Virus record (IMG/VR): IMGVR_UViG_2563366924_000005
Coordinates: 1 to 40,849 of that record
Direction: 5' to 3' (one strand)
Length of the DNA stretch: 40,849 nucleotides
Source: a virus
Taxonomy: Duplodnaviria > Heunggongvirae > Uroviricota > Caudoviricetes
Part shown: positions 1 through 40,849 of the stretch, piece after piece
Layout: the number at the start of each line of letters is the position of its first letter
Position numbering within the stretch: position 1 is the first letter of the stretch
The notes under the pieces: model-generated
What the model saw: the letters and a program-made list of their open reading frames with translations, nothing else
Database searches by the model: none
What the model was told of the DNA's origin: nothing
Translations under genes and position numbers: made by a program

Positions 1-933
1 ATGGACAACGACAAAATTGATCAACACAGCGACGAAATTGAAGTTGAGAGCGAAGAAAAAGAGCGCGGCAAAAAAATAGAAATAGATGAAGACCGACTCC
101 CCTCCCGGGCGATGGCAATTCATGAGCATATCCGCCAGGATGGTGAAAAAGAGCTGGAACGCGACGCAATGGCGCTACTGTGGTCAGCCATTGCGGCGGG
201 TCTGTCGATGGGCGCTTCGTTACTGGCAAAAGGGATATTTCATGTCGAACTGGAAGGTGTGCCGGGCAGCTTCTTACTGGAGAATCTCGGTTATACCTTT
301 GGTTTTATTATCGTCATAATGGCCCGCCAGCAATTATTTACCGAAAACACCGTGACTGCGGTACTACCCGTCATGCAAAAACCGACAATGAGCAACGTTG
401 GCTTACTTATGCGGTTATGGGGAGTCGTGCTGCTGGGTAATATTCTCGGGACTGGTATTGCTGCGTGGGCATTTGAATATATGCCTATCTTCAATGAAGA
501 AACTCGCGATGCATTTGTCAAAATCGGCATGGATGTGATGAAGAACACCCCCAGCGAGATGTTTGCCAACGCGATCATTTCCGGCTGGCTGATCGCCACT
601 ATGGTATGGATGTTTCCTGCAGCAGGTGCGGCAAAGATTGTGGTGATTATATTGATGACCTGGCTTATTGCCCTGGGTGACACCACCCATATCGTGGTCG
701 GTTCTGTTGAAATCCTCTATCTGGTGTTTAACGGTACGCTGCACTGGAGCGATTTCATCTGGCCCTTCGCACTACCTACTTTAGCGGGGAACATCTGCGG
801 CGGCACCTTTATCTTCGCGTTAATGAGTCATGCACAGATTCGTAACGACATGAGCAACAAGCGTAAAGCAGAAGCACGCCAAAAAGCAGAACGTGCGGAA
901 AACATTAAGAAAAATGATAAAAACCCGGCATAA
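1..933 (+). CDS. yfdC: Formate/nitrite-transporter-family inner membrane protein YfdC (host gene flanking argW)
   Basis: 310-aa ORF from window start with several hydrophobic helices; N-terminus MDNDKIDQHSDEIEVESEEKERGKK recognised from memory as E. coli YfdC; sits immediately upstream of tRNA-Arg as in E. coli. Confidence 0.8.
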   Translation: MDNDKIDQHSDEIEVESEEKERGKKIEIDEDRLPSRAMAIHEHIRQDGEKELERDAMALLWSAIAAGLSMGASLLAKGIFHVELEGVPGSFLLENLGYTFGFIIVIMARQQLFTENTVTAVLPVMQKPTMSNVGLLMRLWGVVLLGNILGTGIAAWAFEYMPIFNEETRDAFVKIGMDVMKNTPSEMFANAIISGWLIATMVWMFPAAGAAKIVVIILMTWLIALGDTTHIVVGSVEILYLVFNGTLHWSDFIWPFALPTLAGNICGGTFIFALMSHAQIRNDMSNKRKAEARQKAERAENIKKNDKNPA

Positions 934-1008
934 ATGGCGAGGGTTTAAGCAATCGAGCGGCAGCGTACTTACCCCGCACTCCATTAGCGGGTATACTCAT
1001 GCCGCATT

Positions 1009-1083
1009 GTCCTCTTAGTTAAATGGATATAACGAGCCCCTCCTAAGGGCTAATTGCAGGTTCGATTCCTGCAGGGGACACTA
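1009..1083 (+). tRNA. argW: tRNA-Arg (anticodon CCU), argW; integration target, forms attL
   Basis: Cloverleaf readable by eye: acceptor GTCCTCT/AGGGGAC, anticodon stem AGCCC/GGGCT with loop CTCCTAA (anticodon CCT), T-arm GCAGG-TTCGATT-CCTGC, discriminator A at 1080; the three bases after it (1081-1083) read CTA, not an encoded CCA. Confidence 0.85.
1054..1069. repeat. 16-nt segment of argW T-arm (ttgcaggttcgattcc), left copy of a direct repeat; candidate att core
   Basis: Exact 16/16 match to 40614-40629 (18/19 including one mismatch to the left); lies in the tRNA 3' half next to the integrase gene. Confidence 0.6.
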
Positions 1084-1244
1084 TTTATCAGTTCGCTCCC
1101 ATCCGTACCAGTACGCAAAATCCCCTGAATATCAAGCCTTCCGTAGATTCACAGTTCGTCATGGTTCGCTTCAGATCGTTGACAGCCGCACTCCGTGACG
1201 GGTAAAAAGTGGATAAAATAATTTTACCCACCGGATTTTTACCC

Positions 1245-2423
1245 ATGCTCACCGTTAAGCAGATTGAAGCAGCAAAGCCGAAAGAAAAACCATACCGCCT
1301 TCTCGATGGTAATGGCCTGTACCTTTATGTCCCTGTATCCGGGAAAAAGGTATGGCAGCTTCGCTACAAGATTGACGGTAAGGAGAAAATCCTGACTGTC
1401 GGAAAATATCCGCTTATGACTTTGCAGGAGGCAAGGGATAAAGCATGGACTGCGAGGAAAGACATCTCGGTTGGCATAGATCCGGTAAAAGCGAAAAAGG
1501 CTTCGTCTAACAACAATTCCTTTAGTGCCATTTACAAGGAATGGTACGAGCACAAGAAGCAAGTGTGGTCTGTAGGGTATGCGACTGAACTTGCCAAAAT
1601 GTTTGATGACGACATTTTACCCATCATCGGCGGTCTCGAGATTCTGGATATTGAGCCGATGCAACTGCTGGAAGTAATCCGCAGATTTGAAGATCGCGGT
1701 GCAATGGAGCGAGCCAACAAAGCCCGCAGAAGATGCGGCGAGGTTTTCCGTTACGCTATTGTCACTGGTAGGGCTAAATATAACCCGGCACCTGACCTTG
1801 CTGACGCCATGAAGGGATACCGCAAGAAAAACTTCCCGTTTCTTCCTGCAGACCAGATCCCGGCATTTAACAAAGCACTGGCAACATTTTCAGGAAGCAT
1901 CGTATCGCTCATTGCGACCAAAGTTTTACGCTACACAGCCCTAAGAACAAAAGAGCTTCGTTCCATGCTATGGAAGAACGTCGATTTTGAAAACAGGATT
2001 ATCACCATCGACGCCAGTGTGATGAAGGGACGCAAAATTCATGTGGTTCCTATGTCAGACCAGGTGGTTGAACTTCTCACTACGCTAAGCTCAATCACTA
2101 AACCAGTATCAGAGTTTGTTTTTGCCGGTCGCAACGATAAGAAGAAGCCAATCTGCGAGAACGCGGTATTGCTTGTGATCAAACAAATTGGCTATGAGGG
2201 TCTGGAAAGCGGTCACGGATTCAGGCATGAATTCAGCACGATTATGAACGAGCACGAATGGCCTGCTGATGCTATTGAAGTGCAACTGGCACATGCCAAC
2301 GGCGGATCTGTGCGCGGGATTTACAACCATGCTCGGTATCTCGATAAGCGCAGAGAAATGATGCAGTGGTGGGCGGACTGGCTTGATGAAAAGGTGGAGT
2401 GTTCCACCTTAACTATCGAATGA
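1245..2423 (+). CDS. intS: Tyrosine integrase, IntS-type (KplE1/CPS-53-like), transcribed away from argW
   Basis: ORF 1209-2423; from MLTVKQIEAAKPKEKPYRLLDGNGLYLYVPVSGKKVWQLRYKIDGKEK the protein matches my recollection of E. coli IntS; C-terminal HxxR...Y catalytic region (GHGFRHEF...RGIYNHARY); ATG at 1245 preferred, GTG at 1209 possible. Confidence 0.85.
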   Translation: MLTVKQIEAAKPKEKPYRLLDGNGLYLYVPVSGKKVWQLRYKIDGKEKILTVGKYPLMTLQEARDKAWTARKDISVGIDPVKAKKASSNNNSFSAIYKEWYEHKKQVWSVGYATELAKMFDDDILPIIGGLEILDIEPMQLLEVIRRFEDRGAMERANKARRRCGEVFRYAIVTGRAKYNPAPDLADAMKGYRKKNFPFLPADQIPAFNKALATFSGSIVSLIATKVLRYTALRTKELRSMLWKNVDFENRIITIDASVMKGRKIHVVPMSDQVVELLTTLSSITKPVSEFVFAGRNDKKKPICENAVLLVIKQIGYEGLESGHGFRHEFSTIMNEHEWPADAIEVQLAHANGGSVRGIYNHARYLDKRREMMQWWADWLDEKVECSTLTIE

Positions 2424-2492
2424 CACAAATCCTTGCAATCCAGTGCAAAGCTTTGTGTAAGAGCATCTTGTTGTTTTAATTAACAAATAAAC

Positions 2493-2519
2493 TTATTTTG
2501 ATTTTAGCAATCAAAATAA
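2493..2519. repeat. Perfect 11-bp inverted repeat (ttattttgatt / aatcaaaataa, 5-nt spacer) between convergent int and tailspike genes
   Basis: Seen directly in the AT-rich 156-bp gap between the int stop (2423) and tailspike stop (2580); possible bidirectional terminator or protein-binding site. Confidence 0.3.
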
Positions 2520-2579
2520 AATATTAACAATAATGCACAAAAAAATCACTTGCAATTTAATTGTAACATCAAATGTTCA

Positions 2580-4475
2580 TTACAATATTCTAACTTCACC
2601 GTATACGCTCAATATTTTATCAGGAACCAGATCGCTTCTACCTTTAATTTGAACATATGGCAAATCATCAGTATTTAATTCCAAATTTGTAGAAAAGAAT
2701 ACTCCACCACCACTCTGGATTGAGCTACTAAATTCAAAGAACTCACCAGACATGAATAACCCTTTCAGTCTTACACTTCCAGACTGATGATTTACAACTA
2801 TGTTCACACTTAATGTCTCAACTGAATTATGAATTGCAGATGTCTTTAGTAACAATGTTGAATTACCAAAATCTATCCACTCAAACCCATATTCACCATC
2901 AAGACCACCTGAAAATTTACCAGCATAATTACCAGTTAATATAGAGTTGACGACATTTCCGCTAACTCCATTTATTTTCTTCCTCTGGTCTATTCTGTGA
3001 TTAACTCCAAAATAACCTTCAGGAACAATTAAGTCTCTGGTACTAGACGCAACAGAGTCATAAAATTCAACCCTTACACCATGACCATAAGTGTTTTCCT
3101 TTGTTTTTAATATCCTCCCAATGTTATCAGCATTTTCAAACCTGTTACTTCCAGAAATAAATATTTCACTAGCTGGCGTATCTGCATACCCAACAAAAAA
3201 CATTGAGTCCTTAGAGATAAAATTTACATAGTTATTTTCAAGTAATGATGAAAATACATAACTACCAAAATAAACACCAACATCATCGACATTTTCGATG
3301 TATGAGTTACATAATTTGAAATCATAAACAGCGGCATTAAATTGTATGCCAACAGTGCAACCTTCAACAGAAATACCATCCATTACAAGCGATGTTACAG
3401 GCCCATCAAATCTATATTGCATTTGGGCATTTGTTGCAATCAGTCTTGTAAATTCGTTTAAATTATGCGCCCCGCTAAAAACAAATCTATCACCCAAATA
3501 TTCCTGCGGATATTCAAAAACAATATTATCCAATTTAAGGTAGTAGTTATTGTGTGAGTGAATACCAAATGATGAGCAATTGCAAAATATATTTTTAATC
3601 TCACACCCATGATGCCAGTCTTGAATCCTTAGGCAGGCTGAACTCAACCTATTATTATCTGTGCTTGATATAATAGAGAAATTTGATAATGAGATATACT
3701 TACTGTAATGTGAATCATCACTAGAACCAAAGTTGCTTACAAGCACACCGTTATCATTATAATATCCACTCTCAAAAAGAGTAATATCTGAAAGCATGTT
3801 GAATACGCAACCGCATCCATCTATAATTTTTTGCTTTGCCCTCTCAAATGTTTCATCGAAATTTTGAGGTATAATTAATGTTTTTTTTATGCCATATACC
3901 TTACCTGGAACTCCAATTATTTTTTTGTTTCCATTAAATGCCTCTTTTATTCCTGCTTGAATGTAGTCAGAGCAGTCAATATTTGATGTGTTCCCATTAA
4001 TGTCTGGCGGTATGAAATCATCAAAAGAAAGTGTTTCCCTTAATTTAATTAATGATGTCGTGCCTTTTGCATTGTTTTCACTCTGAATGAATCCTATATA
4101 TTTTGAACCATCGTTTCCAGACAATCTTTCTTCAAGCTGATCAGGGTCATACTTCAGCACATTAGGAAAATAGAATTGCTGCGCTCCATACGCATCGTAT
4201 ACAGCCATAGAATGGCCTTGCACAGTTACGAATTTGGCAATCTGTCCGTTATATACCGGATACCCGCCAGCGTTAATGATGATTGGTTGCGAAACAGGAA
4301 CGTGAGAGCCGTCTTCGTTCTCTACATAAACCTGAATCTGGTTTTCAGGATTTACCGGGTCAGTGTCAATTTTACCGATATAAATTTTGCCATTGGCTAC
4401 GGCTTTAAAAGAACGCGCCATAGTGAAGAGTTGCGAAGGCATCGATACGATCACATTGGCTGTAATGTCTGTCAT
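2580..4475 (-). CDS. Tailspike protein: P22 gp9-type N-terminal head-binding domain fused to a divergent receptor-binding/depolymerase domain
   Basis: N-terminus [47 protein letters not shown]...[15 protein letters not shown]...NVLKYDPDQ closely matches the recalled P22 tailspike N-terminus; the remaining ~500 residues are unrelated to P22 gp9 and the DNA is visibly AT-rich. Confidence 0.85.
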
Positions 4476-4575
4476 TTAATTTGCTCCAGATACAATGAAT
4501 CGCCGCAGCGTGGCCACGGTGAATTTTGGGCATAAAAAAACCCAGCCGAAGCTGGGTCGTTGCGTTGGTTATCTG

Positions 4576-5454
4576 TCAGTAGTTATGTACTGAAGGAGGT
4601 AATTCTTTATTCTTAAGTCTCATCCATGCGGAAAGATTCGTTGGTCCGTCTGGCTCATTGATATCAACATCTCGTGTGTGATTGATTAAAACGTCTCTCG
4701 CCATTCCGATAACATACGAGAATTCATGACCGTAGTCGTAGCATCTGCCGGAATAGTTCGATTGAATTTGTTTCAGCGCCGGATACAGTTCGCGGAATAA
4801 TGCCTGTGAGCGGTTAGCATAATCCCATAGCCATACAAGGCTGTTTGCTTCTTTTGCAGAAAGCTCGTTGACTTTCCTCTCTTGTTTGCCGATGAACTCT
4901 CCTTCAAGCACTACCCTGTGGATGTACTCTACGGCCAGCGGGATTTGTTCAATTGAAAGTTCATCAATGCTGTCAATACCAAAACGCTGATGAACCATAT
5001 TGTATGCATCGTCATAGCGAAGTCCTTTCTTTCCTACCAGCATGTTTACTGCATCGCGTAGCGGCGTTCTTTCCTCAACAGTGGTTTTCTTGCCTTTCAC
5101 ATACTCGCCATGTTTGCGAATTGAAGGTAGAACTTCTGCTGTTACCCACTTGCGGAATTTGTGCGGGACCGAACCTTTATTGACAGCATCGCGGCAGCGC
5201 AGAACCAATGTATACATACCTGATTCGCTAACAATGCTTAGATTCTGCTCACCACCAAGGGTGTAACTTAAAGTTACTCCCTTTTCATCGTCATCAAGTG
5301 CAGTAAGCGCCTTGCGTGAGTTAGTCAGGGTTAAAGCATCACAAACATCTTTTGCTACAAACCACGGCTCACCGCATTTGTTGATGACGCGGATTTCACT
5401 GTCGCCGAATTTGAAGATGGTGAAATCGTTTTGTGCCTTTGCTATACTTTTCAT
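4576..5454 (-). CDS. ant: Antirepressor Ant (Bro-N/AntA N-terminal domain)
   Basis: ORF 4576-5520; likely start at [11 protein letters not shown] (ATG 5454) with AGGAAA ribosome-binding site; [30 protein letters not shown] is a Bro-N-type motif; immI position next to arc and tailspike as in P22. Confidence 0.75.
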
Positions 5455-5516
5455 GTCAATATTTCCTAATCCGATTTGTTGATACCGAAGCCCTGACTGT
5501 TCCCGCAGTTGGGGCT

Positions 5517-5690
5517 TCAACTTTTTGCTAGATTACCTTTAGAACTATCCCGCCTTAAACTATCCACTAACCGCATTACCATCTCGGTATTTATTGAGCG
5601 ACCATTTTCTTTCGCTGACTTCTCGATTGCTAACTTAACCTCTAATGGGATGCGCAAAGGGTACTTTGGTGCGTCTGACTTGACTATCAT
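5517..5690 (-). CDS. arc: Arc-like ribbon-helix-helix repressor
   Basis: 57 aa from ATG at 5690 with GGAGG 5 nt upstream; ...[29 protein letters not shown] resembles P22 Arc (..REVLDLVRKVAEENGRSVNSEIYQRV..); directly upstream of ant. Confidence 0.75.
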
Positions 5691-5708
5691 ATTACCTCCA
5701 ATCAATTT

Positions 5709-5725
5709 GGTATAACCGTTATACC
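5709..5725. promoter_or_regulatory. 17-bp perfect palindrome (ggtataac-c-gttatacc) in the divergent arc/mnt control region; candidate Mnt/Arc operator
   Basis: Seen directly between the arc start (5690) and mnt start (5779); P22 Mnt is known to bind a 17-bp palindromic operator at the equivalent place. Confidence 0.35.
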
Positions 5726-5778
5726 ATTGTGATCGCAGTGATGCAATAGTAATATCACCAAAATGCTATGGAGGTGGT

Positions 5779-6015
5779 ATGTCACGCGAAGAGCCGCAAA
5801 TAAATATCAGGATTTCCAAAGAGTTAAAGGCAAAGGTTAAAGCCAGGGCGCAACATAACAAGCGTTCCATGAATGCTGAAATAATACAGATTATCGAAGA
5901 TGCTGTTTGTGGTAGATCGCTTAATAGCAATGAATTTGCTCAGAAAGAGGCTGACAAATTCAGGGATGCGCTGATTGAAACACTGAAAACCATGTATGGT
6001 AAGGATGCAAAATGA
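5779..6015 (+). CDS. mnt: Mnt-like ribbon-helix-helix maintenance repressor
   Basis: 78 aa; MSREEPQINIRISKELKAKVKARAQHNKRSMNAEIIQIIEDA resembles P22 Mnt (MARDDPHFNFRMPMEVREKLKFRAEANGRSMNSELLQIVQDA); strong GGAGGTGG ribosome-binding site; divergent from arc. Confidence 0.8.
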   Translation: MSREEPQINIRISKELKAKVKARAQHNKRSMNAEIIQIIEDAVCGRSLNSNEFAQKEADKFRDALIETLKTMYGKDAK

Positions 6016-6221
6016 ATAAAAAACAGTTTATTAAGTCAAAAACATCAAGCAAGGAAGAGCTAGAGAAAGAGCTAAACTCCCTGAAATATGCTCTGTGTCT
6101 GGTTTACTCAAGACTGCCAATGGAAGATAAAAACGCTATTTACAATGAAATGATTAGCAGCCTTGATTTTAACGATAGAGACCTAGCATCCCACCTCAAC
6201 AGCTTCCGCGTCCCTGAGTAA
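6012..6221 (+). CDS. Hypothetical protein (69 aa), translationally coupled to mnt
   Basis: ATGA start/stop overlap with mnt; AT-rich; no recognisable motif. Confidence 0.4.
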   Translation: MNKKQFIKSKTSSKEELEKELNSLKYALCLVYSRLPMEDKNAIYNEMISSLDFNDRDLASHLNSFRVPE

Positions 6222-6381
6222 TTCTGTTGCGGATTTGCTTCTTGCGGTGGTTTAGGCTGGAGAGCTTGGCTTCTGCTTCCGATATTTGCGCATCCAGATC
6301 TTTAAGTTCAAGATCTGAAAGTCGCTGGTCAAGCAGGGTTTGATTCAACTCGATGTTGTTCAGGCGTTCTTCTATGGTCAT
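6196..6381 (-). CDS. Hypothetical coiled-coil protein (61 aa)
   Basis: ORF with AAGGT ribosome-binding site upstream of ATG 6381; heptad-like sequence LSDLELKDLDAQISEAEAKLSSL; may be a shadow ORF. Confidence 0.25.
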   Translation of the reverse strand: MTIEERLNNIELNQTLLDQRLSDLELKDLDAQISEAEAKLSSLNHRKKQIRNRITQGRGSC

Positions 6382-6406
6382 ATTGTTACCTTAGTGGGAG
6401 ATTAGT

Positions 6407-6631
6407 ATGGTTTCTGCTATTTTATCGGTGCTGCTAGCGTCATTATTCATCGGAGTGGTGTTGATCTCCCCGATGCCAATAATATCAATATTATTCATCT
6501 TGATGATCGGCTGGTTGTGGCTTAAAAAGGCAAGAAACGATTATTTTTTATCCATAAGAGATAAGCAATTGGAGCTTTTCCGCTTGGGGTACACTGGCGA
6601 CTTGCCATTCTTAACATACCAAAAAAAGTAA
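6407..6631 (+). CDS. Small membrane protein (74 aa, two predicted TM helices)
   Basis: Hydrophobic segments LSVLLASLFIGVVLI and IISILFILMIGWLWL; followed by a rho-independent terminator; last gene of the mnt-side transcription unit. Confidence 0.45.
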   Translation: MVSAILSVLLASLFIGVVLISPMPIISILFILMIGWLWLKKARNDYFLSIRDKQLELFRLGYTGDLPFLTYQKK

Positions 6632-6637
6632 TAATCA

Positions 6638-6659
6638 AGCCGGGTCACTCCGGCTTTTT
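6638..6659 (+). terminator. Rho-independent terminator closing the mnt-side operon
   Basis: Stem agccgg/ccggct with 6-nt loop followed by TTTT, seen directly. Confidence 0.5.
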
Positions 6660-7010
6660 GATATGTCGCTCGCAGAACTCAACAAGCCTGCTCATTAAGT
6701 AGCAGTAAGTCTCGTTGGCTCTTCCTGGTTCAACATCAACACCGACCCTTGAGCAGATATCGAATGCCATGTGAGCGCACTCATGGGCAATGGTAGATAG
6801 TTTGCCATTGAACACGCCTATCACATGCAAAACACCATTCTCGCTGCTCATTGTATGAGACGCTCCGTTGGCATCCGAGTCCTGCACGTCCACGCCAAGT
6901 TTTTGATGCAGGCGTTGCCATTCTGGAAAGTCTCTGCAAAACACAATCGTACCGCTCTCAAAGAGCGGTACGAGCATCTTTGGTACGTTTCCAATGTTTA
7001 CTTTTTTCAT
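6645..7010 (-). CDS. Hypothetical protein with HExxH motif (putative zinc metallopeptidase-like), 121 aa
   Basis: Protein-like translation containing HECAHMAFD; weak GGA ribosome-binding site; overlaps the N-terminal extension of plus-strand ORF 6825-7361, so one of the two readings is wrong. Confidence 0.4.
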   Translation of the reverse strand: MKKVNIGNVPKMLVPLFESGTIVFCRDFPEWQRLHQKLGVDVQDSDANGASHTMSSENGVLHVIGVFNGKLSTIAHECAHMAFDICSRVGVDVEPGRANETYCYLMSRLVEFCERHIKKPE

Positions 7011-7040
7011 GGTATCCTGCGAAAAACTAAGGAGGTTGGT

Positions 7041-7361
7041 GTGTATATATCGCTATCTACCATTTTTTTCATCTGCTTAGCTATTTGGATTTTAAGAATA
7101 TGGCAGGATTGCTCTGTCAGCCATGCTGCTGCGGTGAGAAATAAAAACGCCCTCATAAAAGAAGCTGAAAACGTTGTCTTATCAATGGATCACCTTTCAT
7201 GGACCGAGATGACTACAGGGCAACAAGAGGTTTATGAGTGTGCGATTGAGCGGTTAAGGCTGCTTAAATCGTACAAAAAGAACCACGCACCCGACTCATT
7301 CCCATTCCTGAAAGAATGGCCGAGATGGTATGACCCGAAAAAAGCAACCATCAACCGCTAA
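7041..7361 (+). CDS. Membrane-anchored hypothetical protein (about 106 aa) at the sieA position
   Basis: GTG at 7041 lies 5 nt after a strong AAGGAGG site; N-terminal TM helix ISLSTIFFICLAIWILRIW; position between gp16 and mnt is where P22 carries sieA. Confidence 0.45.
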   Translation: MYISLSTIFFICLAIWILRIWQDCSVSHAAAVRNKNALIKEAENVVLSMDHLSWTEMTTGQQEVYECAIERLRLLKSYKKNHAPDSFPFLKEWPRWYDPKKATINR

Positions 7362-7369
7362 CCAACTTT

Positions 7370-9376
7370 TTACTGCTGGGCTTTCTCACTTGAAGCCTGA
7401 ATTAGAGGTGTAAGAGTTTCAGATACCCGTCTGATCGCTCTATCATAAGCAGTACTTCCTTTTGGCGTGTTTGCTAACTTTAGTAATGCGTTCCTCATCG
7501 CGCGTGACTCATAGCCCCTGCCAGCCATACCGATACCAGCTCCAACTGCCGCAACTTTTGCAAACATTGGATTTGTAACAGACGCAAGAGCTGTTATCAG
7601 CGCTGCTGGACCAGCTACCATTTGCCCTGTTAGTGGGCTTGCGGCAGCTGTAGCTGCCTGTCTAGTGGAATCAAGATATTTCATTATCCCATCAAGCTGT
7701 TTCCCATGCTCTCCTCTGAAGAACGTCTCAGCCTGCTTCCGATTCCTTTTCATTTCATTAATAAACTTCTCAACGCTAAGCTTTCCTGAATCGCTTGTCG
7801 CCTTATCCATTGCACGCTGAACAAGTGCTGCTCTAGCATTTTGACGCCCACTATCATCAAGCAATCGATAAAGTTGCGCCCTTTCCGCTGGGCTTTGGCT
7901 GAATACTAGTTTAGTGACATCTTCTGGCGTTGTTTTACCACTCTGAATAGCTTTTTGGACACGTGTATTGCTCATCATGTCGTTGAACTTTGCCCAAGAA
8001 CGATCAACACGCGACATGTTTTGCGCTTCCTTCGCACCTAGTTTTGCGCCAACCGCTTTTTTCATGTCTGTTGTGTATGCGTTATAAACAGACTGCGCAG
8101 CTTTCTCCAGCGTATCTCTATCGACCTCGTCAGGTGCTGCCATAAAGCGCTTACGTAAGTTTGTACGGTTTTCTCTAGCTAATTGCAGGTTATTTGGACC
8201 GCTGGTGATGTCATTTCTAAACTGTTGAAGGACAGAAACAGCTGAGCGGTCTTGCGATACTCCTGGGCGAGTTAACTTGGAAATCTGCTCATCAATTGCT
8301 TTCACTGTTCCAGTGATGTCAACAGGAGTATCCCCCATCAAACTGATGATCCTGTCGTACCGCTTGCCAGCAGCCTGAATAAATTGCTGCTGACCACGAG
8401 TAGCTGATTGGTAAAGTTGTGCGTCAGATATTCCACCAACATTATCGCTAAATGTTCTAACTAAATCTTCCCTGGCCTTTTGCTGTGCATTTCTTATCCC
8501 ACCTGTTCCGGCTATTGGGATTCGCTCAGCCATAGCTCGTGCTTGCTTACCAATATTTGTTCCCGGTTCCACAAGATCTGTTGTCATCAGTGGCAAGTTG
8601 TTCTGCTTGGCAAAGTCAATCTGAGCTTGTTTTTCAGGAGCAATCTTACCCATAGCAGAACGAGACACTGCGCTTGCGGTGTTTTCTACACCCTTCAGTA
8701 CCCCACCAAGACCAGCAGAAATTGCAGTTTGAACTGGATTAACATTCTCACCGCCAGCGATCTTAGTGGCACCCTGTAAAGCTAAATCAGTAGCGCCTGA
8801 TTTTAGTGTTGCACCTACAACAGACGCAGCTCTACCTGCTGGAGTGAATGCAAGAGCATTTGCCAAGAATGACGTTATATCCTGCGGTGACAAACCAGGC
8901 TTGTTAAGTGCATATTCCCCTGAAGGAAGGGTGACTATGGAATTTCCCTTCTCATCCTTCCGGATTTTCCCGCCAATACTTTGCAGTATTTTCTCCTGTG
9001 AAGCGTCTGAACCAAATAGCTGCCCCAATCCAGCACGCAGCGCATCAGTGCTTAAGCTATTAAGCTCTGGAGCAGACCCAACATTTTGCAGTCTCTCCAT
9101 TTCTGGTGTCATTCGGCTTTCACCGGTAACGGCATCGCGCATTGCAGCACCTAAAACAGCCCCTTGCTCAGCAGAGCGATCTAGTCCTTCCTTCTGCTGA
9201 GTGGCAATCTGTGCATATCCTGATGCAAGTGAGTTGTCTGCTGGCGATTGCTGAACACCTTGTTGTGTTGGTGCTGACTGACCAGCAAAATACTCATCAA
9301 TGGCGGTGCCAATATCTTCGGTGCTCGTACCATCAGGAAAGGTAAATGTCTTACCGTTTGCAGTTACTTTCATCAT
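7370..9376 (-). CDS. Ejection/DNA-transfer protein, P22 gp16 homolog
   Basis: 668-aa ORF in the P22 gp16 slot (gp7-gp20-gp16 order conserved); Gly/Ala/Gln-rich composition typical of ejection proteins. Confidence 0.7.
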
Positions 9377-10788
9377 TCCACCGTAAATTGAATGCCTGAT
9401 TTTGAGGTATATGATCCAACCTGATTCCGTGGTTCTCCTGAAGGTGTCGAATCTTGTGCTGGCGCTGCGTCAGTATTCATTGACATATACCGCTTAACGG
9501 CACTCCCCAATGATTCACCTTTTTTAACATCCAACCCCAATATCTGACCGCCATTACGCGATTGTCCAGGGTTGCCATTCGCGCTCATCCACTCAGCTTT
9601 AAACTCATTAAACTGCGCGTTTCGTCGCTCAAGGTTTGCCATTGCATCAAGCCATCTTGCGACAGTCTCAGGGTTATCCATGTCAGTTGGTGCACCCTGA
9701 CGAACGATCTCAACGTCTTTATCCGTTGCTGGGCCGGGAGGTAGGAATTTAAGAACCTGACTGTTAACAAGGGCATTTTGGCGAATGCGCAAATCACGCA
9801 ATGTCGTATCGCTTCCGGTAAGTTTTGCGAACATGTTCTGTGCGTTACCGAACAAACCTGTCGTTGGTTTTTCTGCTCTGAACTGTTGAGCAAGCGCACT
9901 CATAGAATTGGCTGAGTTTGATGATGCTGTGGCATTGTTTACAGCCGTCTCGATGCCTTTTTCCATATTTACTGACAGCTTAGGTGCTTCGCTAATCAAC
10001 TGCTGAGCCTTTTCCTGCGCTTGCTGCATCTTAAACCCGAACTCTTGCTGATCCAGAGCCAAGCGTTGTGCTGCGATATTGTGCCCAGTCATTGCTGACT
10101 GATAGGAAAGGTTTTGCCCTCTCGCCTGAAGTGCTTCACCAGCCTGATTGCTGCGGATTGTCTCTGCCAGCCTGCCTCTGTCAATTTCACGACCAGCCAT
10201 CTTATCCTGAACAGCAAACGCCTTTTCTGGTCCAAGCGCACCGAGAGACATAGTAGTCAGCATGTGTGATAGCTGCTCTGGATTCTGGATACCTGTCTGA
10301 ATCATCCAGTCAGCATTCGCCCCCACGCGATTTAACCTGTCCTTGTTGTCAGTAATGAATTTACTGTAGGCTTCCGGTCCCTGAGAAAGAGCGACGTTAG
10401 CCCTCATGGCTAAATCGCCCATATCGTTGCGTTGCTGATCATTAAGACCGGAAAACGCCTGTTGTGCCTGTGCAACAAACGCTGGATTTTCCTGGGCAAA
10501 CTTAAATAGTCCCGATGGATCACCAGAAGCCCATGCATCAGCGTGAACCTTATTGAACGCACTAATCGCTTTCTGTTGCTGTTCCTGATTGTAAATATCA
10601 GCAACTCCAGCCAGACCACGTAACGCGGTCAGACCAACGTTATTTGCACCTGAGCGAGCCAGTTCATTGTTTTCGCGGATCAGACCAAGCGTTGCGTTAA
10701 TGTCGCTTGCCTTTGGCGCATTCTCATTTTGCGTACCGATGCCAGCCAGAAAACCACCAGAATTAATACCCTGTTGCCACGTAGCCAT
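9373..10788 (-). CDS. Ejection protein, P22 gp20 homolog
   Basis: 471 aa, the same length as P22 gp20; synteny; overlapping stop/start with gp16. Confidence 0.7.
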
Positions 10789-10798
10789 TGATTACCCC

Positions 10799-11491
10799 TT
10801 AAAACAACGAGCCAAGCAGACCAAGACCGCCGCCGATCGCAGCCCCCCACGGAGTTGATGAACCAATTAATTTCGCAAGTCCGGCCCCAGCAATAGCACC
10901 AGACGCACCTCCGCCAATAGCAGATTGCATTGCTGATGGTCTGTTGGCATTTGCCGCTGCAAGAGCCGCACTTTGCTGCGAAATCTGACTCATATTGTTG
11001 GCATATGTTTGCCCGGCGTTTGCCTGACCTTGCAGTGCGCCAAGACCAATATTTGCCAGATTCTGGTAGTTGTTCATCTGACCAGACAGCCACTGCTGAC
11101 CAAGCGTTGGTGCGATTGTTGCTAACTGATTACCGGTTGCAGTGGAACCCAATCCACCTGTTGCTTCCGCTGCCGCCAGACTCTGATAGCGAGCCTGACC
11201 AGCAAGATCTTTGTACTGCTGAGAGTTGTAATACTGGTTAAGTGCCTGACCTTGCCCTTCCAGAGACGATAAGTTCTCGAGGCTACCGACATACTTATCA
11301 GCCAGAGGAGTAAACGGCTTCAGGTTGTTCATGATGGTGTTGAACTGCTGATTTTGCAGGTCTGCGGCATACTTCTGAGCTTCTGCTGCATACTTTGCGC
11401 TTTTATCAGAACTGCCACCTTTCCCGCCTTTTTCAGGGCAATAAGGTTCCTCGCCACGCAGTTTTCTGCCTAGCTTAAATGCATATAACAT
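10799..11491 (-). CDS. Ejection protein, P22 gp7 homolog
   Basis: 230 aa (P22 gp7 is 229 aa); synteny between gp14 and gp20. Confidence 0.7.
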   Translation of the reverse strand: MLYAFKLGRKLRGEEPYCPEKGGKGGSSDKSAKYAAEAQKYAADLQNQQFNTIMNNLKPFTPLADKYVGSLENLSSLEGQGQALNQYYNSQQYKDLAGQARYQSLAAAEATGGLGSTATGNQLATIAPTLGQQWLSGQMNNYQNLANIGLGALQGQANAGQTYANNMSQISQQSAALAAANANRPSAMQSAIGGGASGAIAGAGLAKLIGSSTPWGAAIGGGLGLLGSLF

Positions 11492-11493
11492 GG

Positions 11494-11949
11494 CTATCTC
11501 CTGTGATTCAGGAAGTCGATTAGTTCTTCGCGTGTGGCGCTGTAAAAAGTCACGTCATCCACGCCTTTGAAGTATTTCTTGATGGTTCCTACACGCTTAA
11601 GGCCAATCATTGCGCAGTAAATCTGCCCGTGGCGGAATTTGCGTGCGGCGAACGATGTGACGCACTGAACGGTGGTGTTAGTCAGAATGTATCGCCAGAA
11701 CGCCAGCCCGATTTCCTTGCTGAATCCACGAACCTCTGGCAGGTACATGGCGTGGCAATCGAATGTCAGCGGCTGAATCTCCTGATAGTAAACAATGCCG
11801 CCGAACTGCCCGTGCACGTTCACCTCAAAGTAACGGCAATCATGTTTATAGTCGTATCCATCACCGTTGTTGCTCCCGGCGATAATGTCAGGGTGATTTC
11901 CGACTGCTTCGATCAGGTCGATGTTTCGCGTTGGTTTGAATGTAATCAT
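11494..11949 (-). CDS. Tail accessory / head-completion protein, P22 gp14 homolog
   Basis: 151 aa in the gp14 slot between tail needle gp26 and gp7. Confidence 0.6.
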   Translation of the reverse strand: MITFKPTRNIDLIEAVGNHPDIIAGSNNGDGYDYKHDCRYFEVNVHGQFGGIVYYQEIQPLTFDCHAMYLPEVRGFSKEIGLAFWRYILTNTTVQCVTSFAARKFRHGQIYCAMIGLKRVGTIKKYFKGVDDVTFYSATREELIDFLNHRR

Positions 11950-12587
11950 CAGTCAATCAACCCATGTGCACGCAAGGCGTCTTCCAAAGCCTTAGTGCGC
12001 CGACGCTCAGCAATTAGAGCATTGGCTATAGCCTGGATTTCAGATTGCGTGTAAGTATCGCTAACGGTGAATGTCAGGTCAGCATTGAATACGCCTTTAT
12101 TCGCCGTACCTGTTGCCGCGGTCCATCCAGTCTGGCGAGCGCCAACAACTTTTGTACCGTTAACAGAATAACTTCCTGATACGTTAAGGGATGAGGCAAG
12201 AGTTTGAGTTCCTGCTCTGCTGAGTGAAACATAATCACCGATTATCTCTGATACCTTACCGTCGATATCCTGAACTTTTATTTTCAGACCATTAACATCA
12301 TTCTCTATTTCAAGAAGCTTTACTTTTATTCCTGAAATATCCTCTTCTGTTTTTGCAATTCTTTTTTCGTGCTCATCAAGAATTACATCCTGCTCATCAT
12401 TTCTGACCTGCGCATCATAAGCACCGCCTCCTGCCTGATTTGCCTTTTCTGCAATGGAGCCAACATCAGTACCCTGATTTATGACATACAGAAGGTAAGA
12501 CTGACTGAATATGTTGCGAGGGAGAATAGATGCATCAATGCGTGTAGCCTGAACCACGACAGGCTTATTAAGTGACGGGTCTGCCAT
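11949..12587 (-). CDS. Tail needle protein, P22 gp26 homolog
   Basis: N-terminus [36 protein letters not shown] and C-terminus [22 protein letters not shown]...[36 protein letters not shown] nearly identical to recalled P22 gp26; central coiled-coil. Confidence 0.85.
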
Positions 12588-12590
12588 ATT

Positions 12591-14009
12591 TTACTCCAGA
12601 CGAATTTGACACCCGGATAGTGTTACTGGTGACTTCGTGATAACGCGCAATTTGAAACCAATGTTTTTCCTGATGCGCCCTACTTTCTTCCACAAAACGC
12701 GTTTGTCGTAAACGAACGGTTCATTCTGCTCAATCATCTGCTCACGCCCGTAATTGATTCCGTCAGTGGTTGCAGAGAGGAACAGGCGGTCGGCGTACTG
12801 AGCTACGCCAGTGGATGATTCCACCTCCAGATCAAAGCATCTGGCGTTATCTGCTTTGAAGAGTGGAGTAAACAGCAGGTGTTCCTGCTGCTTGTCATAC
12901 TGGCTGCTGATATCGAATTGCAGTTTCCCGGTCACCGATTCCAGCTTATCGCCACACGTTATCTGATGGCCTTCGTAAATGAAGTCGATAGCGCGGTACA
13001 CATCGTCATACAGGCCTGTTTTCAGCACACACCATTGCGGACCATTGGCGCTTGAAGATGCGTCGTACACGAGAACATGGCGCGGAAGGTGGATAATCAG
13101 CAACTCATGAGCATCAAAGCGCAGAGACTCCATCACGCCATCAGCCAGTTCATCAGCAGTGTAGGAGCGGAGGATTTTCTCAATGCTCGCGCTGGCGATT
13201 GGTGATACCTGACCGGAGCCGATGATGTAAACAGACGGCGCACCTGTTGCCGGATTGCTGATGAACGCATACGAGTCAGCAAACGGCGTTTTGCAGTAAG
13301 TCCCGGCAATGCCTTTCTGCACCATCAGTGATGGCTGTGCGACATACAAAGCGGCACCAACGGTGGTTGCACCTGTCAGGGAAAAATATTCAATCGTCGA
13401 TGAGCCAAAGCAGACGATGAAGTCTCGCCATGTACCTATGCCGATGATGCCGTCCGGCTGAGACTCGGCACGATATTGTGCACTGTAGCGGTCAGGATGC
13501 GATTCATCTTCAAGGTCAGTGATAAACCATGAATCAGTGCCGTCTTTTGACCACGCATAACGCCCACGTAAGCGCGTAATGTCGCGAACTGAACCTAACT
13601 CATACTGAGTGAATCCACTGTCTGTAGGCCAGTTTGAGACGGTTTTAACCGTGCCATCATAGCGATACTCGACCAGTTGACCATTAACGCCTACCGCCTG
13701 TGATGTCCGACCATGCGCCATTGATACACGACCACTTCCGGCAACGTCACCGACTTCACTTTCTCCTTTGTACAGCTTGCCACCACACACACGATAAACA
13801 GCACTCTGCGCCATGTTGTACTCGACGCCTCGCGATACTCCGTTCACATCAGAACGTTTGGCAATGCCCGGGAATGAGCGAAGATATCCGCTGCTGTTGA
13901 GGATTTCTTTGGGTGTAGCCAGCATATTCACTGGCAGATAGTCGATATAGTCGGCGTTTCGAAAGTCTTTGCCGACACCTTTCATAAGCGGAAGTTGCTG
14001 AATCGGCAT
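12591..14009 (-). CDS. Tail hub protein, P22 gp10 homolog
   Basis: 472 aa, the same length as P22 gp10; synteny between gp4 and gp26. Confidence 0.75.
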   Translation of the reverse strand: MPIQQLPLMKGVGKDFRNADYIDYLPVNMLATPKEILNSSGYLRSFPGIAKRSDVNGVSRGVEYNMAQSAVYRVCGGKLYKGESEVGDVAGSGRVSMAHGRTSQAVGVNGQLVEYRYDGTVKTVSNWPTDSGFTQYELGSVRDITRLRGRYAWSKDGTDSWFITDLEDESHPDRYSAQYRAESQPDGIIGIGTWRDFIVCFGSSTIEYFSLTGATTVGAALYVAQPSLMVQKGIAGTYCKTPFADSYAFISNPATGAPSVYIIGSGQVSPIASASIEKILRSYTADELADGVMESLRFDAHELLIIHLPRHVLVYDASSSANGPQWCVLKTGLYDDVYRAIDFIYEGHQITCGDKLESVTGKLQFDISSQYDKQQEHLLFTPLFKADNARCFDLEVESSTGVAQYADRLFLSATTDGINYGREQMIEQNEPFVYDKRVLWKKVGRIRKNIGFKLRVITKSPVTLSGCQIRLE

Positions 14010-14018
14010 TTATTCACC

Positions 14019-14480
14019 TCACGTACTCGGATCATCTTTCTCGATGTAAAACCGATTCCACGTAAACGCGCTTTTGTTACCACTACCGCGAGGCATGTCA
14101 TTTCGCCGCTCAAGTGGTGGTATTTTGGTTAAAGCGATACAGATTGTCTGATATGCACTGTCAGCAGCGGTAAGGAGAGCGTCTGACGGCTGAATGACGT
14201 TATCCATGCACACTTGCACAGCGAGTTTCAAAGCGACGCCATCATTTGCCCATGCAGGGATACCTGAATCATCGTCAGGTAACGGCATGATGCCGTTTTC
14301 TGTATCAGCAAACTGATATCCAAGCTCGATACCTTTAGCCTGCCATGCTGCCATCATGTCTTCGAGGTCATTAATGGCATCTTCAATTGCCTGAGGGTCA
14401 GCATCTGTCAACGTGGCATTGGAATACAGCCCGGCTTTTCGTAAAGCCTTAAGAACGAGATCACCCTTCGTTTTCGCCAT
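14019..14480 (-). CDS. Head-to-tail adaptor, P22 gp4 homolog
   Basis: 153 aa in the gp4 slot downstream of coat. Confidence 0.65.
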   Translation of the reverse strand: MAKTKGDLVLKALRKAGLYSNATLTDADPQAIEDAINDLEDMMAAWQAKGIELGYQFADTENGIMPLPDDDSGIPAWANDGVALKLAVQVCMDNVIQPSDALLTAADSAYQTICIALTKIPPLERRNDMPRGSGNKSAFTWNRFYIEKDDPST

Positions 14481-14649
14481 CTTCTTCCGCCTTAGCCACT
14501 TTATGCTTCGTTGCGGTTTCTTCAGGAGTTTTTACCCAGCCTTTTTTCAGGTGAGATTTAACTTCTTCGTCATCAACAATGATGTAATCGACAGCAAACT
14601 GACCACAGGTGATCATGTTGCCAGGCTTATAGAGCATTGTTCGTGCCAT
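14461..14649 (-). CDS. Small hypothetical protein (62 aa) between coat and gp4
   Basis: ORF only; lysine- and glutamate-rich; plausible small late gene but unverified. Confidence 0.3.
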   Translation of the reverse strand: MARTMLYKPGNMITCGQFAVDYIIVDDEEVKSHLKKGWVKTPEETATKHKVAKAEEDGENEG

Positions 14650-14688
14650 TGTCTTCTCCCAATAAAAATGGGGCCGAAGCCCCTTAGA

Positions 14689-15948
14689 TTACTGGTTAGC
14701 CAGTACCAGGCCGGTAAACTCTGGAACCAATACACTTGCGCCAGCCAGCGTGGTGAATCGCGTCCACGTCTTACCTGCTTTGGCATCGAACTGGTAAGCC
14801 ATGATGATGGTCGCCCCCTGCTCGGTAGTTGCCGTCATAACCTGCGGGCCCTGCCCGGTCGGGAATGCCAGCTTGCCGTACATCAGCTCTACAGATCCCT
14901 CAGCAAAGAAGATGTTGGAAGCCGCAGCCTTCTTGTTGAGAATGGTGATCGCCGCGTTATTCGCCGGATTGGCGGTAACGTTCTGGTAAGGAATAGACGG
15001 CGCATCAGCGTTGTTTGGTGGCAGAATTTTCGGGCTGATGGTAACGGTGGTGCCATTTACCGCCAGGACGCGGAATACCTGCGACTGGCCTGTATCCACC
15101 TTCTTGATCATGTGGACACTATTAACGCCTGCGATAGTGAATGCATCACCAACAGCCAGCACGCCAGCAGTAGACACGGTGATGTCGCCCTGACGGTTAT
15201 CAGTAGGTGCGCCGTTGGAGTCCATTGCGGTAACTTTATGCGCTACTGCGCCACCAAGAGTTACGGCGGTGGCAGAACCTGCCTTCATCTCGCCAGCATA
15301 ATCAACACGGAAGCTGTCGAAGGATGCCACAGGTGGGATCTGAGCTTTCTCATACGCCGTCAGCGTTGCGCCAACTGCATATGCGCGAGAGCCAAGCTCT
15401 TTAGCCAGGTCTTTGTAGTTGAACGGGTTGTAGAACGCTTTGCGCTGCCCACCCTGCGGCACACCAATAGAGAGCATCATTGCGTCAATGCCTGCAGATG
15501 CGTTCCAGAGGTCTTCGCCGAGAGTCTTGCCGGTTGATGCCGAACCAATGGTGACCATGTTGGTAGCGCGGGCGGCCACCTCATCGACGATCAGGTTATC
15601 AACCCACGCTGCCAGCTGACGACCCGCCGCTTTACCAGCTTGCTCCTTATGCCATGGATCGCGCATTTCTTTTGCGTCCAGCTCGTAGATAACGTTTTCT
15701 GGCTCGCGGAAACGCGCAGGTACCTGACGCTGAACGAGTGAGTTTGCAGTTGCTGCGGTCAGATCTAGGCCGCTAACGGTTTTCAGATGGTAACCTTGAG
15801 GGCGATAAACTACGTCGCCTGCGCGTTGCATTTCAGTGTCGCCCGGGCGGAACTTGCTGCACTCACGGGATACTACGTTTGATGCCTCGAATCCATCAAT
15901 GACGTTTTCAAATAGGATTTCAAGGTCTTTAGTTAACTGATTAGGCAT
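14689..15948 (-). CDS. Major capsid (coat) protein, P22 gp5-like
   Basis: 419 aa (P22 coat is 430 aa) directly downstream of the scaffolding gene; synteny. Confidence 0.7.
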   Translation of the reverse strand: MPNQLTKDLEILFENVIDGFEASNVVSRECSKFRPGDTEMQRAGDVVYRPQGYHLKTVSGLDLTAATANSLVQRQVPARFREPENVIYELDAKEMRDPWHKEQAGKAAGRQLAAWVDNLIVDEVAARATNMVTIGSASTGKTLGEDLWNASAGIDAMMLSIGVPQGGQRKAFYNPFNYKDLAKELGSRAYAVGATLTAYEKAQIPPVASFDSFRVDYAGEMKAGSATAVTLGGAVAHKVTAMDSNGAPTDNRQGDITVSTAGVLAVGDAFTIAGVNSVHMIKKVDTGQSQVFRVLAVNGTTVTISPKILPPNNADAPSIPYQNVTANPANNAAITILNKKAAASNIFFAEGSVELMYGKLAFPTGQGPQVMTATTEQGATIIMAYQFDAKAGKTWTRFTTLAGASVLVPEFTGLVLANQ

Positions 15949-15968
15949 ACTTTTTTAGCTCCGATGGA

Positions 15969-16865
15969 TTATTTTTTAGCTTTATTCTTCGCCGCTCGGT
16001 ATGCGGTGTAATCACCGGTGGCGCGCGCTTTTTCGAGAAGTTTGTCGAGATTATTAATTGCAGCGCCATTGCTCCCCTTAACTGTCGGGGTTGTGGCTGC
16101 CGTGGTTTTTGCTTTTGGCATGATTCTGGCCTTCGATTCGATACGTTCCAGCAGACGACCAATTGCTACGGGGTTGGTAGCTTCTGCCAGTTGCTTGCGC
16201 AGTTCAGCGTTGCGACCGAGCGCCAGAACAACGATTTCCGGCTTCTCTGACTCAAACAGGATCGCGTTTTGTGTCTCGATGGGGATTTCCTCGAGTACGG
16301 CCTGCTCAGCTTCCTGATAGCCAGGAACTTTGAGAGCCTTAACACGTTGCTGATATTTGGATAATCGCTCTTGATAGGCAGCCTGAAGCTCCTGCTCCTT
16401 CTGCTTGCGAGCCATCTCCTGTTGCTGGTACTTGCCGTTATCCTCTGCCCACTTAGTCATGCGTTGCTGATAGATTTCTTCATCGAAACCGATGTCCTCA
16501 TCATCCAGTTTTGGCATTCGCGGTGGTTGAGTGATTACCGGCTGCTGCTCGACGGGTTTCTGAGACTGACGCATCAGCTCTTTCAGCTCACGGTCTTTCT
16601 CTTTAATCGTCTTGCGCAGGTGTTTTACCAGTCCATGCTCTGCGCCATCTTCGCTGGTTGGCGAATCCAGCTTTTCGTCACCAAAGTAGAATTCCTGTTC
16701 TGATTCGTCGTCATCAGTTTCAGTAGCTTCCTCTGCATCATTGCCGGAGGACTCACTGCCATCTTCTGTTTCGACTTCTTCAGCCAGTTCGACATCATCA
16801 GGAATCTGCTCTGACGCGTCGGTTTCGATTTCAACTTCTGGTGTGTTTTCTGCCATCTGGTCCAT
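15969..16865 (-). CDS. Scaffolding protein, P22 gp8-like
   Basis: 298 aa; highly acidic N-terminus, coiled-coil middle, basic C-terminal helix-turn-helix-like tail (...GDYTAYRAAKNKAKK) resembling the P22 gp8 coat-binding end. Confidence 0.75.
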   Translation of the reverse strand: MDQMAENTPEVEIETDASEQIPDDVELAEEVETEDGSESSGNDAEEATETDDDESEQEFYFGDEKLDSPTSEDGAEHGLVKHLRKTIKEKDRELKELMRQSQKPVEQQPVITQPPRMPKLDDEDIGFDEEIYQQRMTKWAEDNGKYQQQEMARKQKEQELQAAYQERLSKYQQRVKALKVPGYQEAEQAVLEEIPIETQNAILFESEKPEIVVLALGRNAELRKQLAEATNPVAIGRLLERIESKARIMPKAKTTAATTPTVKGSNGAAINNLDKLLEKARATGDYTAYRAAKNKAKK

Positions 16866-16955
16866 TTGTTACCCCTGTTTACTCGATGTTCAGCCCATCG
16901 GAAGGCAATAGGGTGCCAGGCCTCATAAAGACAGCCATTGCACGTTATGGGTTAA

Positions 16956-19172
16956 TTACTGCTGTGGTTGTTGCTGAGTTGATTTTTGCAGGATGCTGCT
17001 GATGTCCATGCGCTGCGCATGGCCCTGTGCCTGACTTTTCAGGACAAGCTCTGCATCAGCACGGGCATTGTCTCCTTGCTGTTGCTGGAACTGTCCGAGC
17101 AGTTTCAGAGCCTCGCGGATATCAGATTTCTGCTGGCTATCAGCAGATGCGAGGATTTTCACAACGTTTGCCGCTGCAACCTGAGCATCAGTCTGTGCCT
17201 GGAATGCTTTAACCTGAATGGCTGCCTGCTCGTTCTGCGCTTTCTGCAATTCAGCCTGACCAGCAAGAAGCTGACCTTGCGCAGCAACCATAGCCGGATC
17301 TGGCTGACTGGCCTGTTGTTGTTTCGCCTGCTCAACCATCTGCTGTTCTTCTGGCGTTCTCGGCTTGATAACTCCAGACAGAAGCAACTGATTGCGGTTG
17401 TATTCTTTAAGGTCGTCCATCCCTTCGCCGTCCATATTGTCGAGGATCATCGACGATACAAGGTCGTGTTTCGGCGTTCCGGGCGGGATAAGTGCCAGCA
17501 TGGAAAGTAACGACTTAACCGTTGCGTCACGGCGAGTAGCGAACGACTGACCGACATCGACAGTCACTTCATAGTTACCCTGCGAAAGGTCGTTAAGCGC
17601 GATAACCTGCCCTGTCTGACGGTCAACCACTTCACCAGTCATCAGCGCCACGTCATCGCTGCCGTCCTCATTAACGATACGCATCGGCGTATCACTGCCA
17701 TAGACCTCACGCGCCATAGAAAGCCACACAACGCCAGCGCGGCGCATGGATTTAGCCATGTTGTCCATGTAGATATAGGACTGCGTGTCCATCCTGTTAA
17801 AAATGCTATCAACGGTATCGGTGGCGACGTTGCTCGGCATGTTCTCAAACTGCGACGCACCTGTAATTTGCTGAATAGCCGTTCCGGTGTACTGCAATAG
17901 CCCGGCAAGAGCTGGAGGCATTTGTGTCGGAGGCGTATAACTGCTGACCTGAGCCTGCGCTGTAATATCTCCGTTTTTGTTTTTCAGACTGACCATCGGC
18001 AGGAACGCCGGGCGCTTTTTGTTTCGCTCCGCCCAATGAGTGGCGAGAGTACCAGGAATCATGTCAACATCAACTACAGGAATGCCATCACCGCCAGCCT
18101 GAGTAGCGTTATCTGCAATCATGGAAACCATCAGGTTCTCAAGACGCTGTGCATCCATCGCTTTTGCTGCGTGGCCTTCAATTCGCTCCTGATTATCAAC
18201 AAATGAGCGACGCCCATATACCGGGATGAGAGGAATATGTTCACCCGGAATACGCTTCGGTTCTTCCAGCCATTCAGCGCCAGACAGAAGACCGCAATAA
18301 ACGCGGCGCTTCTTCACCGTTCGCTCGCCAATCAGTTCGAATGCACCATCGGTCAGCTCGTCGACAATATCTTTGATTTGCTCTTCATCATAGATTGCCG
18401 TTTCTCCGCTAACAGGGTTGCGCCACGCCGTGAGCTTCACCTTCTCTATGCGGACTTCATAGTAGCGACCAACATAGATAGCATCAGGAGTTGACCAGTC
18501 ATATTGAGTGCCAGTGTCATCACGAGAAAGACTTGCAGCGATGGAATCAGGGTATTCAGCTTCGAACGCTTTAGGCGTCATGGAGAACATTTCCATAGCC
18601 CACATAGCATCAGAGCGGTCATATTGCTTGCTGTCCTGATCGAAGAAGACGCATGTCGCTGGGTCGTAAACAGGAAGAAGGCTGATGCGTCGCTGCTCGT
18701 TACTTGGGTCCATTTCATCTTCGTAATCGGCACACATGCGGAAACAACCGAATCCGCCCGTTACAGCATCATCAAATGCGTTATCACACGCTTCGCCACC
18801 TGATGTTTCCTGATAGTCAGCGCGGAATTTGCCGTTCATCTTTTCGGCTAACGCTTCCGATGCCTTATCGTCCTTCGGCCTGAATTTAACGCTGATGCGA
18901 TTCTGTCGATACTCGCCAATGATGCGATCACATTCACGGGCAATCTTATTCAATTCAAAACGCGGATAATGCTCGAACCTGCCTTCATCAAATGAGTAAC
19001 CAGCGTTTGTGCTGCCTTCCCACTGTGCGCCGGACACCCGGACGAAACGTTGAGCCTCAATAATCTGCTCACGCATATCCTGCGTTGCTGACCAGGCATT
19101 ATCAAAGTTGCACAGCACCTTGCGATGCCAGTCAGTCATCTTTCTATCATCAGCCATCATCCAACTCCGCAA
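16956..19172 (-). CDS. Portal protein, P22 gp1 homolog
   Basis: 738 aa; motifs GEHIPLIPVYG, PAMVAAQGQLLAGQAELQKAQNEQ and ARADAELVLKSQAQGHAQRMDISSILQ match recalled P22 portal ([61 protein letters not shown]). Confidence 0.85.
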   Translation of the reverse strand: MRSWMMADDRKMTDWHRKVLCNFDNAWSATQDMREQIIEAQRFVRVSGAQWEGSTNAGYSFDEGRFEHYPRFELNKIARECDRIIGEYRQNRISVKFRPKDDKASEALAEKMNGKFRADYQETSGGEACDNAFDDAVTGGFGCFRMCADYEDEMDPSNEQRRISLLPVYDPATCVFFDQDSKQYDRSDAMWAMEMFSMTPKAFEAEYPDSIAASLSRDDTGTQYDWSTPDAIYVGRYYEVRIEKVKLTAWRNPVSGETAIYDEEQIKDIVDELTDGAFELIGERTVKKRRVYCGLLSGAEWLEEPKRIPGEHIPLIPVYGRRSFVDNQERIEGHAAKAMDAQRLENLMVSMIADNATQAGGDGIPVVDVDMIPGTLATHWAERNKKRPAFLPMVSLKNKNGDITAQAQVSSYTPPTQMPPALAGLLQYTGTAIQQITGASQFENMPSNVATDTVDSIFNRMDTQSYIYMDNMAKSMRRAGVVWLSMAREVYGSDTPMRIVNEDGSDDVALMTGEVVDRQTGQVIALNDLSQGNYEVTVDVGQSFATRRDATVKSLLSMLALIPPGTPKHDLVSSMILDNMDGEGMDDLKEYNRNQLLLSGVIKPRTPEEQQMVEQAKQQQASQPDPAMVAAQGQLLAGQAELQKAQNEQAAIQVKAFQAQTDAQVAAANVVKILASADSQQKSDIREALKLLGQFQQQQGDNARADAELVLKSQAQGHAQRMDISSILQKSTQQQPQQ

Positions 19173-20653
19173 GGTATGTTGTAGCTTGAGTAATCAATCT
19201 CTTTAGGATCTTTGATGTCTCGCATCTGTATTGCAAAACGCCTCATCATGTAGCCATAGCGAACAGCAGAAAGGATGTCGTCATTTAGCTTGACGATCTT
19301 CCCGTTCTCATCGCGGTGATACAGGCGAAACTCTTCAAAGAATGGCTCGCAGGTGTTAAATACCTTGAAACGACCGTCGAGCATCATGTCGCGTATCTCT
19401 GCTATCCCGGGTTCGACCGCATTACCTCCATCAGGCCATGTTGCATGATCTGGCAACATATCGAACCCAGCGTCGGCGTATTGTTCCTTGAGCTGAGCGC
19501 CGCCTCCCTTTTCGTGCTGATGCCCGTCATGAGGCCAAGCCGTAGGGGTGTTTTTGCTCCATGCTTTAACAGCACTCCATGCCTCTGTCGCCTTCTTCTG
19601 TTTGGCCTTCCAGACGCGAGAAAGATAAATCACGTCCTCGTCTTTATCCCACCAAAGCTGGATGTGTGCCTGTGGGTGATCCCATCCGAAGTCCATTGCA
19701 TTGATGACGTAGAAGTGATCAGGACACTCGAACGGCTGACACTTAATAGTCTCTTCCGGTATCTGGAAGATTCGACCACTACCCATCGTAGGAATACCGC
19801 GAGCACGCGCCTCTCTCTCATGCTCAGGATAGGATGCGATGATTTGCTCTTTCTGCTCGTCGGTATAGTGCTCAGCGTCATAGATGGTCATGTTGACCAC
19901 TTTCTGCGACTTGCTGGGATTCTTCAGGAACTTGGTAACAACGTCAGACATCCCCATCAGCGGGGTAAACGTCAGAATTGAGAATTGCCCGTATTTGTTG
20001 GTACGGGTAAGACCTTCGCCATAAATGCTGTATGGTGGCTCTTCGTCAAACCACACGCCGTGGATTGTGTCACCCTGCCAGCGAGCGCGGCCTTGCGAGT
20101 ATGGTTTGAAGTAGCAGATTGAAATGCCATCTTCAACGCCATCAGCCGTGTGATGCTTAACCAGAAGGTGATCAACAAGGTTCGGAAAGAAAGGAGACTT
20201 CTTCCAGCTAATGATGTCCTCTTTCGGTATTGAACCGTAGCCCGGCTCATCATTCTCTTCAATACGACCGCACAGGATGCGTTGAGTCGTTTTGGTTACC
20301 GTCTCGTTTGTCTCGCCACCAATCCAGAAGACAACAGGCTCATAGAAACGCTTACCTTTCCACTCACCGCCATATTTACCATCAGCAGGATAGCCTTTTG
20401 TGCCCGGATAACGCCCTGTAAGGTGAAACGCGACTTCAGCAGCACCAGTAAATGACTTACCAAGCTGGTTACCAGCCATAAAACAGCGCTCTGGATAGTC
20501 ATGTCCGGCGTCGATGAACTCACGCTGTTTGCTGTATGGCGTAAATTCATATAGCAGGTGTGTGTTCCGGTAGTTCTCTTCTTCTTCGAGTAGCTCGAGC
20601 AACTCGATTTGCTCTTCGTCGCTCAGGTTATCAAGAATCGCGTCCAGTTCCAC
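19157..20653 (-). CDS. Terminase large subunit, P22 gp2 homolog
   Basis: 498 aa; N-terminus [37 protein letters not shown]... matches recalled P22 gp2; overlaps the portal start. Confidence 0.85.
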
Positions 20654-21119
20654 GGTTGAATAGCTCCTTGATACGAGAGCGCCGCTTATCGCGATCTCCC
20701 TTATCAGGTGTCACGTCTTCAACTTGCGACTGCTCTTTGAGGCCCAAATCACGGGCGATGATGTTAGCGTTGAGAAGGTCAGCGGCTGCGCCAGAGAATT
20801 TCTGGTCGTAGATGATGTCTTCCGCTCGTGATGTGACGTCAGAAAAACCTTCCATTGACCGGAAGGTTCCCCATGTTTGCCTGGTGATATCAAGGAAGGT
20901 ACACAATCCTGAAATAGTCATGGCTCGCATCTTAGGGACATTAGCCTTAATTATTTCTCCCTGATATGAAAATACCTTGCCCTCCCATAGCGGGTTATCA
21001 TCAGCCCACTCGAAGTATTCACAACAAGCAGCCCACAGCGCCTCAGGCGATTCGAATTTAGGGTTTCGCCCATGACTACTGCGGGCCTCCCAAAATCGGT
21101 TGCCCTTTGGTGCTGCCAT
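20631..21119 (-). CDS. Terminase small subunit, P22 gp3 homolog
   Basis: 162 aa; N-terminus [38 protein letters not shown] and C-terminus [39 protein letters not shown] essentially identical to recalled P22 gp3. Confidence 0.9.
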
Positions 21120-21124
21120 ATTGA

Positions 21125-21613
21125 TTATTTCCCTTCTGTTTGCTTCCCAGCGGGGAACGAATCAACGCTGCCGCCGGAATAGCAGTCAAGATCAATTGCG
21201 ACTTGTACCGCTTCTCTCGCATTTTTGCCGCAGTGCATGGCTGTGCGAGCAATCAGCCAACCACTACCAATGGCATACGGTTCAACCTGTCGCGAAATAC
21301 TCGCCCGCGTTTCGCCTTTCTCTTTTGAGATGATGTAAGCACGACCAGCACCGATGATAGCAAGCGCGGTGAAAGAGAATGTCGGGAGAAATTCTGATGC
21401 ATACGTCAGGTTGTTCTTAAGCAGTTCCTGCAATTCCATCTCCGCGCCGCAATCACCAGAACAACCTAATGCAACCACTTTACTGCCGCAAACCTCCCAC
21501 CCAGATTCTGGCGGTGTGTAAATCTTTTGTTCTGTATACGAACACACAACATCACCAGATGATGCCTGGGTGTCAGATGCCAGGGTCTTTCCATCCCATG
21601 CAATAGTGGTCAT
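21125..21613 (-). CDS. HslV/proteasome-beta-like Ntn-hydrolase (putative threonine peptidase)
   Basis: 162 aa starting MTTIAWDG (Thr right after Met, as in HslV MTTIVSV); [18 protein letters not shown] aligns with HslV AGFAGGTADAFTLFELF; AIGSG motif present; sits between the lysis cassette and terminase. Confidence 0.6.
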
Positions 21614-21614
21614 A

Positions 21615-21857
21615 TCATGCTCCGGTGGTGAACAGGTCTAACGCTTCCTTCGATTTACGCACCGCTTCAATAGTTCGGGTCGTGATATCTGAATTAGCGC
21701 CGCCTGACTGGAAGTGAATTTTGAATAGCTCAAGCTTCAGCTCGTCAGTGCCAATGAACTGAAATGCTTCTTCTGCGGCTGCGTTCTGGTTCATGACCAG
21801 TTTGTAAATCTCTAACTGGAATTTCTGTTCTTCAGTCATGGGAATAACCTCTGCCAT
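21615..21857 (-). CDS. Hypothetical protein (80 aa) coupled to the HslV-like gene
   Basis: Its stop overlaps the HslV-like start; no recognisable motif. Confidence 0.45.
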   Translation of the reverse strand: MAEVIPMTEEQKFQLEIYKLVMNQNAAAEEAFQFIGTDELKLELFKIHFQSGGANSDITTRTIEAVRKSKEALDLFTTGA

Positions 21858-22160
21858 TGTTGGCTCCGTTTATCCGTTAAAAGGGATATCAGTTAAGTTA
21901 TCCCGTGTAGGGTATAAGCTATTGTCGAGACCACTCATTGAATGGTCTCTGCAATAACCGATGTCTTTCCATCAGTCCGCCACCACAAAGAATCTTTTTT
22001 GCCATAAGGCTGGAGGTTCATCTTTCAGTGGCTGCCAGTGTTATTTCCCCACTTTCTGGCTTGGGTTGCTTCGTGGTACTGCCGTTAACTGGTGACCTAG
22101 AATAAATTCCGGTTTCATTATCAAGCCCACCCGTAGATGGGCTTTGTAATGCCTACATGG

Positions 22161-22631
22161 TTAAATGATTTGCCAGTCTTCTGCTAGAACATCAGTCTGA
22201 CTAGCCAGCCACGGTACTAATTTATCGTCCGCTGTCTTCATGCAAATGCATGGCAGCGTCACAAGGCCATTAACTCCGTCCAGGTCACACTCAAACCCCC
22301 AAGCATTCTGCTGGATAATGAACAGATATATCCCCTTACCATTCCAGCCAGCACGGGCAACTTTATTCCCCAACTTGAGCGCTTCAATGGCAAGGCCGAA
22401 ACTTAGCCCTGATACCGGACGATAAGCCTTTTCGAATACTTCTTTTGGACTCCAGCTAACGTAGCCATCAAAGCGATCGGTGTTAGGTTTTCCGCCATCA
22501 AGATATTCAACCAGATAGCCTTCATCCTCGCCGTTTTCTCCGGCAGGAAGCTGCCAGCCACGAAAATCGTTATATGCCTGTCTCGTCATCGGAAAGGCGT
22601 TAATCAGTTTTACGCCAATATGCTGGGTCAT
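22161..22631 (-). CDS. DUF2829-domain protein (Tad2-type fold) with N-terminal extension
   Basis: C-terminal half ...ALKLGNKVARAGWNGKG...VTLPCICMKTADDKLVPWLASQTDVLAEDWQII matches the DUF2829 signature as I recall it (GWNGKG ... YIxMKT...LVPWxxSQTDLLAEDWEI); preceded by a terminator after Rz. Confidence 0.6.
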   Translation of the reverse strand: MTQHIGVKLINAFPMTRQAYNDFRGWQLPAGENGEDEGYLVEYLDGGKPNTDRFDGYVSWSPKEVFEKAYRPVSGLSFGLAIEALKLGNKVARAGWNGKGIYLFIIQQNAWGFECDLDGVNGLVTLPCICMKTADDKLVPWLASQTDVLAEDWQII

Positions 22632-22652
22632 AAAATTACCTATAGAGTTGGG

Positions 22653-22677
22653 AATAAAAAGCCCCGCATCGCGAGGC
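22653..22677 (-). terminator. Rho-independent terminator downstream of Rz/Rz1
   Basis: On the minus strand: stem gcctcgc/gcggggc (one G-U pair) with loop gat, followed by TTTTT. Confidence 0.45.
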
Positions 22678-22709
22678 TCATTAAATGGACTTTGTGATTT
22701 GCAAAAAAA

Positions 22710-23177
22710 TTATTTCAGGCATTGCGTCCTGATGTATTCCTGCAGGTAGTTAACCTGCGCGGTTATCCTGTCGATTCCACTTCGGAGACGGTAATAATTG
22801 AGTTCAGCATCTGCTGTAAGTCTTGGGCTTTCTCCATCGCCCATGCTGCTGGCTCCGGTCGTTGACTTTGCACAGGTGGCGGCGACTTGCAGCCGCTTAC
22901 GGCCAGCAATGACATCGCTATGCAGACGCTCAATGGTTTCTTTCGCATCAGCCAGTTCTCCGGTGTATTTGGCATCCAGTGCAGCGACATCACGCTGGCG
23001 GGTCTGCATGTCTTTAATGGTGGCGGTCGCCAGGAGGAGTTTCTCAGTGGCCTTATCGCGCTGGTCTCTGTAAGTGATGGCGTTGTCGCGGTAGTGGTTC
23101 ACGAAGAAAGCCAGTGCGCCGATTAACGCCAGCACCAGCAACTGCAGCCAGTAACGCTTAACCAGTGCGCTAATCAT
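22710..23177 (-). CDS. Rz i-spanin (P22 gene 15-like)
   Basis: 155 aa, N-terminal TM anchor ([16 protein letters not shown]), coiled-coil periplasmic part; contains the embedded Rz1 reading frame; follows lysozyme. Confidence 0.75.
22763..22948 (-). CDS. Rz1 o-spanin lipoprotein, embedded in Rz in another frame
   Basis: [20 protein letters not shown] lipobox signal followed by a proline-rich segment; classic embedded Rz1 architecture. Confidence 0.7.
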
Positions 23178-23623
23178 GACAGGAACAGAGCTCGCTCTGC
23201 CTTGCGGCGATTCGTGAGCCCCGGCATCACCTTTCCGCCTGATTTATTCCAGCGCAGAAATTCATCTGCCGCGCCTTTTATATCGCCAGCATTCAGCTTT
23301 TTCAGCAGTGTAGATGTGGAAAGAGCACGCGACCCAACGTTGTAAGCGAACGACACCAGTGCGTCGAACTGGCCTTGTGTCAGCTTCACCCTGACAACTT
23401 TCAGCACGTCATTCTCATAACCAACAAGCCCTGTTTTCAGAAGCCTGTCAGCGGTTTGCTGGTCGATAGTCATACCGCGCTTTACTGGCTTTCCGTCAAC
23501 CGGATGGGTCCAGCCATAGCCGATGGTCCACGGCGCATCTCCCGTTCCGGGGTCGGGGTAAGCAGTCAGCCGACAACCTTCAAATTTTTTTATCAGAGCA
23601 ATTCCGTCAGGACTGGTTTGCAT
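23174..23623 (-). CDS. Endolysin, T4-lysozyme-type (glycoside hydrolase family 24)
   Basis: ORF 23174-23695; from [39 protein letters not shown] the sequence shows the lysozyme catalytic E...D...T motif; downstream of holin. Confidence 0.8.
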
Positions 23624-23960
23624 CGTCAACTCCCGCCTTTTTTGCTGCAAGTTTTTTAATAAGATTGCCGATCGAATCGGTGCCGATGTATCCAATAAAG
23701 ACGCTGGCTATGTAGGCGAGGTTGCTGCTCAGGCCGATAAAGTCCAGAAGGTCACGAACGAACCAGGCAATCATCGCGCACATCAGCGCATCAATTAGCG
23801 TTTTTGTTACCGCGCCGCCGTTATAGCGACCACGCAGATACGCCATGATAAAAGCCAGCATTGCACCAATACCCTGCTCCTTGGCGGCAAGTAGCGCAGC
23901 GATGAAATCTTGTTTGTATGGCAATTTTTTCTCCCTACGCCTGGCACGCGAATTGACCAT
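23607..23960 (-). CDS. Class I holin, lambda S-like
   Basis: ...[93 protein letters not shown] closely matches recalled lambda S. Confidence 0.8.
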
Positions 23961-24435
23961 GATATTTCCCCCTAAACTCTGAGATTACCAACTCAGCAAG
24001 TTCGAGATCATCGAAGTAACCCAACCAGATCTGCTTCTTATTTCTACTTCCGCAAACTCTCCATTTCCCATTCTTAACATCAAGCCTGACGCCCTTTATG
24101 GGATTCTTTCCTCCGGATGGTTTGCGTCTGTTATATTGATTTTCTGATTTGGTCGATAATCTGAGGTTTTTAATGCCATTGTTTAATGGGTTTCTATCTA
24201 AATGATCCACGTCCATTTCTGGCATGCATCCATATACATACAACCAAGCCAGCCGATGCTCTTTATAGATTTTCCCATCTATACGTATTTGCCTGTAACC
24301 AGATCCATTAATCGTTCCAGCTCTTGAGCCAACTTTAATTCTGCGATTGCTGGATTTAACCCAAGTAAAAACCCCTGAAACAGGATCATAGTGCATAAGG
24401 CTTTTCAGGACTTGCTGAGTGATTACCATTTTCAT
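23935..24435 (-). CDS. HNH homing-endonuclease-like protein (HNH plus AP2-type DNA-binding domain), copy 1
   Basis: Start MKMVITQQ with GGAGGTGA ribosome-binding site; motifs [24 protein letters not shown] and [12 protein letters not shown]; inserted between tRNA-Asn and holin; AT-rich. Confidence 0.75.
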
Positions 24436-24617
24436 AGGCCTCACCTCCGATTTTCCGGATGGTGCTGTGTGTGTTTGTAGGGGAAAGGCCGTCAGACTCT
24501 GATTGCTACATGGCATCTGAAAATGATATCTGCGGCCTGCAATAAAAAAGCCCACGGCGCGGTGGGCAATAGAGGGTAGTGCGTTGAGCTTTTGCTCTTA
24601 TGGTCCTGGTAGGTATT

Positions 24618-24692
24618 TGGCGGGACAGCGTGGACTCGAACCACGATAAGAAGGTTAACAGCCTTCCGTAATGACCTTTATACGACTGACCC
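24618..24692 (-). tRNA. tRNA-Asn-like gene (anticodon GTT) between Q and the lysis genes
   Basis: Minus-strand read GGGTCAG-TC-GTAT-AAAGGTCA-TTAC-G-GAAGG-CTGTTAA-CCTTC-TTAT-CGTGG-TTCGAGT-CCACG-CTGTCCC-G-CCA: perfect anticodon and T arms, U33, GG in D-loop, encoded CCA; one T-T mismatch each in acceptor and D stems; 4-nt variable loop. Confidence 0.5.
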
Positions 24693-24755
24693 AAATAAAA
24701 AAAGCCACCGTTGCAACTTAAGAGTCACTAACGGCAGCTTACCCTCTAATTATGG

Positions 24756-25274
24756 CTAAATGGCTAATTGCATGTCAAGGTTTTTAACAGCAACATGCTT
24801 AACTTTCTCAACACGTTTACGCATTTTGAAAGCATTTTGCATTGGTTGGTACAAAACAAATAATGACGCTTTCAGGATGTCGTCAATTTCATTTCTACAG
24901 GTTGCCAGTGAAGGTTTTCTCCATCCCTCGCCACCACGTCCACACATCTTGCGTGGCTTTGCAGTCGCGTGATAGTAGGATGCAATTGCTCGCTTAGATG
25001 AACCATGAGCGTAGTAGCTGAGGAGGATGCCAAAGGCTTTCTTGTCAATGTACATGACGGAATCGACGACCTGAGAAATCAACATTCCATCGTCATCATT
25101 ACACATTGGCCTTGTAATAACTCTTCCCGGCTCTACGCTCTCCATGAACTTCGCTATTACGCTGCTCATGCGCTTTTCCAGACGACCTGAATAAACCCAT
25201 GCGCCCCATAGTTCAAGCCATCCATTCAGCCAATCGTGCTGCTCTTTGGTGAGGTTTATTTCTCTTATGCTCAT
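24756..25274 (-). CDS. Late-gene antiterminator Q (QuuD-type)
   Basis: 172 aa; WLELWGAWV and CNDDDGMLIS motifs resemble QuuD-type Q proteins as I recall them; position just upstream of the lysis cassette and downstream of ninH/rusA. Confidence 0.65.
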   Translation of the reverse strand: MSIREINLTKEQHDWLNGWLELWGAWVYSGRLEKRMSSVIAKFMESVEPGRVITRPMCNDDDGMLISQVVDSVMYIDKKAFGILLSYYAHGSSKRAIASYYHATAKPRKMCGRGGEGWRKPSLATCRNEIDDILKASLFVLYQPMQNAFKMRKRVEKVKHVAVKNLDMQLAI

Positions 25275-25459
25275 CGTCTTCCCCTCTTGCCCTGTTTGAC
25301 CATCAGGACGCCGTTAACTATTACGTGACGCTCGCCTTTGCTGTCTCGGTTGTACTTAAGCACTGTTCCTCTTGCGCAGGAAAGCATCCTCGCCACTTCG
25401 GTCTGATTGCCTCGTGTCTGGATAAGAAGCTCTGGTATCGTTTGAATTGTGGCGTTCAT
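25271..25459 (-). CDS. ninH: NinH
   Basis: 62 aa; IQTIPELLIQTRGNQTEVARMLSCARGTVLKY..VIVNGVLMV matches recalled lambda NinH (VKTIPDMLVEAYGNQTEVARRLKCSRGTVRKY..AIVNDVLMV). Confidence 0.75.
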   Translation of the reverse strand: MNATIQTIPELLIQTRGNQTEVARMLSCARGTVLKYNRDSKGERHVIVNGVLMVKQGKRGRR

Positions 25460-25818
25460 GCGTTCTCCAGTTCGGTGATTTTTATTCCAAGCCTTCCGCC
25501 TGGTACTTTCACACCACGAATTACGCGAATGTCATCGAATTGCTCGTCGTCTTCCGCAAATCCGGCGTGGATAAGGGAGTCGAGTAAACCTTTCAGGATG
25601 TTGTCGAGGTCACGGCGGCGGGAGTCTGGAACGTCTGCGATGACTTTGATGCGGAGTCGTGATTTGGTGAAAATGTCTAACTTAAGTTGGCGGATGATTT
25701 GCTGAACGTCTTTTCGGTATTTCTGGCCTTTATCGCTGATGTAGTATTGGCTTCCCCGTCTTCGCCAGTAGGTGTTCAGCGACGGTGGGTACGGAAGTGT
25801 GAATCTGTATTCTGCCAT
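25456..25818 (-). CDS. rusA: RusA-family Holliday-junction resolvase
   Basis: 120 aa; LPYPPSLNTYW...VPDSRRRDLDNILKGLLDSLIHAGF..DDEQ...GGRLGIKITEL matches the RusA pattern (PDRRRRDLDNL). Confidence 0.8.
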   Translation of the reverse strand: MAEYRFTLPYPPSLNTYWRRRGSQYYISDKGQKYRKDVQQIIRQLKLDIFTKSRLRIKVIADVPDSRRRDLDNILKGLLDSLIHAGFAEDDEQFDDIRVIRGVKVPGGRLGIKITELENA

Positions 25819-26343
25819 TTATCCTCTCCCATGATTATGGTGATACCCCAATCGTGATTCCGCCAATTTTCTGGCATTAACGGCTAGAGATATGTCATCG
25901 TATAATCCAAGAAATATCTTTTTATTATCACTGTTTATATATGCGCCCCACTTTTTATTCTTCTTATAGTAGGCAACACCCATTACTCCAGAGCGATTAT
26001 TAATAGGCTTTTTTCTGTTCCTTGAGTTCTGTTTATCATCTACAACGCGCAAATTGCATATTCTGTTATCGCTTTTAATTCCATTTATGTGGTCAATTTC
26101 CCCATCAGGTTCTCTTCCATAAAAGGATATCCATGCGATTCTATGAGCTCGACAAACTTTTTTATTTACAGATATACGAACGTATCCTTTTTCATCTATA
26201 GAACCAGCAATCTTACCGGCATATGTTGAATTCCAGCACTCTCTTACACTTTCTCTTCTTTTGTATATAAACAAACCTGTTTCGCTATTATATTCATACA
26301 ATTCATTGATTTCTTTTTGTGTTGGATATCTTTTGCCGTTCAT
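25819..26343 (-). CDS. HNH homing-endonuclease-like protein (HNH plus AP2-type domain), copy 2
   Basis: 174 aa; GYVRISVNKKVCRAHRIAWISFYG and EIDHINGIKSDN motifs; same architecture as 23935-24435; very AT-rich; abuts rusA and the upstream gene with no spacer. Confidence 0.75.
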   Translation of the reverse strand: MNGKRYPTQKEINELYEYNSETGLFIYKRRESVRECWNSTYAGKIAGSIDEKGYVRISVNKKVCRAHRIAWISFYGREPDGEIDHINGIKSDNRICNLRVVDDKQNSRNRKKPINNRSGVMGVAYYKKNKKWGAYINSDNKKIFLGLYDDISLAVNARKLAESRLGYHHNHGRG

Positions 26344-26630
26344 GACTTAATCTTCCCCTCCTTCAGCAGTATCGCCTGCGTCCTGATCACGCCTTCGAGG
26401 TGGTAAAGTCTGGCGTCTTTGTTGTCGAGATTATGGGTGCGTCGGTCGATCTCCGCGTGGCAGTCACTACAAGCCCATGCGCCGATCAGGTCGTCAGGCT
26501 TCATTCCCGTTCCGCAAATTCCAGCCATCCGGTAATGTGCCAGAACTGTAGTTTCAGGATTACCATTGCATACGCCGTAAATACGTACCTGGCATTCTCT
26601 GCAGCGTGCTTCTTTGCGTAGGTTAGCCAT
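26340..26630 (-). CDS. Nin-region cysteine-rich (putative zinc-binding) protein
   Basis: 96 aa with CxxC...C...CxxC...H pattern (RCRECQ, GVCNG, CSDCH); a family commonly found in lambdoid nin regions; exact family unverified. Confidence 0.45.
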   Translation of the reverse strand: MANLRKEARCRECQVRIYGVCNGNPETTVLAHYRMAGICGTGMKPDDLIGAWACSDCHAEIDRRTHNLDNKDARLYHLEGVIRTQAILLKEGKIKS

Positions 26631-27352
26631 TAAGCAGCCTCACCGGTTACTTTCAGCATTCCGTTATCGAGCAGCTTTCTGGTCAGCCACTGTTGACCAC
26701 GCCCGGTGATTTTTGTGGTGAACGATATCTGTATTCCGTGATTTGTATTGACCGCTGTTTCTTTCACTGCGAAATAGCCGCGATCCATATATTCCTGCAT
26801 TGGCACATTGCGCCGGGAACCTGAAGCAATAAGGATTTTGTGATCGCGCATCCACGCAAACAGTTTGTTTGGACCAATTCCAACAACCTTTGCAAAGTTT
26901 CCAATCAAAATTCCGCTGGCCTCGCCAACGCGATCGGCAAACTCAACTTTAGGTGCGGCAATTGCGAGCTGGTTTTCCAGTTGCATTTTCTGCTCAGCAA
27001 GGTCAGCAGCAAGGCGCAACGCTTCCGGTAGCGTTTTTGGGATATTAACCGCAGCTTCTTCAAGCTCTCGCCAACGGTCAACAAGGCGAGCGGTGAACTC
27101 TGGCGACAACTGGGCAACAACGACAATACTGTCTCGCTTACCTTGTTCGCCCTCGAAGACGTAATGCTCGTACTGAACATTGAACCCTAAGTTATTGATT
27201 CTTTCGGAAACCTCAATTTGAGGAAGCCGGATAACACCATTTTTAGCCAGCGTTTCGATGGTACGTTTCACATTGTCATGACGCTTACCCACCAACTCAG
27301 CGATTTCAATGCTTGTCATTTTGATGGCATTGCCATTTATTAACTCATTCAT
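26630..27352 (-). CDS. Rha/Roi-family regulatory protein with antirepressor-like C-terminal domain
   Basis: 240 aa; N-terminal MTSIEIAELVGKRHDNVKRTIETL resembles the phage Rha HTH domain; C-terminal part resembles a KilA-C/Ant-type domain; nin-region position. Confidence 0.65.
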   Translation of the reverse strand: MNELINGNAIKMTSIEIAELVGKRHDNVKRTIETLAKNGVIRLPQIEVSERINNLGFNVQYEHYVFEGEQGKRDSIVVVAQLSPEFTARLVDRWRELEEAAVNIPKTLPEALRLAADLAEQKMQLENQLAIAAPKVEFADRVGEASGILIGNFAKVVGIGPNKLFAWMRDHKILIASGSRRNVPMQEYMDRGYFAVKETAVNTNHGIQISFTTKITGRGQQWLTRKLLDNGMLKVTGEAA

Positions 27353-27557
27353 CGTCTTCTTCCTCGTACATTGAGCTATTCGGATCGCTCATCAGTTCTG
27401 CGCAGCACGCTTCACACACGTGAACTTCCAGCACATGCAGCTTCTGACCGCAGTTAGCGCACGTTAAAGCCCGCTCGACGCTTTCTTGTTCGTAACTTCG
27501 ATTTGGGTCAATCACCTTGTATTCCTCGCACGATTTCTTAGCCACCGGATATCCCAC
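27345..27557 (-). CDS. ninF: NinF-like protein
   Basis: [37 protein letters not shown] matches recalled NinF; true start may be internal because the ORF overlaps ninE. Confidence 0.6.
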
Positions 27558-27694
27558 AGGTGAGCCGTGTAGTTGAAGGTTTTTACGTCAGATTCTTTTG
27601 GGATTGGCTTGCGTTTATTTCTGGAGCGTTTCGTTGGAAGGTATTTGCAGTTTTCGCAGATGATGTCGGTGATACTTCGTCGCTGTCGTCTCAT
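27512..27694 (-). CDS. ninE: NinE
   Basis: From [52 protein letters not shown] matches recalled lambda NinE; start taken at the internal ATG of ORF 27512-27784. Confidence 0.7.
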
Positions 27695-28218
27695 GCCGCC
27701 CTCCTGACGCCCTGCCAGATCGCCATCAATGCCGCTTTGGATACGGTAGTAAACATCCGTCGAGGACTGATAAACGGTCGCCAAATCAGCAGCATGGAGC
27801 CTTTGCTGTTTCCCTTCTTCTCCAGCCCTGTCGATGGTTCGATAAAATTAATCCGTCCATCAGTGATAATGCGAACTTCGTCGACACTCTCCAGAGCCTT
27901 GCTGAACCATCCGACTGACATATCCTCTGGCACAAGCATAACTACCGTCTGTCGCTGTTGTATGCACTGCTCAGCGGCTTTTTCCACCCACGGCCTGATA
28001 TTGCTGTACGGTGGGTTATTCCAGATTGCACCGTGGCTTATCCACTCAGAATTTAGCGCGTCGTCAGCCTCAGTTAGCCAGTGAGCGCACAGAGCATTTT
28101 TGTCGCTCGCTGCCGAATCCAGCCAGAATCCAAACTCAATATCCAGTGCATCAAAAAGCCAAAGCGGCGTTTGCCAGCAGTCCTTGTCGTGTGCTGGCGT
28201 ATTTGATTTGATAGTCAT
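27691..28218 (-). CDS. Orphan DNA N6-adenine methyltransferase (phage Dam-like)
   Basis: ORF 27691-28245; NPPY motif (WNNPPYS) typical of N6-adenine/N4-cytosine methyltransferases; no adjacent restriction gene; nin-region position. Confidence 0.7.
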
Positions 28219-28661
28219 GCAGCCTTCCCTTTTCGTTGTGACCATTCATACTCTCGCCGGGAGTCATCACTCCATCGCACGTTGCGCTCTGAGCCGAACC
28301 AGAACATGATTTCGATAAGCTCAGTCATGTTGGCCTTTCGCATTTTGCTGGTACGCACGCCAAGCATGACAACGCCACCATCGATACCAGGCACACTTCG
28401 TTGCTCCAGTTTTTTGGTCTTAAGCCACAGGGCAGTGAACAGGTCTTTCCAGTCTTCCGGCGCCAGCCGTTGACCATGCCATAGCACCTGACGCGAAACA
28501 TCGTTCAGCATCGGCCACATACGGTCATTCTGCGCTTTGCTGCGTTTGGGTTCTCTAACGTGGACTTCGTGGGGTGACTTGTCGTCGATGGGTAGTGAGA
28601 GTATTGCGTCTATGGCGTTATTTCTGATTGCTTCGTTGCGAAGCATGTATATTTGCTTCAT
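28215..28661 (-). CDS. ninB: NinB (Orf-family recombination mediator)
   Basis: ORF 28215-28679; ...RSKAQNDRMWPMLNDVSRQVLWHGQRLAPEDWKDLFTA...SKMRKANMTELIEIMFWFGSERNVRWSD matches recalled lambda NinB (..QNRKLWACLGDVSRQVEWHGRWLDAESWKCVFTA..). Confidence 0.75.
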   Translation of the reverse strand: MKQIYMLRNEAIRNNAIDAILSLPIDDKSPHEVHVREPKRSKAQNDRMWPMLNDVSRQVLWHGQRLAPEDWKDLFTALWLKTKKLEQRSVPGIDGGVVMLGVRTSKMRKANMTELIEIMFWFGSERNVRWSDDSRREYEWSQRKGKAA

Positions 28662-28668
28662 CGTTACC

Positions 28669-28875
28669 TCAACTAACAAAACGCCACGCCATTTTTGCTA
28701 CAGCGACAGGCATAACACCGATAATCACCCAGACAAATGCAGCGCCAAACAACGTATACCATGGGTCTTTACCGTCATTCACAAGACGAATGTAGCTATG
28801 CAGAACAATAAAAAACGTCAGAAGAATCCATCCAACGCCAACGCATTTGAGTGCGACGAGCATAAACTCAGCCAC
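28669..28875 (-). CDS. Small membrane protein (about 65 aa, two TM helices)
   Basis: Hydrophobic segments GVGWILLTFFIVL and FGAAFVWVIIGVMPVAV; start is GTG 28875 or ATG 28863. Confidence 0.4.
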   Translation of the reverse strand: MAEFMLVALKCVGVGWILLTFFIVLHSYIRLVNDGKDPWYTLFGAAFVWVIIGVMPVAVAKMAWRFVS

Positions 28876-37099: not shown

Positions 37100-37414
37100 A
37101 TGAAAAAGACTCCATGGGAGAAATGGGAAGTCGATTTCTTGCGCGAAGTATCGGCGACAATGCCAGTTGAAGTTATCGCTGAAAAACTGGAAAGGACTGA
37201 AAAAGCAGTAATGGCGAAAGCAACAAGGATTGGCGCTGACATTGTTAGCCGACTTCGTGGAAGACGCTGGACAAGAGCCGAAGTATCACTTTTCGGTAAG
37301 TTCTCCGCAGAAGAAATAGCAATTGCAACCTGCCGCTCAATTTATTCAGTAAGAGCTATGCGATACAAGCTAAAAAAACTCGATGAAGAAAGAGCAGGCA
37401 TACGAATAAATTAA
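37100..37414 (+). CDS. Hypothetical protein (104 aa)
   Basis: ORF in the early-left operon. Confidence 0.4.
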   Translation: MKKTPWEKWEVDFLREVSATMPVEVIAEKLERTEKAVMAKATRIGADIVSRLRGRRWTRAEVSLFGKFSAEEIAIATCRSIYSVRAMRYKLKKLDEERAGIRIN

Positions 37415-37430
37415 CATGGAGTAATTAACA

Positions 37431-37712
37431 ATGAAGCTGAACATCGACCTCGGAAAATACGTTATTACTGGAACAAAATACGACCTGATTCTTAATGAAA
37501 GAGGAATTATCAAAGAAGGCGAGAATGCAGGGAAAGAAAGACTAAGCCGTATCGGTTATTACAGCAAGTTTGAGCATCTGGTTAAAGAGTTATGCAACCG
37601 TGAAATTCTGTTATCTCAGGCGCAGACGCTACAGGATATTCAGCAACATATCGAGACTTTAGGTGTGTCACTTAGCATGGCTATTGACCAGCTCGTGGAG
37701 AGTAAATCATGA
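37431..37712 (+). CDS. Hypothetical protein (93 aa)
   Basis: ORF in the early-left operon. Confidence 0.4.
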
Positions 37713-37869
37713 GAGGACTTGCATACAATCCCGGCATTCTTCCGGCAGAAATTATTATTCGCCAACGCGTAAAGCCAATGCCATCGAGAGAGGAATTACT
37801 TAAGAGAAATTCTTTTCCATCAGTGAATCAAAACAAATATCTGAATGCGATGTGGCGGAGTGGGAAGAA

Positions 37870-38448
37870 ATGAAACAAATGTCACTAATTGAGATGGATG
37901 GTTTTCTGAAAGGTAAATGCATCCCACGAGATTTAAAGGTTAACGAAACAAACGCTGAATATCTTGTCCGTAAGTTCGGCGAACTTGAATCAAAACTGGA
38001 AACGGCGTTGCGGGAGTGTCGTTCTGCTGGAATCACGATTGATAACCTTGAGGCCAAGTGCGCGGCGCTGGCAGCGGAGAATGCGATGTTGAAGCAACGG
38101 ACACAGCAACTTATCAACATCATTAGTAATACTGACAATGACTACTGCATGTGTGGTTCTGCTATGAAAGACCACGTGCACGGCGGATGTGGTTATCCTA
38201 CTGGCATGTTCGATTATTACTACAACCAGTGGCTGGAGTCAGATAACAAAACCCCAGCCACCGACGCTTTCCTGGCTGAAGTGCGGGCGCAGTGCCTCAA
38301 CGCTTTCATCCAGCATCACAGTGCAGAACTGGATGCGCATATTAAAAACGGTGGTGAGCAGTTCGACGAAAAATCAGTACGCATCAGAGACATCATCGTC
38401 TCAGCCCGCTTGTTCAGGGAGCAAATTCGCAAAGGAGCCGCGCTATGA
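37870..38448 (+). CDS. Hypothetical protein (about 192 aa) with cysteine/histidine cluster
   Basis: ORF 37852-38448, start preferred at ATG 37870 (MKQMSLIEM); [20 protein letters not shown] motif. Confidence 0.4.
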
Positions 38449-38717
38449 GCAAATCATACATCGTTATTCAGCAGTACTGGTGGTGCAACGAGAAAGGCCA
38501 TGGAGTTGAATACACGACAGACGGCGTTGACTTCGATAAGCGCGATAAGGCAATCAAGCATGGTCTGAAAACACAAGGTAGTGATGATTTCAACATCGGC
38601 GTTATCGAAGGCGGTAAGCTTGTTTCCTTCGACTGGATGAATGAGCCAGTGGGTGAAAGTGCAGAGACACTTGCTGAAATTGCAGAAGCCATCGGTTACG
38701 AAGGAACCGCCCAATGA
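38445..38717 (+). CDS. Hypothetical protein (90 aa)
   Basis: ORF, translationally coupled (ATGA overlaps at both ends). Confidence 0.4.
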   Translation: MSKSYIVIQQYWWCNEKGHGVEYTTDGVDFDKRDKAIKHGLKTQGSDDFNIGVIEGGKLVSFDWMNEPVGESAETLAEIAEAIGYEGTAQ

Positions 38718-39115
38718 GCAACATCGACAAACAGGCGTTAAATCAAGAAAAAATTGAATGGCTCAATAAATTAGCTGATATGGAGTATTGCAAAAGCAAT
38801 CCTGGGCATTGGCTGATGAGCTTGAAGGATACAAACATGCTTGCGAAATTGGCTCTGCGCTCAGTGGCGCTGCTGGCATCGCTGGAAGCCGCAGAGAAGC
38901 GAATCGCTGAACTGGAAGCGAATAAGTGTAAGCCAGTGATGTTTATTGATGGCGATATATCGCCTGCTGACGCTGACAAGTTGGCTGCTGTAATTCGCGA
39001 GTTCAACGAAGAAACAGAAACCCCTGCGGCTCGAATGGCGCGGATTATTCGCGAGAACCCGCATCCAACTAACATGTGCGATATGCCAGCCGCTGGCATC
39101 GGTAAGGGGGAGTGA
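38714..39115 (+). CDS. Hypothetical protein (133 aa)
   Basis: ORF, translationally coupled. Confidence 0.4.
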   Translation: MSNIDKQALNQEKIEWLNKLADMEYCKSNPGHWLMSLKDTNMLAKLALRSVALLASLEAAEKRIAELEANKCKPVMFIDGDISPADADKLAAVIREFNEETETPAARMARIIRENPHPTNMCDMPAAGIGKGE

Positions 39116-39546
39116 TGCTTCAACATCAAATGCAGCCAACATTTAACACCTGCATGGCTACCTGCGTTGCAATGGTTGCCGGTCAACCTGTCGATGAGGT
39201 AGTGGAACGCTGGCATCAGAAATTCCACGACAAAACAGACTGGCTCGACGACGCGCTGGATTATTACAAAATCCCGTATTTTTATGGAAGCCAGCGCAAG
39301 GCCGAATTGCTTTACGGGTTTATTTACTTCCTGACCGTTCCGTCACTGAACATCAAAGGCGTCCTGCATCAGATTCTGATGTCGTTAACGGCAGAACGCG
39401 GCATAGAAGTATTTGACCCGGCAATGGGTCGGCCAGGATCAAAATATTACGTTTGGGGTGAAGCGCAGAACGATGATCAATTCGGCGTTATCTCCTGGTG
39501 CGTCGATTTATCGGTTCCGGTAGTGCAACAGAAAGGTGAGGACTAA
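39112..39546 (+). CDS. Putative papain-fold cysteine peptidase, C39-like
   Basis: N-terminal QPTFNTCMATCVAMVAG resembles the C39 Q...C-G-A-C motif; a His (GVLHQIL) followed 16 residues later by Asp-Pro (EVFDP) matches the C39 His/Asp spacing. Confidence 0.45.
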   Translation: MMLQHQMQPTFNTCMATCVAMVAGQPVDEVVERWHQKFHDKTDWLDDALDYYKIPYFYGSQRKAELLYGFIYFLTVPSLNIKGVLHQILMSLTAERGIEVFDPAMGRPGSKYYVWGEAQNDDQFGVISWCVDLSVPVVQQKGED

Positions 39547-39549
39547 CCC

Positions 39550-40323
39550 ATGATCACTATTACCAAAGAACGTATTGAATTGTTCATTAAAAATCCGCTT
39601 GAAAACGGGCTTACCCGTGGTGAACAAATGGAACTGGCACGGATTGCGCTGGCATCGCTCGAAGCGGAGCCGGTGGCGTGGTTGCTGTCAGGAGGCGGGG
39701 CAAAAAACAACGTCAGCTTCGATAGTGGCAATGCTTATGCCGACCCGCTGCGAGAAGTAACGCCGCTTTACACCGCCCCGCCAGCGCCGGTATCTGTGCC
39801 CGCTGCGATGGAAATTGATGATGACTTTGACAGCGCGTTTGAACACGGAAAAGCTGTCGGCTGGAACGCCTATCGCGCCGCCATGCTTCAGGCCGAACCT
39901 GTAAGTAATAGTGATGAGTTACCGCTGGACTATCTGCAAGGACACAAAGACGGCCTGGAGTGGGCTGCACAATTGGCAGAAGCCAATCATCCGCAAACAG
40001 GTGACTGGTTATACGACGACCCAATCGATCTTGCCAGGGCGATTCGCAAAGGTCCGGATATGCCTACTGTTCAGGGTGGCAACTATCCGGTAACTCCGGA
40101 TGGTTGGATAAGCTGTAGTGAGCGAATGCCTGAAAAGGGCCAGAACGTGCTTATTTCGGTGAATTTCGATAGCTCTCTGGTTGAACCGCTAATATGCTCC
40201 GCACGCTATACCGGAAGCACCTTTCGGCGCGGAGATGCAACGATTAAGCCTGGTAATGATATTGAGCAGGCAACTCACTGGATGCCGCTACCGGAACCGC
40301 CGCAGGAGGTAAACCGTGGCTAA
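39550..40323 (+). CDS. DUF551-domain protein (Ea-type early protein)
   Basis: C-terminal ...QATHWMPLPEPPQE is the hallmark ending of DUF551; 257 aa. Confidence 0.55.
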   Translation: MITITKERIELFIKNPLENGLTRGEQMELARIALASLEAEPVAWLLSGGGAKNNVSFDSGNAYADPLREVTPLYTAPPAPVSVPAAMEIDDDFDSAFEHGKAVGWNAYRAAMLQAEPVSNSDELPLDYLQGHKDGLEWAAQLAEANHPQTGDWLYDDPIDLARAIRKGPDMPTVQGGNYPVTPDGWISCSERMPEKGQNVLISVNFDSSLVEPLICSARYTGSTFRRGDATIKPGNDIEQATHWMPLPEPPQEVNRG

Positions 40324-40423
40324 CCTGCAACTTGCCGTTAAAGGTGAATAACAATCCTCGCACTCGCGGGGATTTCTTTTATCTGAACTCGCTACGGCGA
40401 GTTTTGCTTTATGGAGATGATAA

Positions 40424-40591
40424 ATGCACTTTCGAGTCACAGGTGAATGGAATGGAGAGCCATTCAACAGGGTTATCGAAGCAGAGGACATCAACGACTG
40501 CTATAACCACTGGATGCTATGGGCGCAGATAGCACATGCAGACGTAACCAATATTCGAATTGAAGAACTGAAAGAACACCAAGCCGCCTGA
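40424..40591 (+). CDS. Small hypothetical protein (55 aa)
   Basis: GGAG ribosome-binding site then ATG 40424; stop codon embedded in the terminator hairpin; alternative ORF 40332-40532 in another frame starts with TTG and is less likely. Confidence 0.3.
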   Translation: MHFRVTGEWNGEPFNRVIEAEDINDCYNHWMLWAQIAHADVTNIRIEELKEHQAA

Positions 40592-40606
40592 TGGCGGTTT
40601 TTTATT
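40584..40606 (+). terminator. Rho-independent terminator upstream of torI
   Basis: Stem ccgcc/ggcgg, loop tgat, followed by tttttt, seen directly. Confidence 0.6.
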
Positions 40607-40613
40607 GCCTGAT

Positions 40614-40629
40614 TTGCAGGTTCGATTCC
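40614..40629. repeat. Second copy of the argW T-arm 16-mer (ttgcaggttcgattcc), 19 bp upstream of the torI start codon
   Basis: Exact match to 1054-1069; the flanking sequence is not tRNA-like (followed by ctattcggagatagcactc-ATG). Confidence 0.6.
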
Positions 40630-40648
40630 CTATTCGGAGATAGCACTC

Positions 40649-40849
40649 ATGCAACACGAACTACAGCCTGATTCACTGGTTGATTTGAAATTCATCATGG
40701 CTGATACTGGCTTTGGTAAAACCTTCATCTATGACCGGATTAAGTCCGGCGACCTGCCAAAAGCCAAAGTTATCCACGGGCGAGCAAGATGGTTATATCG
40801 TGACCATTGTGAATTCAAAAATAAGCTCTTAAGCCGCGCCAATGGGTAA
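40649..40849 (+). CDS. torI: TorI excisionase / recombination directionality factor
   Basis: 66 aa, MQHELQPDSLVDLKFIMADTGFGKTFIYDRIKSGDLPKAKVIHGRARWLYRDHCEFKNKLLSRANG, recognised as E. coli TorI; winged-helix excisionase; window ends at its stop codon. Confidence 0.9.
   Translation: MQHELQPDSLVDLKFIMADTGFGKTFIYDRIKSGDLPKAKVIHGRARWLYRDHCEFKNKLLSRANG

Follow-up and report, generated by a model that had tools for sequence, protein, structure and literature searches.

What is a small, AT-rich nuclease gene doing between two conserved genes in the nin region of a prophage, and is it mobile? The gene, here called HNH#1, lies in a 40,849-nt stretch of viral DNA (the window), IMG/VR record IMGVR_UViG_2563366924_000005. 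The prophage in it adjoins yfdC and a tRNA-Arg gene (1009-1081), and on this side the sequence shows 97.8% identity to an E. coli chromosome. The presence of a sar antisense RNA implies a P22-type immI region, and hence a P22-like prophage. The block around HNH#1 is a typical lambdoid nin/late-control block on the minus strand, in which the lysis genes (holin, endolysin and Rz) come after a second gene of the same type, HNH#2. The features referred to below are the following.

1209-2423: integrase, next to tRNA-Arg
5456-5522, plus strand: sar antisense RNA (Rfam RF00262, 71.6 bits)
27691-28245, minus strand: Dam methylase
27345-27557, minus strand: NinF
26630-27352, minus strand: Roi/antirepressor
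26340..26630, minus strand: ybcO/DUF1364, upstream flank and presumed left homology arm (Pfam YbcO, E=5.5e-42)
26340..26343, minus strand: ATGA overlap of 4 nt between the ybcO stop and the HNH#1 start
25819..26343, minus strand: HNH#1, predicted 174-aa HNH_3 nuclease with an AP2-like C-terminal domain, intact ORF with ATG start
25456..25818, minus strand: rusA Holliday-junction resolvase, presumed target gene and right homology arm (Pfam RusA, E=2.4e-16)
25271-25459, minus strand: NinH
24756-25274, minus strand: Q antiterminator
24618-24692: tRNA-Asn
23935..24435, minus strand: HNH#2, 166-aa paralog, HNH_3 and an AP2 match below threshold

Three predicted nucleases thus stand consecutively at 25456-26630 on the minus strand (YbcO/DUF1364, the HNH-AP2 gene and the RusA resolvase), and YbcO/DUF1364 itself carries the label 'HNH endonuclease' in PHROG 131 and in RefSeq phage records.

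The first-pass annotation described HNH#1 as an extremely AT-rich gene wedged into the nin region, with zero spacer on the rusA side and a 4-nt overlap upstream, and all of this holds. With ybcO on one side and rusA on the other, the HNH#1 ATG (26343-26341) overlaps the TGA of ybcO/DUF1364, and no nucleotide separates its TAA (25821-25819) from the rusA ATG (25818-25816). The GC content is 35.0% (GC3 29%), as compared to 52.6% for ybcO, 49.6% for rusA and 46.7% for the whole window. HNH#1 is a real gene and not a chance ORF, because it matches Pfam HNH_3 (PF13392) at residues 65-108 with 62.2 bits (cut-off 24.8, E=3.5e-17) and PHROG 99, 'HNH endonuclease', with E=4e-63. With an ORF of its own and an intact gene on either side, it is free-standing and not part of an intron or intein. 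An Rfam scan of the window gave no intron RNA family, only two tRNAs and the sar RNA, and on this ground an intron or intein as the carrier was rejected. An own promoter was also rejected, since no promoter-like site was found on the minus strand near the gene.

In an alignment of HNH#1 with 67 homologs (68 sequences), H67, D84, H85, N93, N97 and N109 are invariant and N106 nearly so, and D84-H85, N97, N106 and N109 are the candidate catalytic residues. In a sequence comparison, VDHKDGN...NLR...N is the counterpart of this motif in the homing nickase I-HmuI (1U3E), which is the sole solved structure reached by the HNH#1 sequence (E=0.011), and also the top Foldseek match in the PDB (E=8e-4) for the AlphaFold model of HNH#1 (pLDDT 94, pTM 0.80). 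In the model, strands 82-85 and 98-101 followed by helix 103-108 make up a beta-beta-alpha metal-finger fold. The C-terminus (residues 123-165) is modelled as strands 123-126, 131-138 and 141-148 and a helix, 151-165. Foldseek places this part on TEM1 AP2 (7ET5) with an rmsd of 1.2 A over 46 columns and on AtERF1 (1GCC) with 1.2 A over 50; WRI1 (7WQ5) also matches, and the probability is 1.00 for these AP2 matches with E values of 0.01-0.2. According to the predicted structure, the C-terminal domain is an AP2 fold, a three-stranded sheet packed against a helix. The proposed HNH/AP2 architecture is thus upheld for HNH_3 by Pfam and for AP2 by the AlphaFold model, but not for AP2 by Pfam; PF00847 is absent from HNH#1 even at E<=10. 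A precomputed PF00847 match is found in about 30% of the HNH#1 homologs listed.

The AP2-like domain of the model makes it conceivable that HNH#1 is a domesticated homing endonuclease that now acts mainly as an AP2-type DNA-binding transcription regulator and not as a nuclease, and DNA-binding domains of homing endonucleases have been co-opted as regulators elsewhere (PMC10448857). We consider this highly improbable, since the HNH catalytic motif is complete, conserved and subject to selection, and the insertion anatomy described below points to mobility. A defence-system nuclease was rejected as well: PADLOC matches to HNH#1 are confined to its 'homing endonuclease' models, and the NCBIfam models gave no match. 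In a collection of 5.8 billion proteins, the relatives of HNH#1 form one 90% cluster of 145 members, from E. coli, and beyond it the next relatives fall to 49% identity or less. No close relative was found among GTDB species representatives, and none of the distant homologs is located next to rusA, ybcO or ninH.

Does the locus exist without the gene? A 1601-bp query across HNH#1 is reduced to 1076 bp in HK97, HK022, HK620, HK629, mEpX1, CUS-3 and many other phages. These empty phages are exactly 525 bp shorter, and ybcO and rusA are joined by an ATGA overlap. The site-1 region is matched by 1,338 of 5,426 complete E. coli genomes, of which 32-33 are occupied and about 1,300 empty, so that HNH#1 is present in about 2.5% of the E. 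coli genomes that have the ybcO|rusA site; the inserts in the occupied genomes are 98.9-99.8% identical to it. The IMG/VR collection contains, among the matches listed, 17 complete copies, a further copy interrupted by a contig end, and more than 120 empty ybcO|rusA junctions. No cultured phage record in INPHARED has the insert at high identity. HNH#1 is thus polymorphic for presence and absence at one precise site in otherwise homologous genomes. The papers that could be searched describe no homing gene in the lambdoid nin region.

Two of the E. coli genomes deserve a comment of their own. In strain 1008S19 (NZ_CP147050.1; L239 3020-4210) the 5' end of HNH#1 has been lost to an IS1A insertion, in what appears to be a degraded prophage; ybcO and the upstream replication/nin genes are gone, and the IS1 is followed directly by cII. 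In strain Z1323CEC0004 (NZ_CP148483.1) two places match ybcO-rusA, and HNH#1 is present in one of them. Should the second place be an empty, sensitive allele belonging to another prophage, donor and target would share one cell, and such coexistence, if true, would bear on when or whether the nuclease acts.

Comparison of the alleles on the coding strand gave the exact borders of the insertion (brackets mark the inserted segment):

Empty alleles: ...AAG(Y)C ATG AAC GAA TAT CAG TTT GTG CTT CC...
Window, left junction: ...AAGTC ATG AAC G[GC AAA AG ...
Window, right junction: ... GGGAGAGGA TAA ATG GCA] GAA TAC AGA TTC ACA CTT CC...

The features of the insertion are:

25798..26336, minus strand: 539-nt segment in place of 14 nt (AATATCAGTTTGTG) of the empty alleles, from the BLAST comparison of L024 with L217 and the HK97 alignment
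25816..25832, minus strand: 3' end of the cassette with the Shine-Dalgarno-like GGGAGAGGA, the HNH#1 TAA and the new rusA ATG, from reading the sequence
25779..25815, minus strand: recoded rusA patch, nt 3-39, codons 2-14, changing NEYQFV to AEYRFT

The 539-nt segment begins directly past the common ATGAACG and extends to nt 21 of rusA. The start ATG of HNH#1 is the original rusA start codon of the empty-site phages, and the ATGA overlap suggests that translation of HNH#1 is coupled to that of ybcO. When 19 occupied alleles were compared with 108 empty ones, strongly differentiated positions were found in rusA nt 3-39 only, 14 sites in all, fixed in the occupied alleles and rare or lacking among the empty ones, and no fixed differences between the two groups were found in ybcO or further into rusA. 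Eleven of the 14 sites fall in rusA nt 3-20, and the variants there are present in 0-8% of the empty alleles. The recoded patch adjoins the insert in 18 of 18 IMG/VR contigs and in 33 of 33 occupied E. coli genomes, and it was seen in none of 120 empty IMG/VR loci, both IMG/VR counts being among the matches listed. A rusA allele of a donor phage, with AEYRFT and no insert, could have accounted for the patch. This was rejected, as such an allele is absent from phage records, empty IMG/VR loci and E. coli genomes alike: no RusA with an AEYRFT N-terminus was found among 50,697 phage records (best 92.5%), and the patch without the insert was not found in 5,426 E. coli genomes.

One pair of loci is nearly isogenic. 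The occupied L024 and the empty L217 are identical over 698 bp upstream, and downstream (about 550 bp, to position 593) they differ only by the insert and the 14 patch sites, which implies a transferred unit of about 565 bp. The mobile unit, as read from these alleles, is the 525 bp together with the 14 substitutions in rusA nt 3-39, and the patch is a candidate cleavage-immunity or target region.

The same 19 occupied alleles show a mean identity of 99.2% in the insert (minimum 98.5%), as compared to 95.5% in ybcO (minimum 91.4%) and 97.7% in rusA, and the sequence outside these two genes is mostly unrelated. Nucleotide diversity among occupied alleles is about 0.008 in HNH#1, falls to 0.000 over rusA nt 1-50 and then rises to 0.03-0.06; in empty alleles it is 0.05-0.10. 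Flank haplotypes of occupied alleles are interspersed with empty ones, and three occupied ybcO haplotypes match an empty allele at every position and are separated from other occupied haplotypes by as many as 23 differences. The low GC, the gap around the E. coli cluster and the diversity pattern point to a recent arrival of HNH#1 from an AT-rich source, and a recent spread among diverged lambdoid backgrounds. The ORF is intact in all 19 sampled copies, and with 12 synonymous and 6 non-synonymous polymorphisms the pN/pS is 0.12, which suggests that HNH#1 is under purifying selection.

These numbers bear on two other explanations. HNH#1 could be what is left of an old invasion, decaying or inactive, with a purely vertical and recombinational distribution. 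In favour of this, it is rare, and IS1 has truncated one of its 33 genomic copies. The intact ORFs in 19 of 19 copies, the catalytic residues and the pN/pS of 0.12 speak against a relic, as does the insert being several-fold less diverse than its flanks, which implies recent spread; this explanation is very unlikely. HNH#1 could also be an accessory, 'moron'-type nuclease that was inserted once, is spread by ordinary recombination via the ybcO/rusA flanks without driving its own transfer, and is kept since it benefits the phage, for instance by cutting competing lambdoid genomes (exclusion). Intact copies under purifying selection fit any useful function, mosaic flanks are normal in lambdoid phages, which recombine freely, and the low frequency fits as well; furthermore, one set of boundaries and one recoded patch in all copies are consistent with a single origin. 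However, only the cassette and 40 nt were transferred between the backgrounds of L024 and L217, which is very short for two random crossovers, and unless cutting is selected against it is difficult to account for 14 substitutions clustered at the junction. To exclude a competitor by cutting its empty allele would moreover be to begin homing, which makes the two models overlap, and the HNH#1 family is known for homing endonucleases (PMC10448857). We regard an accessory nuclease of this kind as rather unlikely, but as the main rival of homing.

The best explanation, to which we assign a probability of roughly 0.7, is that HNH#1 is a predicted free-standing HNH-AP2 homing endonuclease gene invading the ybcO|rusA junction of a P22-like/lambdoid prophage, and the best reading is that the element is active or recently active. 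Homing-type mobility is supported by the exact boundaries, the linked patch, the near-isogenic pair, the conserved insert and purifying selection. The sequences show what the gene and its domains are, how the insertion is built, that it is polymorphic for presence and absence, that the patch is linked to it and that it is conserved; nuclease catalysis, the target site and a nuclease-driven conversion are what we infer from them. Lacking a promoter of its own, HNH#1 would be transcribed with the delayed-early nin operon. It takes over the former rusA start codon, which overlaps the ybcO stop, its translation probably being coupled, and its 3' end supplies rusA with another ATG and ribosome-binding site and with a recoded 5' end. 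Once a cell contains both an occupied and an empty lambdoid genome, the nuclease may nick or cut the empty allele in or beside the conserved CATGAACGAATATCAGTTTGTGCTTCC, and recombinational repair off the occupied allele would copy in the 525-bp gene together with the patch of about 40 bp. The split site and the recoded patch would then shield the occupied allele from cutting. Since relatives such as I-HmuI and the T4 Mob enzymes nick, either nicking or cleavage is possible for HNH#1. Some observations count against homing. The frequency of HNH#1 in site-bearing genomes is low for an efficient drive, free recombination among lambdoid phages could produce the same mosaic distribution and diversity gradient from a single insertion, and the candidate immunity changes are within 40 nt, unlike the distant cutting in T4.

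The second gene was claimed at the outset to be a paralog with the same domain architecture and a divergent sequence, and the two copies were taken to suggest active homing. When the proteins were aligned with BLASTP, they showed a significant similarity, 32% identity over 161 aa (E=1e-27), in agreement with the claimed paralogy and divergence. The Pfam AP2 match of HNH#2 has 25.1 bits, below the cut-off of 33.3. HNH#1 and HNH#2 are true but distant and old paralogs with the same architecture. As for active homing, a mobile element of the homing type is supported, but copy number alone is weak evidence for it. The features at the HNH#2 site are:

23922..24426, minus strand: HNH#2 cassette of 505 nt, right after holin ATG-AAA-ATG, from comparison with Louie and Omnitron and with the occupied contigs L223 and L224
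23607-23924/23960, minus strand: holin

Empty site 2 in the phages Louie and Omnitron reads GGAGGTGAGGCCT ATG AAA ATG CCA TAC AAA..., a lambda-type holin dual start. As the cassette follows directly after ATG AAA ATG, HNH#2 would use the holin's own ribosome-binding site and start codons, and the 3' end of the cassette, GGGAG AAAAAA TTG, is a replacement start giving a 105-aa holin. The dual start is removed by the cassette (window 23922-23960), and an in-frame upstream ATG (Shine-Dalgarno GGGGG, 7-nt spacer) would give a 117-aa form with a very basic extension of 12 residues before the TTG codon. The replacement start sequence is identical in both other HNH#2-occupied contigs. It is conceivable that the 117-aa form could be a substitute antiholin or alter lysis timing. 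The interval from Q to HNH#2 contains a PR'-like promoter (TTGACA-18-CATAAT, 24778-24749, minus strand), tRNA-Asn and, at 24567-24550 on the minus strand, a strong hairpin that resembles a terminator and has a T-run. Transcription of HNH#2 and the lysis genes should therefore take place only when Q acts as antiterminator. The segment of about 110 nt from the tR'-like terminator to the nuclease ATG is unrelated between L224 (2390-2500) and the window (24436-24545), with homology on both sides, which implies that the HNH#2 cassette is found behind two different late-operon leaders.

Empty alleles, which the first-pass annotation suggested looking for at both positions, are found in large numbers also here: IMG/VR has 58 exact empty junctions at site 2, and 2 occupied contigs. 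HNH#2 had no match in complete E. coli genomes. Both occupied IMG/VR contigs are empty at site 1, and E. coli CUVET19-1937 has HNH#1 and not HNH#2; each is thus found without the other, which shows that they are independent and that the window is a double carrier. Because of the low identity, the different targets and the independent occurrence, the two genes are the result of two separate invasions, and not of a recent duplication.

A third member of the family was found on another contig:

L042 2977-3528 (IMGVR_UViG_3300045988_022724): third HNH_3 member, between the lysis genes and a Rha-like gene

This gene product is 44% identical to HNH#1, and the gene lies upstream of the Rha-like gene, flanked by an imperfect direct repeat of about 40 nt of that gene's start region; the downstream copy of the repeat encodes the last codons of the nuclease. 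More than 40 empty sites exist for this position. HNH#1 is also present on this contig, whose end interrupts it, and site 2 is empty there.

How does HNH#1 compare to known systems? HNH proteins of the HK97 gp74 type act with terminase in DNA packaging, adjoin the terminase genes and are without AP2. HNH#1 shares with gp74 the HNH motif and a lambdoid-type phage, but its place is the nin region, which is remote from the packaging genes. HNH combined with AP2 is a recognised homing-endonuclease architecture, and such genes are known from protists, cyanobacteria and phages (Magnani et al. 2004, cited in PMC10448857), among them Vibrio phage ICP1 with its 'IPA-HNH' genes (PMC10448857). HNH#1 resembles these genes in having an N-terminal HNH and a C-terminal AP2 part, being a small free-standing phage ORF, and having a patchy distribution. 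The ICP1 genes have diverged too far to be matched by Pfam HNH_3. HNH#1 matches this model strongly, and its AP2 part is missed by Pfam. It further differs from the known HNH-AP2 genes in residing in temperate lambdoid/P22-like E. coli prophages, with nearest relatives at most 49% identical. With I-HmuI of Bacillus phage SPO1 (1U3E) it shares an N-terminal beta-sheet DNA-binding region and a DH...N...N His-Me finger; contrary to HNH#1, I-HmuI resides in a group I intron and has a C-terminal DNA-binding part that is not AP2, and the identity is about 24%. I-HmuI nicks one strand.

T4 MobE and the other free-standing mob/seg endonuclease genes are examples of 'intronless homing' (PMC2988022, PMC2790892), and they spread by gene conversion with co-conversion of the flanks (PMC2988022, PMC2790892). 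The Mob enzymes, like I-HmuI, nick rather than cleave (PMC2988022). HNH#1 is likewise free-standing and wedged between conserved genes, and like in the nrdA/mobE arrangement of T4 (PMC2988022) its start overlaps the upstream stop, suggesting translational coupling. In T4, the sites cut by free-standing endonucleases are usually hundreds to thousands of bp away from the gene that encodes the enzyme (PMC2988022), while all HNH#1-linked differences are at most 40 nt from the insert. It also differs from the T4 genes in being carried by a temperate prophage and in that the cassette replaces the start codon of its target with a recoded substitute.

A start-capture design is seen in three members, all in related P22-like/lambdoid prophages, at the rusA start, the holin dual start and the Rha-like gene. 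It is possible, and we put this forward tentatively, that the cassettes are built as 'operon-neutral' homing modules, which capture the start and ribosome-binding site of the target and carry a degenerate or recoded replacement start region; this region may double as immunity against the module's own nuclease. In a family-wide local-alignment test for a duplicated start region, 4 of 57 distant loci were above the 99th percentile of mismatched pairs, a mild enrichment. The strict test, requiring the same first two codons, gave 4 of 56 distant homolog loci as compared to 2.4 expected (P=0.21), which is not significant. Start capture is thus evident from the anatomy of the three lambdoid cases, but as a rule for the family it is unproven. 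If the design is general, nuclease recognition sites could be read directly off the recoded patch, and homing genes can rewire translation control, for instance of a holin/antiholin dual start.

Homing endonuclease genes have mostly been studied in T4-like lytic phages. As an element HNH#1 is of a known kind, but its lineage and its insertion site are new, and neither it nor HNH#2 changes the known picture of the homing mechanism. It is a clean and apparently undescribed example of the homing type in temperate lambdoid and P22-like phages. The classical phages HK97, HK022 and HK620 have the empty target, so cleavage, homing and the proposed immunity patch are testable by standard E. coli genetics, and the tight linkage of the patch of 14 substitutions to the insert allows a prediction of the target site from sequence only. 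HNH#2, finally, shows that an element of this kind can replace the dual-start motif of a holin, a possible route by which selfish genes may alter the timing of lysis.

Follow-up and report, generated by a model that had tools for sequence, protein, structure and literature searches.

The closest described counterpart of the gene analyzed here is M.EcoVT2Dam, the product of orf32 in the Stx2 phage VT2-Sakai (NP_050531), whose target is given as 5′-GATC-3′ in one report (PMC6602927, citing Radlinska and Bujnicki 2001). The same gene is carried by 933W-type, Phi24B, HK97, Nil2 and mEp213 phages. Other members of the Pfam family PF05869 are the small solitary Dam enzymes of phages HP1/HP2 and T1 (E = 1e-73 and 2e-70), which are encoded in the early or replication regions of their phages. 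The HP2 record carries the annotation [quoted passage not shown] and T1 Dam is GATC-specific. A further member (PF05869 at E = 6e-34) is M.Phi93DAM of the lactococcal 936-type phage Phi93, in which NPPY is the only recognized classical motif. Digestion of both phage and plasmid DNA with DpnI/DpnII, together with SMRT sequencing, showed that M.Phi93DAM makes G6mATC and protects phage DNA from DpnII (PMC4190342).

Phage enzymes that are called “Dam-like” belong to at least three unrelated families (alpha-class Dam, PF05869 and MT-A70), which behave differently. Why a phage of a dam+ host should carry its own GATC methylase is a question for the whole family and is not particular to the locus described here; the function of phage Dam has been called “still not well understood” (PMC7556043). 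Host Dam leaves the virion DNA of phages lambda, P22 and L under-methylated, apparently because it does not keep pace with replication (PMC3299994; PMC8022706). GATC is described as counter-selected by MutH in enterobacteriophages (PMC5014478; PMC8541194), and phage Dam has been proposed to secure full methylation during massive replication, thereby avoiding MutHLS cleavage (PMC8541194; PMC5014478, citing Deschavanne and Radman 1991).

The window (the whole 40,849-nt stretch of DNA that was analyzed) is a P22-like (Lederbergvirus-like) prophage with CUS-3, phiv205-1 and Kapi1 among its relatives, and is inserted at the tRNA-Arg(CCT) gene argW (1009..1081). The carrier therefore differs from VT2-Sakai, which is an Stx phage. 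Two genes flank this tRNA gene.

1..933: host gene of the formate/nitrite-transporter family
1209..2423: integrase

Genomic position and start of the dam gene

An N6-adenine methyltransferase gene, hereafter dam, was found in the nin region, where the earlier note had located it, with ninB upstream and ninE downstream.

27691..28218, minus strand: phage dam-like gene, encoding a 175-aa N-6-adenine DNA methyltransferase (PF05869/TIGR01712), allele of M.EcoVT2Dam; protein WP_001549467.1
28215..28679, minus strand: ninB (PF05772, Orf-family recombination mediator), directly upstream of dam
27512..27694, minus strand: ninE (PF05322), directly downstream of dam
28223..28231, minus strand: Shine-Dalgarno-like sequence AAGGGAAGG, 4 nt upstream of the dam ATG and within the 3′ end of ninB

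The reading frame at 27691..28218 (minus strand) is uninterrupted and consists of 175 codons and a stop. The dam ATG and the TGA stop of ninB share the tetranucleotide ATGA at 28215..28218, and the dam TGA stop and the ninE ATG share ATGA at 27691..27694. M.EcoVT2Dam, likewise an orphan, is encoded between ninB and ninE with 4-nt overlaps on either side, as in the window. An alternative in-frame ATG at 28245, inside ninB, would give a protein of 184 aa and has been chosen in some phage records, e.g., mEp213. We prefer the start at 28218, as was assumed when the gene was first noted, on the basis of the HMM fit, the homologs, the Shine-Dalgarno-like sequence and the ATGA overlap. The alignments to the Pfam and NCBIfam HMMs start at residue 2-4 if the protein is taken as 175 aa, and homologs in Pectobacterium, Buttiauxella, Edwardsiella and further genera have this same length and align from M1. 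An antisense frame of 174 aa at 27560..28084 (plus strand) matched no family and was regarded as spurious.

Family membership and conserved motifs

The window protein matches PF05869, “DNA N-6-adenine-methyltransferase (Dam),” at E = 1.1e-63 with 214.4 bits (cut-off 28.1) over profile positions 1-164 of 169, and the NCBIfam equivalog TIGR01712, “phage_N6A_met,” with 262 bits (cut-off 97.05) over positions 1-164 of 165. These matches are far beyond chance. The protein had been read as an N6-adenine amino-methyltransferase, with NPPY as its mark, and the two family matches bear out that reading. The codons of three conserved motifs were located on the gene.

28165..28176, minus strand: codons of W-Q-T-P (residues 15-18), part of the conserved N-terminal D-x-W-x-T-P motif
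28105..28122, minus strand: codons of L-D-S-A-A-S (residues 33-38), predicted strand beta1, with L33 and D34 invariant (model strand E33-35)
28006..28017, minus strand: codons of NPPY (residues 68-71), catalytic motif IV of amino-methyltransferases

In an alignment of 43 homologs, the window protein included, NPPY is invariant, and 45 other invariant positions are present as well; NPPY is also found in HP2, T1 and VT2 Dam. The conservation extends along the protein. The residues D13, W15, T17 and P18 (the last three being those in common within W-Q-T-P), L33, D34 and N68-S72 recur unchanged in VT2, HP2 and T1 Dam. Arranged as motifs, the shared positions are D13-x-W15-x-T17-P18, L33-D34-x-x-A37 and W66-x-N68-P69-P70-Y71-S72, followed by M94-L95...D99-x-S101...W104-F105 and, toward the C-terminus, R122...F125-I126...T130-G131...N137-x-K139. 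The D-x-W-x-T-P motif appears to resemble the “xxTP” motif that precedes motif I of gamma-class N6-adenine methyltransferases, and residues 33-38 are presumed to be the equivalent of the AdoMet-binding motif I.

Target specificity

The alignment with M.EcoVT2Dam, also of 175 aa, shows 173 of 175 residues to be identical (99%). The two substitutions, I60V and W167G, both fall outside the conserved motifs. The HP1/HP2 and T1 enzymes share the D-W-TP, LD-A, W-NPPYS, MLL-D-S-WF and R-FI-TG-N-K motifs with the window protein at 35-38% identity (HP1/HP2 Dam) and 33-34% identity (T1 Dam). T1 Dam is extended by 45 residues at its N-terminus and contains an internal insertion, and the genomic context of the HP1/HP2 and T1 genes is unlike that in the window. 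M.Phi93DAM is 33% identical to the window protein and is shorter (140 aa compared with 175 aa); it comes from a virulent phage of a Gram-positive host, where its gene lies in the packaging module and adjoins a homing endonuclease.

The earlier note had called the target site unknown, which does not hold. Because an enzyme of 99% identity is reported as GATC-specific and the distant relatives are tied to GATC as well, GATC can be assigned to the window allele, and we infer this specificity with high confidence from the sequence relationships. Taking identity and specificity together, the window protein is probably a small solitary N6-adenine methyltransferase of GATC, to which we give a probability of roughly 0.85. 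The gene should not be counted among the methyltransferases of unspecified target.

Enzyme class and predicted structure

The description “Dam-like” in the earlier note holds for the expected target, GATC, and fails for the family, as the window protein belongs to a sequence family unrelated to that of canonical Dam. The Pfam search gave no match to PF02086 (canonical Dam, MethyltransfD12), with PF05869 the only family at E ≤ 0.01, and a phmmer search against all PDB sequences, including those of EcoDam, T4Dam and DpnM, gave no match. The alpha-class architecture, in which a target-recognition domain separates the AdoMet-binding motifs from motif IV, is not present in the window protein. Judged by sequence family and expected target, the protein would be a functional analog of host Dam from a different family.

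The motifs are arranged as TP, motif I and, ~30 residues on, NPPY with no inserted domain, which would correspond to the gamma-class order. The AF2 model of the 175 residues consists of a single alpha/beta domain with no separate target-recognition domain; its confidence is moderate (pLDDT 74) and residues 36-70 are poorly modeled. The predicted fold is closer to gamma-class enzymes (M.TaqI, HsdM) than to EcoDam or T4Dam, and the structural comparison scores of canonical Dam enzymes are lower, i.e., 6.3 for EcoDam (99 residues aligned), 5.7 for DpnM and 5.6 for T4Dam. The gamma-class enzymes (M.TaqI, M.BseCI, type I HsdM and CamA) are nevertheless two to three times larger (380-610 aa), share only 11-15% sequence identity with the window protein, and possess a large C-terminal recognition domain or a separate specificity subunit, whereas the window protein is the catalytic core alone.

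Foldseek returned no PDB match at E ≤ 1e-3. A weak match to PCIF1 (E = 0.03) reflects the common amino-methyltransferase core. The PF05869 family is without a solved close structural relative, and how GATC is recognized by a core that has no recognition domain is a question general to the family. One candidate for the GATC reader is the hairpin region R122-K139, which we propose by inference only.

Organization of the early operon and predicted expression

The gene belongs to the rightward early operon, which is on the minus strand. From a pR-like promoter this operon proceeds through a cro-like HTH gene, cII (31870..32223), genes of an HNH protein, of a replication initiator and of a DnaC/IstB-like loader, two small ORFs and ninB to dam. 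On the 3′ side of ninE, the order is ninF, an Ant/Rha antirepressor gene, YbcO, an HNH_3 ORF, RusA and Q (24756..25274). The control elements are as follows.

32525..32554, minus strand: pR-like promoter match, ahead of the cro-like gene, cII, the replication genes and the nin genes
24749..24778, minus strand: pR′-like promoter, a consensus match
28889..28922, minus strand: tR2-like hairpin upstream of ninB, AGGCCTGC...GCAGGCCT followed by TTTTATTT, i.e., GC-rich with a T-run; also delimited as 28899..28922
32568..33269, plus strand: cI-like repressor gene
33762..34094, plus strand: gene of an N-type antiterminator (PF11438 N36), required for transcription to continue into the nin region

The promoters and the terminator were called by match to consensus only, and within 24500..33500 the only minus-strand promoter-like sites are the pR-like match and the match at 24749..24778, with none directly before dam. 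The pR-like site is presumed to be the source of dam transcription. Lambda tR2 occupies the corresponding position upstream of ninB. The tR2-like hairpin implies that ninB-dam-ninE is reached only with antitermination. As dam has no promoter-like site of its own, overlaps its neighbors by ATGA, and lies behind the tR2-like hairpin in a phage with an N gene, the arrangement predicts delayed-early, antitermination-dependent expression during lytic growth, the timing being deduced from these features. Consistently, the qPCR profile of the identical gene in Phi24B (CM2, 100% identical to NP_050531) was linked to the lytic cycle (PMC3342100).

The earlier note had regarded the gene as possible epigenetic cargo of the lysogen. 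The prophage Dam would then be expressed in lysogeny and would alter host or prophage expression, or the stability of the lysogen, through GATC methylation. Stable 933W lysogeny reportedly requires host Dam, and the authors of the Phi24B study raised the speculation that phage Dam might supplement it; furthermore, the Dam protein was detected immunologically in cultures of the Phi24B lysogen (PMC3342100). In the same study, however, the dam transcript followed the lytic cycle, and we attribute the protein signal in lysogen cultures to spontaneously induced cells. The locus itself argues in the same direction, with ATGA overlaps on both sides of dam, a terminator-like hairpin upstream of ninB and no promoter-like site before dam. 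In lysogens that carry copies of dam, moreover, host Dam methylates ~99.9% of GATC sites (PMC6602927). A role as epigenetic cargo is therefore doubtful, and we consider it unlikely; dam is probably silent in stable lysogens and is not a lysogenic-conversion gene. Comparing the methylomes of a lysogen and a cured strain, as had been suggested, would be uninformative in a dam+ host, because host Dam already methylates nearly all GATC sites, the products of Dam homologs are indistinguishable by SMRT sequencing (PMC6602927), and dam is probably silent. Most probably no change would be seen in such a comparison even with an active enzyme.

Proposed role during lytic growth

We propose that dam serves the replicating phage. 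The transcript would start at pR, pass through cro, cII and the replication genes and, after N antitermination, continue beyond the tR2-like terminator into ninB-dam-ninE and on to Q, and the ATGA overlaps on both sides suggest translational coupling of dam to ninB and ninE. The protein would have a Rossmann-type fold and, using AdoMet and its NPPY catalytic loop, would methylate the adenine of GATC, which is the same mark as that of host Dam. Phage DNA synthesis in the lytic cycle may outpace the limited host Dam, and the phage methylase would top up the methylation of GATC. Phage DNA would then be packaged fully methylated and be protected from DpnII/MboI-type enzymes in the next host, and full methylation could also guard it from MutH cutting at unmethylated GATC during replication and recombination. 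We rate the chances of this top-up and protection role as about even.

Avoidance of GATC is visible in the window. GATC is the most depleted of the 4-bp palindromes, with 96 sites observed where a second-order Markov model predicts 188 ± 14 (z = −6.6). The observed/expected ratio is 0.51 in the window and 0.46 in the dam-less phiv205-1, a weak comparison as the two genomes share much sequence. The carriage of dam has not visibly relaxed GATC avoidance.

A different possibility is that Dam works with a partner protein, or prefers replication and recombination intermediates (single-stranded or hemimethylated DNA), and controls the access of MutH/MutL to recombinants. This idea draws on the lack of a recognition domain, the position of dam among recombination genes (preceded by NinB/Orf, with YbcO and RusA farther downstream) and the ATGA overlaps. 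If it were true, the GATC activity of the over-expressed VT2 enzyme would not be the whole story, and phage Dam would be more than a duplicate of the host enzyme. We consider such a specialized function decidedly unlikely.

Alternative substrates, gene decay and restriction-modification

Apart from the methylation of GATC in DNA, which we favor, the enzyme could have a different or an additional substrate, i.e., another DNA motif, adenines with almost no sequence preference, or RNA. Other phage “Dam” annotations have indeed proved to act on different substrates. The precedents come from other families, an MT-A70/DPPW rRNA enzyme and the Dam-related DPPY group of Hia5, and the window protein matches neither. 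In the first case, a prophage “DNA adenine MTase” with MT-A70/DPPW turned out to be a 16S rRNA methyltransferase (NAR 2023). The window protein has no match to the MT-A70 Pfam domain, and its catalytic motif is NPPY and not DPPW. The MT-A70 phage “Dam” enzymes (M.EcoGV and M.EcoPA8orf6770P), with DPPW, an upstream partner subunit and another locus, were thus rejected as a model for dam; in Stx prophages, the M.EcoPA8orf6770P-type gene is gp5, which is found at a different place and is preceded by gp6/PNB-2. In the second case, Hia5 and its group are related to the Dam-family enzymes EcoDam, DpnM and T4Dam and carry DPPY and FxGxG (PMC3299994). Neither FxGxG nor DPPY occurs in the window protein, and the non-specific adenine methyltransferases Hia5, Hin1523 and Nme1821 (~280 aa, FxGxG and DPPY) were set aside as members of a different family. 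The PCIF1 match, being weak and confined to the common core, lends an RNA substrate little weight. On the positive side, the protein is 99% identical to an enzyme whose specificity is reported as GATC (PMC6602927), and M.Phi93DAM makes G6mATC (PMC4190342). Another substrate is thus very improbable.

Prophage genes often decay, and truncated and fused versions of dam exist in databases, which raises the question whether dam in the window is an inactive relic. Its 175-aa frame is full-length, all positions invariant in the 43 aligned homologs are present (by definition, as the window protein is one of them), and only I60V and W167G, both off the conserved motifs, separate it from M.EcoVT2Dam. 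Furthermore, dam is highly conserved across 1562 E. coli genomes. That the gene is decaying in the window is hardly credible.

The claim of the earlier note that no restriction endonuclease gene adjoins the methyltransferase is confirmed. The immediate neighbors are NinB and NinE, followed by NinF, Ant/Rha, YbcO, a homing-type HNH_3 nuclease and RusA, with no restriction endonuclease gene beside dam, and the best PADLOC model is “orphan methyltransferase” (oMTase). Three HNH ORFs are found in the window, none of which adjoins dam.

25819..26343: HNH ORF of the HNH_3 type
23935..24555: HNH ORF of the HNH_3 type
31048..31848: HNH ORF encoding a 266-aa protein

That dam is the methylase half of a restriction-modification or defense system with one of these HNH genes as its partner, an idea that could find some footing in the weak PADLOC matches of 31048..31848 to a type II REase model and PtuB, can practically be dismissed because the HNH genes and dam do not co-occur: the same dam occupies the ninB/ninE slot of VT2-Sakai, mEp213 and hundreds of other phages that lack these HNH genes, only three phage records contain the 266-aa HNH protein at ≥99% identity vs. 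244 with dam at ≥95%, and the two HNH_3 ORFs resemble homing endonucleases. The ORF at 31048..31848 was accordingly rejected as the cognate nuclease.

Distribution of dam in phages and E. coli genomes

The dam gene is an optional cassette in the ninB/ninE slot, a known variable slot of lambdoid nin regions, as judged by comparison with phiv205-1. In phiv205-1 there is no dam, and ninB is directly followed by ninE with an ATGA overlap there too; in the alignment, the window and phiv205-1 become homologous again precisely from the ninE Shine-Dalgarno sequence and start onward. Lambda is likewise not known to carry a dam gene. Given the dam-less phiv205-1, dam is dispensable. Its nature as an optional cassette explains why it is spread over Stx, HK97-like, mEp and P22-like phages.

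NCBI already lists the exact 175-aa sequence under the accession WP_001549467.1, with the title “phage N-6-adenine-methyltransferase [Escherichia coli]”; it belongs to a cluster (90% identity) of 1929 members from E. coli and Salmonella. At ≥95% nucleotide identity, dam was found in 1562 of 5426 complete E. coli genomes (~29%), with up to five copies each, and at ≥95% identity in 244 phage records. Thus dam is already known as a routinely annotated gene with a characterized near-identical counterpart, and RefSeq annotates it in those genomes under the same name, with NinB and NinE flanking it.

Boundaries of the methyltransferase gene and GATC content

In phiv205-1, a related P22-like phage that lacks the dam gene, ninE directly follows ninB (31890..32473, versus 27512..28679 in the window), and homology between the two sequences restarts exactly at the ninE ribosome-binding site. 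The methyltransferase is thus an optional cassette with clean borders, occupying the ninB/ninE slot. In some public gene calls (5 protein database matches), the methyltransferase is joined to NinE, CII, RusA or NinB domains. These fusions are probably frameshift or assembly artefacts, to which the ATGA overlaps at the gene junctions would lend themselves.

Across the whole window, GATC is the most depleted of the 4-bp palindromes (96 observed against ~188 expected, O/E = 0.51, z = -6.6). The depletion is equal in phiv205-1, which has no dam gene (0.46 versus 0.51 in the window). Avoidance of GATC is thus not visibly relaxed by carriage of a GATC methylase.

Genomic context

The window is a prophage that includes its left junction, where the following features were found:

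1..933, host gene of the formate/nitrite transporter family
1009..1081, tRNA-Arg(CCT), the attachment site
1209..2423, tyrosine integrase

An attL is annotated in phiv205-1 at 1069..1085, a position equivalent to that of the tRNA-Arg(CCT) attachment site. The window carries P22-like morphogenesis genes, as do CUS-3, phiv205-1 and Kapi1.

Three HNH genes were observed, which is unusual within one 40-kb prophage:

31048..31848, minus strand, HNH endonuclease ORF of 266 aa, between cII and the replication-initiator gene
25819..26343, minus strand, HNH_3 homing-endonuclease-like ORF in the nin region, with YbcO on one side and RusA on the other
23935..24555, minus strand, homing-endonuclease-like ORF with HNH_3 and AP2 domains, adjoining tRNA-Asn

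The 266-aa ORF has no link to the dam gene. It gave weak PADLOC matches to PtuB and to a type II restriction endonuclease model. Among E. coli phages it is rare, occurring at 99% identity or more in three records (Louie, Dewey and one Stx1a phage), and it has relatives 52% identical in Pseudomonas phages. The HNH_3/AP2 ORF lies immediately downstream of a terminator-like hairpin (24567..24550). The neighbouring tRNA is located between the lysis genes and the Q/putative pR' promoter region:

24618..24692, minus strand, tRNA-Asn(GTT)

In Stx phages, the same slot is occupied by tRNA genes (and stx).

Internal direct repeats were found in the replication-initiator gene:

30149..31045, replication-initiator gene
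30503..30544, two perfect tandem copies of a 21-mer, AAGGGAATCAGGAATCAGGTT
30569..30720, a 47-nt unit that includes GCACTGTACTTGCATGGTGC and is present three times, with 62-81% identity to the reference copy

These repeats may be origin iterons; in lambda, the origin iterons lie inside the O gene.

Two small ORFs, at 28669..28875 and 28966..29256 (both minus strand), lie on either side of the predicted tR2-like terminator. One encodes a 68-aa hydrophobic product with no family match, and the other a 96-aa product with a sub-threshold match to a MarR-type HTH.

Follow-up and report, generated by a model that had tools for sequence, protein, structure and literature searches.

In phages of the KplE1 type the excision switch rests on expression of the recombination directionality factor (RDF). 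The integrase of KplE1/HK620/Sf6-type phages is made constitutively; what is not yet understood, as is acknowledged for this phage group, is how the RDF gene is expressed (PMC2951348). The window that we analysed, meaning the whole stretch of 40,849 nucleotides, runs from yfdC (from position 1) through argW and a prophage of about 39.8 kb, a P22/lambda mosaic, to the stop codon of the RDF gene torI. The question raised by this locus is how torI comes to be transcribed when it lies directly behind the early-left operon, with a hairpin and a copy of part of a tRNA gene in between. The first-pass annotation had proposed that torI is insulated from that operon and depends either on N-mediated read-through or on a compact promoter overlapping an att-like sequence. 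The best explanation overall, to which we give somewhat better than an even chance, is a terminator overcome by N, together with a 16-mer that would act as a binding element for recombination proteins. This reading draws on observed sequence features, homology and conservation, from which termination, N read-through and protein binding are inferred. The features closest to torI are listed here.

40424 to 40591, plus strand: 55-aa ORF, the last small early-left gene, homologue of lambda orf55 (lambdap35), PHROG 676, function unknown.
40581 to 40606, plus strand: intrinsic-terminator-like element, hairpin and T-run, with homology to lambda, HK140, HK620 and Sf6.
40614 to 40629, plus strand: 16-mer TTGCAGGTTCGATTCC, an exact copy of argW 1054-1069.
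40636 to 40639, plus strand: Shine-Dalgarno (SD) sequence GGAG of torI, from the sequence and as a conserved column in the leader alignment.
40649 to 40849, plus strand: torI, RDF (excisionase) of 66 aa, by homology; the window ends at its stop codon.

The 55-aa ORF is identical to lambda NP_597778 at 51 of 54 positions (94%), and its TGA stop codon (40589-40591) falls inside the 4-nt loop of the hairpin. The hairpin at 40581-40600 reads AAGCCGCC/TGAT/GGCGGTTT, with arms at 40581-40588 and 40593-40600, and is followed by TTTATTGCC, so that the last small ORF does end within a hairpin and T-run as had been claimed. The stem has 8 bp (five G-C, one G-U and two A-U), the predicted folding energy is -13 kcal/mol (z = -2.4), and the T-run TTTTTTATT at 40598-40606 lies directly 3' of the stem. 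We predict that 40581-40606 is a genuine intrinsic terminator; that it is a strong one, as the earlier wording had it, is prediction only.

The comparison with other phages agrees with this. Window positions 40348-40617 are 94.5% identical to lambda 29091-29361, where the counterpart of the hairpin, at about 29108-29128, immediately precedes the pI cII site; the literature searched gave no historical name for the hairpin, such as tL3. Lambda, HK140, HK620, Sf6, a close E. coli relative and the window have in common the block GAACACCAAGCCGCCTGATGGCGGTTTTTT(A/C/T)TTGC(C/G)TG and diverge beyond it. After the block, lambda has the pI cII site TTGCGTGTAATTGC and then the xis ATG, and HK140 has a different xis, with the hairpin annotated as a rho-independent terminator; in the window the leader of torI comes next. 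A second common E. coli context, which contains a truncated Xis-like ORF, has the homologous hairpin CCGCA-TAAA/TCAA-TGCGG, and in T16R-type prophages the pair that closes the loop has changed from C-G to A-T, a compensatory replacement (CCGCC/GGCGG versus CCGCA/TGCGG).

We then surveyed 187 torI-homologue loci from GTDB genomes and IMG/VR, scanning up to 120 nt from the start codon. A GC hairpin with a T-run was present in 116 of them, in about 30 sequence versions; shuffling of the window region, with both strands counted, gave about 3 such sites per 2.85 kb. Across genera this position was occupied by stems of more than 10 different versions, unrelated ones among them (GCCGCC, GCCCGGC, TGCCCTC, GACCTCGC, AGCCGC, GCCCGC and others), and the position of the stem end relative to the ATG was -44 to -52, or -18 to -23 in leaders that were shorter or lacked the motif described below. 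Unrelated stems at a fixed distance from xis, combined with a compensatory change, form the pattern that selection for termination predicts, and the proposed terminator between the early-left ORF and torI is upheld as a conserved intrinsic-terminator-like element. The terminator and T-run are a conserved joint that joins varied early-left gene sets to varied xis/int modules. About half of the TorI-like lineages had no detectable terminator within 120 nt and about 40% had no motif, so neither element is essential.

If the terminator is active, transcription has to pass it to reach torI, and the prophage has what lambda uses for this.

33461 to 34094, plus strand: region of nutL and N, by boxA/boxB match and Pfam.
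33762 to 34094, plus strand: N gene of lambda type, Pfam N36 (PF11438), E = 9.4e-23.

The nutL site is GCTCTTAAAAATTAAGCCCTGAAGAAGGGC at 33464-33493, with boxA GCTCTTAAA and boxB GCCCTGAAGAAGGGC (33479-33493), both identical to lambda. The placement of N and nutL implies an early-left operon on the plus strand from about 33.4 kb to torI, and since both are of the lambda type, one expects torI to be reached by N-dependent read-through, as lambda xis is. The proposal of N read-through is in line with this; read-through of the torI-proximal terminator by N-modified polymerase is what lambda biology leads us to expect. Unmodified pL transcription would be stopped at 40581-40606, immediately 5' of the excisionase gene, and because the terminator would block such transcription, virtually all TorI would come from N-antiterminated pL transcripts formed after induction. 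This combination of a terminator block and N read-through is the standard and already known lambdoid design, here literally homologous to that of lambda.

The likeness to the lambda pL operon extends over the orf55-hairpin-T-run-TTGC block, the lambda-type N and nutL, and the position of the RDF gene as the next gene after the hairpin. In lambda, however, the pI cII site comes next after the hairpin, and xis and int are co-transcribed, whereas here attP lies between torI and intS and therefore only the RDF would be on the pL transcript.

Menouni and co-workers (2013, PNAS 110:14414) are said to have described Rho-dependent control of torI in K-12 KplE1. The two situations are alike in principle, in that upstream termination would keep the RDF silent while the prophage is integrated, but in K-12 the termination is reportedly factor-dependent and the intrinsic hairpin has been lost (-2.9 kcal/mol, z = 0.35), whereas here the intrinsic terminator is intact. 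Because full-length relatives keep the terminator that K-12 has lost, work on K-12, the strain used in the published torI studies, may miss one layer of control. No description of this loss in the K-12 model was found in the accessible literature.

The second part of the question concerns the 16-mer, and this requires the other end of the prophage.

1009 to 1081, plus strand: argW, tRNA-Arg(CCU), by tRNA call; taken with attL the feature spans 1009 to 1084.
1069 to 1084, plus strand: att core CTGCAGGGGACACTAT, one mismatch to the published core, a single occurrence in the window.
1089 to 1179, plus strand: attL P' arm with five TorI sites, by homology to K-12.
1089 to 1096, plus strand: TorI site CAGTTCGC, by homology to K-12.
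1109 to 1116, plus strand: TorI site CAGTACGC, by homology to K-12.
1152 to 1159, plus strand: TorI site CAGTTCGT, by homology to K-12.
1162 to 1169, plus strand: TorI site TGGTTCGC, by homology to K-12.
1172 to 1179, plus strand: TorI site CAGATCGT, by homology to K-12.

There are two exact matches to TTGCAGGTTCGATTCC in the window, against a chance expectation of about 1e-5 for an exact 16-mer. The sequence covers the end of the variable loop of argW, the 5' T-stem, the T-loop and 2 nt of the 3' T-stem, so the description of a tRNA-like 16-mer preceding torI was accurate, the copy next to torI being an exact second copy of the argW T-arm at 1054-1069. The description of it as att-like was not. 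The published 16-nt core of KplE1/HK620 is CTGCAGGGGACACCAT (PMC2951348), and the form that we noted, CTGCAGGGGACAC(C/T)AT, adjoins the T-arm 16-mer within argW, of which it is the next 16 nt after the T-arm stretch. In HK620 and in related genomes the attR copy is found about 75 nt past the stop codon of torI, which is beyond the end of the window, and the attR fragment as published begins at the torI 3' end (primer attR-IHF2; PMC3509656). With the core being the adjacent 16 nt of argW and attR being 3' of torI, we rejected the 16-mer as an att core or secondary att site. The arm-type sequence GGGTAAAA was not present within 40560-40660. The 16-mer is flanked by phage DNA on both sides, and torI is phage-borne in HK620 and Sf6. 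It does not form a tRNA-like structure, the 3' T-stem being missing, and neither ARAGORN nor Rfam gave a tRNA, tmRNA or known RNA family at threshold at 40200-40849.

The integrase gene intS, recognized by its Pfam integrase domains, adjoins argW, and the TorI sites of attL sit just 5' of the -35 sequence TTGACA of PintS. The published TorI sites in attL are five 8-mers with the cores GTTCG, GATCG or GTCCG; TorI represses PintS via sites of the GTTCG type, and a promoter of intS itself has been mapped in attL/attP (PMC2951348). In the prophage the features described for the KplE1/HK620/Sf6 module (Panis, Ansaldi) are conserved, namely torI (identical or nearly so), the core, the arm-type GGGTAAAA sites and the five attL TorI sites. 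The difference is that the published description begins attR at the torI 3' end, and no conserved element ahead of torI figures in the texts consulted.

The torI start codon at 40649 lies 19 nt past the 16-mer and 48 nt past the hairpin, so the leader is as short as had been proposed. The 16-mer lies next to a junction between two homologies.

40599 to 40617, plus strand: mosaic joint of about 19 bp (T-run, TTGCCTGAT and TTGC), from homology breakpoints.

Homology of the lambda type stops at 40603-40617, and that of the torI module starts at about 40540 (HK620, Sf6), 40594 (T16R type) or 40599 (K-12). The 16-mer thus appears to mark the left edge of a torI-attP-intS recombination module. A 26-aa ORF running through the motif (40591-40671, in K-12-type contexts the tail of the truncated Xis-like ORF) was dropped, because in other genera the motif lies in a different frame and has no start codon. 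A resemblance to the TorR box (CTGTTCATAT) was also set aside, at 5 of 10 positions by eye only.

Comparison of torI leaders across genera separated the conserved part of the 16-mer from the rest.

40617 to 40630, plus strand: conserved element CAGGTTCGATTCCC, equal to the 13 bp beside the overlap on the argW (B) side of attB.

Many Enterobacterales share a block CAGGTTCGATT(C/T)CC about 29 nt before torI homologues. The consensus element is CAGGTTCGATTYCC, of 13-14 bp, and the 16-mer is its E. coli form. Upstream of 28 of 47 distinct TorI-like proteins we found an exact GTTCGATT(C/T/A)C, starting mostly at -29 or -28 from the ATG. The distant homologues, at 60-86% amino acid identity, came from Enterobacter, Citrobacter-like, Serratia, Pantoea, Edwardsiella and Hafnia prophages and from IMG/VR contigs. 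Mean pairwise identity was 0.85 for the 14-mer, 0.35 for the 12-nt 5' flank, 0.60 for third codon positions and 0.86 for codon positions 1 and 2, figures that carry some ascertainment bias in that the sequences were registered on the motif. What is conserved is the T-loop block CAGGTTCGATTCC, so that TTGC is an incidental part of the 16-mer. Tandem copies of the motif occur in loci L156/L176/L180 and L142, with periods of 16 and 13 nt. In the lineages without the motif, the terminator has typically moved up to the SD.

The 14-mer occurs once per contig. Among 119 IMG/VR matches, 64 precede torI-like genes, and the remainder are mostly phage tRNA genes or unrelated sequence. A phage regulon was rejected as an explanation of the motif, with a single copy per contig and no further copy in the window. 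All motif-bearing loci examined had argW-type cores. The consensus ends in CCC where the argW tRNA has CCT. From its sequence conservation, this T-arm-identical element may be a candidate control site, possibly an undescribed one; in the accessible literature, no cross-genus T-arm-identical element in leaders of torI-type RDF genes was described.

What might bind there is suggested by the element itself. CAGGTTCGATTCC is identical at 13 of 13 positions to the argW bases beside the inferred 7-bp overlap TGCAGGG, and by adjoining this overlap it corresponds to half-site B of attB. Half-sites of tyrosine recombinases are usually 13 bp long. The C sites of attP read TT(C/A)GATGT-TGCAGGG, and the motif shows the same C/A alternation (TTCGAT/TTAGAT) as the attP C site, in T16R, L068, L124 and L140. 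Neither an overlap sequence nor a partner half-site for IntS was seen beside the element, which is followed by CTATTCG. The element also contains the TorI pentamer GTTCG. When we applied the TorI site pattern (8-mer YRGTTCGY, core GTTCG/GATCG/GTCCG), the 8-mer AGGTTCGA had the exact core with A at position 8; in the element GTTCG is always followed by A, whereas every TorI site that is mapped or homologous has C or T there. A further match lies downstream.

40630 to 40637, plus strand: second, weak TorI-like 8-mer CTATTCGG, 12 bp 3' of the first pentamer and abutting the SD.

Better TorI-like 8-mers at the same +12 position, abutting the SD, were found in four lineage groups (TAGTTCGG, CAGTCCGG, CTGTTCGG and CGGTACGG). 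Some RDFs double as transcriptional regulators, such as TorI at PintS, P2 Cox, 186 Apl and P4 Vis. The torI leader resembles these cases in having the GTTCG pentamer of the PintS TorI sites, but the flanking bases differ from those of mapped TorI sites, and it is a candidate site only.

The element would thus be a candidate site for the core-binding/catalytic clamp of IntS, for TorI, or for both, and binding of either protein would feed back on torI expression. Perhaps IntS would bridge from the half-site to the arm-type sites just 3' of torI, or alternatively TorI would form a roadblock over the torI leader. Binding of IntS is in our opinion possible rather than probable, and binding of TorI, which is compatible with that of IntS, is rather doubtful. 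Tentatively, then, CAGGTTCGATTYCC might be a functional decoy of the attB half-site, bound by IntS and/or TorI and perhaps looping torI. Neither the sigma-70 scan nor the alignment revealed an evident promoter at the leader for a bound protein to repress.

Other explanations of the region have been considered, and one of them is already in the databases. HK620 (AF335538) annotates a 'phage integration' promoter with a 13-nt cII site, TTGCCTGATTTGC, exactly here, and the Sf6 record annotates pI by homology. According to the records these are predictions only, and the idea is about 25 years old. A cII-activated promoter of the pI type at TTGC-CTGAT-TTGC would, while lysogeny is being established, give a transcript that crosses torI and attP and enters intS. 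The GenBank predictions in both phages speak for this, and so does the gene for the activator.

31870 to 32163, minus strand: cII of lambda type with 2 residues changed, by comparison with lambda cII.

The first TTGC is moreover homologous to the first cII half-site of lambda pI and is placed in the same way with respect to the terminator. If transcription began about 7 nt past a -10 at 40631-40636, the start would be downstream of the SD and would mimic lambda, where pI transcripts do not express xis. Against this, the half-sites at 40605-40617 are TTGC-N5-TTGC, whereas the spacing is N6 (TTGC-N6-TTGC) in lambda pI and pRE and in the prophage's own pRE site, TTGCGTTTGTTTGC. The first half-site is often TTAC or TTTC in E. 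coli prophages including K-12, the second is missing in other genera, the -10 is not conserved (the 5-12 nt where it would fall are among the least conserved), and the promoter scan gave no sigma-70 site on the plus strand at 38000-40849. As intS has its own mapped promoter, pI is also not needed (PMC2951348). We consider a pI promoter improbable, and the compact promoter that had been suggested to overlap the 16-mer fails on the same spacing, polymorphic half-site, missing -10 and negative scan. Another possibility is that the hairpin only joins mosaic segments, or stops transcription from outside in both directions, and hardly affects torI, which would be just the last pL gene. It coincides with homology breakpoints, is missing in half of the lineages and lost in K-12, and has a weaker terminator-like reading on the minus strand. 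However, the recurrence of unrelated GC stems with T-runs at the same distance from xis, and the compensatory change, make this reading highly improbable compared with a terminator that acts on torI.

The 16-mer, for its part, might be an inert relic, either of an ancestral attP with a longer 3' piece of argW or of captured host DNA, that hitch-hikes with the torI module. Together the 16-mer and the core make up the contiguous 3' end of argW; in the phage about 293 bp, made up of the leader, torI and the P arm, come between them, and the interruption is exactly at their border, which suggests an origin in a longer attP segment derived from the tRNA gene. The left homology edge of the module at 40594-40617, the annotation of the region in Sf6 as boundary sequence bsq2 and the absence of the motif from many lineages would also fit a relic. 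On the other hand, the motif is as conserved as nonsynonymous sites between flanks that are both near-random, independent tandem duplications retain the whole element, and the CCC of the consensus versus CCT in the tRNA indicates that it is not simply a decaying copy of the tRNA. RecA could not renew a stretch as short as 16 bp from argW. The conservation level, the CCC ending and the duplications argue that the element is now kept for function, and an inert relic seems unlikely to us. A function in the torI leader RNA, as a T-arm mimic or as an anti-SD or standby element tuning TorI translation, would explain the fixed distance to the SD and ATG (-29/-28); pairing is possible in the E. coli leader between UUCGA and the UCGGA at the SD, and Edwardsiella and Pantoea leaders can form ACAGG-TTCGATTC-CCTGT. 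But RNAalifold found 0 consensus pairs in 14 diverse torI leaders, the E. coli leader folds no better than shuffles (z = -1.25), and the lack of a 3' T-stem and of ARAGORN or Rfam calls also counts against it, so that a role in RNA has, we think, only a very slight chance of being correct.

On the more tentative reading of a decoy half-site bound by IntS and/or TorI, the RDF gene would have an operator derived from the target tRNA, through which the recombination proteins would directly set the level of the excision switch, and this would be a control layer not described for KplE1, HK620 or Sf6. If the element is inert, the region is ordinary lambdoid architecture and the HK620 pI/cII annotation is to be treated cautiously. 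The T-arm-identical element is a concrete and cheap target for binding and mutagenesis work.

The prophage also carries a sar RNA and an S24-type repressor. Additional hairpins are located further upstream in the early-left operon, and these had escaped the first-pass annotation.

40353 to 40404, plus strand: two tandem terminator-like hairpins between the DUF551 gene and the 55-aa ORF.

Their predicted energies are -13.1 kcal/mol (40353-40374) and -11.9 kcal/mol (40385-40404), and the tandem pair is also found in the ea8.5-orf55 spacer of lambda.

The excisionase gene torI has three terminator-like elements in the 260 bp before it. Two stand side by side upstream of the 55-aa ORF:

40353-40404, a tandem pair of terminator-like hairpins (-13.1 and -11.9 kcal/mol) in the spacer that separates the DUF551 gene from the 55-aa ORF

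Both are also found in the lambda ea8.5-orf55 spacer. The hairpin directly before torI is gone in the E. coli K-12-type KplE1 remnant (locus L007, 1172-1214; dG -2.9 kcal/mol, z = 0.35), where the T-run, the T-arm motif and torI are all kept. Consequently, the experimental model for torI regulation is one without the intrinsic terminator of the full-length prophages.

The sequence upstream of torI is not always orf55. In a second common context its place is taken by a truncated AlpA/Xis-like ORF (...SLTLDEACxFLKISRPT...), found at L007 1120-1200, at L008 720-800 and in many IMG/VR loci such as L043 and L056. The rest of this ORF is replaced at the terminator, and the ORF looks like what is left of an older excisionase gene of another type that once stood in the torI position. 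At the Arsenophonus nasoniae locus L023 (about 1950-2000), the torI homologue has a sequence similar to the lambda pI cII site, TTGCGTGAGATTTGCGTGTAATTG, in front of it in place of the T-arm motif.

The leader motif itself varies. The same C-to-A change, from GTTCGATT to GTTAGATT, was seen in four different contexts, the leaders of L008 (about 825), L068, L124 and L140, and it parallels the TTCGAT/TTAGAT alternation of the attP C sites across lineages. In L217 (IMG/VR 3300011892_000028) an MREL-type TorI homologue is preceded by a terminator, TTGCCTGG and CAGGTTCGATTCCC, whereas the MREL-type homologues of L132-L134 lack the motif. This shows that leader and gene are swapped independently of each other.

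At attL the 3' end of argW (window 1079-1084) reads ...GGGGACA-CTA rather than -CCA; the core in the window is CTGCAGGGGACACTAT and the published core reads ...CACCAT. The tRNA-Arg(CCU) gene of the lysogen is therefore left without an encoded CCA end, a variant presumably brought in by the phage attP. Enterobacterial torI modules with argW-type cores were also found in MAGs assigned to Actinomycetes and Parachlamydiaceae, on the contigs L014 and L027, which are probably bin contamination.

The window holds the following other prophage features:

5456-5522, P22-type sar antisense RNA (Rfam RF00262, 71.6 bits)
24618-24692, minus strand, prophage-borne tRNA-Asn(GTT)
31870-34094, immunity region, with lambda cII (2 substitutions), pRE, nutR, nutL and a lambda-type N
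32568-33269, non-lambda S24/HTH repressor

The immunity region is a mosaic of lambda or lambda-type parts and a non-lambda repressor, and it sits in a phage with late features that are P22-like.

Follow-up and report, generated by a model that had tools for sequence, protein, structure and literature searches.

The prophage analyzed here raises the question of why 16 nt of the tRNA gene in which it is integrated recur at its other end, just ahead of the excisionase gene torI. The second copy could be an attachment site, a relic, or an element with a function of its own. The window, by which we mean the whole analyzed stretch of 40,849 nt, starts in yfdC-argW-intS and ends at the torI stop codon, and between these ends lie tailspike, structural, lysis, and replication genes together with genes for a CI-like repressor and an N-like antiterminator. 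Its closest relatives among phages are N7, HF4s, Kapi1, Sf6, HK620, and CUS-3, all of which are Lederbergvirus (P22-like), and the window is a prophage of the Sf6/HK620/CUS-3/KplE1 type at argW. With argW-attL-intS at one end and torI at the other, it carries the recombination module of HK620, Sf6, CUS-3, and KplE1, which has been studied as KplE1/CPS-53 in K-12, where attL-intS forms one end and torI-attR the other (PMC2951348, PMC3509656).

The argW repeat and its surroundings

The features on which the argument turns are collected in table 1. TorI matches K-12-type and IMG/VR copies at 100% identity, and intS together with attL is 99% identical to ABWA45. In ABWA45 itself (NZ_CP022154.1, 3563003-3638092) the interval from argW/intS to torI/dsdC is about 75 kb long, roughly twice a P22-like genome, and a composite or tandem element may occupy argW there. 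The N-like, CI-like, RecT, and Gam genes of the window are upstream of the terminator on the + strand, RecT and Gam lead to torI, and torI, behind the terminator, is the last gene of the N/pL operon.

Table 1. Features of the window discussed in the text, with positions counted from its first base.
Feature	Position	Strand	Basis or remark
argW, tRNA-Arg(CCU)	1009..1081	+	ARAGORN; aligned to ABWA45, CUS-3, HK620
16-mer copy 1: argW T-arm, bacterial (B) side of attL, abutting the crossover core	1054..1069	+	
attL core CTGCAGGGGACAC(T)AT, the real 16-nt identity segment, sole copy in the window	1069..1084	+	PMC2951348; HK620/Sf6 attP core
P' arm with five published TorI sites (I1-I2 1089-1116, I3-I5 1152-1179)	1089..1179	+	Transferred from PMC2951348
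intS, tyrosine integrase (Arm-DNA-bind_3, Phage_int_M, Phage_integrase)	1245..2423	+	Pfam; RefSeq name in ABWA45
Intrinsic terminator, end of the early-left (N/pL) operon	40581..40606	+	Hairpin 40581-40600 with T run
Equivalent of the HK620 'promoter, phage integration'	40604..40642	+	cII protein site 40605-40617, TTGCCTGATTTGC; unlikely as a promoter
16-mer copy 2: T-loop box, first element of the conserved torI-attP-intS module	40614..40629	+	
Shine-Dalgarno GGAG of torI	40636..40639	+	Sequence reading; conserved in alignment
torI, recombination directionality factor, 66 aa plus stop	40649..40849	+	RefSeq torI name in close relatives

A first-pass annotation of this DNA had reported that a 16-nt segment of the argW T-arm recurs before torI, and this is what we find: on the + strand of the whole window TTGCAGGTTCGATTCC occurs exactly twice (table 1), and a scan of the window at two or fewer mismatches returned no further site. 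The expectation from shuffled sequence is 0.04 sites, and two or more sites were present in 0 of 100 shuffles; chance, which the same annotation had considered very unlikely as a source of a 16/16 match, does not explain the repeat. Its description of the second copy as lying 19 nt before the torI ATG and after a terminator is likewise accurate, with the copy starting about 7-13 nt past an intrinsic-terminator-like hairpin. HK022, HK140, and Stx phages have the same terminator, and their homology with the window ends at about 40607-40612, just before the second copy. The latter, which we call the T-loop box, has the last early-left terminator on one side and the torI ribosome-binding site on the other; the part of it that is conserved across genera is 40617-40630, CAGGTTCGATTCCC.

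The first copy runs from the final two bases of the variable loop of tRNA-Arg(CCU) through the 5' T-stem and the T-loop into two bases of the 3' T-stem, and a published attL substrate primer begins GCTAATTGCAGGTTCGATTCC (PMC3509656). The 3' end of argW is supplied by the phage and in the window encodes CTA, not CCA. It had also been noted that the run ctatt follows both copies. The letters are indeed there, but the agreement is a coincidence, since the window reads GGGGACAC-T-ATTT at attL whereas ABWA45, CUS-3, and HK620 attP align as GGGGACAC-C-ATTT; the likeness of T-ATTT to the CCCTATTCGG that follows the right copy comes down to one substitution private to the window genome.

Some further observations concern the tRNA genes and attL. 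The private substitution, at 1082 (C-to-T; 1081-1083), makes argW read ...GGGGACA-CTA instead of CCA and was not seen in ABWA45, CUS-3, or HK620 attP; either the CCA-adding enzyme would have to repair the tRNA 3' end or the base is a sequencing error. The pentamers of TorI sites I1-I5 in the window are GTTCG, GTACG, GTTCG, GTTCG, and GATCG, of which the second (I2, 1111-1115) is GTCCG in relatives and represents a second private substitution in attL. A gene for tRNA-Asn(GTT) lies inside the prophage at 24618-24692 on the - strand, between the Q-like region and the lysis genes, and its T-loop, GGTTCGAGTCC, is the sole other near-match to the box in the window.

Position of the recombination core

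The duplicated crossover core of the module is CTGCAGGGGACACCAT, at the 3' end of argW (Panis et al. 2010, PMC2951348), and in Kapi1 the same sequence was described as a 17-bp duplication at both prophage ends, with attP between xis and int (PMC8787464). In the HK620 and Sf6 records these 16 nt carry the label attP core and lie downstream of the torI homolog. In the window CTGCAGGGGACACCAT has a single match, the one at attL. The core is found 74 nt past the torI stop in ABWA45, K-12, and HK620 attP. In K-12 a 15-nt argW pseudogene, pawZ, is annotated after torI, and in ABWA45, which is 98.7% identical to the window over the last 550 nt, the core lies between torI and dsdC. Furthermore, in 22 of 22 loci, which come from many genera, 275 nt separate the torI ATG from the core. 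Based on these two distances, the attR core of the window is predicted at about 40923-40938, just outside the window. As a practical correction, the prophage boundary would therefore be placed about 300 bp beyond 40614-40629. The bases past the window end, as inferred from relatives, would read GGGTAAAATAGCGGGTAAAAT..., followed by CTGCAGGGGACACCAT at about 40923-40938 and then by the dsdC flank.

The 16-mer before torI is TTGCAGGTTCGATTCC rather than the sequence that is identical at both ends, and it lies upstream of torI rather than between torI and dsdC. A 135-bp attR, made with an upstream primer at the equivalent of window 40826-40845, supports excision in vitro (PMC3509656), and the 16-mer is thus not needed for excision in vitro, since this substrate starts at window 40826. 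The right-hand 16-mer is not the attachment-site crossover. The first-pass annotation had doubted it as well and had offered, as one alternative, a true attR past the window, and both the single CTGCAGGGGACACCAT match and the core downstream of torI in relatives, K-12 attR included, bear it out.

The last bases of torI, GGGTAA (40844-40849), are the start of the first GGGTAAAA repeat, and we infer that the GGGTAAAA repeat from the torI end is a candidate IntS arm-type site of attR. The 275-nt spacing between the torI ATG and the core is exact, for example in L003, L001, L132, and L245, even though torI itself diverges by about 24% at the nucleotide level. In L230, L252, L285, and L295, GGTTCGAT recurs about 170-190 nt past the att core within inverted repeats (for example TGATGGTA...TACCATCA); in this attR-flanking DNA it is possibly part of the control region of a neighboring integrated element.

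Conservation and origin of the T-loop box

Homologs of torI with their flanks were taken from GTDB genomes (24 loci) and from IMG/VR contigs obtained with four TorI queries and four further proteins. The center of the box, (CA)GGTTCGATT(C/T)CC, stands a few bases before the torI ribosome-binding site in many lineages of Enterobacterales, including E. coli, Enterobacter, Citrobacter, Serratia, Pantoea, Edwardsiella, a Hafnia-type lineage, and several uncultured ones, and the box is 28-29 nt from the torI ATG in 19 of 22 loci. Across 15 aligned lineages GTTCGATT and one C are invariant, a count that is inflated because these lineages were picked for carrying the box; the surrounding leader varies. 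Among 16 box-bearing lineages, namely those 15 and Serratia, only 10 of 66 third positions of torI are invariant, pairwise identity over all third positions averages 58%, and invariant runs within the coding sequence reach 7 nt at most. Because of the way in which the aligned lineages had been chosen, all 49 distinct TorI proteins were scored as well, and their distribution provides a test with less bias. GGTTCGATTCC is matched best with 0-2 mismatches for 31 of them, with 3 mismatches for none, and with 4-6 mismatches, which is the random level, for the remaining 18. The box is therefore either retained whole or lost entirely. We read these patterns as conservation of the box by selection across Enterobacterales. 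The module around it is known and well characterized; a conserved, tRNA-derived box in the leader of its excisionase gene is unreported.

Homology between modules begins exactly at the box in several lineages, and single-base variants of the box occur in 5 of 80 E. coli-type loci. Modules that look intact and have no box are found in Klebsiella-type loci (L267/L269), in Dryocola, where a clean 25-nt stretch is absent, and in Cronobacter, and the existence of such modules indicates that the box is dispensable. In HK140 (L426:985-1025) and Dryocola (L134) the same terminator is followed by GCCTG|GAG and the ribosome-binding site, with no box in between, and compared with these two loci the box has the appearance of an insertion or deletion of 25 nt. 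Tandem copies of the box are present in five lineages (L281, L292, L293, L288, and L130); they lie about 50 nt before torI in L281, L292, and L293, and the periods, L288 and L130 included, are irregular (17, 14, and 13 nt).

The likeness of the box to argW differs in extent between lineages. It amounts to 16/16 in E. coli, to 17/18 in Serratia (TTCCAGGTTCGATTCCTG, which reaches CCTG on the 3' side), and to 22/26 with gaps in one Pantoea, where it reaches the variable loop. The T-arm flanks that are kept are thus not the same in each lineage, and the likeness exceeds that to a generic T-loop; for lineage-specific argW flanks of this kind, convergence would be a poorer fit than descent from a longer segment of tRNA origin. 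Next to its core, attP has a diverged T-loop of its own, which reads TTCGATGTA for most lineages and GTAGATGTC for E. coli, and for this reason the box is a second, better-preserved copy and not the missing half of a split attP. The same diverged T-loop contradicts a simple origin by insertion of torI into a longer attP. Stepwise origins of the box through an aberrant IntS event at the boundary between half-site and overlap, or through tandem prophages, were worked through on paper, and nothing parsimonious emerged. An exact-pattern scan of viral contigs, anchored on the flank next to the terminator, for a relative that joins the terminator directly to the full tRNA 3' half gave none; all 123 sites run into torI. 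Two protein searches, which reached TorI relatives of at least 51% identity, revealed none at other tRNAs, and every inspected locus with a recognizable core is at the 3' end of tRNA-Arg(CCU). A 14-mer scan for the Edwardsiella core proved non-specific.

The most divergent TorI homolog (L427:2705-2800, 51% identity) has no box before the gene. Its attR holds a contiguous perfect T-arm and core, CCCAGGTTCGATTCC-TGTAGGGGACACCA, and GGGTAAAA arm-type repeats are absent.

The box could instead be a neutral fossil with no function today, left behind by the decay of an attP segment that was once longer and identical to the tRNA, or by an aberrant IntS event. The box is dispensable for excision in vitro and missing from several otherwise intact modules, cleanly deleted in Dryocola, and varies by single bases in those few E. 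coli-type loci; moreover, the perfect T-arm and core in attR of L427, where there is no box, have the look of an ancestral long attP. Against decay, eight bases and one more are invariant in the box as compared with only 15% of torI third positions, half-decayed copies were not found among the 49 TorI proteins, where the box is intact or absent, its position is fixed, and it is better preserved than the working attP T-loop (TTCGATGTA). We regard a functionless fossil as rather unlikely. The suggestion in the first-pass annotation that the copy is vestigial thus holds for its derivation from the tRNA and fails for its center, which is conserved far past neutral expectation.

Candidate roles and comparison with known systems

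We propose that the box is a tRNA-derived cis element kept by selection and probably a candidate site for IntS or TorI through which torI is controlled. Taken as a whole, the reading in which the 16-mer is not the crossover and a selected box is a candidate DNA site for the module's own proteins, controlling torI, has in our judgment about an even chance of being right. We favor a DNA site because the box contains GTTCG, because it is identical to a putative attB half-site, and because torI expression by itself triggers excision. The cores of the TorI sites read GTTCG, GATCG, or GTCCG, and it is through such sites in attL that TorI represses intS (PintS) (PMC2951348). Expression of torI alone is sufficient for excision (PMC3509656); Panis et al. 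(2010) called its control and promoter uncharacterized and concluded that the decision to excise rests on torI expression in this family (PMC2951348). In the mechanism that we envisage, IntS, TorI, or both would bind the box directly ahead of the torI ribosome-binding site, and the bound protein would damp read-through expression of torI. Rho control of torI has reportedly been described by Menouni and colleagues in 2013.

An inverted repeat, GATGTC-TGCAGGG-GACACC, is present in attP. Since GATGTC and GACACC are inverted around TGCAGGG, we infer that TGCAGGG is the 7-bp overlap and that the argW T-arm is the left integrase half-site of attB. The box corresponds to the argW sequence left of this deduced overlap: GGTTCGATTCC is present at 1059-1069 and at 40619-40629, and both copies end at the boundary. 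The half-site of attP beside the core varies widely between lineages and the box does not, and inspection of the sequences gave no sign of covariation between the C/T position of the box and the attP half-site. An inverted GTTCG in torI codons 3-5 (CACGAACT) was dropped as a candidate because loci whose protein reads MQHQ... do not keep it.

A more specific version can be drawn from the half-site, which we advance only tentatively. The box may be an attB half-site mimic carried within the phage, at which the constitutive IntS of the lysogen (through its core-binding domain) or TorI (through GTTCG) would gate torI; or it may be a distal attP site used in integration only. If either the mimic or the integration-only reading is true, the excision switch of the argW-integrating P22-like phages gains a feedback element copied from the target tRNA. 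We know of no integrase of the KplE1/HK620-type family that uses such a half-site as an operator. The wider point is modest: in many genera an invariant tRNA-derived box keeps the same spacing to the torI start, which makes it an obvious candidate for a control element.

The selected box could instead act at the level of RNA, by pairing in the leader with the Shine-Dalgarno sequence (UUCC/GGAG) or by mimicking a tRNA T-arm, and in this way set translation or processing. UUCC does stand 4-7 nt ahead of GGAG in most lineages, folds of single sequences often pair AUU(U/C)CC with GGAGAU and GGUU with AACC, and the Edwardsiella-type copies can form a 6-bp hairpin that resembles a T-arm. Such an element is nevertheless improbable: RNAalifold found no consensus structure in the 15-lineage alignment, covariation is absent, the E. 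coli copy has no T-stem, and the native box sequesters the ribosome-binding site no more than a shuffled one does, the share of shuffles at or below native being inconsistent (0.03-0.91). The best Rfam matches fall far below gathering scores, and ARAGORN calls tRNAs only at argW and at 24618-24692 and none at the box.

Two roles have been assigned to these bases in database records. Features named 'promoter, phage integration' and 'cII protein' in HK620, which cover 40604-40642, and an annotation that repeats them by homology in the Sf6 record, would make the box part of a CII-activated integration promoter pI, with a transcript that starts at torI and expresses intS without TorI; the first TTGC of the 16-mer would then be half of a CII box. 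The prophage does have a lambda-type CII box at 32141 (TTGCGTTTGTTTGC, 32141-32154 on the + strand, at the start of the presumed cII gene), which we take to be the same CII box as that of lambda pRE. The spacing in that box is TTGC-N6-TTGC, whereas TTGCCTGATTTGC has TTGC-N5-TTGC; K-12 and a sizeable minority of the E. coli-type loci have TTAC in place of the first TTGC, the TTGC repeats are missing in other genera that retain the box, and no promoter-like match, such as a sigma-70-like hexamer pair, was found. Additionally, intS has its own mapped promoter in attL (PMC2951348). An HK620-type cII promoter at this place is unlikely, and we consider it very improbable that pI accounts for the box.

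The CUS-3 record (CP000711) starts and ends at the 16-mer and labels it attL core and attR core (L005:1-16, L004:3560-3575), exactly the same repeat in the same two places as in the window. In our view these labels are a mis-annotation by which torI and the real attR are left outside the prophage, because the published core lies elsewhere and because Panis et al. count CUS-3 among the carriers of the same recombination module, with attL/attR, intS, and the RDF gene (PMC2951348). The CUS-3 GenBank boundary, identical to the 16-mer, should not be copied. That the two 16-mers are real attL and attR cores, or that the right one is a secondary site for alternative excision or for a tandem element, as the first-pass annotation had also considered, can hardly be credited despite the exact 16-nt direct repeat at both ends and a CUS-3 record trimmed to it, since recombination there would strand torI outside the element and break argW, the CTATTCG after the right copy differs from the inferred overlap TGCAGGG, the 135-bp attR recombines without the copy, a second core or a second integrase end is absent from the window, and the core is fixed elsewhere by junction sequence and in vitro recombination (PMC2951348, PMC3509656, PMC8787464) in a module that CUS-3 shares.

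Compared with known systems, the box resembles several and coincides with none. The att core of KplE1 (CPS-53), HK620, Sf6, and Kapi1 is, like the 16-mer, a short argW-derived segment that is duplicated in the prophage as part of the same module, and within argW the 16-mer abuts this core with a 1-base overlap. The core, however, is an identity segment that contains the strand-exchange region and comes after torI, whereas the 16-mer comes before torI, has unrelated bases after it, and is not part of the minimal attR that recombines in vitro. It is with this core, placed elsewhere by the published KplE1, HK620, and Kapi1 data, that the labels in CP000711 conflict. Lambda pI is like the box in its position just upstream of or overlapping the excisionase gene and in having a TTGC repeat; in the box, this repeat has N5 spacing and is polymorphic, promoter hexamers are absent, and the conserved bases are those of the T-loop, not TTGC.

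The two closest comparisons are with sites of the module's own proteins. An attB core-type (B) half-site, or a pseudo-attB, shares with the box the argW bases that end at the deduced overlap boundary. The box lacks a matching overlap and a clear second half-site, as it is followed by CTATTCG and then by GAGATAG, which matches GACACC at 3 of 6 positions, and it is about 304 bp from the real core. The TorI sites I1-I5 of attL lie in phased arrays in the P' arm, in contrast to the box, which belongs to the torI leader and is present once in E. coli. After GTTCG the 22 P'-arm TorI sites of E. coli, L245, L267, and L290 have C or T and never A, whereas the box always has A and accordingly shows neither the pyrimidine after the pentamer nor the CAGTTCGY 8-mer. 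What the box has in common with the TorI sites is the pentamer GTTCG itself, at 40620-40624, and site I1, CAGTTCGCTCC, resembles the box, CAGGTTCGATTCC.
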